From the NCBI GenBank assembly GCA_028826165.1, contig JAPDFW010000070.1:496001-560000 (forward strand): 64,000 nucleotides of DNA. Direction: 5' to 3'. A program made the translations under genes and the position numbers. Source of the stretch: Anaeramoeba ignava BMAN (Eukaryota > Protista > Anaeramoebae). The notes under the pieces were generated by a model. It had not been told where the DNA came from. It was given only the letters and a program-made list of their open reading frames with translations, and ran no database searches. The stretch's first letter is position 1, and each line of letters begins with the position of its first letter. Below are positions 1-64,000 of this stretch, one piece after another.

Positions 1-2466
1 TATGAAGGCATGAGATTTCCCAAAGATGAACAACAAGAAAACAACGGGGTGCAGGGAGAAGATGTGAGAAGAGAAGATGCAGAAAAAGAAGATATGGAGG
101 AGAGGGATTCTATATACGGCATAAATGCTCGAGTGAGTGGGGTTCGCAGTAGACTTCCAGACTCAGACGCACATCAACCCTGTATGGAGCATGTTCTTTC
201 TCTTCTTCCTTGGATTCTTCGTATCTCGACAAAGCTTGTTGTCGGTTTGGATTTCCCTCTTCTGGATATTATTATATCTCTGCTGTCACTCCTTGAAAAA
301 CCTAAACTGACAAAATTTGAACAAGTTGTTTTGATGGAATGCTTCATCGCATCAGCAAAGCTCGCCAGTATGGCCCAATACAGAAGACAAGCCCCATGGT
401 TTCTTCAAGTAACTAAACGTCTCAGCATTTATATCCGTAAACTCGAGAAAAGAGCACGTGCTATTCTTGCAAATGATCTGCGAAGATCAAACTCAAATTG
501 GGGAGCGCATTCACGATATTTCAAGAAAATCTGCGACTTCCTTCTTCAGATGCGTCTCAACAAAATGATCCATCTCGATCTTCCAAGAAGAAATCCTACG
601 ACATTCCTGAGAGACACTGTATCTGGAGCACGCAAAGAAACGCGGCATTTGCAATCCAAGAAAAAAAAGACGCACAAAGTGTCACATTCAACACAATTTT
701 CTTTCCAAAGCACGATCACGAACAGCAATCCAAAAGACAGTAAAACAGCTCGCACACGATCAAACATTCGCGACTGTTTCTTCTTCTTCTATCCACAAGA
801 ACTAGGAAACACAAAAACAATATTCAAGTATTATTTCGAGTTTGTAAATGCAATGTCGGATTTCAAAAAATCACGGTTTTTCTCAGATTCCTTTGTCTCC
901 ACTGCATTTATTCAATCGCAAACTCGACCTATTCTTTACAAGTTCACGAACCATCCAGAGTTCACAACTCAAATCAGTCATCCAAAGGCTGATCGGGTTT
1001 ATCTTCTCTTCGACTACATAAACAACACTTCCCAAAGAGTCTTCTTCGAGATTCGCAACTCCAAGACGCGGAAGGTGTTCACACAAAGATTTCCAAGAAC
1101 ACCTATAAAACTTGAACTTGATAACAACTTGATTTTCTTTTCGCAAGAGTTGATTCCTTCAAAATCATCGAATTTCAAGTTTTTCGTTATTCCACTCAAA
1201 TTCTTTGAAGAAAACAACACAAATGAGCAGGAAGGAATCCGCAAATTTCTGCAGAATTGTAAGCAAGAACTCTCGGAGATCTGGAGTGAGAAGCGCGATA
1301 AGGAACTAGTGTATCTTATCAATCAAACAATGACAGCAACAGGATGTTCGTTTCTGTTTGAAATCAATTCACAAAATATCAACCTTAAATTTGACCAGCT
1401 CACAGAGGAATTTACAAACATCCCGCTGGAGAAGAAGGGTCGTCGCTTTCTTCTTCTGCGATATTTCAACGAATGCGCACTCAAATTCATGTCTCTTATG
1501 GATTTCTCAAAAAACTATTTCTCTCATTCAATCGGCAATGCTGCTTTCGATCTTTTGGTAGAACTCAAAAAGTTCATTTTTTACAACACAAAGTTCATTC
1601 ATCTGGATGAGATTCTCTCGCGAACAGAATGCGCAACACCAGACAAAACACTCATCTCTTTTCCAGGATGTGACGATCCAAAAAAACGGTCGACATTCAA
1701 AAATTTCTTGTATACTTTGAAATCAATTCCAAATCACTTACTCAGAAGAAATAACAAAGATCTCTTTCTCATACAAACACCACAATCACCTGTGCCTGTT
1801 GAGCTGCAGGACTTTGTCGACTACATCTGCAAAGAGATATATTCGATGCGGCTGAGCTTATTCACAAACACACCAAATAGCCAGTATTTGAAGCATATAC
1901 GTTGCAAAGACCAAGTTATCCCAAATCCTTCTAAAAACAACAGAAAGCATCTTAAGCTTTTCAAGCTCTTTGGCAAACTCATTGGCATTCTGATCCGCAC
2001 AAGAATCAAGCTTAAAATCAAGTTTCCCTCCCTTTTCTGGCGTCTTCTTGTCTTCGGAACACCATCAAGAAGAGATATAAATAATATTGACCAGCAGTTT
2101 TTCCTGTTTCTTGGTGAGCTTTCCCTTCAGGAACTCTCACAAAAACAATTCGATGATATCATCCAAAAAAAGGATTATGCAGATTTCAAATTTTTTACTA
2201 TTACTGGTTTTGATGGAACAATCACTGAACTCATTCCAAATGGATCTTCAATTCAAATTTCAAAAGAAAATCGTTTTGATTTTATTCGTTTAGCTGAAAA
2301 ATTCAAACTCAATGAATCCCAAAATCAAATCCAAAAAATAATTGATGGAATTCGATGTATTATTCCCGAAATTGAATTTTTCAGATTGTTTTCTTGGAGA
2401 GAAATGGAATATACTGTTTGTGGAAATGAATTCCAAAAAAGTTCAAATCGACTTTCTTTACTTTAA
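1..2466 (+). CDS. HECT-family (HERC-like) protein, 5'-partial; only the HECT N-lobe is present
   Basis: The frame is open from base 1 (TAT GAA GGC ATG). The C-terminus has HECT N-lobe motifs (LFTNTPN..VIPNP..FKLFGKLIGILIR..FPSLFWRLL; ELIPNGSSIQISKENR; LFSWREMEYTVCG) and then stops at TAA 2464-2466. Confidence 0.8.
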   Translation, partial: YEGMRFPKDEQQENNGVQGEDVRREDAEKEDMEERDSIYGINARVSGVRSRLPDSDAHQPCMEHVLSLLPWILRISTKLVVGLDFPLLDIIISLLSLLEKPKLTKFEQVVLMECFIASAKLASMAQYRRQAPWFLQVTKRLSIYIRKLEKRARAILANDLRRSNSNWGAHSRYFKKICDFLLQMRLNKMIHLDLPRRNPTTFLRDTVSGARKETRHLQSKKKKTHKVSHSTQFSFQSTITNSNPKDSKTARTRSNIRDCFFFFYPQELGNTKTIFKYYFEFVNAMSDFKKSRFFSDSFVSTAFIQSQTRPILYKFTNHPEFTTQISHPKADRVYLLFDYINNTSQRVFFEIRNSKTRKVFTQRFPRTPIKLELDNNLIFFSQELIPSKSSNFKFFVIPLKFFEENNTNEQEGIRKFLQNCKQELSEIWSEKRDKELVYLINQTMTATGCSFLFEINSQNINLKFDQLTEEFTNIPLEKKGRRFLLLRYFNECALKFMSLMDFSKNYFSHSIGNAAFDLLVELKKFIFYNTKFIHLDEILSRTECATPDKTLISFPGCDDPKKRSTFKNFLYTLKSIPNHLLRRNNKDLFLIQTPQSPVPVELQDFVDYICKEIYSMRLSLFTNTPNSQYLKHIRCKDQVIPNPSKNNRKHLKLFKLFGKLIGILIRTRIKLKIKFPSLFWRLLVFGTPSRRDINNIDQQFFLFLGELSLQELSQKQFDDIIQKKDYADFKFFTITGFDGTITELIPNGSSIQISKENRFDFIRLAEKFKLNESQNQIQKIIDGIRCIIPEIEFFRLFSWREMEYTVCGNEFQKSSNRLSLL

Positions 2467-2542
2467 AATTTCTTTATAAATATTAGTTTAAAAAAAAGAA
2501 AAACAAAAAAAAAAACAAAATATTCAATAAATAAAAATTTTT

Positions 2543-5500
2543 TCATTTCTTTTCATTGAAAGATTGCCAATTAAAATCTGAAATCCAAACTTTTCTTTCT
2601 TTTCTTCCTTTTCTTGAGAAAATATTTCTTGCAATTTCAAGATTAATTTCGTCCACTTTATATTGTGAAATTTTCTGTTGATTTTTTAATTTACTTAAAT
2701 GGAATTTTCTTTCTTGTTTGACTTTTTCCAATTTAAGATTTTCGAAAACATTTGTGATTTTTTGGAAAGAAAGACATTGTAATTTTAATAATTCAGCCCA
2801 TTGTTTTTGAAGATCTCTTGATTGGAAAGAAATGAGTATTTGTTTTTGTTTTTGTAATAAATAAATAGGATATAATTTTTGGAGTAATTTATTTCTGAAT
2901 TTCCAGTTAGGAATATGTAATTCAGTTTGTTCATTGATTATAATTTTTTCCAATATTTTTTCGTTTGATTTTTCGTTTGATTTTTCATTTGATTTTTCAT
3001 TTGAATTTTCATTTGAATTTTCATTTGAATTTTCATTTAAATAAATTATTAAATTTCCTGATTCTAAATTGCAAAAATGTTTGTTCCAATTCCCTTGTTG
3101 ATTTTGATAATAAATTTCTGTTTTCATAAATTTATTTTCTTTATATTGAGAAATGTATTGTTCAATTTCCAAATAAATTCTAAAATCAAAATGGTCGAAT
3201 TTTCTTTCTTCAATAAAACTTGTGAACATTTGTGATTTAAGAAAGATCTTAAGAAACGGCTATTTAAAATTCATTTTGAAATTATTGAAATTAAAATTAA
3301 AATTCATTTTGAAATTATTGAAATTAAAATTAAAATTGAAATTCATTTTGAAATTAATTTTAATTTTAATATTAATATTATAATTATTGTACCACACAAT
3401 CATTCGGTGCAAATTTGAAAAATTCCTCAGAATTAAATGATGATCCAAATTTTGTTTTATATCTGAAATGATGATAAAAACGGAACATTTCAAGAAAAAT
3501 TGACAGAAAATCTTCACGAATTAAAGGAACATTGATTCTAATTTCATAGTCTGATTTTCGTTCCTTTTCTATTGATTGAAGTGATTTTTTAAATTTCTTG
3601 TCAATTGAACTAAATCCTGAATAGGATAATGTTGAAAATTCAATTTCCACCATTTCGTCAGGGGAAATTACACCATCTTTCTCTGCATTTGATATCCATA
3701 TATTTTCAAATTCACTTTCCAAACAATCAATTTGAATTTTATTAGTTTTCCAATAAATATTAGTTTTTTTAATTTTTTTTTCTTGTTCTTTCACAAAAAT
3801 ATTTGAGTTTTGTTTTAATGAATATAATAAATCCAACACACATCTTTTAGGAATTGAACCAATTTTAGCTTTAGAATAAATTTCGTTTGCATCAAGATCT
3901 ACGAAAACTGTCTGAAGTAATAAAAAATAAATTTGGAATAAAAAAAAAAGAGTTTTGGATTTTGTCAGAATTTTCAAATAAATAATAAAAATTATAATCA
4001 AATAAACTCTACTTCTGACATGTTAATTTTGATTTTTCCATCAAGCATTGATGGATATCCTCCGACAAAAAATGGGGATGGAGATTCCATAATTTGGATA
4101 TATTTTTGGGGTAAAATAGGAATATATGTATAAGTCCATTCAAATGGATATAATAAAGTAAAAATTGCTTCTGAACAAGAAGTAATTTTTGAAAGATCTT
4201 CAGAAATCATTACAATATTCTTTTCATTTAAAATTGCTATAAAAAGTTGTATAATTTTCAAGGAATCCAGTGTTGAGAATAAATATATAAAGTTGATCTA
4301 TAAAACAAAGGAGAAGAAAAAAGGAATTCATTTATATTTTAATTTCTATTTTCATTTTCAATTTCAATTTTACATCGTGCATTGGAAGTTTTTTAAATGA
4401 ATAATCCCAATAAGGAATTTGTATTGAAATATCGTTAAGAGTAATAATTGGTGGATCAGAACTAAATTCAATTTCGGGTATTCTCTTTGTTGCATTTGTT
4501 AAAATTGAGAATAATTGTTCCGCACTTGTTTCTTTTTATTTTGAATTAATTTTATATTCAATTATTTTTTTTTTTGGATTGATTTTAATTTATTTTATAT
4601 TTAAATTCTATCTACTATCAAATGGGGATAAATTAGAAAGTGAAGATGCAAATCTAACTAATATTTGTAATAAAGTTGCATGAAAAGGCTGAAAAGAAAT
4701 CAAAGATATAGAATTTGAATAATAAATTCCTTGAGGTAATTTTTGAGTGCATCCTTTTTTACGCAATTTTTTTTGGATTTCGAATATTTCTTTTTGAGTT
4801 AAAACATTAAATTTTGTGAATGTTGAACCATAAAGATGATTAGGATTTGGTGAAAGGACAAACTGATGGAAAAATGGTTCCTGATGTTTAGATGTTAAAC
4901 AAATTCCATGTGGATGAAGAAAATTTTCTATTTCATGTGGTGTTGGATTTCCTGATGTTTCTGGGTTTGGTGCTACACATTTTATTGATGGTTGGACATA
5001 AAGAGGGTCTGGGAGTATTTCATTATAAGATGAATCTATTTTAAATTATAATTATAAATATAAATATAAATATAAATATAAATATAAATATAAACATAAA
5101 TATAAATATAAATATAAATATAAATATAAATATAAATATAAATATAAATTTTGATTTATAAATTGATTTATGAATTAAATTGTAAATTGATTTGTAAATT
5201 AAATTGTAAATTGATTTGTAAATTAAATTGTAAATTGAAATATAAATTGAAATATAAATTGAATATAAATTGATTTATAAATTGAATTATAAATTGATTT
5301 GTAAATTGAATATAAATTGATTATAAATTAATTATAAATTGATTTGTAAATTGATTTGTAAATTGATTTGTAAATTGATTATAAATTGATTTGTAAATTG
5401 ATTTGTAAATTGATTTGTAAATTGATTTGTAAATTGATTTGTAAATTGATTTGTAAATTGATTTGTAAATTGATTTATAAATTGATTATAAATTGATTTT

Positions 5501-6618
5501 AAATTGATTTGTAAATTGATTTGTAAATTGATTTGTAAATTGATTATAAATTGATTTGTAAATTGATTTTTAAATTGATTATAAATTGATTTGTAAATTG
5601 ATTATAAATTGAAATGTAAATTGATTTATAAATTGATTTGTAATTTGGTTATAAATTGAAATGTAAATTGATTATAAATTGATTATAAATTGATTATAAA
5701 TTGATTTGTAAATTGATTTGTAAATTGATTTATAAATTGATTTGTAAATTGATTTGTAAATTGATTTGTAAATTGAATTATAAATTGATTTGTAAATTGA
5801 ATTATAAATTGATTTGTAAATTGAATTATAAATTGATTTATAAATTGATTTGTAAATTGATTGTAAATTGATTTATAAATTGATTGTAAATTGATTATAA
5901 ATTGATTATAAATTTATTTGTAAATTGATTTGTAAATTTATTTGTAAATTGATTATAAATTGATTTATGAATTAAATTGTAAATTTATTTGTAAATTGAT
6001 TATAAATTTATTTGTAAATTAATTTGTAAATTGATTTGTAAATTTATTTGTAAATTGATTGTAAATTGATTTATGAATTAAATTGTAAATTGATTTGTAA
6101 ATTGAATATAAATTGATTTGTAAATTGATTTGTAAATTTATTTGTAAATTGATTATAAATTGATTATAAATTGATTTGTAAATTGATTTGTAAATTGATT
6201 GTAAATTGATTTATAAATTGAATTGTAAATTAATTATAAATTGATTTATAAATTGATTTGTAAATTGATTTATAAATTGATTATAAATTTATTTGTAAAT
6301 TTATTTGTAAATTGATTTGTAAATTGATTATAAATTTATTTGTAAATTTATTTGTAAATTGATTTATAAACTGATTATGAATTAAATTGTAAATTGATTT
6401 ATAAATTGAATTATAAATTGATTTGTAAATTGATTTATAAATTGATTATAAATTGAAATTAGAATTTTAATTTTCGTTCTGAATTAAGTTGAAAAAAAAA
6501 AAGTTTTTTTTGTGTTAAAAAATCAAAACCAACTTTTATAACATTGAGCTATTCTTTCTGTTATACTTTTTTTTTTTACTGATGTTATTAAAATCCATTC
6601 AAATAATTTATGTTGCAT
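2543..6618 (-). CDS. DENN-domain (Rab GEF-like) protein with C-terminal PH-like domain, 6 exons
   Basis: ATG at 6618. GT-AG introns at 5036-6542, 4532-4615, 4298-4373, 3912-4012 and 3260-3392 give one continuous frame. cDENN motif LLYPFEWTYTYIPILP..SPSPFFVG, dDENN motif FLKSQMFTSFIEER, PH-like end QKQWAELL. Confidence 0.88.
5040..6460. repeat. Intronic tandem repeat: (ATAAAT)n followed by a ~12-bp AAATTGATTTGT unit
   Basis: Visible periodicity filling DENN intron 1 (1.5 kb). Confidence 0.95.
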
Positions 6619-6997
6619 TATTAATTAAAAAATTAAAAAATTTTAAAAAAGAAAAAATGAAAAAAAAAAAAATAAAAAAAAAATTAATAATTTTTAAAAA
6701 AAATTTAATAATAATGTTGTAAAATGAAATAATTTGATCTAAAAAAATAAAAAAAAAAAATTATTTTAATTTTCAAAATTTTTTAATTTCATTTTTTTTT
6801 TACTTTTTTTTACAACATTTTTTCTATAAAGAATTCTTTTTTTTTTCTCTTCTTTTCTTTTTTCTTTTTGCTTTCCTTATTTCAAATTCTTTTGTTACTT
6901 TTTTTTTTTCTTTTCAAAAATTTTTTTTTAAAAATTTCTTTGTGATTTTTTTCTTTCGTAAATTTTTTTTCTTAATTACTATTTGCTAAATATAACA

Positions 6998-8568
6998 ATG
7001 TCTTTCTGGAGTTGTGGAGCAAAAAAAGAAGGGAGTCCAATAGTTTACAACGGGAAACTTGATCCAATTCTTACATCTATCATTAATTTTTTGAGAGAAA
7101 ATGGTATTTTAAATTAATTTTAAATTAAATAATTTTAAACTCAATAATTCTCAATTCAAATATTTTCAATTAAACATTTTTAAATTAAATATTTTTAAAA
7201 TCCAATTAAACAATTTTTCAACTAATTAATTTTAAATTAAACAATTTCAAATTAAATATTTTTAAATTAAATATTTTTAAATTAAATATTTTTAAATTAA
7301 ATAATTTTAAATTAAATATTTTTAAATTAAACAATTTTAAATTAAACAATTTTAAATTAAATAATTTTTCAATTAAATAATTTTAAATTAATTAATTTTA
7401 AATTAAATATTTTTAAATCAAATATTTTTAAATTAAATATTTTTAAATTAAATATTTTTAAACTAAACATTTTTAAATTAAATATTTTAAATTAAACATT
7501 TTTAAATTAATTTTAAATTAATTAATTTTAAATTCAATATTTTTAAATTAAATATTTTTAAATTAAATATTTTTCAACTAAATAATTTTAAATTAGCGCT
7601 TGAATTTCCAAATATTTTTCGAAGTACAGGAAGGAAAAAAAATGTTGATTCACTTCTTGAAAATCTTTCTCAAAGACAAAATGTTAATTTACATGATGTA
7701 GGAACTGATGATGTTACAGTTGCTTTGAAACATTATCTTCGTGATTTAAATCCTCCTTTGTTTCCTTTTCGTTTATATAATGATTTTATTTCTTTATCAA
7801 GTAAAATTCAAATTAAAATATTGAAAATTTATATTAAAAATTTATATTAAAAATTTATTTTGAAATTATAATATAGAAAAAGTAGAACTTTCAGATTTTG
7901 ATGAAGACAGCATTGTTAATACAATGAGTTCAATTCCAAAAGAAAATCTTGTTGCAATAAAATGCATATTTGAATTCTTTAAGGATGTTTCAGACAATTC
8001 TGATAAAAATTTTATGGATTCAAAAAATCTTGGAATTATTTTTGCACCATCACTAATTAAACCCAAAAAAGAAACAGCAAAAAACTTGCAAAGCAATCAC
8101 ATGGCAATTCAAGTTATAATATCTTTTATTATTATTCATCAATCAACAATATTCTCAAAATTGGAAAGTAAAGTCGGAATAATTCAAATGTCATCAGTTG
8201 ATTTCCAAAAAATAAAACCTCAAAAAAAAAGAAAAAGAAATCTTTCAAAAAATACAATGAATAGTATTGATTCAAATTTAAAAGAACAAAGACAAATCAC
8301 ACCAAATCCAGATAATTTGGATAATATGGAAACTAATAATCCTCATGATGATAATGTTGAAAATTTACAATCAAATTCAATTCAAGAAAATGAAAATATT
8401 CAAAATTCAAATGAAAATATTAAAAACCAAAAACAATATTCAAAAATTTCAAAAAAAACTTCTTCAATTAATTCAAATGTTCCTCAACCTGAAATTCATA
8501 ACTCAGATTTTTTTGCAGAAGATTTATCAGATTTCTCAGAAAATGCTGGAAGAAATGATTTCAAATGA
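6998..8568 (+). CDS. RhoGAP-domain protein, 3 exons
   Basis: ATG at 6998; introns 7104-7596 and 7801-7876. Spliced product has the arginine finger NIFRSTG, plus LKHYLRDLNPPLF and NFMDSKNLGIIFAPSL. Confidence 0.9.
7110..7590. repeat. Intronic ~16-bp AT minisatellite (TTAAATTAAATATTTT-like)
   Basis: Tandem degenerate copies fill RhoGAP intron 1. Confidence 0.85.
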
Positions 8569-9065
8569 TTCTAAAAAGAAAACTTATTTTTTTTTCACAA
8601 TTATTTCAATTTTAAAAAGAAAAATGATAATTTTTATTGATATAATGAATATTGATATCTTTATCTTTTAAAAATTCAATTTAATTTCAATTTAATTTCA
8701 ATTTAATTCAATTCAATTTAATTTCAATTTAATTCTTTTTTTTTTAAAAAATTTATGTGCGAATTATTTTTTATGATCATTTTATTTTTAAAAAAAAAAA
8801 AGAAAAGCAATTTAATTTTTGTATTCAAAAAAAAAAAAAAAAGAAAAAGAAGAAGAAAAAATTAATAAAATAAAAATTTTTTGAAACAACAAAACAAAAA
8901 GAAGAAGAAAACACGTTTTATTTGTTAAAAATTACTTAAATTTAATAGGAAATTAACGTCAGTTTCTTATTGGAAAATTTAAAAAAAATTTATTCTAAAA
9001 AAAATTAATTTTTCATTTTTTTTCCTTAATTCAATTTTTTTAAAAACAAAAACAAAAAGAAAAAA

Positions 9066-11202
9066 ATGGAAACTGAAAATTTCAAAAAAGAAACAACAAA
9101 AAATTCAAATTCAAATTCAAATTTAAATTCAAAAAAGAAAATTAAAATCAAAACAATTATTAAAATTTTATCAATTATTGGATTTCTTTTAAGTTGGTTT
9201 ATATTTTCACAAATAAGAGAAACTAAAGAAGATAAAAAAGATTTTTTAATAAAAGAAGATAAAAAAGATTTTTCAAAAGAAGATAAAAAAGATTTTTCAA
9301 AAGAAGATAAAGAAAATAATGAAGAAGAATTTTTAAAACAATTAGGAGGAGCATTTTCAAGAAAACTTCAAGAAATGCCAATAAAATTATCAACTTGTAA
9401 AGAATTGATGAATATAACAACCCAAAGAAGTGGATTATATTGCTGATGCAACTTTTGCTGGATTTAATAATGTTGCTATGAATACTGGATTTGCAATGAA
9501 AGAAAGCTCAGGATCATCAGAATCATCAGGATCATCAGCGCCAAGTAGATTCAGTAAAACTAATGTGCAAGTTCAAGGAATTGATGAACCTGATATTATT
9601 AAAACTGATGGAGAAAATATTTATGCAGTTTCAAATGGAAAAGTTTATGTTTTGAAATCATTTCCAGTTTCAGATTCAAAAATCATATCCAAAATTGAAT
9701 CAGATCATTTTTTTCCGTTGAATATTTTCAACTATAAAGATTTAATTGTTGTGATTGGAATGAAAGAACAACCCAAAGAAGAAAGAAAAAAAATCAATGA
9801 AAAAATTGCTTATAATTATTATGATTATAATTGGGAAAATCATTTGCAGATCAGAATATACAACGTTTCTGATAAGGAAAATCCCAAAATTGAGCAAGTG
9901 ATCCAAATCCCGAAATCACATTATATTGATGCAAGACTTTATGATGATGAGATTGTTGTTGTTTCTAAAAAATATTTGCATTTCCGATCAACACATGAAG
10001 ATGAAGATGAAGATATTTTCCACAAAAACAACTTTCCCGAACATCAATTTTCAGAGATTGGAAAAGAAGATATTGACGAGAAAAACCCAGAAAATTTCCA
10101 ACTGCAATGCCAAGATATTGGAGCATTATCCAAAACTGACAATCGTTTCATGATCACACTGACAAAAATCAAATTGGGAAATCAAAGTATTCTCAAAAAA
10201 TCTTTTCCGCTTGAAACCTTTTCTTTCCTTGCTGGTGAAAACCAAATATTTTCTTCCTCTGAATATATGTATCTTACTTCATCCAATTCAAGATACAAAG
10301 TGGAAGATGACCAATATATTGACTACTCAATAGTTCATCAAATCGATCTCAAAAATCTCAGATACAACGGATTTTTGTCAGTTCCTGGTTATATTCACGA
10401 TCAATTCTCAATGGATGAATACCAAAACACTTTCAGAATCGCAACCACAGCGAGAACTTTCCGAACATTTCCTTATCATTCATCTTCAGCAGTTCATATA
10501 TTTGATACTAAAACACTTGAATTGCAAGGAAAGATCACAAATCTCGCTCCAAATGAGACAATATACTCTGCAAGGTTTATGAAGGAGAAACTGTTTCTTG
10601 TTACTTTCCAAAAAGTGGATCCTTTGTTTGTGATTGATCTTCACGATCCAAAAAATCCAACAGTTTTGGGCAAGTTAAAAATTCCAGGATATTCAGATTA
10701 TCTCCATCCAATCAACGAAGATGGTTCAAAACTATTAGGAATAGGAAAAGATACTTTTTCTCCTGAAAATTCGGATACTGCTTTTTATCTTGGAGTCAAG
10801 TTATCGTATTTTGATTGTTCAAATTTTACTGATCCAAAAGAAATGTTTAATATTGTGATTGGATCAAGAGGAACTGATACTCCAATATCAAGAAATGATC
10901 ATAAAGCTTTTCTTTTTGATCCTGAGAATTCTTTGGTTATTCTTCCAATTTCTCTTTATGAAACTGGTGAAAAGTATCAAAGATCTTTTCCTTCTTATAA
11001 TGATTTTGTTGGGAATTTTCTTTATGTTTTGAAAATTGATGAACCAAATGAGTTTACTATTAAAGGAAGGATTTCACATGAAAATGAACAAATTTTAAGA
11101 GCTTTATATATTGATGATTTTTTGATAAGTTTTTCAGGAACAAAGTTGAAGATTCATAGTATTGAGGATATTAAGTTTATCAAAGAAATTATTTTGGATT
11201 AA
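9066..11202 (+). CDS. Membrane-anchored prokaryote-type beta-propeller protein (Beta_propel/COG4880-like); frame break near 9420-9446
   Basis: N-terminal TM (ILSIIGFLLSWFIF). Family motifs FSKTNVQVQGIDEPDIIKTDG, DQFSMDEY..FRIATT, FLVTFQKVDPLFVIDL, LGKLKIPGYSDYLHP. Two overlapping ORFs, 9066-9446 and 9430-11202. Confidence 0.85.
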
Positions 11203-11484
11203 TTTTTCAATTCTTTTCAATTCTTTTCTTCAATTCTTTTCAATTCTTTTCAATTCTTTTCAATTCAAAATTCAATTTAAATAAAATCCAAAATTCAATT
11301 CAATTCTTTTCTTTTCAATTCTTTTCAATTCAATTCAATTTAATATTCAATTCAATTCAAATAAAATCCAAAAATTGTTTTGTTGTTTTTTTTTGTCCCA
11401 TTTTTTGAATTGAAATTAAAAAGAAAAGTTAAAAGAAAAAGAAAAAAGAAAAGTTAAAAGAAAAAAAGAAAATTAAATGATTGA

Positions 11485-14400
11485 TTATTTGTCATCAGGA
11501 AGAATTTCAATCTTAAGTGGATCAACCCAAATCTTCTCATCATTTGTGTAATAAAGATAAACTCTTGAAGAAGGACCAGTATAAATTCCAGGAACAGCAG
11601 CAATAACATCAACACTAAATTTGATAATTTCTTTAGGTTTCATAGCTCTCCAGTAAAAAACAAGTTCTCTTGCTCCAATCATTTCAAAAGAAGCAATAAT
11701 TCCTTTTTTAACAAGTTCTTTTAATTGGTCGTATCTGACCTCCAAACCACCAGGTAACCCAATAATAGCAACAGTCATTGGAATACCTTCATCTGTTTTG
11801 TTGGTCACAATCACTTCGACCTCTGTTGCTTCGCCTTGTTTGATTGTGTTCATCTTTGATTCCTTGTCATTTTCATTTTGTGAAATCAATTTTGTTGAAA
11901 GATCAACTTTGCAATTTGGATTTGAATTTGGTTTTGGAGTTGTAAGTGAAAATTGAATCACAAAAGGCATTGTGGATCCTTCAATCATCTTCAATTCGAT
12001 TGAGTTTTCTTTTCCTTTCTGTAAAAATGAAGAGAAATCAGGGAAAATCAATGCACCCTTTTGTTCAGGAACAATTCCCAAAGCATCAACCGATTCATCA
12101 TTAATAATCAACTCAACTGATCCTTCTTTTGAAGCTTTTGCCGAAAGTATATCGTATTTCATGATTGCTTTTAAAGCAAGAACAGTTGATTGAGTTGAAC
12201 CGAAATTTCCACCTTTGCAATTTGAGTTGATATATTGCATTGCGTATTCAATATTTTGTCCGAATTTCTCAGGGAAATTGAGCCAAGTAAGAACGCTCAA
12301 TGATGTTGTTTCCATGTTCAGATTGAAACCTGATGAGCGTGTGATTGATGTTTCGGCTTTTGTCAAATGACCCTTTTCTTTGATATCTTTCGAATCTTTA
12401 TCTTGAAGTGCTGTCAATTTTTCTGCAAATTCAAGTGATTGATCTTTGAAACCGAAATTGAACAAAATCAACGAAACCAAAGAAAGGAAATAAGAATCAT
12501 CTTTGAACTTGTCCTGACCTTGTTTGATTAAATTATCAACAATGGGTTTGAGTTCTTTATATTCAATTTTGGATTCGGATAAAGCCCAAGTAATATAAGC
12601 ATCTGTTGTGTGAGGAGGTGCTCCACCGAAATAATCAAGAGCTCGCGAGTTTCTCTCGAAAACCCCTTTTGATTTGTCGATTCTTGTCAAAACCCAACTT
12701 GTTGTTCTGTTGAGCATTTCTTGATCAACTGGGAAAACTTGTGACAAATCAGTGAATTCCATGATCCCCATTGCAGTTAAAGCTTCATGGCCTGGATCTC
12801 CTCCAAACCATTCATAACCTCCCTTTTTGCATTCGTAACCAATCAATCGTTTGTATCCTCTCTCAAGTTTCTCGTTTGATTCGGTGATGAAATTTGGATC
12901 AACTCCGGTATGTGTTTTGAAATATTGTTGTGCCATTGTTAAAGGATACACAGTCATTGAAGTCTGTTCGAAACAACCACAAGGTTCGCGAATAAATGAT
13001 TTGAGTGATTCTGTTAGATTGCCCATTGGTGATGGGAAAACACTGCAATATGTTGTGATACTTCCTTCAACAATATCATCAGGAATTCTGATTTTTTGAT
13101 TCACTGTTCCTTCTGGTATAAGCAATCCACTCACATCAAGCGACAACGGAAATCCAACAGGTTTCACCTCAATCTCTCTTGTAACTTGATCCTTTATTGC
13201 TGGGTTGTTTGTATCATTTCCGTTGATTTGGAGTTTTGCTGTTTCAAGTGTTTGACTAACTGTCATGTTGAAAAATTTCTTTGTTCTTTCTTCTGATTTC
13301 AGTGTTCCTTTCCATTCTGAATCTCCTTCGATTGCTAATGATTTGCTGAGTATCTCCGCTTTCAATGAGAGATCCATATCGTTTGGTAAAGAATTAACAA
13401 GAGCTACTGGGAGATTAATTTTATCTCCAAATGAAACTTCAAGTGGGAATTTTGGTTCTAAATAAAACGGTTCTTTTGAATCAATAACAAAACTCTCAGA
13501 AAATCCAAGTAAACCTTCTGAATTGAATCCATCAATAAAAACTCTGAATGAAGAAACAGAATCATTCAAATCAAATTGGATTGTTGTTTCAAAAATATCT
13601 TTTTCTTCAGTTATAGAATTAAAAGGTGAATAATAAAGAGTGTCAACAAAATCATTTCTTTCTCCAGGTTGTCTATTAGGTCTTCTTTGATGAGCAAATT
13701 CTCTTGCATATTGAACTTGAGGAGCTTGAATTGGAGCTCTAAATCAAAATCAAAAGCAATATCTCTTTTCCATTCTTTTTCTTGCCATTTTCTTTTTTGC
13801 CAATTGCTTTTTTGGTTTTGCCATTTCTTTTTTTTCTTTCATTACCATTTTCATTTCCATTGGCATTTGTTCTTTTTCTTCTTCCATTGGAATATCCATT
13901 GGCATATCCATTTCTTTTCCTTTTTCTTTTTCAACATCCATTGGAACTTCAACTGGCATTTCTTTTTCTTTTTCTTTTTCTTTTTTGTTTCTTCTTGAAT
14001 TTCTAGTTTTGGAATAATAGCCTCGTTTTGAATTGCTTTTTCTCTCATCATCATATTTCTTCGTCGTGGCATTTCTTTTGACTTCTTCTTCATTTTCATT
14101 CTGCTCATTCTTTCTCTTCTTCTTTCATTTTCTAATTCTCTTTCTCGAATTTTTGGATCACAATAAGCAACAAATAATTTTTCCAATTTTTGTTTATTTG
14201 GATTATTGACTAAATTCGTATCAATTTTAACAAATCTTCTCCAACCTTGAGTTCCCAATAAAAGATCCAATTCAGTGAATTTTTCCAATTTTTCTTGTTC
14301 TTCATTTTCATTTGATTCAACTTGATCTGGTGAAAGATAGACTTGACAATCTTCAAGATGATCGACTTCGTTTTCAAGGAAATACATTGCTGGCAATCTT

Positions 14401-16069
14401 GGAGGTCTTTCTCTTTTCTCAGTCATTTTAAACACACTATCATCAGTGACAGTAACTCCACAAACAGCTTCTATTGGTTTTCCTGATTTGGTTTTTGATT
14501 TGATTTTCAATGATACTGTGTCTCCTGGACAATATGTTTTTTTATCAGGTTCAACTTCGAATATGATTTCATCAACTGGATGAACAAATACTATTCTTTC
14601 AGCTATTGGTGTTAAATCTGTTTTCTTCCAAACTGTGATTCTAAGGATTCCATCGTTTTCTTTTGTTTCAAGTTCTATTTTTTGACTTGAGTTTTCTTCT
14701 TCAAATTTGATTTCTTTGTTTGATATTTCTTTTTCTCTTTTATAAACTCCAACTATATATTCTTCTTTTTGTGTTGATGAAATTGTGATTGAGATTTTTT
14801 CTTTGAATTCGAATGATTTTTTGTTTGATATTATTGAGACACCTTTTGATTTGATTTCTGGGAGTTTGATAGGAACAGTAACACCAGCTGGTTTTATTAT
14901 TTTGATTTCGTAACCAATTTCTTTTTGGGGAGTGAATTCGAATCTTCCTCTTCCTTCGTGGTTAGTTTTAACTAATTTTTTTAAATTAAATTGAATATTT
15001 TGAATTATTTTAAATTGAATTTTAATTTGAATATTTTGAATTAAATATTTTAAATTGAATATTTATTTTAAATTTTAATTAAATATTTTGAATTAAATAT
15101 TTTTATTTTAAATTTTAATTAAATATTTTGAATTAAATTGAATATACTTATAACATTTTTATTAACTCCATCCTCTTTCGAACAAACTAATATTCCTTCA
15201 AAATCAGCAGGACTTCCAGAAGGTGTAACAGCTTCAACATAAACACCACATTTCAAACCACAAACTAACTCACCACCTTCAGGATATAATTGAACATCCA
15301 TTTTCTTAAGAACAACAGGAAGAGTTTTCGAGGCATTTTCATTAACACCACCATCAGTAATTGAACAATTAAGATTACCAATACCTTCTTTAATTTCCAG
15401 AGGCAATTTAAAAGAAATAATACACTTTCCATTTTTATCAAGAACATAATCGCCTCTATAAACTTCTTCATTATCCAATCTAGCAATAGCGGTTACATTG
15501 GCACCTTCAGGAAAACCGCCTTCAGCTCTTTCAACGGATAAACTAGCCTTGACTTCATCACCAGCACCATAAGCTTTTTGGATAAATTCGAGATCTGACT
15601 TCAATCTTGGGGGTCTAAAAACACGAACAGTAAATTTTCTTTCTGATAAAGGGGTACCTTTTCCATATTCATGAAAAATTTGCATTTTATATTCTCCCCC
15701 AACTGAATCTTCTGGTATTTTCCATGAAACTGAATAAACACTTTTTTGCGGTCTTGAAATTACTTGTTCTAATATTGAATCCCCCTTTGGACTCAATATC
15801 TTCATTTTTGGATTCCCTTCTAACTCATTTAAATCTCCAAGTGGTTTGTGATTAAATGCTTCTAATATTACCCCCCGAAAATATACTGTTTCTCCTGGTT
15901 TGTAAGTTACTTTGTCTGTTGAAATGTGTAATGAATATCGCGCACTTTGAAAGTAATCTTGTTCTAATCGATCTTTTTCTGTTATTTTTTTTGGTTGAAG
16001 TGGTTTTTTAGGTTTTGTTTGTTCTTTTTCATCTTTTTCTGCTTCTTGTTTTGTTGGTTTTTGACCCAT
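11485..16069 (-). CDS. Alpha-2-macroglobulin family thioester protein, bacterial-like architecture
   Basis: MG-domain motif STDKVTYKPGETVYFRG; VQLYPEGGELV; LDLLLGTQGWRRF; thioester motif EPCGCFEQTS; GGNFGSTQSTVLALKA; receptor-binding-like C-terminus SRVYLYY. Intron 14972-15147. Frame disruptions at ~13980 and 13744-13752. Confidence 0.9.
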
Positions 16070-16199
16070 TTTAATTTAAATTTAATTTAAAAAAAATGAA
16101 AAATAAAAAAATAAAAAAAATGAAAATAAAAAAAATAAAAACAACAAAGTTCTGACTTTAAAGATTTTATTAATTTTTTTTTTGCTTTTTTTTTTGTTT

Positions 16200-18180
16200 T
16201 TAATAATTAAATTAAATTCCACTTTTTTTAATTAACTAAATATAAATAATTTTAACTATTTTTATTATTAAATCAATTCTATTCTTTTTTAATTTATTAA
16301 ATATAAATAAATTATTAAATTAATTCCACTTTTTTTTAATTTATTAATTATATTTTAATTATTTAATCAATTCCACTTTTTAAATTTATTAATTATATTT
16401 TAATTATTTAATCAATTCTATTTTATTTTAATTTATTAATTATATTTTTATTATTTAATTAATTCCACTTTTTTTTAATTTATTAATTATATTTTAATTA
16501 TTAAATCAATTCCACTTTTTTTTAATTTATTAATTATATTTTAATTATTTAATTAATTCCACTTTTTTTTAATTTATTAATTATATTTTAATTATTAAAT
16601 CAATTCCACTTTTTAAATTTAATATTTTAATTATTTAATCAATTCCACTTTTTTTAATTATTCCACTTTTATTTTATTTTATTAATTATTTTTAATTATT
16701 TAATCAATTCCACTTTTTTTAATTTATTAATTATATTTTAATTATTAAATCAATTCTATTCTTTTTAATTTATTAATTATATTTTAATTATTAAATCAAT
16801 TCCACTTTTATTTTATTAATTATATTTTTATTATTAAATCAATTTCATTTTAATTAATTAATTATATTTTTATTATTAAATCAATTCTATTCTTTTTTAA
16901 TTTAATTATATTTTAATTATTTAATCAATTCCATTTTATTTTTAATTTATTAATTATATTTTTAATTATTAAATCAATTCTACTTTTTTTAATTTATTAA
17001 TTATATTTTAATTATTTAATCAATTCTACTTTTTAAATTTATTAATTATATTTTAATTATTTAATCAATTCTACTTTTTTTAATTTATTAATTATATTTT
17101 AATTATTTAATCAATTTCACTTTTTATTTTAATTTTATATTTTAATTATTATTTCAATTACTTTTTAATTAATTAATTACTTTTTAATTATTAAATCAAT
17201 TACTTTTTATTTTTAATTATTTTATTATTAAATATTCTATTTTTAAATTAATTAATTAATTATATTTTAATTATTTAATTAATTCCACTTTTTAATTTAT
17301 TAATTATATTTTAATTATTAAATCAATTCCACTTTTTAATTTATTAATTATATTTTAATTATTTAATCAATTCCACTTTTTTAATTTATTAATTATATTT
17401 TAATTATTTAATCAATTCTACTTTTTAAATTTAATTATATTTTAATTTATTAATTATATTTTTATTATTAAATCTATTCCACTTTTTAATTTATTAAATT
17501 ATTTTAATCAATTCCACTTTTTAATTTATTAATTATATTTTAATTATTAAATCAATTCTACTTTTTAATTTATTAATTATATTTTAATTATTAAATCAAT
17601 TCCACTTTTTAATTTATTAATTATATTTTAATTATTTAATTAATTCCACTTTTTAATTTATTAATTAAATTTTAATTATTAAATCAATTCCACTTTTTTT
17701 AATTTATTAATTATATTTTAATTATTTAATCAATTCCAATTTATTTTTAATTTATTAATTATATTTTAATTATTTAAATCAATTCCACTTTTTTAAATTT
17801 ATTAATTATATTTTAATTATTTAATTAATTCTACTTTTTAATTTATTAATTATATTTTAATTATTTAATCAATTCCACTTTTTTTAATTTATTAATTAAA
17901 TTTTTATTATTAAATCAATTCTATTCTTTTTAATTTATTAATTATATTTTAATTATTAAATCAATTCCACTTTTTTTTTAATTAATTAATTATATTTTAA
18001 TTATTTAATCAATTCCATTTTATTTTATTAATTATATTTTTATTAATTAATTAATTAAATTTTAATTATTTAATCAATTCCACTTTTTAAGTTTAATTAT
18101 ATTTTTATTATTAAATCAATTCCACTTTTTAAATTTAATTATATTTTTATTATTTAAATCAATTCTATTCTTTTTTAATT
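16200..18180. repeat. Intergenic ~46-47-bp tandem satellite (~40 copies) with core AATCAATTCCACTTTT
   Basis: The TTCCAC marker recurs at about 16324, 16371, 16462, 16510, 16557, 16604 and onward. Confidence 0.92.
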
Positions 18181-18786
18181 TAATATTTTAAAAATAAAAT
18201 TCTTTTTTCTTTTTTTTTTTCCATTTTTTTAATCTTAATCCTTTTTTCTTTTTTTCTCTCATTCTTTTCTCAACCTCTCCCATTAATTAATTATCTATTT
18301 ACTTTTCTCAAAAAAAATCATTTATTAATTTATATAATCCCTTTTGATTTTTTTATTGAAAAATTCGTTTTTTTAAAAATTTCGATCCAAAAAAACAAAT
18401 TTAAAAGCGAAATTTAAGTTGAGAAAAATTTCAAAGAAGAGATCACTTCTTTTAATCTGATCAAAAATAACCCTAAAATATAACTTATTCAATTTCCACT
18501 TTATTTGACTAAAGATCAAAAAGGAGAATTTTTTTTCCACTTTCAACAATAAGAAAAGGGGAAATTTTAACTTGAAAAATAAACTCAGAAAATGAAAATA
18601 AAATTTAATAATAACATAACTCACTTTTGTTAATAATTCTTTTAATTTAATTTCATTGATCTATCCTCTCTTTCTTTTACTTTTAAAAATAAAAGCAAAA
18701 AAATTTAAAAAAAGAAAAAGTTTTTTTATTTTTAATTTTTTTTTTTTTAATTAAAAAAATTTTTTTTTTTTATTAACGCAGAGTGT

Positions 18787-18822
18787 CGGTTATTTTTTTT
18801 TTTCTAACCGTTCGATTTCATT
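18787..18822 (+). promoter_or_regulatory. Inverted pair of Myb-type sites (CGGTTA / TAACCGTT) plus TCATTTT initiator-like element upstream of the MYB gene
   Basis: CGGTTA at 18787-18792, TAACCGTT at 18805-18812, TTCATTTTT from ~18817, ATG at 18839. Confidence 0.5.
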
Positions 18823-18838
18823 TTTACTTTGCTAAAAT

Positions 18839-21278
18839 ATGAGTAAAAAGTAAGTTAAATTTTTTTAATGAATTGATTTCTTGAAAATTAAATGATTTGG
18901 TTGTTATTTTGTTTTTTTTTTTAATTTGTTTTTTTTTTTAACTCACAAATAATCTTTTTCTTTTTCTTTTTCTTTTTTTAAATAATAAATAAATAAATAA
19001 AAAGAACTCAAGAAAAATTAGCTGAAATTTCAATAAATTTAGCTCAAGTTAAAAGAACAAAAAAAACTATTTGGACTCCTGAAGAGGTAAATAAAAATAA
19101 AATTAAAATTAAAATAAAATTAAAATTAAAATTAAAATAAAAATAAATTAAAATTAATTAAAATTCAATAGGATCGAATTCTTGCCAGTGAAATTAGAAA
19201 TAATGCAAATAGAAGTTGGGAAGAAATTTCTAAAAAACTTAAAAACAAAACAGGTACTCAATGCCTTCACAGATGGACAAAAGTAATTTTATATTCCAAA
19301 ATTGAAATTAATTAAACTAAAATAATTTTAATAATTTTAATAATTTTAATAATTTTAATTTTAATTTTAATTTTTAATTTATAAAAGGTTCTTGATCCAT
19401 CATTAAAAAAAGGTGCTTGGTCAACAGAAGTAAATAAATTCCATTTGAAAGTTTTTTTTTTTTAATTAAAAAAATTTTTTTTTTAATTAATTTTTATTTA
19501 AAAATAAAAATAGGAAGATAATTTATTAATTGGATTAGTTGAAAAATATGGAAATTCAAATTGGGCAAAAATTTCTGAATTTATTACAGGAAGAACAAGT
19601 AAACAATGTCGAGAAAGGTAAAAACAATTCAAAAATAAAAATAATTTTTTGTTCCACTTTTTTAAATTAAAAATTTAAATTAAAAAAATTTTTTTTTTTT
19701 TGCAAAAGATGGAGAAATCATCTTGATCCCTCAATTAATCACAGCAAATGGACAGATGAAGAAGACGACAAACTTATCAGACTTCATCAAAAATATGGAA
19801 ATCGATGGGCAACAATTGCAAAATACATTGAAGGAAGACCAGATAATATGATTAAAAACCATTGGAATTCAACTTTGAAAAGAAAATTAAAGCAAATTGC
19901 AAAAAACAAGAAAGCAAACACTCAAACAACAAACAACCAAATAAAAAAAAGAAAAGCAAAATCAACAACGAAAAAAAAAACGGAAAAAGTGGATCAAGAA
20001 CCAAATTCTCAACCGCCGATTCTTAAAGCAGGAACTTCTTTGGTATCTTATTCTGACTCAAAAATTCAAACTCGCAATTCAAGACGAAAATTAGCTTTGG
20101 ATGAAGAAATTGAGAATGAAAAGATTAAAAACGAAAAGAAAAGAACAAAAACAAGAACAAAAAACACAACAAATAAAACTAAGCCTACAAATCCTCAATC
20201 AAAAACAATTCAAAATCCATCACAAAAAGAGGCTCAATTGAAAAAAACAAAAACAACAACGAATACAAATGAAAAAACAACAAAACCAACAACAAGATCC
20301 AAAACAAAAGCAAAACCCAAACCAAAAGCGAAATCAAAAACAAATTCAAAAACAAATTCAAAAACAAAATCAAAAACAAAATCCAATCCAAAAACAAAAT
20401 CAAAAGCAAAACCAAAAGCAAAACCAAAACCAAAAGCAAAAGCAAAAGCAAAAAGCAAAGCTAAACCAAAAGCAAAAAAACAAACAAGACAAAATAAACA
20501 AGATCAATTAGATAGTGAAACAGAAATTTTTGGTGTCATTTCAACAACAAAAAATCCAAATGAACCAGAAAAACAAAAACAAATTCAAGATCCAGAGGAA
20601 ACCAATCTGTTGAACAATTTGCTTCGCTCTCCAAGTGTTTTCAGTAGTCCTTTTCTTCCCGATGGCTTTTCACCACGAACACTACTTTCACCTTATTCTC
20701 AAAAATCACCTTTTTTCACTGGATTCACACCAAATATATCAAAAGACTCAACCAATATATTCAGTAATTTAAAATTCAATCCAAATTCCCAAGAAGAAAT
20801 CAATGAGAAGCCTGACGACAACCAAATTTTCCTAGCCACTCCCAAATCAAACGGATCTATTTATAAAACTAATTTTATTGATTCACAAAAATCAAAAAAT
20901 CAAAATCCAAATATTGAAAATATAAATATAAATACAAACGTTGATAAAATAATTCAAGAACAAATGGCAAAAAGTCCCAATATATCTTCAAAAACAGATG
21001 AAAATATGGTTGTTGAGCAAAGTCCTACTAAATTTGATTCTCAACAAACAACAAAACCTGTTGTTTTATCAAGAAGAAAACAATTCAAAGAAATTAATTC
21101 CAAAATTTCTGTTTCTTTTTCTCCTGTTTTCCCTTCAACTCCAATTAATTCTGCTCTTAGAAATGATCCTCATATTTTCTCTTCTGGTTCTTTCCCATTT
21201 TTTAATTCTCCTCAAACTCCAAATTCTCCTCTTTTTGATTTTCAACAAAAATTTGATTCTGATCATTGGCTTTTTTAA
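18839..21278 (+). CDS. Three-repeat (R1R2R3) MYB transcription factor, 6 exons
   Basis: Introns 18850-19004, 19087-19171, 19283-19387, 19430-19513 and 19618-19708. Spliced: [86 protein letters not shown]. S/T-P rich C-terminus. Confidence 0.95.
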
Positions 21279-21441
21279 ACAAAAATTTATTTGCTTTTTT
21301 TCTTTTTTTAAATTTTCTTTCATCAAAAAAAAAATTTTTTTTTTCTTCTTCTTTTTCTTTTTCTTCTTTTTCTTCTTCTTTTTTTTATGTAATTAAAAAA
21401 AAAAATATTAATTTCCTCTTTTTAATTCTTTCTTTAAAAAA

Positions 21442-23154
21442 TTAATCAACATCTCCAATTTCATTTTCAATTTCATTTTCTTCTTTTTGTTTTTCAACTT
21501 CTTTTTCAATTTCTTCAAGATTCCAATTAATTTCTGATTTTTTTATTTGAATTTTTTGTAATTCTTGAGAAATATTTTGAAATAATTGATTTGAACTAAA
21601 AAGATAAAATAATAATAAATTAATTTTAATTTAAATTTAATTTAAATTTTAATTTTAATTTTACCTTGATTTTTGAAACCAAACACAAAAATCATCAATA
21701 TAAATTTTACTTAAATGCCATTTTAATTCATGATGATCAAAAATATCTTTTATTTTTAATAAACATTTTAAAACTTGTGTTTTTCCTTGAGAAAAAATAA
21801 TTTTTGTATCTTCAAGAATTTTCATTGAAAGATTCCAATTTCTATATAAAGGATAAACAAGAGAACGACGAATACAACTAATAAATGATTCTTTTATTGA
21901 AGAATAAGTCTAAATTTAATAAGAGATTGAATTTAAAATTTGCAAAAAAGAAGAAATATTATTTTCAAAAAATGATCTTTTTTCTTTTTTCTTTTTTCTT
22001 TTTTACATCAAACCAAGATAATGTTCCACTTAATTTAGTTATATTCCATGCTGATTCTACAGTAGGTTCTCCTAAATTTGTTCTGTTATCATAAGAAAAT
22101 GCGAAAATAATTTCTATTAATGAATATAATATTTCTTTTGGATTTGAAATTAAATCTATTTTGATTTTGATTTTGATTTTGATTTTATTTTTGAATAAAA
22201 ATGAATTTTCCAAATTTTGTTTTTGCCAAAGTTAAATTGAATAAAATGAGAATAATACATTCTTTATTTGGAAGATTTGTCATAATTTTCTTTTCATTTG
22301 TTGAAAATCTGATTTTAAATTGAGAATTTTTATTTTTGGATTTTTTCTGTTTATTTTGAATTCTAATCCAAAAAGGTCGAAATTCAAAAACATGAGAAAA
22401 TTCAAATGATAAAGCATAATCAGCCATATAATGTTCTAAATTAAAATCTTGATTTTCTTTTTCGATTCGATTTTTTTTTCTTTGGGAATAAGATGTAAAA
22501 TCTGGATTTTTAAAATCGATAATTTCCAAAATATCTTCTTGTAAATATTTAAAGACATCAAAATAAAGATTATTAAAACCATAAAAGAATTGGTTTTTGA
22601 GGGAATCGATTAGATTTAGATTTTGATTTTTGATTTTGATTTTGATTTTGATTTTGATTTAAATTCAAATTTTCAATTCCTTTTTCAATTTCATTTAAAT
22701 TGTCTTCTCGATTTTGAATTTCATGACCAACTCTTGGAAGATTTTCATAAATTTCTTCAATAGCTTCATTAAAAAATTGATCATCATTATCATCATTATC
22801 ATCTTCATAATTTTTTTTAGAATCTAAAACTTCAATTGTTTTATCTTTTATTTTTGAAGGAGTTAAAATACTTGTTAACATTTCTAAATTTTCAAAAAAT
22901 TCTCCTTTGATTTTTTTAGGGATTTTAAAAGAAATTTCATTTTGTTCAATATTATAATTAAATTTAACATCTCTTTCATTTTCATCATCTAATTCATGTG
23001 GAAAAGTTAAACGTAAAAAATAAGGTTTTGAATAGAATTTAAATTCTTTTCCAAGAATATAATAATCAATATCATCAAATTTTGAATATGGGATTTTAAT
23101 ATTAATAATTATAAAATTATCTTCTTGTTCTACATTAAATTTTGGGATAATCAT
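21442..23154 (-). CDS. SHQ1: SHQ1, H/ACA RNP assembly factor
   Basis: N-terminal CS domain MIIPKF..PYFLRLTFP; YGFN; HYMADY; YDNRTNLGEPTVESAWNITKLS; RRSLVYPLYRNW. Introns 22156-22258, 21910-22006 and 21596-21664. One frameshift in the NQ repeat at ~22630. Confidence 0.92.
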
Positions 23155-23274
23155 TTTAATTTTTTTTATTAAATTTTTATTTAAGAAAAATGAAAAATGA
23201 AAAATGAAAAATGAAAAATTAAATTTGAAAGAAAAAAATTTTTTTGAAGAAGAAAATTTCCTTTTCTTTCGAAT

Positions 23275-25290
23275 TTAAATTTTTAAAAAATTCATTTCTT
23301 TTTGTTTTTTTGGATAACGTTTAGGAAGATCATTTTCCCAAAATTTCCAATTTTGCATATGATTTTTATACCATTGAACTAATTTTCAAAAAAAAGAAAA
23401 AGAAATTAAATTAAATTAAATATTAAATATTGAATATTGAATATTAAATATTGAATATTAAATAATAAATATTGAATATTAAATTGAATTAAATATTAAA
23501 TATTGAATATTAAATTGAATTAAATATTAAATATTGAATTAAATTAAATTAAATTAAATTAAATTAAATTAAATTAAATTGAATTAAATTAAATAATAAA
23601 TATTGAATTAAATTAAATTAAATTAAATTAAATTAAATAATAAATATTGAATATTAAATATTAAATTGAATAATGAATTAAATAATAAATATTGAATTAA
23701 ATATTAAATTAAATATTAAATATTAAATTAAATATTAAATATTAAATTGGATTAAATATTAATTTATATAATATTCTTTAAGATTTTATACTTGTTCTAT
23801 CAATTCCTTCTTCAAATTCAATTTTTGGTTTCCATCCTAATTTTTGGAGTTTAGAAGTGTCCATTGTATATTTTATATCATTATATGGACGATCTTTAAC
23901 AAAACGAATATATTTATCTTCTTGGTTTTCCAAATGAAATTTTTTAAGAAGGATTTTTGTTAAATTTAAATTAGAAATTTCAAAATCAGAACCAATATTA
24001 TAAATTTCTCCAATTTTTCCTTTATGTAAAAGAATATCAAAAGCTTGAACAACATCATCAACATAAATATAATTTCTTAAATTAGATCCATTTCCTTGAA
24101 TTGGACATGATTTATTTTGATCTAAAAGACAAATAAATTTTGGAATAATTTTTTCAGGATATTGATTAGGTCCATAAGTATTATTTCCTCTTGTTATAAT
24201 AATTGGAACATGAAAACATTTATAATATGTTTGTACTAATAATTCTGCACCTGCTTTAGATGCTGAATATGGATTTGTTGGTTCAAGTTTTGAGTTTTCT
24301 GTAAATTTTTGCTATTTTAAAATTAAAATTAATATTAAAATTTAATTCAAAATTAAAATTAAAAATTAAATTCAAAATTAAAATTAATATTAATATTCAA
24401 TTTCAATTTTAAAGTACATTTTCTGATAAAGAATCACCATAAACTTCATCTGTAGAAACATGAATAAAACGTTTAATTTTATAATTTTTTGCTGCTTCAA
24501 GTAAAATATGTGTTCCAATTATATTATTTGTAGTAAAATCAAGTGAATTAAAAAAAGAAGAATCAACATCAGAATTAGCTGCAATATGAATAATTGTATC
24601 AATTTTTTCAGATTCTATAATAAAATTTACTAAATCAGATGATAAAATATTTCCTTTTATAAATTTAAAATTTTTCTTTTTTTTTGCTTCTTCTAAATAA
24701 TCTTCATTTGAACAATAATCAATTTTATCAATTGCAAAAATTTTATAATTTGGATATTTTTCTGTTAAATAAACTGTAACATGTGAAGCACTTTTTATTT
24801 TGAAATTAAAAATTAAAATTTCAAATTAAAAATTAAAATTTCAAATTAAAAATTAAAATTTCAAATTAAAAATTAAAATTTAAATTTTAGAATTAATATT
24901 GTACATAAAACCTGCAGATCCTGTAATTAATATATTTTGTGGAATATAAATTTCTTGATTTTCAATTTGATTTATATTTTGATTTTGATTTAAATTTTCA
25001 TTTTGAATTTGATTTAAATTTTGATTTTCATTTTCATTTTCATTTTGATTTTGATTTTGATTTTCAATTTGATTTTGATTTTCAATTTGATTTTGATTTT
25101 CATTTTGATTTATATTTTGATTTAAATTTTGATTTTGATTTTGATTTTGATTTTGATTTAAATTTTGATTTTGATTTTGATTTAAATTTTGATTTTGATT
25201 TTGATTTTCATTTTGATTTATATTTTGATTTTGATTTTGATTTATATTTTGATTTTGATTTATATTTAAATTTTGATTTATTTGAGACAT
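23275..25290 (-). CDS. dTDP/UDP-glucose 4,6-dehydratase (RmlB/RHM-type SDR) with N-terminal QN repeat
   Basis: ILITGSAGFIASH, VSTDEVYG, PTNPYSASKA, NNTYGPNQYPEKIIPKFI. Introns 24791-24904, 24312-24417 and 23379-23791. Confidence 0.92.
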
Positions 25291-25486
25291 TTTTAAATGA
25301 AATTTGCTTTTGAATTGTTTTTAAAAGACTAAAAAAGAAAAAAATGAAAAAAATGAAAAAAGAAAATAATAAAGAAAATTTTTTTTTCTCCTTTATTAAA
25401 AAATAATTTTTTTTCTCCTTTTTAAATAAAAATTTTTTTTTAATTTTTTTTAATTTTCATTTTTTTTTTCCAATTTTTTTATTCTC

Positions 25487-26206
25487 ATGTGCTTTACACA
25501 ACCAATATCATTAATATTCACAATAGCAGGAGTACTTGCATCACAATATTTACGACGAGCAAAACATTTAAAAAATGATCCACGAGTCTGGAGAATGTAT
25601 ATTGGAATGGAGTATTTTACAGCGATGGAATTTCTACAATTTATCCAGTATTTTTGGGTAGATCAATGCGACTCACAAATAAACAAAATCCTCACATGGA
25701 TCGGACTATTCCACATTGCATATCAACCAGTTTTTTCGAATTTAATGACAAGCTATGACATTTTAAAAGAGCATCGATTCGGATATGATAAGTTAGTAAT
25801 TCCAATGTGTGTAATTGCCGGGACTTTTCAGATTAGCCGGATTTTCGGTTATGATATTTTTCCTTGTGATGATATTCAGGATCCTCTCTGTGGAAAAATA
25901 ACTTGCACCTTTACAGGAACTGTCCATTTAAGATGGATTCTCAAGATGCGTGCTCATAGTTATATTACACCTGGTGGTTTTATTCATTCCGTTTTGATGT
26001 TTGTTCCAATGATGATTGCTGGTGCTGCTAAAGCTTCATTTAGTCTTATGCTTACTGGTCCTATTCTTGGTTATATTCTTTCTAGAAATAAGGACGAATG
26101 GGCTTCTATATGGTGCTTCTATTCTGTTGGTCAAGCTATTTTCGGTATTTGGTTGTCCATTAGAAATTATCAACCTGAAAAACATTATAAGGAAAAACAA
26201 GATTAA
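25487..26206 (+). CDS. Intronless multi-pass membrane protein resembling the DUF5765 family
   Basis: MCF start, YFTAMEFLQFIQY, HIAYQP, GTVHLRW, EWASIWCFYS. Several TM helices; higher GC than the flanks. Confidence 0.65.
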   Translation: MCFTQPISLIFTIAGVLASQYLRRAKHLKNDPRVWRMYIGMEYFTAMEFLQFIQYFWVDQCDSQINKILTWIGLFHIAYQPVFSNLMTSYDILKEHRFGYDKLVIPMCVIAGTFQISRIFGYDIFPCDDIQDPLCGKITCTFTGTVHLRWILKMRAHSYITPGGFIHSVLMFVPMMIAGAAKASFSLMLTGPILGYILSRNKDEWASIWCFYSVGQAIFGIWLSIRNYQPEKHYKEKQD

Positions 26207-26443
26207 AAATTTCATAACATTCTTTTTTTCTTTTTTTTCTTTTTTTTTTTTTTTTCTTTCCTTTCTTGTTTTCCGTTTTTTTTTTTTCAAAATCCTTTTT
26301 TTTTTCTTTTTTTTTTAATTTCTAATTAATTTCTAAAGATTGGTTTTATCATTTGAATTTAATCTTAATTTTTATTTTTATTGAAATCTAATAAGAGAAA
26401 AAGAAACAAAAATTGTTTTTATGTTTTTGTTTTCTTTTTTGTT

Positions 26444-29172
26444 TTAATTGTTTTGATTCTTCTTTCCAATTCTTCGATTCTTTTCATCAAAAAGTGATTC
26501 GGTAAAATTTGTTGATAAAAATCTTTTTCTTGTTCCTATTGATTTTTCTTCTTGATTAGAAAAATTATTTCCTAATTTTTTTAATTCCTCTAAAGAATTA
26601 TCATCTAATTTTATTCCTGAAACTTTTACACAATAAAAAATTTTCTCAATATCTAAATCTTTTTCAATTTGAATATTTTCTGATTTCAAAAGAAAAAATT
26701 TTAAATTTTGAAGGAAATTAAATGAATCAATCAATTTTGTAAATAAAATCAATCTTTCTTCCTTTTGATTTTTTTCCATTTGAATTTTTTCTTCCTCTTT
26801 TTTTTTAATAAATTGTCTAAAATTATCATTCAATTTAACAAGCTTCTCATCAATAAACCCTAATTGAGAAATTAATAAATTAGAAAATTCTTCGATTTTT
26901 GTTTCCAATTCACTTGATTTTTCAGTTATAAATTTCGCAGTCTTTTTCTCATCAAAAAATTGATCATTTGATATCACTGCAATAAACTTTTTCAATTCCA
27001 AAAGTGTTAGTAATGTTCTCTTTCGATATTCATTAAGTTTTCCATCATCAAATTCCTTTTCATCAAATTCTTTTTGTTCATCAATATTTTTTTGTTCATC
27101 TTGATTTTTATATTTTTCATTTAAATCTTGAACTTCTTTTTCAAGAAACACATTTTTATTTCGAAGTAAATCCAATTGAGAATTTTGTGATTCAATTTGT
27201 TTTTGTGTTATCTTTCCCTTTTTAATCAGTGATTGATTTTCTTTTTTTGCTTCAAGTAATTGATGCAACAAATCAATAGCTTTTTTACTTAATTTAATTT
27301 CTTCTGAAGTTTGATCAAATTGATTTTGATTTTGATTTTGATTGTGATTTTGATTTTGAATTTTTTTGATTTGCTTTTCTTGCTTTTTGATTATTTTTTC
27401 TTGTTCAATCATTTTCTTGTTTGATTCTTCATATTTTTTTTCCAAATTTTCCTTCTCTTTTTTCAGTTGGAAAATATTTTTCAAAAGAATTTCATTTGAA
27501 ATTTGATCATTTTTCTTGGGATTTAACTGTTTTTCATTCACATCAATTTTTGAATAAATTTTATCATCAAAATCCTGTTCAAGTAATTGATCAATATTGA
27601 TTCCAAATTTGAGCAATTCGTTTTGAAGTTCATTTTTCAAAAATTCGTTATTGTTTTGCTCTCCAAACTTTGTTTTTTTTGGAATTAAACCAGCTTTGGA
27701 CAGTTTTTCATATTGCTCTTGGATAATATTTAAATGCTGATTAGAAAGTTGTTTGAGAATTTCAATCTCTTTTTGGAGTTTGTTTTTTTCCTCTTGAGTT
27801 TCTTCTTTTAATTTCCTTTCTACATTTTTTATTTCTTCTTCTTTTTTCTCTTCAAATTTTTTCATCTGAATCGAAACTTCAACAAATTTTGCATATAATT
27901 CTTGTAAAGATGTAAATTCAAACTTCTCAATTCCATTTTCATTTATGATTTTCGTTAATTGATTGTTTCCATCAGAATTGGTTTTATATCCATTTAAATT
28001 TGATTCAAACAATTCTTTATTATGAGAAAGAAGAATATCCGTTTCTTGCTTTAAATGTTCAAGTTGTTGGCGCAATTCTGTGTTTTCTGCTTTTATTTTT
28101 GTTGAATTCTCTACCATTTTACTTAAATTTTCATTTGAAATTTGCGAGGATTCTTTCAATTTTTCAATTTGAATTTTTTGCTCTTCAAGAAAAACAATTT
28201 TGTTTTCCAATTTTCGATAGAATTTCCAAAAAATTTCTTGTAATTTTTGAATTTCAAGTTTTTTCTTATTCAATTCAATTGTTTGATCCAAAAATTCAGA
28301 GCAAACTTGAGAAAATGATTTATTTTCAACTATTTTGAATTAATTTTTTTTTGAATTGAATTGAATTGAATTGAATTAATTTTTTTTTGAATTAAATTTG
28401 ATTGAATTGAATTAATTTTGATTTACGATTCAAATCACTAATTTCAACTTGCTTTTTTTCTTCTGATTCAAATTCATATTTGCCAAAAAAATCAATCTTA
28501 AACTTTTCCATCTTTAAAATCTCTAAATCTTTTTGCAATTTATTAAACTCAATTCTAATACTCATATTTTGTTGATAAAATCTTTCAATTATTGATTCAA
28601 GTATTTCCTTTTGATTTTTTAAATTGTCTTTTTCTTGAGATAAAGAATCGATTTTCGCATTTAAATCCATCAACTCTTTTGTGTTTTCTTGTAATTTTTC
28701 TTGTTTGTTTTTCATTTTAATAATTTTTAATTGTTTTTGCAAAAAAGAATTTTCTTGTTGTAATTTATCTTTTTCAAGAAGAGTTTTTTGCATTAAAAAA
28801 TTAGGATCTTCTGAGTTTTTTAAATTGGAATCTGTTTCTTGAATTTGCTTTTCAAATTGTTGAATTTTTTCTTGATAAATTTCTTTTTCTTTTTGTAATT
28901 CTTCATTTTTCCCTAAAAAAAAAAGAAAAAAAAAAATTAATTAAAAGAAAATTATTATAATTAAAATTGAATAAAGTTTTTAAGATTGTTTTACGAGAAA
29001 TTTTTGCAATTTCTTTTTGTGAATTTTTATTTTTTTGTGAATTATTTTTTGCAAATTCTAAATAATTTTTTGATTTTATTAATAAAGAATCAATTCCTTG
29101 AAATAAATTATTTTGAGCTTTTTCAATATTTTCAGAGACATTAAGAAGTTTAGAAAGATTTTGAGGATTCAT
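26444..29172 (-). CDS. Long coiled-coil protein, TPR/Mlp1/NUA-like, 3 exons
   Basis: Introns 28913-28994 and 28330-28426 join three ORFs. The segment KSFSQVCSEF..KLENKIVFLEEQK..LRQQLEHLKQETDILL..FEFTSLQELY resembles the conserved TPR block. The gene model is solid; the family call is tentative. Confidence 0.6.
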
Positions 29173-29287
29173 TAAGTAAATTTTTTTTTTTTTGATAAAA
29201 AAATGAAAAAAAAAAAATGATTTTTAATTTTTTCAATTTTAATTTTAATTTTAATTTTAATTTTAATTTTTAAATTCAAATCAATTT

Positions 29288-32200
29288 TCAATTTTGTTTT
29301 TTAGGATTTTTCTTTTTCGGTTTTTTTTTATTTTTATTCTTTTTTTTTGGAATTTGTTTTTTTTGTTCCACTTTTTCTTTTTCTTTTTCTTTTTCTTTTT
29401 CTTTTTCTTTTTCATTTGAATCAAGTTTTGACATTAATTCAGAAACTTGTGTTTTTAAAGAATCTATTTTTTGATTTGAATCTTTTTCAATTTCTTGTTG
29501 TTTTTTTTCTAAAGATTTTAAAATTGGTTTAAAATCTTCTCGATTTTTTAACAATTGAAAATTTAATTGATTAAGAAATTCTTCTTCTTTTTTGATTTTT
29601 CGAAATTTTTTTTCAAGTTCATCTTTTTTTTTTTTCAAATTAACTTTTTGATCCAAAAATGTTTTTTTTTCATTTTCAAGTTTTTGTGAGAATTCTTTTT
29701 CAATTTTTTTCATTTGATCTTCATAAAATTCTGTTTGTATTTGGGATTGAATATTTAATAAATCTCTAAATTCCCATTCAATAGTAGATCTTTTAAAACT
29801 AATAATTTTTCTTTGTAAATCATCTATTGAATTTGAATCATTTTCTGAATTATTTTCTTTACTGATTTCTATTTGAGGATCATTATCTTTAATTTTTAAT
29901 TTTTAATTTTCGATTTTGATTTTAATTTTTAATTTTATAATTTTTAATTTTAATTTTAATTTTAATTTTTAATTTTTAATTTTTAATTTCGATTTTAATT
30001 TTTCAACCTTTTTTTTGAGAAAATAATTTTTCTTCATAACTTTGTGTATAAAAATTCCAAGCGCGTTTAGTTTCTAAATTCATAGTAAAACCATGTTGAG
30101 TATCAAGAAAATGATCATATGAATGACCTCCACTATTTGGATTAAAACATCCAACTTCACCACAAATTAAACAAATCCATAATTGATCAGTTTTTGAACA
30201 TTTATAACACATTAACATTTCAGGCGGAGTCATATAATATCTAATCATAATTATCGGTTCAATTACATTTTGATTTTGAATTTGATTTATTTTGATATTG
30301 AATTTGATTTTGATTTTGAATTTGATTTTAATTTTAATTTTAATTTTAATTTTAATTTTAATTTTAATTTGATTTTGGTTTTGAATTTGAATTTTAATTT
30401 CGATTTCAATTTTGATTTTGATTTTGATTTTGATTTTGATTTTGATTTTGATTTTGATTTTGATTTTGATTTTGATTTTAAATTTGAATTTTGATATTGA
30501 ATTTGATTTTGATATTAATTTTAATTTTGATTTTGGATTTTGATTTAGAATTTAATTTTGAATTTAATTTTGAATTTGAATTTGAATTTGAATTTGATTT
30601 TGGTTTTGATTTTGAATTTGATTTTGGTTTTGAATTTGAATTTGATTTTGATTTTGATTTTGATTTTGATTTTGATTTTGATTTTGATTTTGATTTTAAT
30701 TTTGATTTTGATTTTGATTTAGAATTTTGATTTGGATTTTAATTTTAATTTTAATTTTAATTTTAATTTTAATTTTAATTTGAATTTTAATTTTGATTTT
30801 CATTTTGATTTTAATTTTAATTTTAATTTTAAATTTTAATTTTGATTTTCATTTTGATTTTGATTTTGATTTTGATTTTGATTTTCATTTTGATTTTAAT
30901 TTTGAATTTGATTTTGATTTAGAATTTGAATTTGAATTTTGATTTTGATTTTGGTTTTGATTTTAATTTTAATTTTGATTTTGATTTAGAATTTGAATTT
31001 GAATTTTGATTTTGATTTAAAATTTGAATTTTGATTTTGATTTTAATTTTGAATTTGAATTTGAATTTGAATTTGATTTTGATTTTGATTTTGATTTTCA
31101 TTTTGAATTTGATTTTGATTTTGAATTTGAATTTGAATTTGAATTTCAATTTGAATTTGATTTTGATTTTGGATTCGATTTTGAATTTTATTTTGATTTT
31201 GAATTTGATTTTGAATTTGAATTTGGTTTTGAATTTGATTTTGAATTTTAATTTTAATTGTATTTTAATTTTGAATTTGATTTTGATTTTGATTTAGAAT
31301 TTGAATTTGAATTTGAATTTAATTTTGATTTTGAATTTGAATTTGATTTTGGTTTTTAATTTTGATTTTGATTTAAATTTGATTTTGAATTTGATTTTGA
31401 TTTTGAATTTGATTTTGATTTTGGTTTTGATTTTGGTTTTGATTTTGATTTTGATTTTGATTTTGAATTTGAATTTGATTTGAATTTGAATTTAAATTAA
31501 TTAAAAGATAATTCAACAAACCGACAAACAGGGCAAGTGCTATCACCCCATTGAGAAAGACAACTAATATGAAATTGATGTTTACATTGAGTAATCATTA
31601 TTCCATTTGGATCATTATGAAAAGATTCAAGACAAATTGGACATTTTGATGTATCATTTTCTTCTTGTAAATTATTTGAAGATACTTGAATTCCAGAAAT
31701 AAAATGTAAATTAAATATTTCTTTTGAAATTAGATTAAATGGTTTATTTTGAAATGTTTGATAAAAAGAATCTGCACTTTCTTGATTTTTAAAATCAACT
31801 ACAATTAAATATTTATTAGGCATTCTATGTCTGAATTATAAATAAAATAATAAATAAAATTATATATAAAATTATAAATAAAATATAAATAAAATTATAA
31901 ATAAAATTATAAATTAAATTATAAATTAAATTATAAATTAAATTATAAATAAAATTATAAATAAAATTATAAATAAATTATAAATAAAATTATAAATAAA
32001 TTTATAAATAAAATTATAAATTAAATTATAAATAAAATTATAAATAAAATTATAAATAAAATTATAAATAAAATTATAAATAAAATTATAAATAAAATTA
32101 TAAATAAAATTATAAATTAAATTATAAATAAAATTATAAATAAAATTATAAATAAAATTATAAATAAAATTATAAATAAAATTATAAATAAAATTATAAA

Positions 32201-33208
32201 TAAAATTATAAATAAAATTATAAATAAAATTATAAATAAAATTATAAAATAAAATTATAAATAAAAATTATAAATAATTTATAAATAAAAATTATAAATA
32301 AAATTATAAATAAAATTATAAATAAAATTATAAATTAAATTATAAATAAATTATAAATTAAAATTATAAATAAAATTATAAATTAAATTATAAATAAAAT
32401 TATAAATAAAATTATAAATAAATTTATAAATAAAATTATAAATAAAATTATAAATAAAATTATAAATAAAATTATAAATAAAAATTATAAATAAATTTAT
32501 AAATAAAATTATAAATAAATTTATAAATAAAATTATAAATAAAATTATAAATAAAATTATAAATAAAATTATAAATAAAATTATAAATAAAATTATAAAT
32601 AAAATTATAAATAAAATTATAAATAAAATTATAAATAAAATTATAAATAAAATTATAAATAAAATTATAAATAAAATTATAAATAAATTTATAAATAAAA
32701 TTATAAATAAAATTATAAATAAAATTATAAATAAAATTATAAATAAAATTATAAATAAAATTATAAATAAAATTATAAATAAAATTATAAATAAAATTAT
32801 AAATAAAATTATAAATAAAATTATAAATAAAATTATAAATAAAATTATAATTAAAATTATAAATAAAATTATAAATAAAATTATAAATAAAATTATAAAT
32901 AATTATAAATAAAATTATAAATTAAATTATATTCACTTTAAAATTTGAATTTTAGAAATTTTTGAATGAAAAGTTGAAATAAAATGTAAAAATTCAACAC
33001 CAGAAACATAAGTAGGAACACCAGTTATACATAAAGAAATACTTCTTTCGTTTGGAAGTAAATTTTCATTTTCTAAATTATTATTAATAAGTTGAATAGT
33101 TCCTGTTGTAATTGAAACAGAAGGATTTCCACTATAAAATCTAACTGTAAGAATATTTTCATTATCAATTTTTGGATTAGAAATTTTATGAGTTAAAGAA
33201 TCAGTCAT
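29288..33208 (-). CDS. BRAP: BRAP2/IMP/ETP1-like E3 ligase (BRAP2 + RING-H2 + ZnF-UBP + coiled coil)
   Basis: FYSGNPSV; CPICLE..CKHQFHISCLSQWGDSTCPVCR; LWICLICGEVGC..HSYDHF..H. Introns 31831-32936, 30241-31521 and 29887-30007. Confidence 0.93.
30265..31495. repeat. Intronic (GATTTT/GAATTT)n hexamer array
   Basis: Fills BRAP intron 2; reads AATCAA on the sense strand. Confidence 0.95.
31840..32930. repeat. Intronic 12-bp pure-AT tandem repeat (ATAAAATTATAA)
   Basis: About 90 near-perfect copies fill BRAP intron 1. Confidence 0.97.
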
Positions 33209-33364
33209 TTTTTTTTTAATTTAAAAAAGAAAAAAATGAAAAAAAAAATGAAAAAAAAAATGAAAAAAATAAAACAAACATTATAAAAGAAAAATTAAAA
33301 AAAAATTTTTTTCTTTTTAATTCATTTTTTTTCTTTTTTTTCTTTAATTTTAATTTAAGTTTAA

Positions 33365-36300
33365 ATGGAAAATAATCAAAAAAATTCTTTTTTAAATACT
33401 TTTAATTCAAATTCTTTATTAAATTTTAATCAAAATTTAAGAGAATTTGAAAATCAAAAAAAATTTATTAAAAAAAATCATTTACAAATTCAAAAAAATA
33501 CAAATTTAAACAAAGAATTGAATAATTTGAATAAATTGAATAAAAATTATTTAGAAAAAAATGAATCAAAACAAAAATCTTCTTTAAATTCTTTAGAAAT
33601 CAAAATTTGAACAAAAGAAAACAATTAATTTAAATTATTTCAAACAAAATGAAAATGGAAATGGAAATGGAAATGAAAATTTTAATTTAGATTTAATTAA
33701 TGAAAATCAAAATGAAAATGAAAATCAAAATAAAAATCAAATTAAAAATCAAATTAAAAAAGTTGAATTAACTATTAATCATTCATCTCAAAATTTTCCA
33801 ATTTCAAACTTTAATTCAAATCCAAAATTTTCAAATTTTATAATGAGAAGAGTTTCTCCAAAAAAAATACAAGAAGATCCAATTGAAGATGAAATTCAAG
33901 ATCAAATTAAAATTCAAGATCAAATTGAAAATCAAGATCAAATTGAAAATCAAGATCAAATTGAAAATCAAGATCAAAATTTTAATATTTCTCATAATAA
34001 TATTATTCAAAAAAATTCAATTCATAATCCAAAATTAGTTTTAACTTTTAAAGAGGATCTCAAAAATCAAAATAATCAATTTATTACAAATCAAAATAAT
34101 TTAAATAATATAAATCAAAATAATCAATTTAATTCAAATAATTTAAATAATTCAAATAATATAAATCAAAATAATTCAAATAATTTAAATAATTCAAATA
34201 ATTCAAATAATTCAAATAATATAAATCAAAATAATTCAAATAATTTAAATAATATAAATCAAAATAATCAATTTAATACAAATCAAAATAATTCAAATAA
34301 TTCAAATCAAAATAATCAATTTAATTCAAATAATTTAAATAATATAAATCAAAATAATCAATTTAATATAAATCAAAATAATTCAAATAATTTAAATAAT
34401 ATAAATCCAAATAATCAATTTATTAAATCAAAATAATTCAAATAATTAAATCAAAAAATTAATACAAATCAAAATAATCAAAATAATTCAAATCAAAATA
34501 ATTAAATAATTCAAATAATTCAAATAATATAAATCAAAATAATTCAAATAATTCAAATCAAAATAATTCAAATAATATAAATCAAAATAATTCAAATAAT
34601 TTAAATATAAACAAGCAATTCATTTCAAATAATTTAAATCAAAATAATTCAAATAATATAAATCAAAATAATTCAAATCAAAATAATCAATTTAATTCAA
34701 ATCAAAATAATTCAAATAATTTAAATAATATAAATCAAAATAATCAATTTAATATAAATCAAAATAATTCAAATAATTTAAATATAAACAAGCAATTCAT
34801 TTCAAATAATATAAATCATATAAATCAAAATAATTCAAATGTAAACAAGCAATTCATTTCAAATAATTTAAATCAAAATAATTCAAATGTAAACAAGCAA
34901 TTCATTTTAAATAATATAAATCAAAATAATTTAAATAATTTAAATCAAAATAATTCAAATAATTTAAATCAAAATAATTCAAATCAAAATAATTTAAATA
35001 ATATAAATCAAAATAATTTAAATAATCAACCAATTTTTGAAGAAGTTTGGTACTTAAGAGATTTAAATGAAAAACAAATAGAAGCTGTAAAAAGTGATCC
35101 AAATATTCCATTATTAATTTCAGCAGGTCCTGTAAGCATTATCATACTTTTATTAAGGAATATTATTAAATCATTTTTTTTCTATCTCTCTCTTTCTATT
35201 TAAAATAATAATAATAAAAGGGAAGTGGAAAAACTGCTGTTTTAGTTCGTAGAATTGCTTACTTAATTGAAAATGGTGTAGATCCTTCTAAAGTTTTAGC
35301 AATTACATTTACACGAAAAGCTGCACAAGAAATGAAAGAAAGAGTTGCTGAAATAATTTCATCAGATTTAGCAGAAAAAATTAAAATATGCAATTTCCAT
35401 CAATTATGTTTCCAAATTCTTTCTCAACATTCAGATCTACTTGGATTTTCTAAAAATTTCCAAGTTTGTGATTCTCGAAAACAAAACAGAATCGTAAAAG
35501 AATGTTATCAAGAATGGAAAAAGAAAAAAGAAGTTGCAAATCGATATTCAGCTCTTGAAGTTGAAAATATTAAATCTCCAACAAATAAACAGAAATCAAA
35601 CAAAAAATCAACTGAAAAAACAAATCAAAACTCAAAAAAGAAAAGCGAACAAAAATCACCCACTCCTACAAGAGAAGAAATTCTTGAAAATAATAGAAAA
35701 GAAAAAAGAGTCATTTCTGAATTCACTAATTTTATTAAAAGAGCAAAATCACAACAACAAAAACCAAATGAATTCATTGATGATCACAGATTTATTTACA
35801 ATTTATATGAAAAAAAATTACAAGAAGCTTCAATGATAGATTTCGGTGATTTTTTGATAAAAACCATTGAATTATTCGAAAAAGATCCTTCCGTTCTTCA
35901 AAAATATAAAAGACAATTTAAAATTTTTCTTGTTGATGAATTTCAAGGTAAAGAAGAAAAAAAAATTTTATCTGGATTTTTTGGAAATGAATATGATATG
36001 AAAAATTAAATGATAATATTGTTTTATTTTATTATAGATACAAGTGAAATACAATTCAAATTATTAAGAATGTTAGTTGGTAGAATGTCTAGAATAACTG
36101 TAGTTGGAGATGTTGATCAATGGTAAATAAATTAATTCAATGAGAAAAAAGAAATTCATTTATTTTATAAAAAAACAAAAAAACATAAAAACATAAAAAC
36201 AAATTTTATCTGAAAGTGTTTATTGTTTTCGAGGAGCTTCACCAGAAAATTTTCTTTCTTTTCAAAATTATTATCCAAATTCAAGGCATATCACTCTTAA

Positions 36301-38221
36301 TCAAAACTACAGAAGCACAAAAAACATCATTCAAGCAGCTTCTCAAATGATTCAATATAACCAGAAAAGAATTCAGAAAAGTCTTTGGACAAACAATCCG
36401 CAAGGATCCAAAATCAAAGTTTTTTATTGTCAAAACCCAGATTTAGAAGCACAAAGAATTGCTGATGAAATTGTCAAAATTGCTAAAACACAATATTCAT
36501 ATAGAGACATAGCTGTTTTATTCCGAGTTCGTTCAGTTTCAATTAAATTTGAATTGGAATTCTCCAAAAGAGGGATTCCTTATCAATATCCAAAAGGAGT
36601 CGGATTTTATAACCGAACAGAAATATCCGATATTATTGCTTTCTTGAATTTTGTTGTGGATCAATCAAGTAATGAATCTTATATGAGAATCGTCAATATT
36701 CCAAATCGAAATATTGGTCAAAATACCTTGAAAATGATTCAAATGATTTCTAAACAGGAAAGAATTTCTTTTTTTGAAGCAACAAAAATGGCAATTGAAA
36801 AAAATAATGATATTAAACAAAAAAAAGGAGAAATAGTTGAAAAACGACTTTTAGAAAAATTTGTATCTTCAAATCCATCAAAAATTATTGAAAAGGATAC
36901 ACAATGGTATATTGATTCAATTAAAAGAAGACAAATTTCAAGTTTATCTAAATTTGTGGAATTTATTACAAAAATAATTCAAAAATGCAAAACTCTTGAA
37001 ACTCCAACTTCTGTAATTAATTATATTCTTAAGAAAGTTAAATACTTTTCACTTGTAAGAAAAGAGGATAACCCAAAAAGTAATTCACTTCTCAATAAAA
37101 AGCAACAATTAGTTGATTATGATAATGTTTTTGATGAAAATGATGATGGAACTGAAAATTATTCAAGAAGAAAAGCAGTTAATGAACTTTTAGTTTTATC
37201 TGAAGAATTTTATGAAAAATACAAAAGCATTCGGAATCAACAAAATAATCAACAAAATAATCAACAAAATAATCAACAAAATAATCAACAAAATAATCAA
37301 CAAAATCAAAATCAACAAAATCAACAAAGTCACAATATTTTATTTATTTTAAGCAAATTTACTTCTCAAATTTCTGATCAAATTTATAAGAATTTTTCAG
37401 AAAATAAATGTATTATGACAACAATTCATCAAGTAAAAGGACTTGAATTTCCAATTGTATTTCTTGTTAGATTTAATTATGGAGTTTTACCTTTACCACA
37501 AATTGGAGGAGAAGAAAATGAAAATCCAAAATTAAATTCAAATAAAAAAAATAAAAATTCAAATAAAAAAAATCAAAATCAAAATCAAAATCAAAATCAA
37601 AATCAAAATGAAATTGAAAATCAAAATCAAAATCAAAATCAAAATCAAATTGAAAATCAAAATTCATTTCAATTTCAAAAATTAAATCAAAATCAAAATC
37701 AAATTGAAAATCAAAATCAAAATCCAAATCAAAATCAAAATGAAATTGAAAATCAAATTGAAAATCAAATTGAAAATCAAAATCAAATTGAAAATCAAAA
37801 TCAAAATCAAAATCAAAATCAAAATCAAATTGAAAATCAAAATCAAAATCAAAATCAAAATCAAAATCAAAATCAAAATCAAAATCAAAATAATTTTCAT
37901 GTTGATATTGAAGAAGAAAGGAGAATTGCAATGGTTGCTTTTACTAGAGCTAAAGAACATCTTTTTCTTAGTTTTGTTGCATATGATTCAAATGGAAAAA
38001 AAGTTCTTCCTACTCCTTTTTTTCAAGAAGTATCAGCAGATTTATTTGAAATTGAACATTGTTTTAATTTAAAAAAAAATAATTCAAATTCAAATTCAAA
38101 TTCAAAAAAAAGAAATCAAAGAAATCAAAGAAATCAAAGAATAGAAAATCATAATCAATCTTTTCAAAATGATAATAAAGAACAAAAAGAAGAAAAAAAA
38201 CCAAAAATTAATCAAAAATAA
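33365..38221 (+). CDS. UvrD/Rep/Srs2-like SF1A DNA helicase with N/Q-rich N-terminus
   Basis: [78 protein letters not shown]. Introns 35132-35220, 35948-36037 and 36123-36216. The low-complexity N-terminus has several frame breaks, so the start is uncertain. Confidence 0.9.
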
Positions 38222-38281
38222 ATTTAAAAAATAAAAAAAACTTTTTTCATTTTTTTCATTTTCATTTTTTTCATTTTCAAA

Positions 38282-40560
38282 ATGAATCAAACAAATTCAA
38301 AATATAGATCAAAAACAGATATTTATTTCTCTTCTAATTTACAAAAAGATTTTAAAGGAAAAAGAAGAATAGAATTAATTCGTTCAAAAATCAAAATCAA
38401 AATCAAAATCAAAATCAAAATCAAAATAAAAATCAAAATCAAAATCAAAATCAAAATCAAAATCAAAATCAAAATCAAATTCAAAATCAAAATCAAAATC
38501 AAAATCAAAATCAAAATCAAAATCAAAATCAAAATCAAAATCAAAATCAAAATCAAAATCAAAATGAAAATCAAAAAAAGCAAATTCAACTTTTGAATAG
38601 ATCACCTTCAATTTCAATTGAAGAAGATAAAAAACCAATAAATTTATCAAATCAAAGAAAAAATAACAGATTTAAAAATATAATAAAGAAAGTAAAAAAC
38701 AATAATACGAATCAAAATCAAAATCAAAATCAAAATCAAAATCAAAATCAAAATCAAAATCAAAATCAAAATCAAAATCAAAATCAAAATCAAAATCAAA
38801 ATCAAATTGAAAATCAAATTGAAAATCAAATTGAAAATCAAAATCAAAATCAAAATCAAAATCAATTTGAAAATGAAAATAAAAATCAAAATGAAAACCA
38901 AAATCAATTTCAAAATCAAAATCAAAATCAAAATCAAAATCAAAATCAATTCGAAAATGAAAATCAAAATGAAAATAAAAATAAAATTGATTTTGATTTT
39001 GATTTCGAAATAAATTCAAGAATCGAAAAAGCTCAAAACTTAAACAAAAAAAATAATTTCCAAATCACTCCAAATATTCAGCAATCATTTTATAAAAATT
39101 TATTACAAAGATACAAATCACTTTATTATTCCCCAAGTAATTTCCATGATTTTATTATTAAAGTTGGAAAAAATTATAAACCATTCAAATGTCATCGATG
39201 TATTCTTGAATTTCAATCACCATTTTTCCAATCTTTCCTTCATGAAAAAAATCCAGAATTCGCTTGTTTTCCTGATATTGATGAAGATATTATGGAGCAA
39301 ATACTCAAATATATTTATACAGGAGAAATTGATATTGAACAACTTGATTTATTTGATTTGTGGACAGCTTCAAATTTTTTCAAATTGGATTTGCTATCAA
39401 ACTCAATTCAAGATGAAGTTTCCAAAAATATTTCAAATGAAAATGTTGTGAATATTTACTTGAAAACATTCAATAATTTATCAAACGATTTGCGTTTGAA
39501 ATGCTTGATTTATTTGGTTCAAAATTTTTACCAATTAAAAGAGATTGAGAATTTTATTCAACTCAATCCTATTCACATTATGGAAATTGTAAATTTTGGC
39601 ATTTCACACAGTATTTTCACAAATTTGGTCCAGCTTTTGTTGCATTTAAAAAATTGGGTAGAAGATATTCATCTTCCTTCTCTTTGTCTTCCATCAACAA
39701 AAAAGGAAATCAAAAGAATTTTGAATCCCTTAATGGAAAAAATTATACCAAGTGTGAATCAAGAACAAATTCGTCAAATTCAACAACTAGATTTTATCCC
39801 TAAATATTTATTCATTCAACTCGAAAACATGCTGAATCCATCAGAAAAAAAAGTGATTGATTTACAAGAAATTAATGATGATTATGATAATTATAAGGAT
39901 GATGAAAAAGAGAATTTTGTTGAATTGAAAAGAAAAATGGAACAATTGAAACGGAAATGTGAAAATTATGAAAAAATCATCCAAGAAAATCACAAGATGC
40001 TAGAAACATCGTTCAAAACATCACGAATCATTACAACAATATCACAATATGAATATTTGAAGAATTGGATCCAAGATGACATGTTTTTAAATTCAATGGT
40101 TCTTGGGTTTTCCAAGTTGATTGATGGGAATTCAAGTGAAATTTTCCATCAAAAATGTGACAACAAAGGAAGAACACTTGTGATTATCAAAACATTTGAT
40201 GGATTTATATTTGGAGGTTATACAATTTCTGGATTTGGAAAAGGAAATAAGGGTCCAATTAAAGATCCAAATGCTTTTATTTTTTCATTAAAAAATTCCA
40301 AAGATGAAAAACCTCTAAAATTTCCTATTAGAATTGAAAAACAGAACGAAGCTATTTATTCAAAGGATAATGAAGGTCCTGATTTTGGGGCTCCTACAAG
40401 CGATATTCGTGTTAATAAGGATTTAACTGGTGGTCATACTAATTTTGGAAAAACTTATTTATTACCTTCTCAAATTGAATTTGGATTTTATTCAAAAACT
40501 TATTTAGCAGGAACATATAATCAATGGGAAATTGAAGAGATTGAGATTTATTTTATTTAA
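38282..40560 (+). CDS. BTB/POZ + TLDc domain protein
   Basis: BTB: DFIIKVG..FKCHRCIL..SPFF..ILKYIYTG. TLDc: DG..FHQKCDNKGRTLVII..IFGGYT..AFIFSL..GPDFG..EIEIY. The likely ATG at 38282 needs a frameshift correction at ~38385. Confidence 0.88.
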
Positions 40561-40703
40561 GAAATTTATTATTTTTATTTTGAAGAATTAAAATTCAATT
40601 CAAAATCAAAATTAAAATTAAAATTCAATTCAAAATTAAAATTAAAATAAAATTTGTTTTTTTTCACACAAAAAGATTTCTTTCTTCTTCTTCTTTTTAT
40701 TTT

Positions 40704-42331
40704 CTAATTTTCTTTTTCAGATGAAGTTACTCCATCACTATTTTCATCACTCATTAAACTTTCTTGTTTTTGAGCAATTAAATTTTCTGGAATTTCAAAA
40801 CCTGTCATTAAATTGTCAGAAAATTTTGATCCATATTTTTGAAAATTTTTTGGAATTTTAGGATGCATACTATATAATTGAACAACTGAAGGAATTACTT
40901 CAGGAATATAATAAGAGAATGTCATATAAATCTAATTTAGATTTTGATTTTAATTTTAATTTTGATTTTTAATTTAGATTTTGATTTTAATTTTGATTTT
41001 GATTTTGATTTTGATTTTAATTTTGATTTTGATTTTAATTTTAAATTTAAATTTAATTTTAATTTTAATTTTAATTTTAATTTTGATTTTAATTTTGATT
41101 TTGATTTTGATTTTGATTTTGATTTTGATTTTGATTTTGATTTTAATTTTGATTTTAATTTTGATTTTGATTTTGATTTTGATTTTGATTTTGATTTTGA
41201 TTTTGAATTCAAATTTTAATTTTGATTTTAATTTTGATTTTGATTTTGATTTTGATTTTAATTTTGATTTTGATTTTAAATTTTTCCATTTACACCTTCA
41301 GCAAAATATTTATGAGTAATTGGATAATATAAAAGCATAATAAATCTGGATAAAAAACAAATAGAAAAAATAGTAGCAATAGTAGCAATTTTGTTTAAAG
41401 CTTTACGTCTTTGTAAAACAAATGAGACTGTATTCTAAAGTTTAATTGATAAAAATATTTTTAGAAATTTTTTGAATTGAATTAAATTGAATTAAAAATT
41501 TTTTCATCATTGAATACTTTATATTTGCAAAACAAAAGTATTCCATAAATAAGAAAACCAAAAGCAGCAAAAAAAGAAGAACCTCCAACAACCAATACAC
41601 CCACTGTATAAACTGTATCAGTTTCTTTTGTATTTTTATCATCAATTGAAAATTCAATAATTTGTTCTATTGTAAAAAGATATAAAATTAAATTTGCAAA
41701 AATAAATGGTTTTAAAAGCCTTGAAAGACTGAAATGATTTGAAAGTGAAGATAAGTCGTGATAAATTTCTGCCCTAAATTGTTCAATTATTATTATTATT
41801 ATTTTTAAATAATTTTTGATTTAATTTTTTAAATAATTTTTGATTTAATTTTTGATTTAATTTTTGATTTAATTTTTTACCAATAAAATATCAAATATGT
41901 AAAATTAGTAAAAAAACTTAAAATTGCAAAACGATTTAAACCAAATGTTAAAACTCGATTTTCTCTATCATTTAAAACTATCCAAATAATCCTAACTAAA
42001 AATTTGTTTATAAATTCATTTTTTATAAAATTTCAATTTTTATAAAATGTTTTTTTCTTTTCAATTTACTTATCAAAAAACAAAGTAAAAGAATATAAAA
42101 TTGTAATTGAAATTTTGAAGGAAATTGAATAAATCGTCTAAATTGGCAAATACGAATTGTTCCAAGCTATTTTATTATTGTTTTTTTTATTGTGTTTTTT
42201 TTTATTGTTTTTATTTTTATTAAAAAAAAAAACTCAATTAAATTTCCTTTTTTAAATTAAAATTTTACAAGAAGGAGAAGAAAAACAAATGAATATAAAA
42301 TAATTCCAATTATAGAAACTGTACTTAACAT
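40704..42331 (-). CDS. THH1/TOM1/TOM3-like (DUF1084) multi-pass membrane protein, 6 exons
   Basis: Not in the ORF track as a whole. Introns 42167-42268, 41996-42069, 41774-41880, 41435-41517 and 40932-41293. Motifs FTYLIFYWAEIYH, GFLIYG, YYIPEVIPS. Confidence 0.8.
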
Positions 42332-42638
42332 TAAAAATTAAATTAAAAAAAAAGAGAAAATGAATTAGAAAAAAAATAAAAACAAATTTAAAAAAAGATT
42401 TTTTTTTTCTTCAATTTGGAATTTAGGATTTAGATTTAGATTTAAAATTAGATTTAGATTTAGATTTAGATTTAAAATTAGATTTAGATTTAGATTTAAA
42501 TTTAAAATTAGATTTAGATTTAAATTTCCATTTTTGGTATTTTTTTTTATTATTATAAAAAAGAAAATTTCAAAAATGGAAAAAAAATCAATCAACCAAT
42601 TAAAAAAGAAAGAAAAGAAACAGAAAAAAGCAAACAAA

Positions 42639-45600
42639 TCAGTTTTGAATTTGAATTTGATTTTGAATTTGATTTTGATTTTGATTTTGAATTTGATTTT
42701 GAATTTGATTTTGAATTTGAATTTGAATTTGAATTTGAATTTGAATTTCAAATTTAATTTTGATTTTGATTTTGATTTTGATTTTGATTTTGATTTTGAA
42801 TTTGATTTTAATTTTGATTTTGAATTTGAATTTGAATTTGATTTTGAATTTGAATTTGAATTTGATTTTGAATTTGATTTTGAATTTGATTTTGAATTTG
42901 ATTTTGAATTTGAATTTGATTTTGATTTTGATTTTGAATTTGATTTTGATTTTGATTTTGATTTTGATTTTGAATTTGAATTTGAATTTGATTTTGAATT
43001 TGAATTTGATTTATTTTAATTTTGATTTTGATTTTGATTTTGATTTTCAATTTGAATTTAATTTTGATTTTGATTTTGATTTTGAATTTGATTTTGATTT
43101 TGAATTTGATTTTGAATTTGATTTTGAATTTGATTTTGAATTTGATTTTGAATTTGATTTTGAATTTGATTTTGATTTTGAATTTGATTTTGAATTTGAT
43201 TTTGATTTTCAATTTGAATTTAATTTTGATTTTGATTTTGATTTTGATTTTGATTTTCAATTTGATTTTGAATTTTGATTTTCATTTTGATTTTGAATTT
43301 GATTTTGAATTTGATTTTGATTTTGATTTTGATTTTAATTTTGATTTTGATTTTGATTTTGATTTTAAATTTTGATTTTGATTTTAATTTTGATTTTGAA
43401 TTTGATTTTAATTTTGATTTTGAATTTGATTTTGAATTTGAATTTGATTTTGATTTTGATTTTGATTTTGATTTTGATTTTCAATTTTGATTTTGATTTT
43501 GATTTTGATTTTGATTTTGATTTTGATTTTGATTTTGATTTTGATTTTGATTTTGATTTTAATTCTGATTTTAATTTTGATTTTGATTTTGAATTTGATT
43601 TTGAATTTGAATTTAATTTTGATTTTGAATTTGAATTTGATTTTGATTTTGATTTTGAATTTGATTTTGATTTTGATTTTGATTTTGATTTTGATTTTGA
43701 ATTTGAATTTGAATTTGAATTTGATTTTGATTTTAATTTTGATTTTGAATTTGATTTTAATTTTGATTTTGATTTTGATTTTGAATTTGAATTTAAATTT
43801 TGATTTTGATTTTGATTTTGATTTTGATTTTGATTTTGATTTTAATTTTGATTTTGAATTTGATTTTAATTTTGAATTTGATTTTGAATTTGAATTTGAA
43901 TTTGAATTTGAATTTCAAATTTAATTTTGATTTAGATTTTGATTTAAATATAAATTCAATGATGGATCACTTGGTATTTTTACATTTTTTTTAGAAACTA
44001 TAACACCTCTTTTTTTAGTAAATTCAGGACTTATACTTTTTGATCTATTTACTTTTAAAAAACTTGATTGAAGTTTAATTTCGACAATTTCAGAATCTAA
44101 TGAAAGATCCAAATTAACCTTTTTTTTCTCGATTGCACTTCTAGAAAGTTTAGGAAGTTGTTTAAATGCTCCTTTTGATGATTCAATTTTTAGTGGCGAT
44201 GATTCTTTTGATTTTAAAAGATCAACAACTGGAATATCTAAAGATATTTGAGGATGTTTATTTCTTTCTGAGGGAATAATTGGTGAAATATGAAAAGCTC
44301 GACTTGTAGTTAATTTCCTTGGAATTGTCTTAATTTTTGAGTTTTGATTTTGTTTTGATTGCTTTTCATGAAATTTTATTTTTTTTTCATTTTCTTCTTG
44401 ATTTATTTTTTTTTCATTTTCTTCATTTTCATGATCAAAATTAAAAATTCGGATATTTTGAGTATCATCATAAGCAGAATCTAAAAATTTTTTCAATTCA
44501 TCAATTTTATTTTGTTTTTGTGGAGAAAGTGTTGGTGTTCTTCTTTGTGTACTTTGTATTATATTTGGTGATATTGGTTTGTATTCTTGATTTGTTTCAA
44601 TTGAAATATTTTGTTTTTCTTTATCAATTTTGTTTTCAGATGTATCTTTTGAAAGAAATAAAGGATTTACTTGAAAATTCAATGATAAAAATTCAGATCT
44701 TCCATTTGTATTTGATTTTCCATTTGAACTCATGTCAAAACTTTTGGAATTTAAATTTCCATCAGAATTAAAATTTGGATTTGAATGTGAATTAAAATGA
44801 AATTTTGTTTGTGGTTTTAAATCTTCATTTGATTTGGTTTTAGATTTTAATTTGAATTTTGAATCTGTTTTTGAATTTGATTTTGAATTTAGTTTTGATT
44901 TTGATTTTGATTTTGATTTTAAATTTGAATTTGTTTTTAAATGTTCATTAGGATTTGAATTTGAATTTGAATTTGAATTTGTTATGGAATTAAAACTTGG
45001 ACTTAATTTTCCATTTCTATTTAAATTTGAATTTAAATCTAAATTTGAATTTGTTATGGAATTAAAACTTGGACTTAATTTTCCATTTGTATTTGAATTT
45101 GGATTAAAATTAAATGTAGAATTAAAATTTGGACTTAATTTTCCATTTGTATTTGAATTTGAATTTGAATTTGAATTTGAATTTGAATTTGGATTAAAAT
45201 TAAATGTAGAATTAAAACTTGGACTTAATTTTCCATTTGTATTTGTATTTGAATTTGAATTTGAATTAAAATTAAATGTAGAATTAAAACTTGGACTTAA
45301 TTTTCCATTTCTATTTCTATTTGAATTTGAATTTGTATTTGAATTTGAATTTGAATTTGATTTTGAATTTGATTTTGATTTTGAATTTGTATTTGGTTTT
45401 GTATTTGGTTTTGATATTGAATTAGATAAATTTTCTTCAAAATATTCTTCATCTGAATCAGTATTACTTTCTATATCTGTTTCTTTTTCTGGATCGGTTG
45501 ATGTTTCTGCATCAGTTGATGTTTCTAAATCAGTATTTTCATCATTTGCTTCTCGTGTATTTTCTGATTTTACAGTTTCTTCTGAAACTGTACTAAATCC

Positions 45601-47853
45601 TCCTTGAATAATTGGTGAATTAGAATAAGCATTTGAAACAGAAGTAAAAGAAATTAATTTTTTTGAGTTTGCATTATCTGTATGTGAAGAAATAAATTTT
45701 TGAGTTTTCACTAAATTTTTGTTATAAATTAATTATGAATAAAATTGGTATGAATTATTTTTGAATTTTTGAATTTAATAATCACATATTGATTCAATTT
45801 CTTTGGAAAGTTTATTAATTGAGATATCAATGTTAAATTGAGAAGAAATTTCTTTTGCAGCATCTAAAGGAGTTTCTGAGGTTAAATTATAAGGATAAAC
45901 AATTTCAAAAATTTGATCATTTTTTTGAGCAAAAATCTTTATCTCAGCAACATTAACATCATCTTTATTTGAACGAGGAACTACATAAAACATTTTACTT
46001 GGAGTTTGTGTATTTGTAGTTGGGTTATCAGTGATTTGTTCAGATATTGAATTATGAATAATATCTGATGAAATGATTTGTTCATTTGTTTGTGGTTCTT
46101 GATTGAAAAATGGATGAATAAGCAGTTCTTCTGATGTTGGTCTTAATTCTGCTGGTCCAATACATAATTTTATAAATTCTTTGATTTCTGAATCATCCAC
46201 TTTTTCAAGTGAATTTGGAAGCTCTCTCTGATATTTTTTTTAATTTTAATTTTAATTTTAATTTTTAATTTTAATTTTAATTTTAATTTTAATTTTAATT
46301 TTAATTTTAATTTTAATTTTAATTTTAATTTTAATTTTAATTTTAATTTTAAATTACTGCTTGAACTTTTTTAAAGACTTGAGCTGCATTTTCGCATTCA
46401 TTATAAGGATAATCGCCTGTTGCCATTTCTAAAATACACATCCCAAATGCATAAATATCAACTTTTTCATTATATTTTCTTCATACAATTCAGGTGCCAT
46501 AAAATGTGGAGTTCCTGTATTTATATTTTAATTTTGATTTTGATTTTGATTTTGATTTTGAATTTGATTTTGATTTTGAATTTGATTTTGATTTTGATTT
46601 TGATTTGATTTTGAATTTGATTTTGATTTTAATTTTGATTTTGATTTTGATTTTAAATTTAATTTTGAATTTAATTTTGATTTTAATTTTGATTTTGATT
46701 TTGATTTTAATTTTGATTTTGATTTTGATTTTGATTTTAATTTTGATTTTGATTTTTATTTTGATTTTGATTTTGATTTATATTTTTATTTTGATTTATA
46801 TTTTGATTTTGATTTTGATTTTGATTTTGAATTTGTTTTTGAATTTGATTTTGAATTTGATTTTGATTTTGATTTTGATTTTGATTTTGATTTTGATTTT
46901 GATTTTGATTTTGAATTTGATTTTGATTTTGATTTTGATTTTGATTTTGATTTTGATTTTGATTTTAAATTTGATTTTGAATTTTGATTTTGAATTTGAT
47001 TTTGAATTTGATTTTGATTTTGATTTTGAATTTGATTTTGATTTTAATTTAGAATTTGAATTTGATTTTGAATTTGATTTTGATTTTGAATTATACCAAT
47101 AATGCTTGTAACATGATCAGTAACTTTTACTTTTGATTCACCTAAATCACCAATTTTAACTTTTCCTTTTCTTCCATTTAAAAAAATATTATCACATTTA
47201 ATATCTCTATGAATAATAGGAGGATCTTTTGTATGAAGATAATTGATTCCTTTGATAATTTGAAGACCAAATTTTTTTATTGCTTTTTTACTCAATTTTT
47301 TTACTTTATCAATATAATTTCTCAGACTTCCTGATTGCATAATTTCAGTAATAAAAACTAATGTTCTTGACTCTGATTCAATCCATACATCAATTAGTTC
47401 AATTATTTGTGAGTGTTTTACTTGTTTAAGTATTGAAATTTCTCGATATAATTTTTCACCATCAATTTGTGAAATATGATCTAATTTAACTTGATTCCAA
47501 GCAACTTCAAATCCTTCTTCTCTGTTAATTGCATAATAAACTGTTTTTATTGCTCCTCTTCCTAAAACTTTTGAATACTATTTTTATCATTTAATTTTAA
47601 TTTTAATTTTAAATTTTTTAAAAATTAATTTTTCGAAATTTTAATTTTAATTTTAATTTTATAAATGAATTTTAAATTTTAATTTTTAATTTGAATTTTA
47701 ATTTAAATTTTAAATTTGATCTTCTTTTTGATCTTCTTTCTTTCATTTAATAAATTATCAAAATAAAATCTTGCGAAAAAAAAAAATAAATAAAGATTTA
47801 TTTACTCTAATATATTTATCATGTGTTTCAACTGGATTATATTTATTTGTCAT
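42639..47853 (-). CDS. WNK: WNK-family Ser/Thr kinase; 3' end uncertain (43921 or ~42639)
   Basis: [17 protein letters not shown] (catalytic Lys in subdomain I), [39 protein letters not shown]. Introns 47578-47805, 46515-47096, 46228-46357 and 45711-45785. Confidence 0.92.
42640..43930. repeat. 1.3-kb (GATTTT/GAATTT)n array at the WNK 3' end
   Basis: Continuous hexamer array; either a QN/QI tail with indels or 3' UTR. Confidence 0.92.
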
Positions 47854-48356
47854 TGAAATATTAAAAGAGAAAAATTATCAATAAAAAAAATAAAAAATAA
47901 AATAGCAAAACACAAAAAAAAAAAGAAAAAAGAAGTGAAAAAAAAAATGAAAAAAAATGATCTAAAAAAAAAATTTTTTTAAATTTAAAAATAAAAAATG
48001 AAATCAATAAAACAAAAAAATAACAATAAAATTAAAAATAAAAAAATTTGGTTGATTTGATTGTTATTTCAATTTAAAAATTTTAAAACAAAATTTAAAG
48101 CAAAATTTAAAGCAAAAATAATAAATTGATCAATAAAAAAATAAAAATAAAAATAAAAAATAAATTAAAATAAAAAATAAATTATAAAAATAAAAAAAGG
48201 AGATTAATTCAAAATAAATGGACTAAATAGCATTTCTTTGTCATCATTTTTTTCTACTTTTTATTTAATTGATCAATTTTCTCCTTTTTTATTTTTAATT
48301 TATTTTTTTCTCCATTTTATTTTTCATTTTTTCTTTCTTTCTTTTTAAATTAAAAA

Positions 48357-50959
48357 ATGAAAAGAATTTCTTTTTGTTTTTCTTTTTAATTATCTTATTT
48401 TTAATTCAAAATACAAATCAAAATACAAATCAAAATACAAATCAAAATACAAATCAAAATACAAATCAAAATACAAATGTTTATCAAATAATGAAAAATT
48501 TAAAAAAATTATCAAAAGAACAAACAAAACAAATTTCAATTCCTGTTAAATTTTCAATAATTTTAATTGGATTTAATGAAAGAAATGAATTTGAATTTAA
48601 TTTTTCAACAGAAAAACTTAAAGATAGATTATCTTTAGCTTTTAATTCAAGAACACCAACTTTTATTGAAACAGGAAATGAATTTCCTATTGAATATAAA
48701 ATTGAATATGAAATTATAGATTTATCTAAACATCCAAATATTGGAAATGATTTTAATTTAATTATACAAGAAAAACTCAATGAAAATGAAAATCAAAATC
48801 AAAATCAAAATGAAAATGAAAATCAAAATCAAAATCAAAATGAAAATGAAAATCAAAATCAAAATCAAAATGAAAATCAAAATCAAAATCAAAATCAAAA
48901 TCAAAATCAAAATCAAAATCAAAATCAAATTAAAAAAGAAATATTTATAAAAAAGAAAAACCAAATCGATTCTTATTTCAAAAATATATATTTATAAAAA
49001 GACAAAAATTTTCTTCAAATCGATTCTTATTTAAAAATAATATAAAATCAAAATGGAAATCAAAATCAAAATGGAAATCAAAATCAAAATCAAAATCAAA
49101 ATCAAAATCAAAATCAAAATCAAAATCAAAATCAAAATCAAAATCAAAATCAAAATCAAAATCAAAAAAATTATTGTTACAGATATGAAAATGGAGAATG
49201 TTCTCAATTTTGGACTAGTAAAGAAGGATATGCTGTAATTGATTTAACAGCAGGACCTTGTAATTTTGGAAAAAAGAAATATTACGTAAATAACCCAATA
49301 AAAAATGAGCAAAATTTCTTCCCAAGGATTGATAGAAATTCAATTAAAAATGAGAATCAAATTTTATCAGAACTTACCAAATTAATCATTTCAACAATTG
49401 AGTATGTTTTCATTCCTGATTTGTTTCAAGAAATACTGAAATTTCCTGAAAATATTACGATCCCTATTATTCATTTATCTGATCATCAAAAAGGAGATTT
49501 TTCAGATGGATATCCAGAATTTATACTTATTAATCATCTTCAAAACCAATTAAACCAAATTGCATTTCCAAATCAAGGAATTAGAGTTTTAAAGGGAGAT
49601 AATGATATTTTTAAATATTCAACATTTTATATTGGGATTCTTCAATCATTAAAACCATATTTATTCACACAAAATTCATATTTATTAGATCAAAATATGT
49701 CTTGGAATTTTGATTTTTACATTGATACTCAAGAACTATTTAAAAGATTAATGGAATCAGGATTTTCAGTCATAATTGATTCATTACTTTCCTTTGATAT
49801 TGGAGAACTAGAAAAGCTAAGTTCTTATGATTCCAGTTATGATTTATATAAATTGAAAAATGATCCATTTGTTGTAAATAGAAATTATCTGGAAAATCAA
49901 ATGGAAATGGAAAATGAAGATTTACCAATTTCGGAACAAGAACAAAAAAATATCAAAATATCACAACAAAAACAACAGTCAACAACAAATTTCAATGAAA
50001 AAAAAAGCAAAAAAGACTATTTGGACAAATTTTCATTCAATAAAAATATTTATCAGCATTTCGAAAAACCATACTTATTTCAGACATTTTTTGTATTGTC
50101 TTTAACCGAATTAAGAATGGGAAACTCTTATTTGGATCGAATTAGTCTTTTTTCTACATATGATTTTGGAGGGTTTGTTCTCCAGCCAACAGAAAAAACC
50201 ATTTTCCGAAATCCATATTATTATGAAAGCAAGGAATATGAAAAGGAGATTGATTTGCGTAATCCAAATCGCAATATTTTATCTGCTGTTCTATCATCAA
50301 TTTGTGGATTAATTCCTCCTTATCAAAAAATGTCTGAACATTCACAAAAAATTCAACATAATTATAACTTTGCAACAGGACACACAACATATGGTCCTTT
50401 TTCAACAATAAATTCACTTACAAACCTAACAATTAAACAATGCAGAATGAATACGATTGGATCGCAGGTTTATTTTGCATTACAAATTATTGATGATGTT
50501 TACAATTATTTTGAGGATTTTTGGCAAAAATATTTCCCCAATTTGAAAAATAACGGAAACGAATCTAATTTTTCTTTTGTTTTTCCCAAAAAAGAAAACT
50601 CACACTCAAATGAAGAGAGAATGCTATTAAGTTTTATCCGCTCATTTCAACAAGAATTTGAAAATATTTTGCAAATTAAAAATCAAATTACTCAATATTT
50701 AAAAAATAATCAATTGGATAAAGCTTTCAAATCTTCTCAAGTTTATTTGTATTCTGTGATTTCTTTACAAAAATTTACACAAACTAATATTGAAGAAATT
50801 GAATCAAGTTTTCAATGTTGCAAAATTATTCATCAAAAAATCAATCAATCAAAAAATCACATTTCAACTTCAAAAAAAAATGCATTGAATTATTTTTTTT
50901 TATTCATTACATTCTTGTCATTAATAATTACGTTTTTCTCTTATTTCAAAACGAGATGA
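48357..50959 (+). CDS. Secreted/type I membrane protein resembling the plant At5g58100-like uncharacterised family
   Basis: Hydrophobic N-terminus; IPVKFSIILIGF; YAVIDLTAGPCNFG; NPNRNILSAV..GLIPPY; GHTTYGPFS; C-terminal TM. Frame breaks at ~48370 and ~48960-49060. Confidence 0.65.
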
Positions 50960-51026
50960 TTTTTTTTTCTTTGCAAAATAAAATTAAAATTAAAATTAAA
51001 AATTAAAATTAAAATCTTTTCTTCTT

Positions 51027-52199
51027 TTAAATGTCGTTTGTGAGTTCAATTTCTTTTAAATTATCAGCATCATCATCACCAAAAGAAATTGATTCGAATA
51101 AAGATTGATTTGAAAAGATTGATTTTGTTAAAACTTCTTCAATTTCACTGAATAAAATTTGAATTTCAAGATTTTCTTGAGATATTTGATTAGAAATTGA
51201 TTCAAATGCTAAATTTTTGGATTTTGGAATGAGAGATTGATTGTCATTCTTATTATTACTATTAATATTTTGATTATCTTTATTTTTTTTTTCTTTTGAA
51301 TCAATTCCAATTTTTTCATTATTATTTTTTTCTGAATCTTGTTTGTTTTCTTCAAAATTCTTTCGATTTTGATCATATAAACTATTAAATGTTTGGGCGA
51401 ATTTGTTGAAATTTAAATTAAAAGCTTGAAAAAACTCCAAAACTTTCTCAGTTGATTGTAATTGGTCACTTGTTCTTTTTAAGAATAATTGTTTGTGTTG
51501 TTCCAAAAGTGACTCAAGATCAGAAATATTTTTATCTTCAATTTGAAGAAGAGTTCCTTTTGGGATTCTAGATTTCTGGTTTGAAAACCAACGAGTAACT
51601 CTTCTGCGTTCCCATCCAATTTTCTGACTTATTTCCGTTATTTCTGATGGTGATGGATTTTGGTTCGAAATGAATAATTGCTTCAAAATTTGTTTTTCTG
51701 TTTTTGTTGGAATTCTTCTTTTTGATTTCTTTTTTTTTTCCTTTATTTCTTTATTTTTGTGCTTTTTGTGTTTTTTTCTTTTTAGTTTTTTTTGAGTTTG
51801 TTTTTTGTTTTTTTGATGGGATTTTTTGACTTCTTTTGTTGTTTGGGTTTCTTTTTGAATATTATTTTGTTGTTGAAATGAATTAATAGTATCCAAACTT
51901 TGTTCATTTTCTTGATTTAAACTTTGTTCATTTTCTTGATTTAAATTTTGTAAATTTTCTTTAATTAAATTTTGTAAATTGTCTTCATTTAAATTTTGTA
52001 AATTATCTTCATTTAAATTTTGTAAATTATCTCCATTTAAATTTTCTTTAATTAAATTTTCTTCATTTAATTTGAATAAATTCTCATTTAAAGGTGTTTG
52101 AATTGGTGTTTGAATTCCAGTTTCTTTTTCATCTTCAGATTCAAAAAAATCTGAAAAATCTGAAAAAGAAATTGAACCATTTATTTCTAAATTATCCAT
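51027..52199 (-). CDS. Homeodomain protein
   Basis: KRRIPTKTEKQILKQLFISNQNPSPSEITEISQKIGWERRRVTRWFSNQKSR; intronless. Confidence 0.88.
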   Translation of the reverse strand: MDNLEINGSISFSDFSDFFESEDEKETGIQTPIQTPLNENLFKLNEENLIKENLNGDNLQNLNEDNLQNLNEDNLQNLIKENLQNLNQENEQSLNQENEQSLDTINSFQQQNNIQKETQTTKEVKKSHQKNKKQTQKKLKRKKHKKHKNKEIKEKKKKSKRRIPTKTEKQILKQLFISNQNPSPSEITEISQKIGWERRRVTRWFSNQKSRIPKGTLLQIEDKNISDLESLLEQHKQLFLKRTSDQLQSTEKVLEFFQAFNLNFNKFAQTFNSLYDQNRKNFEENKQDSEKNNNEKIGIDSKEKKNKDNQNINSNNKNDNQSLIPKSKNLAFESISNQISQENLEIQILFSEIEEVLTKSIFSNQSLFESISFGDDDADNLKEIELTNDI

Positions 52200-52281
52200 A
52201 AAATTAAAAATAAAAAATAAAAAAATGAAAAAAATGAAAAAAATAAATTCATTTTTTTGTTTTATTTCTTTAAATCAAAAA

Positions 52282-53409
52282 ATGTTTGATGATGTATTAG
52301 GAATTGTTATTGATAACGGTACTTATTCAACTAAACTTGGTTTTTCTGGTGATGATTCTCCAAAATTTGAAATTCCCACTTTGAAAAACGAGATTATCCA
52401 CAAAGGACTTAAAAAAGGAGATCAAAAAAAACCCAAAAATAATAATTATATTAAAGAAAATACAGATTTTTATATTGAAAAAAAATTAATTGAACAAAAA
52501 CAAATTGTTGATTTCGATGAAATGGAAAAATTTTGGGAATATAGCTTTAAAGAAGTGCTTCAAATTGATCCATCAGAAGTAATAGTATTGCTAACAGAGC
52601 CTCCACTTAATCCAAAAAAGAAGCGCGAAAAGGCGATCCAAATCATGTTTGAAACTTTCAATATTCAAGGTTATTATACTTCTTTAACATCTGTACTTAG
52701 TTTGTATTCATCAGGAAGGACAACTGGTCTTATATTGGAATTGGGAGAGGACTCTATATACTCTAGCGCTGTCTATGAGGGTTATAGCTTGCCTCATACA
52801 ATCCAAAATTTTCCTTTTGGAAGTTCTCATTTAACAAATTATTTATCTCAAAAATTAGAGAAATTAGGAACTTCTTATCCACAAGAAATTCGACAAACCA
52901 TTTCTAGAGATATTAAAGAAAAAAATTGTTATGTTGCTCTTGATTTCAAGAAAGAATCAAAAGAAATTAAAGAAAAAATTGTTTTCAATGGTTTTGGATC
53001 TGATGATAAAAATATTCCAATTAAATTGGGAAAAGAATTGATTGAATGTTCTGAAATTTTATTTAAACCATCAATAATAGGATTAGAAGAAACTCCTAAT
53101 ATTGCGGAAATTATGTATAACACCAATTCAAAATCGGACGTTAGTATTCGGAAAGATCTTTGTGGCAACATTATTTTGGATGGAGCAACTTCATTACTTC
53201 CTGGATTAGTTGAGCGAACAAAGGAAGAATTTGATTATTTAATTCCCATTACTATACGTTCAAAATTTGTTCGTTTTGACAAGAATTCTATTTCTTCTTG
53301 GCTTGGCGGTTCTATTTTATCTTCTTTGAGAACTTTTGGATCGATGTGGGTTACTAAATGGGATTATGATAATGAAGGACCTGCAGTTGTTCATCGCAAA
53401 TGCTTTTAA
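52282..53409 (+). CDS. Divergent actin / actin-related protein
   Basis: IVIDNGT..KLGFSGDDSP, LLTEPPLNPK..RE..QIMFETFN, LYSSGRTTG, DIKEK.CYVALDF, SWLGGSILSSL, VHRKCF. Start taken at 52282 (MFDDV). Confidence 0.92.
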   Translation: MFDDVLGIVIDNGTYSTKLGFSGDDSPKFEIPTLKNEIIHKGLKKGDQKKPKNNNYIKENTDFYIEKKLIEQKQIVDFDEMEKFWEYSFKEVLQIDPSEVIVLLTEPPLNPKKKREKAIQIMFETFNIQGYYTSLTSVLSLYSSGRTTGLILELGEDSIYSSAVYEGYSLPHTIQNFPFGSSHLTNYLSQKLEKLGTSYPQEIRQTISRDIKEKNCYVALDFKKESKEIKEKIVFNGFGSDDKNIPIKLGKELIECSEILFKPSIIGLEETPNIAEIMYNTNSKSDVSIRKDLCGNIILDGATSLLPGLVERTKEEFDYLIPITIRSKFVRFDKNSISSWLGGSILSSLRTFGSMWVTKWDYDNEGPAVVHRKCF

Positions 53410-53633
53410 GTCTTTTTTTTCTTTTTCTTTTTTCTTTTTCTTTTTCGAAATAATAAAATCGGAAAAAAATTTATTATTAATTTTTTCCTTTTACACAAAA
53501 AATTTATTGTGTAAAAATTGATAAAAAAAAAAAAGAAAAGAAAAAAGAAAACTTGAGTTTTTCATACAAATTCAAAAAAATTCAAACTCAAACAAAAAAT
53601 ATTTTTCAAAAAGAAAAAAAAAGAAAATAATAA

Positions 53634-54714
53634 TTAGTAATTTTCTTGATAAGAAAGAGCTAAAGCTGTTTGAAAATCTTGGTCAAAAGTAAGACTTGTA
53701 TCATCTAAAGATTGTTGAATTGCTAATCTAAGCATTTCATCAAAAGGTCCAGGAACTGTAACTCTTGATTCATTTTCATTTGGATTTTCATTTGGATTTT
53801 CATTTAAATTTTTTACATTTTCTTGTTCTTTTTTTTGTGTTTCTTCTTCTTCTTTTTAATTTTTTTTGAAATTCTTCTTTTTGTTTATTGAATACTTCTA
53901 ATTCTACTAATGCTGATTTTTTATGTGCTTCTTCTATTTTTTTCTTTGTATTTCTTCTTCTTTTTCTATTTCTTGTTTTTGTCTTATTCCGCAATATTTT
54001 ACAGAAAAATGACTTGCTTGACAAAAAGGGCATCTTTATATTAAAATCAAAATTAAATTCAATTTAAAATTAAATTCAATTTAAAATTAAATTCAATATT
54101 AAATTTAAAATTCATTTATAAAATTAAAATTAAATTTAAAATTAAATTTAAAATTAAAATTAAAATTAAATTTAAAATTAAATTTAAAATTAAATTTAAA
54201 ATTAAATTTAAAATTAAAATTAAATTTAAAATTAAATTTAAAATTAAATTTAAAATTAAATTTAAAATTAAAATTAAAATTAAAATTAAATTTAAAATTC
54301 ATTTATAAAATTAAAATTATAATTAAAATTCATTTATAAAATTAAAATTATAATTAAAATTCAAATTAAAATTCAAATTAAAATTCATTTATAAAATTAA
54401 AATTAAAATTATTGAAAAAAAACTAACTTATTTTCGTTTGTTGGATATTTTGGGGTAATTTGTAAAAAACACTCAGTACAAATTGGTTTATCACAACATT
54501 TAGTGCGATTGATTGAAGGAAATCGATAAAAACAAATAGGACATTCTTCAATATAAGAATCCATTTTATTTGTTTGCAAAGGATAAATTGGAGCTAATTG
54601 TTTTTTTTTTATTCTTGTTCGAATAGTTTTTTGATCCCATTCAATTTTCGGATACATTCCTGTTGGTTTGTAAAACTCTTTGTGTGGCGCAACTTTAGAT
54701 TTTGAGTTTCCCAT
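53634..54714 (-). CDS. GW2/DA2/SIP5-like RING protein with myristoylation motif and two UIM-like motifs
   Basis: MGNSKS; LAPIYP; [29 protein letters not shown]; [12 protein letters not shown] and [14 protein letters not shown]. Intron 54034-54427. Two homopolymer frameshifts at ~53935 and ~53855. Confidence 0.85.
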
Positions 54715-54829
54715 CTTTCTTTTTTCTTACAATACTTTTTTTCTTAATTAAAAAAAAAAATTAAAAACAAAACAAAAAAAAAAATGAATTAAAATTTTTA
54801 TTATTTTTTCTTCTTTTTTTTTTGATCAT

Positions 54830-56680
54830 TTAATATTTTTTAATTAATTTAGAATAATTTTGGATTTAATTATAAAATATAATTTTAAATATAATTTATT
54901 AATTAAATATTATTTAAAATAGATTAAAAAATTGAAATAAAATTGAATAAAAATATTAATTAATTTTTATTTAATTTTTAATTATAATTAATTTAGAATA
55001 ATATTATATTTAATAATAAAATATAATTTTAAATATAATTTATTAATTAAATATTATTTAAAATAGATTAAAAATTGAAATAAAATTGAATAAAAATATT
55101 AATTAATTTTTATTTAATTTTTAATTATAATTAATTTAGAATAATATTATATTTAATTATAAAAATATAATTTTAAATATAATTTATAAATTAAATATTA
55201 TTTAAAATAGATTAAAAATAGAAATAAAATTTAATAAAAATATTAATTAATTTTTATTTTAATTTTTAATTATAATTAATTTAAAATAATATTATATTTA
55301 ATTATAAAATATAATTTTAAAAATAATTTATTAATTAAATATTAATTAAAATAGATTAAAAATTGAAATAAAATTGAATAAAAATATTAATTAATTTTTA
55401 ATTTAATTTTTAATTATAATTAATTTAAAATAATATTATATTTAATTATAAAATATAATTTCTAATATAATTTATTAATCAAATATTATTTAAAATAGAT
55501 TAAAAATTGAAATAAAATTGAATAAAAAATTAATTAATTTTTAATTTAATTTTTAATTATAATTAATTTAGAATAATATTATATTTAATTATAAAATATA
55601 ATTTCTAATATAATTTATTAATTAAATATTATTTAAAATAGATTAAAAATTGAAATAAAATTGAATAAAAATATTAATTAATTTTTATTTAATTTTTAAT
55701 TATAATTAATTTAAATTAATATTAGATTTAATTATAAAATATAATTTTAAAAATAATTTATTAATTAAATATTATTTAAAATAGATTAAAAATTGAAATA
55801 AAATTGAATAAAAATATTAATTAAATTTTTAATTTAATTTTTAATTATAATTAATTTAGAATAATATTATATTTAATTATAAAATATAATTTCAAAAATA
55901 ATTTATTAATTAAATATTATTTAAAATAGATTAAAAATTGAAATAAAATTGGATAAAAATATTAATTAATTTTTATTTAATTTTTAATTATAATTAATTT
56001 AAAATAATATTGGATTTAATTATAAAATATAATTTCAAAATAATTTATTAATTAAATATTATTTAAAATAGATTAAAAATTGAAATAAAATTGAATAAAA
56101 ATTAATTAATTTTTTAATTTAATTTTTAATTATAATTAATTTAAAATAATATTATATTTAATTATAAAATATAATTTTAAATATAATTTATTAATTAAAT
56201 ATTATTTAAAATAGATTAAAAATTGAAATAAAATTGAATAAAAATATTAATTAAATTTTTAATTTAATTTTTAATTATAATTAATTTAGAATAATTTTGG
56301 ATTTAATTATAAATATAATTTTAAATATAATTTATTAATTAAATATTAATTAAAATAGATTAAAAATTGAAATAAAATTAAATAAAAATATTAATTAAAT
56401 TTTTATTTTAATTTTTAATTATAATTAATTCAAATAATTTATATTTAATTATAAAATATAATTTTAAAAATAATTTATTAATTAAATATTAATTAAAATA
56501 GATTAAAAAATTGAAATAAAATTGAATAAAAATATTAATTAATTTTTTATTTAATTTTTAATTATAATTAATTTAAATTAATTTTGGATTTAATTATAAA
56601 ATATAATTTCAAATATAATTTATTAATTAAATATTAATTAAAATATATTAAAAAATTGAAATAAAATTTTGATTTAAATT
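54830..56680. repeat. Intergenic ~144-bp tandem satellite, ~13 copies, almost pure AT
   Basis: AGATT marker at 54921, 55065, 55209, 55353, 55497, 55640, 55783, 55928, 56070, 56213, 56357 and 56500. Confidence 0.95.
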
Positions 56681-56760
56681 TTTTATTTTAAGTTTTTTTT
56701 TGTTGTTAAAATGGAAAAAAAAAAATTGATTTTTAAGTTAAATCAAGCATTCAAACGATT

Positions 56761-60145
<3,385 letters not shown>

Positions 60146-60289
60146 TTCTTCAAAGAATAAATTTAAAAATGAAAAAATGGAAAAATGAAAAAGGAAAAAT
60201 GAAAAAAAAATTTATTATCCACTTTTTTTTTTTAAACAAAAACAAAAACAAAAACAACAACAAAAAAAGGGAAAAATAATTTGTAAAAA

Positions 60290-61190
60290 TTCATTTTTGA
60301 AAATAAATTCATTTTTGAAATTAAATTGATTTTTGAAATTAAATTGATTTATGAAATTAAATTGATTTATGAAATTAAATTTATTTATGAAATTAAATTT
60401 AATTTTAAAATTAAATTCATTTTTGAAATTAAATTCATTTTTAAAATTAAATTGATTTTTGAAAACTAAATTGATTTATGAAATTAAATTCATTTTTGAA
60501 ATTAAATTCATTTATAAAATTAAATTTATTTATAAAATTAAATTGATTTATAAAATTAAATTTATTTTTAAAATTAAATTGATTTATAAAATTAAATTGA
60601 TTTATAAAATTAAATTCATTTTTGAAAATTAAATTGATTTATAAAATTAAATTGATTTATAAAATTAAATTGATTTATAAAATTAAATTGATTTATAAAA
60701 TTAAATTGATTTATAAAATTAAATTGATTTTTAAAATTAAATTGATTTTTGAAATTAAATTGATTTATGAAATTAAATTGATTTATGAAATTAAATTGAT
60801 TTATAAAATTAAATTCATTTTTGAAATTAAATTGATTTTTGAAATTAAATTGATTTATAAAATTAAATTGATTTATAAAATTAAATTCATTTTTGAAAAT
60901 AAATTCATTTTTAAAATTAAATTGATTTTTGAAATTAAATTGATTTATGAAATTAAATTGATTTATAAAATTAAATTGATTTTTTAAATTAAATTGATTT
61001 ATAAAATTAAATTGATTTATGAAATTAAATTCATTTATAAAATTAAATTGATTTTTGAAATTAAATTGATTTATAAAATTAAATTGATTTATAAAATTAA
61101 ATTTATTTATAAAATTAAATTGATTTATGAAATTAAATTGATTTTTAAAATTAAATTGATTTATGAAATTAAATTGATTTTTTAAATTTA
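60290..61190. repeat. 18-bp tandem repeat (AAATTAAATTGATTTATA), ~50 copies
   Basis: Clear 18-nt period; it explains the NQFNFI and KIKLIY pseudo-ORFs. Confidence 0.95.
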
Positions 61191-61222
61191 TTTTTGTATA
61201 TTTTTTCATGATAGATTATAAA

Positions 61223-61513
61223 TTAAAAAAAATCAGGTTGAAACACAGAACAAAGCTCAAAATCAAATTTTAATTTTGTGTTTTGAGAGAATATTTCTGT
61301 AAATTTTATATCTAGATTAGTATGTATTTGATTTTCTTTATTATTTATTTGAGATATTTGATCATTTTTATCACTAGAATCACTTTTTATACTTGAATCT
61401 GATTCAAATAATTCAAGTGGACTTTCTATTTCTTCATTTGAATTTGTTTCTTTTTTTGAATATTTTTTTGAATGTTTTTTTGAATATTTTTTTGAATATT
61501 TTTTATTTTCCAT
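61223..61513 (-). pseudogene. Truncated duplicate of USP exon 1
   Basis: 61225-61322 matches 59775-59870 with 3 substitutions. Same K-rich start; stops after PDFF. Confidence 0.6.
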
Positions 61514-61786
61514 TATTTTTTAAAAAAAGGAAAAAAATGAAAAAATGTTTTTTGAGGGATTTTTTGATTCTTTCTTTTTTGGAAATTTGGATTTAAGCAA
61601 AAAAAGGAATGAAATTTTAATTTGATTGAAATTTTTAATTTGAATTTAATTTGATTGGATTGAAACTTTTAATTTGATTGAATTTTTAATTTGATTGAAA
61701 TTTTCTTTTAATTTTAATTTGATTGAAATTTTAATTGGATTGAAATTTAAATTTGATTGAAATTTTAATTTGATTGAAATTTAATT

Positions 61787-63600
61787 TTAATTTTCAATCA
61801 AACGAACAACTAAACCAGAAAGTAATTTAGGAAGAAACCAAGTAGATTTTGGAGGCATTGTTCTTCCAGAATCAGCAACATTCATCAATTCAAGCATTGT
61901 AACTGGGAAAATACCAAAAGCAACAGAAATTTCATCATTTTGCTTTTGGGCATCATTTTTGTCAACAAGATTTTGGAGAGCTTGATATCCACGAGTTCCA
62001 CCAATAAAATCGATATTCTTTTCCGAACGTAAATCTTGAATACCAAAAAAGGGGGTTAAAATTTGTTCAGTCAAAATTTGGGAATCAATTGATTTAACTG
62101 GATCACTTTCATCAACTTTGTCTTTATGAACATGAAGATAATACCATTTTTTGTCCAAATACATTGAAAATACTCTTTTTTCTGTTGGTTTTGCATAATG
62201 TGGAGGTGTGATTGTGTTGTCTGGTACGTTTTCTTTTTTTTCTACTTCTTTGATGTCAAATGATTGCTTTAAAAATTCCATTAATTCCTCCTTCTTCTTT
62301 TTTTGTTTAAATAATACTCGATTGTAATCGAATATTGCTAATTGTGTATGCGGGAAAACAACTGTCATAACAAAATTAAATGGTTCTTCACCAGTAACAG
62401 TTCCTCCTTTTATTTCAAATATATTTAATTTTGAATTTGAATTTGAATTTGAATTTGATTTTGAATTTGATTTTGATTTTGATTTTGAATTTGAATTTGA
62501 ATTTGAATTTGAATTTGAATTTGATTTTGAATTTGAATTTGAATTTTAATTTTAAATTTGAATTTGAAATTGATTTTGAATTTTGATTTTAAATTTATTA
62601 CCATTCTTCTCAATCTCAGCTTTTCTCATCTTAGCAACATTAGCAGCTGATTGCATTCTATTAAATAATAAATAATAAATAATAAATAATAAATATTAAA
62701 TAAATATTAAATATTAAATAATAAATATTAAATAATAAATAATAAATATTAAATATTAAATAATAAATATTAAATAAATATTTAATATTAAATAATAAAT
62801 ATTAAACATTAAATATTAAATATTAAATAATAAATATTAAATATTAAATAATAAATATTAAATATTAAATATTAAATAATAAATATTAAATATTAAATAT
62901 TAAATATTAAATAATAAATATTAAATAAATATTAATTAATAAATAAATATTAAACAAACCTATGATGGCCATCACAGATATACAAAGCAGGAACAGAATC
63001 GAATTCACCTTGGATGCTTTCGATAATTTTCTTATCAGAAACCTTCCAAACCTGATGACGTTCGCCTTCCCAATCAGCAAAGAAATCAAAATCGGGATCA
63101 CGTTTAGATAAAGTTTCAAGAAAATCATCCAAAGATTGTTTTGAAGAATAAGACAAGAAAACAGGGCCAGCATTTGCGTTTTGGATGTTTATAATCTTAG
63201 TTCTGTCCTCCTCTTTATCCTTTCTAGTGAATTCATGTTTCTTTATCAAACCTTTTTCATAATCATCAATTGAAGCAAGAAGAATATATCCTTTTTGCGT
63301 GTGATTTCCGCGAGTTTGTGCATAAATATAGAGTTGTGGCTGAGTTTCCTTCACAAGATATCCTTTCTCGATAAAAGCATCCAGGTTTATCTTGGCTTGT
63401 TTGTACACTTCATCGCTGTATGGATTCGTATCTTCTGGTAAATCAATTTCTGGTTTGTTCACATGAAGAAAACATTGTTCATTTCCTTCGGCAAATTTTC
63501 TTGCTTCTTCGGAACTGATTACATCGTATGGTGGGCTTGGCACTTTTTTTTCTAGGCTTTTTGGTGGTGAATATCCAAGAAATGCTTTGATTTTAACCAT
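61787..63600 (-). CDS. DUF1015-family (ParB-like fold) protein of prokaryotic type, 3 exons
   Basis: MVKIKAF..SPPYDVIS, IKKHEFTRKDKEEDR, LYICDGHHR, IFDYNRV, VADSGRTMPPKSTWFLPKLLSGL. Introns 62658-62959 and 62407-62601. Confidence 0.92.
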
Positions 63601-63734
63601 TTTTAATTGCTTTTTTTTTTTATTTAGTTTTTGAAAAAAATGATTCATTTTTTTTTTATTTTTTTATTTTTTTTTTTCAATAAAGCAAAAAAAAAATTTT
63701 TCAAATTAATTTCTCTTTTGATTTCCAATATTTT

Positions 63735-64000
63735 GTTTTAGATTATTTATTTAGATTATTTTGATTTAGATTATTTTGATTTAAATTATTTTAATTTAGA
63801 TTATTTTGGATTTAGATTATTTTGATTTAGATTATTTTGATTTAATTTATTTTGTTTTAGATTACTTGGATTTAAATTATTTTAGATTTAGATTATTTTG
63901 GATTTAAAATATTTTGATTTAAAATATTTTAATTTAGATTATTTTGGATTTAAATTATTTTGATTTAAATTATTTTGGATTTGGATTATTTTGGATTTAA
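63735..64000. repeat. ~15-16-bp tandem repeat (TTAGATTATTTTGAT)
   Basis: Tandem copies run to the window end. Confidence 0.85.

Follow-up and report, generated by a model that had tools for sequence, protein, structure and literature searches.

A thioester macroglobulin family of Anaeramoeba with a predicted lipid-anchor motif in place of a signal peptide

Thioester proteins (complement C3 and C4, alpha-2-macroglobulin, the insect TEPs and bacterial A2M) are known from textbooks as defence molecules of the extracellular space or the periplasm. Among solved structures, the best sequence matches to the Anaeramoeba ignava protein described here are metazoan A2M, CD109 and A2ML1 (E 1e-20 to 4e-15, at about 17% identity). 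These protease traps, which may be monomeric or oligomeric, share its bait-then-thioester logic, and their native forms superpose on its predicted C-terminal half, but they are secreted or GPI-anchored, glycosylated and disulfide-rich, and they carry GCGEQ where the A. ignava protein has GCFEQ. E. coli ECAM (YfhM) and Salmonella A2M, which are periplasmic lipoproteins linked to PBP1C, offer a different likeness, being monomeric traps that guard one membrane face from an N-terminal lipid anchor, although that anchor is a periplasmic, lipobox-directed diacylglycerol rather than the predicted cytosolic myristoyl group. We considered and rejected membership in the ECAM/YfhM group, as no ECAM or SaA2M chain was found among the PDB matches at E <= 0.001 and the gene has neither a lipobox nor a PBP1C neighbour.

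The remaining comparison is with C3 in human cells, a cytosolic form of which is translated without its signal peptide from an alternative start and serves as an opsonin for invasive S. aureus (PMC9095555). This shows that a member of the superfamily can work in the cytosol, and on invading bacteria (PMC9095555), so that the statement of a first-pass annotation that all characterised members are secreted or periplasmic is not quite right. Mammalian cytosolic C3 is a minor isoform of a secreted protein, whereas in Anaeramoeba the whole family is signal-less, with a lipid-anchor motif and with ubiquitin-baited members. A supplementary table of the Anaeramoeba genome paper, the only place where that paper names the family, lists 10, 10 and 9 genes of PANTHER PTHR11412 in the three Anaeramoeba genomes and no gene in any other species of the comparison. 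A literature search returned no paper combining "Anaeramoeba" and "macroglobulin", and a 2026 review of A2M mentions neither protist nor cytosolic forms.

The gene, annotated in the database as "macroglobulin / complement", runs from start codon to stop codon at 11485-16069 of a 64,000-nucleotide stretch of A. ignava DNA (the window), to which all coordinates refer; every feature given below lies on the reverse strand. Exon 1 (15148-16069) encodes a hydrophilic tail of about 44 residues and then the first MG domains, and all 307 of its residues are identical to the transcript. The single spliceosomal intron that had been noticed from the sequence (14972-15147; GT..AG, 176 nt, phase 1) is real, since the transcriptome protein P0121 is 100% identical across the splice junction, and its position is common to the MG-type A. 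ignava paralogues. Exon 2 (11485-14971) encodes the remaining MG domains, the bait region, the A2M domain, CUB/TED, MG8/RBD and the stop codon, with the frame broken in the bait region of the assembly. Transcript support consists of P0121 only, a EukProt ORF called complete, which is 100% identical to the gene outside residues 599-720 and gives a protein of 1469 residues, against 1403 in the NCBI model (P0001); the one sequencing run in which the stretch was found is not recorded as RNA. Pfam searches were run exon by exon, while full-length comparisons used the database proteins P0001 and P0121. Neighbouring genes encode HECT, RhoGAP, SHQ1 and Beta_propel proteins.

The layout of MG, thioester and receptor-binding-like domains claimed in the first-pass annotation was recovered by Pfam and by AlphaFold2 and Foldseek. 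MG2 lies at 15626-15931 (E 9e-18), the A2M domain at 13363-13593 (E 1e-9) and the thioester domain, TED_complement, at 12154-13026 (E 6e-23 and predicted fold), while the A2M_BRD match is weak (E 7e-4), as are the A2M_recep and bMG10 matches to the C-terminal MG8 or receptor-binding-like domain (11533-11877), which the predicted fold also places there. The thioester motif G-C-F-E-Q is intact at 12964-12978, as had been reported. An NCBIfam scan assigned no family to the gene. In the AlphaFold2 model of the N-terminal half, residues 1-26 are disordered and a row of beta-sandwiches extends from residue 45 to about residue 470. The model of the C-terminal half (pLDDT 84.8) matches native C3, A2ML1, A2M, C5, CD109 and TEP1 in Foldseek with TMq 0.64-0.69, against 0.30-0.37 for activated forms, and the predicted arrangement is MG7-CUB-TED-MG8 in the latent conformation. 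With an MG array, a bait segment, a C-x-E-Q thioester domain and a latent C-terminal half, the gene belongs to the A2M/C3/TEP thioester-protein superfamily. It departs from the superfamily in having no signal for entry into the secretory pathway (signal peptide, lipobox or GPI signal), which concerns location and not homology.

At the position of C3 His1104 the protein has an Asp, as does C4A (HMMER alignment, with an adjoining gap), and this points to amine-reactive chemistry. The residue bears on whether the protein is a complement-like tagger rather than a protease trap: a lipid-anchored cytosolic protein whose thioester marks escaped bacteria or the contents of damaged vacuoles for autophagy or disposal. 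The precedent of cytosolic C3, the match of native C3 alongside A2M in the fold search, and a family expansion with a variable region that would fit recognition are all consistent with a tagger. An Asp in place of the His responsible for the hydroxyl reactivity of C3 and C4B would instead favour protein amines, neither anaphylatoxin-like nor convertase-binding elements were observed, and the nearest solved relatives by sequence are the protease-trap members and not C3, so we regard a tagger as unlikely.

The nearest relatives overall are bacterial proteins of about 1400 residues from at least 593 species, 38-46% identical to the A. ignava protein (38-44% for its N-terminal half) and annotated as MG2 domain-containing or A-macroglobulin complement component proteins in Planctomycetota, Myxococcota, Melainabacteria, Lentisphaerota and others. 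They are collinear with it over the whole length and have in common (R)Y-x-x-H-x-S-T-D-K-x-x-Y-x-P-G-E at the start of MG1, LDLLLGTQGWRRF before the bait, and P-x-G-C-F-E-Q-T-S; their bait slot is 97-197 residues long, against about 175 here. Only the thioester Cys and three other cysteines are conserved among these bacterial relatives; they are mostly kept in the amoebae, and carry no signal as to compartment. At their N-terminus the bacterial proteins have a hydrophobic, Sec-type signal peptide and, after it, L-G-G-x-x-R-Y, an arrangement that the A. ignava protein lacks. Unlike them, the Anaeramoeba proteins start M-G-x-x-x-S/T, have a hydrophilic tail and a spliceosomal intron, are AT-rich and form a clan of their own.

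The earlier proposal that the gene is a laterally acquired bacterial-type A2M is partly supported. The closest relatives are indeed secreted bacterial proteins rather than metazoan TEPs, although the Anaeramoeba family is closer to metazoan A2M and CD109 than to the E. coli-type bacterial A2M. Two quick maximum-likelihood trees, the second with divergent GTDB members and both unrooted and without a metazoan A2M or ECAM outgroup, gave Anaeramoeba, Protostelium and the bacteria as three separate clans with SH-aLRT 99-100. Nesting of the eukaryotes inside the bacterial radiation was not recovered, the eukaryotes lying outside the bacterial clan in both trees. With the clans separate, acquisition from bacteria is a putative direction of transfer, suggested by the distribution of the family and not by the trees. 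A symbiont donor was rejected, because the A2M of the Anaeramoeba symbionts is of the PBP1C-linked ECAM type, encoded by their own gene beside PBP1C (PMC11550330).

The N-terminus is where the A. ignava protein departs most clearly from these relatives. Before MG1 its 10-residue Kyte-Doolittle windows reach at most -0.12, whereas the median maximum in 85 complete bacterial homologues, nearly all of which have hydrophobic signal peptides, is 2.72. No lipobox, C-terminal signal or GPI-like tail was found in the protein, and no transmembrane segment anywhere along it, in agreement with the earlier statement that signal peptide and lipobox are absent. An adjoining gene bears an ordinary hydrophobic signal anchor, indicating that such signals are recognisable in this genome. 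An upstream exon supplying a signal peptide, with the M-G start internal, would explain the absence as an artefact of the gene model; all that speaks for this is that the gene has an intron and that its 5' end is drawn from the P0121 ORF rather than from mapped reads. An in-frame TAA stands two codons 5' of the MGQKPTKQEAEKDEKE start, with no AG acceptor between the TAA and the ATG, and about 1.9 kb of a 44-bp satellite lies further upstream. P0121 begins at the same Met, MGQKPTK, and all the paralogues, like the A. flamelloides genes, are arranged in this way. From the transcript start, the close stop codon and the satellite we conclude that the signal peptide is truly missing, and we consider an artefact of the gene model very improbable.

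The first seven codons (16049-16069), M-G-Q-K-P-T-K, form an N-myristoylation consensus: Met-Gly at the start, a small or uncharged residue at position 3 and Ser or Thr at position 6, with Lys at position 7 favourable. The match to PROSITE PS00008 bears out the pattern named in the first-pass annotation, and the A. ignava genome has two N-myristoyltransferase loci (PF01233, E 9e-69 and 1e-65). M-G-x-x-x-S/T is found in nine of the ten MG-type Anaeramoeba N-termini from two species, those of the window gene, of the A. ignava paralogues L010, L013, L014, L016 and L018, and of three A. flamelloides proteins; paralogue L015 has Glu at position 6. Past this motif the tail varies in sequence and in length (14 to 66 residues). 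Membrane binding by myristate alone is weak. The tail of the A. ignava protein is of mixed charge and not cleanly polybasic, and has no nearby Cys for palmitate.

Twelve TED loci, including a tandem pair, are present in the A. ignava genome, and none of the 12 encodes a signal peptide, transmembrane segment or GPI-like tail. Four paralogues (on contigs C24, C59, C70 and C74) hold at least six ubiquitin-family domains in the bait slot within a single ORF, the last ending in Gly-Gly. These ubiquitin-baited macroglobulins belong to the same family and clan, likewise have no signal peptide, and in three of four have the same thioester motif; they start M-L-S or M-I-S, without Gly2, whereas the window gene has the M-G start and a low-complexity, charged bait. 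Ubiquitin being a cytosolic feature, its domains in the bait slots of sister proteins argue for a cytosolic family.

Unconventional secretion routes exist in amoebae, and shed vesicles can take up myristoylated cargo. The protein might accordingly leave the cell by vesicle shedding, or through contractile or secretory lysosomes, and inhibit proteases in the classical way, either in the medium or within the symbiosome lumen. Its characterised relatives act outside the cytosol, its bacterial homologues are secreted, and the symbiosome opens to the outside (PMC11550330), all of which would suit such a role. The lack of export signals at all 12 loci, the ordinary signal anchor of the adjoining gene, and baits in sister paralogues that make sense only in the cytosol speak against it, and we judge an extracellular or lumenal function to be improbable. 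As the secretion signal of the bacterial family has been swapped for a conserved lipid-anchor motif, the protein probably works inside the cell and not outside it. The retargeting to the cytosolic membrane face proposed earlier is therefore partly supported, through the absent signal, the conserved motif, the N-myristoyltransferase genes and the ubiquitin-baited sisters, with lipidation and membrane face as putative elements.

The bait-region slot (13711-14231) is a charged, low-complexity segment of about 175 residues, rich in Met, Lys and Glu, between the LDLLLGTQGWRRF and YAREFAH anchors and between the A2M_BRD and A2M domains. It has low pLDDT and is hypervariable among paralogues: its DNA is no more similar to that of the closest paralogue than a shuffled sequence is (0.51 versus 0.50), whereas identity in the flanks is 86%. 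Relaxed constraint, and not only an arms race, can give rise to a disordered, hypervariable linker. Within the slot, assembly and transcript disagree over 13735-14010 by three small indels, a few substitutions and two in-frame TGA codons, with the indels and frame changes clustered near 14010-13960 and near 13775-13735; immediately 5' of this stretch there are two more substitutions. These frame breaks had been missed in the first-pass annotation. The transcript reads through the region uninterrupted, and the second intron of the NCBI model, which bridges the breaks, is probably artificial. The assembled copy may represent a damaged allele, and the transcript a different one.

Such breaks are what one might expect of a relic, or of a scaffold with a non-covalent role whose thioester does not form and whose M-G motif and variable linker have no meaning for defence. 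Thioester-less A2M relatives exist (C5 and YfaS), and paralogue L019 has lost CxEQ with its frame still open. Yet P-x-G-C-F-E-Q-T-S is invariant across 49 aligned sequences, the thioester motif is retained at 11 of the 12 A. ignava loci, and dN/dS in the folded parts is 0.12-0.29, well below 1, so that these parts are under purifying selection. We think a scaffold or relic quite unlikely.

The reading we favour, at about even odds, is that the gene belongs to an Anaeramoeba-specific expansion of thioester proteins, is expressed and is maintained by selection, and that its product is a cytosolic, myristoylated, membrane-held protease trap. What we infer for the protein (its location, lipidation and membrane face, thioester formation, protease trapping, the target, and any role in defence or symbiosis) would run as follows. 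Where the bacterial family has its hydrophobic signal peptide, the Anaeramoeba proteins have a short, hydrophilic, disordered tail opening with the N-myristoylation motif. The protein would therefore be made in the cytosol and receive a myristoyl group on Gly2, and it would be attached weakly or reversibly to the cytosolic leaflet of cellular membranes. A protease would cut the exposed, hypervariable bait segment, as for other monomeric macroglobulins, and the molecule would spring open. The Cys-Gln thioester in GCFEQ would then react with a lysine of whatever adjoins it, capturing the protease covalently at the membrane. Likely targets would be proteases that enter the host cytosol: those of bacteria (ingested, invading or symbiotic) or viruses, and those released by leaking phagolysosomes. 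A broader proposal, and a more doubtful one, is a cell-autonomous, complement-like surveillance in the cytosol by multigene thioester traps that would covalently capture enzymes delivered into the host cell by bacteria or viruses, some (the window gene among them) lipid-anchored at the cytosolic face of phagosome, symbiosome or plasma membranes with fast-changing baits, and others ubiquitin-baited for deubiquitinases.

An intracellular location for a dedicated gene of the thioester-protein family has not been described in the literature. If it is true, covalent-capture chemistry would have been moved into the cytosol of a free-living protist with bacterial symbionts, as an independent and hard-wired genetic parallel to the "intracellular complement" that is debated in mammals. 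The protein would then be a candidate host factor for the control of symbionts, prey or pathogens in Anaeramoeba, and might serve as a natural template for intracellular protease-capture tools. The Anaeramoeba family would also illustrate how a secreted protein may be re-addressed by the replacement of a few N-terminal residues.

The window gene lies on the minus strand (16069-11485) and is already publicly annotated as "macroglobulin / complement [Anaeramoeba ignava]" (KAJ5074214.1, 1403 aa), the NCBI model that we recovered as P0001 in a word-index protein search. The same 90% cluster contains P0121, an ORF of 1469 aa derived from the EukProt transcriptome (EP01156) and called complete, and the existence of this ORF indicates that the gene is expressed. 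Comparison of the genome with the transcript ORF places exon 1 at 16069-15148, a phase 1 GT..AG intron of 176 nt at 15147-14972, and exon 2 from 14971 to the stop codon at 11487-11485, so the spliceosomal intron described in the first-pass annotation is real, as is the thioester motif, GCFEQ, read in the sequence at 12978-12964. Matched exon by exon, the Pfam families are MG2 (E 9e-18), A2M (E 1e-9) and TED_complement (E 6e-23), with weak matches to A2M_BRD (E 7e-4), A2M_recep and bMG10.

Exon 1 (307/307 residues) and residues 309-598 and 721-1469 of P0121 are identical to the genome; the three small indels and five substitutions that separate the two all lie within residues 599-720, where the sequence is A-rich and of low complexity. 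The assembly changes frame near 14010-13960 and 13775-13735 and has two in-frame TGA codons within 13735-14010, which we read as assembly error or allelic difference. The NCBI model spans these breaks in the bait region with a second intron, which has a poor donor and is probably an artefact. Full-length analyses were carried out on P0001 and P0121, not on the joined window exons.

The window is extremely rich in A and T (8-40% GC), and its other genes (HECT, RhoGAP, SHQ1) are ordinary eukaryotic ones. Directly upstream of the promoter region is a 44-bp AT-rich satellite of about 40 tandem copies (16257-18184), separated from the gene start by a T-rich and then A-rich promoter-like stretch. 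A T-rich element with TTTTCATTTTTT recurs upstream of the ATG, no more than about 60 nt from it and followed by an A-run, in the window gene and the paralogues L009, L011, L016 and L018, and is a possible core promoter motif of A. ignava. The convergent neighbour (9066-11202, plus strand) encodes a Beta_propel protein (PF09826, E 9e-123), of a family known mostly from prokaryotes. The ORF upstream of it encodes an ordinary hydrophobic signal anchor, and since the two overlap in different frames, they are joined by an intron or a frameshift.

The first-pass annotation proposed that the protein lacks a signal peptide and fits an N-myristoylation pattern, and both observations hold. The first 44 residues are hydrophilic (10-residue Kyte-Doolittle maximum -0.12) and no 19-residue window anywhere exceeds 1.22; therefore a hydropathy scan of the whole protein gives no signal peptide, signal anchor, transmembrane segment or GPI-type tail. 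A signal exon hidden upstream is nearly excluded, as an in-frame TAA stands two codons before the first methionine with no AG in between. AlphaFold2 predicts residues 1-26 as disordered, with MG beta-sandwiches from residue 45 on. The N-terminus, M-G-Q-K-P-T-K, matches PROSITE PS00008, with Thr6 and Lys7, and the genome encodes two N-myristoyltransferases.

There are 12 thioester-domain (TED) loci in the 42.8-Mb A. ignava genome. Similar starts are found in L016 (M-G-Q-K-P-T-K), L018 (M-G-Q-K-N-T-K), L010 (M-G-S-N-Q-T-K) and the tandem pair L013/L014 (M-G-N-N-E-S-K), and in three A. flamelloides proteins (M-G-N-E-H-S, M-G-N-I-E-S and M-G-N-E-Q-S), while L015 (M-G-N-R-N-E-K) falls outside the myristoylation pattern. 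Beyond this motif, the tail leading up to the first MG domain is 14 to 66 residues long and shows no further conservation, so selection appears, from these sequences, to act on the M-G motif itself. L013 and L014, on contig C43, are nearly identical head-to-tail copies (branch lengths <0.01), which indicates a very recent tandem duplication.

Four more paralogues, L009, L011, L012 and L019 (contigs C70, C59, C24 and C74; NCBI proteins of 1911-1966 aa) begin M-L-S-I-E-Q or M-I-S-I-E-N, also with no hydrophobic signal. In these, the bait slot, between the A2M_BRD and A2M domains, holds at least six tandem ubiquitin-family domains (PF00240, E down to 3e-74) in one uninterrupted ORF with the A2M, TED and receptor-binding-like parts, and the final repeat is near-canonical with Gly-Gly at its end. 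Ubiquitin domains are a cytosolic feature, and thus speak for a family that lives in the cytosol, against the rival of unconventional export of these signal-less proteins. A search of 5.8 billion proteins with the fusion region found the ubiquitin-macroglobulin fusion in A. ignava only. The M-L-S...R-F start of L009, L011 and L012 superficially resembles trichomonad hydrogenosomal presequences, probably by coincidence, as the first MG domain begins with conserved residues that include this R-F.

The folded parts of the window gene are under purifying selection (dN/dS 0.25 and 0.29 against L016, 0.12 against L018). The bait slot (14231-13711) forms a self-contained cassette that is hypervariable: its DNA identity to L016 is 0.51, against 0.50 for shuffled controls, while its 300-nt flanks are 86% identical. 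The bacterial relatives of about 1400 aa have a bait slot of similar length. At the position of C3 His1104, HMMER alignments to CD109, A2M and C3 place an Asp (in R-A-L-D-Y-F-G-G), where A2M has Asn and C4A has Asp. By the C4A/C4B rule, the residue here sets thioester reactivity, with Asp favouring amines, so the thioester is predicted to react directly with amines, i.e. protein lysines, a point that we hold loosely because an alignment gap adjoins the site. A non-covalent role is a rival to such chemistry; the CxEQ motif is intact in the window protein and lost in L019.

By sequence, the closest solved structures are human A2M (E 1e-20), CD109 and A2ML1, with E. coli and Salmonella A2M absent from the matches at E <= 0.001. 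The AlphaFold2 model of the C-terminal half (pLDDT 84.8) superposes on native C3, A2ML1, A2M, C5, CD109 and TEP1 with TMq 0.64-0.69, and far worse on activated forms. The best matches outside Anaeramoeba, as the first reading had anticipated, are bacterial proteins of about 1400 aa (40-46% identity over 740 residues), collinear over the N-terminal half as well (38-44%). Scanned by pattern, the GTDB species representatives yield this family in at least 593 species, including Planctomycetota, Myxococcota, Melainabacteria, Lentisphaerota, Kiritimatiellota and Acidobacteriota. Maximum N-terminal hydropathy has a median of 2.72 in 85 complete bacterial proteins, the few low exceptions resembling truncated start calls. 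Divergent members of 1750-1980 aa from Planctomycetota and one Alcaligenaceae MAG (L085, L090, L093, L096 and L097) have a cytoplasmic-looking start instead of a plain signal peptide, with a putative likeness to anti-sigma-factor N-termini. The sole other eukaryote among the matches is the amoebozoan Protostelium nocturnum (EukProt transcriptome), whose four proteins (P0003, P0007, P0023 and P0037) have no signal peptide and open on a conserved segment of amphipathic appearance, M-K-(I/L)-F-(D/E)-x-(I/L), ahead of a charged tail, which could be a parallel way to re-address the protein.

Lateral acquisition, also part of the first reading, is favoured by this distribution and left undirected by phylogeny. 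In two quick, unrooted IQ-TREE trees of the C-terminal 700 columns, the second with divergent bacterial members added, Anaeramoeba, Protostelium and the bacteria form three clans (each 99-100 SH-aLRT); as the trees are unrooted and the eukaryotes lie outside the sampled bacteria in both, they are silent on the direction of transfer, and the compositional bias flagged by the tree tool may draw AT-rich eukaryotes together. Acquisition from bacteria is nonetheless the simpler reading and the one we lean toward, because the family is spread over hundreds of bacterial species from many phyla against two protist genera, and because the A2M/C3/TEP superfamily ancestrally carries a signal peptide. The genome paper points the same way, its table recording the family for 3/3 Anaeramoeba genomes and for neither the other metamonads in it nor Naegleria or Dictyostelium. 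Any transfer is old, given the intron and host-like composition, and came before A. ignava and A. flamelloides diverged. The Desulfobacter-type Anaeramoeba symbionts are unlikely donors, as their own alpha-2-macroglobulin, beside PBP1C and of the E. coli type (PMC11550330 supplementary file 13), does not share a branch with the host family.

The window protein is most likely, judging from its sequence, a cytosolic macroglobulin-type covalent trap with a myristoylated N-terminus. We are fairly confident that it is translated in the cytosol and remains there, and somewhat less so that Gly2 is myristoylated; that bait cleavage and thioester capture serve it to trap proteases we regard as an even proposition, with a C3-like tagging role as the rival. 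Its targets might be leaked hydrolases or effectors at phagosomes, or bacteria living inside the cell, of which the Legionellales symbiont reported from A. pumila is an example, and the cytosolic face of the symbiosome is a candidate site.

The premise that characterised A2M, TEP and complement proteins are all secreted or periplasmic has to be amended in one point, as human cells make a cytosolic C3, from an alternative start, that is active against invasive bacteria (PMC9095555). The genome paper lists the macroglobulin family in a supplementary table, and our literature search found no account of a missing signal peptide, myristoylation motif or intracellular role for the Anaeramoeba family. 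Compared with cytosolic C3, the novelty lies in an expanded family of dedicated genes that lack a signal peptide and carry a lipid-anchor motif.
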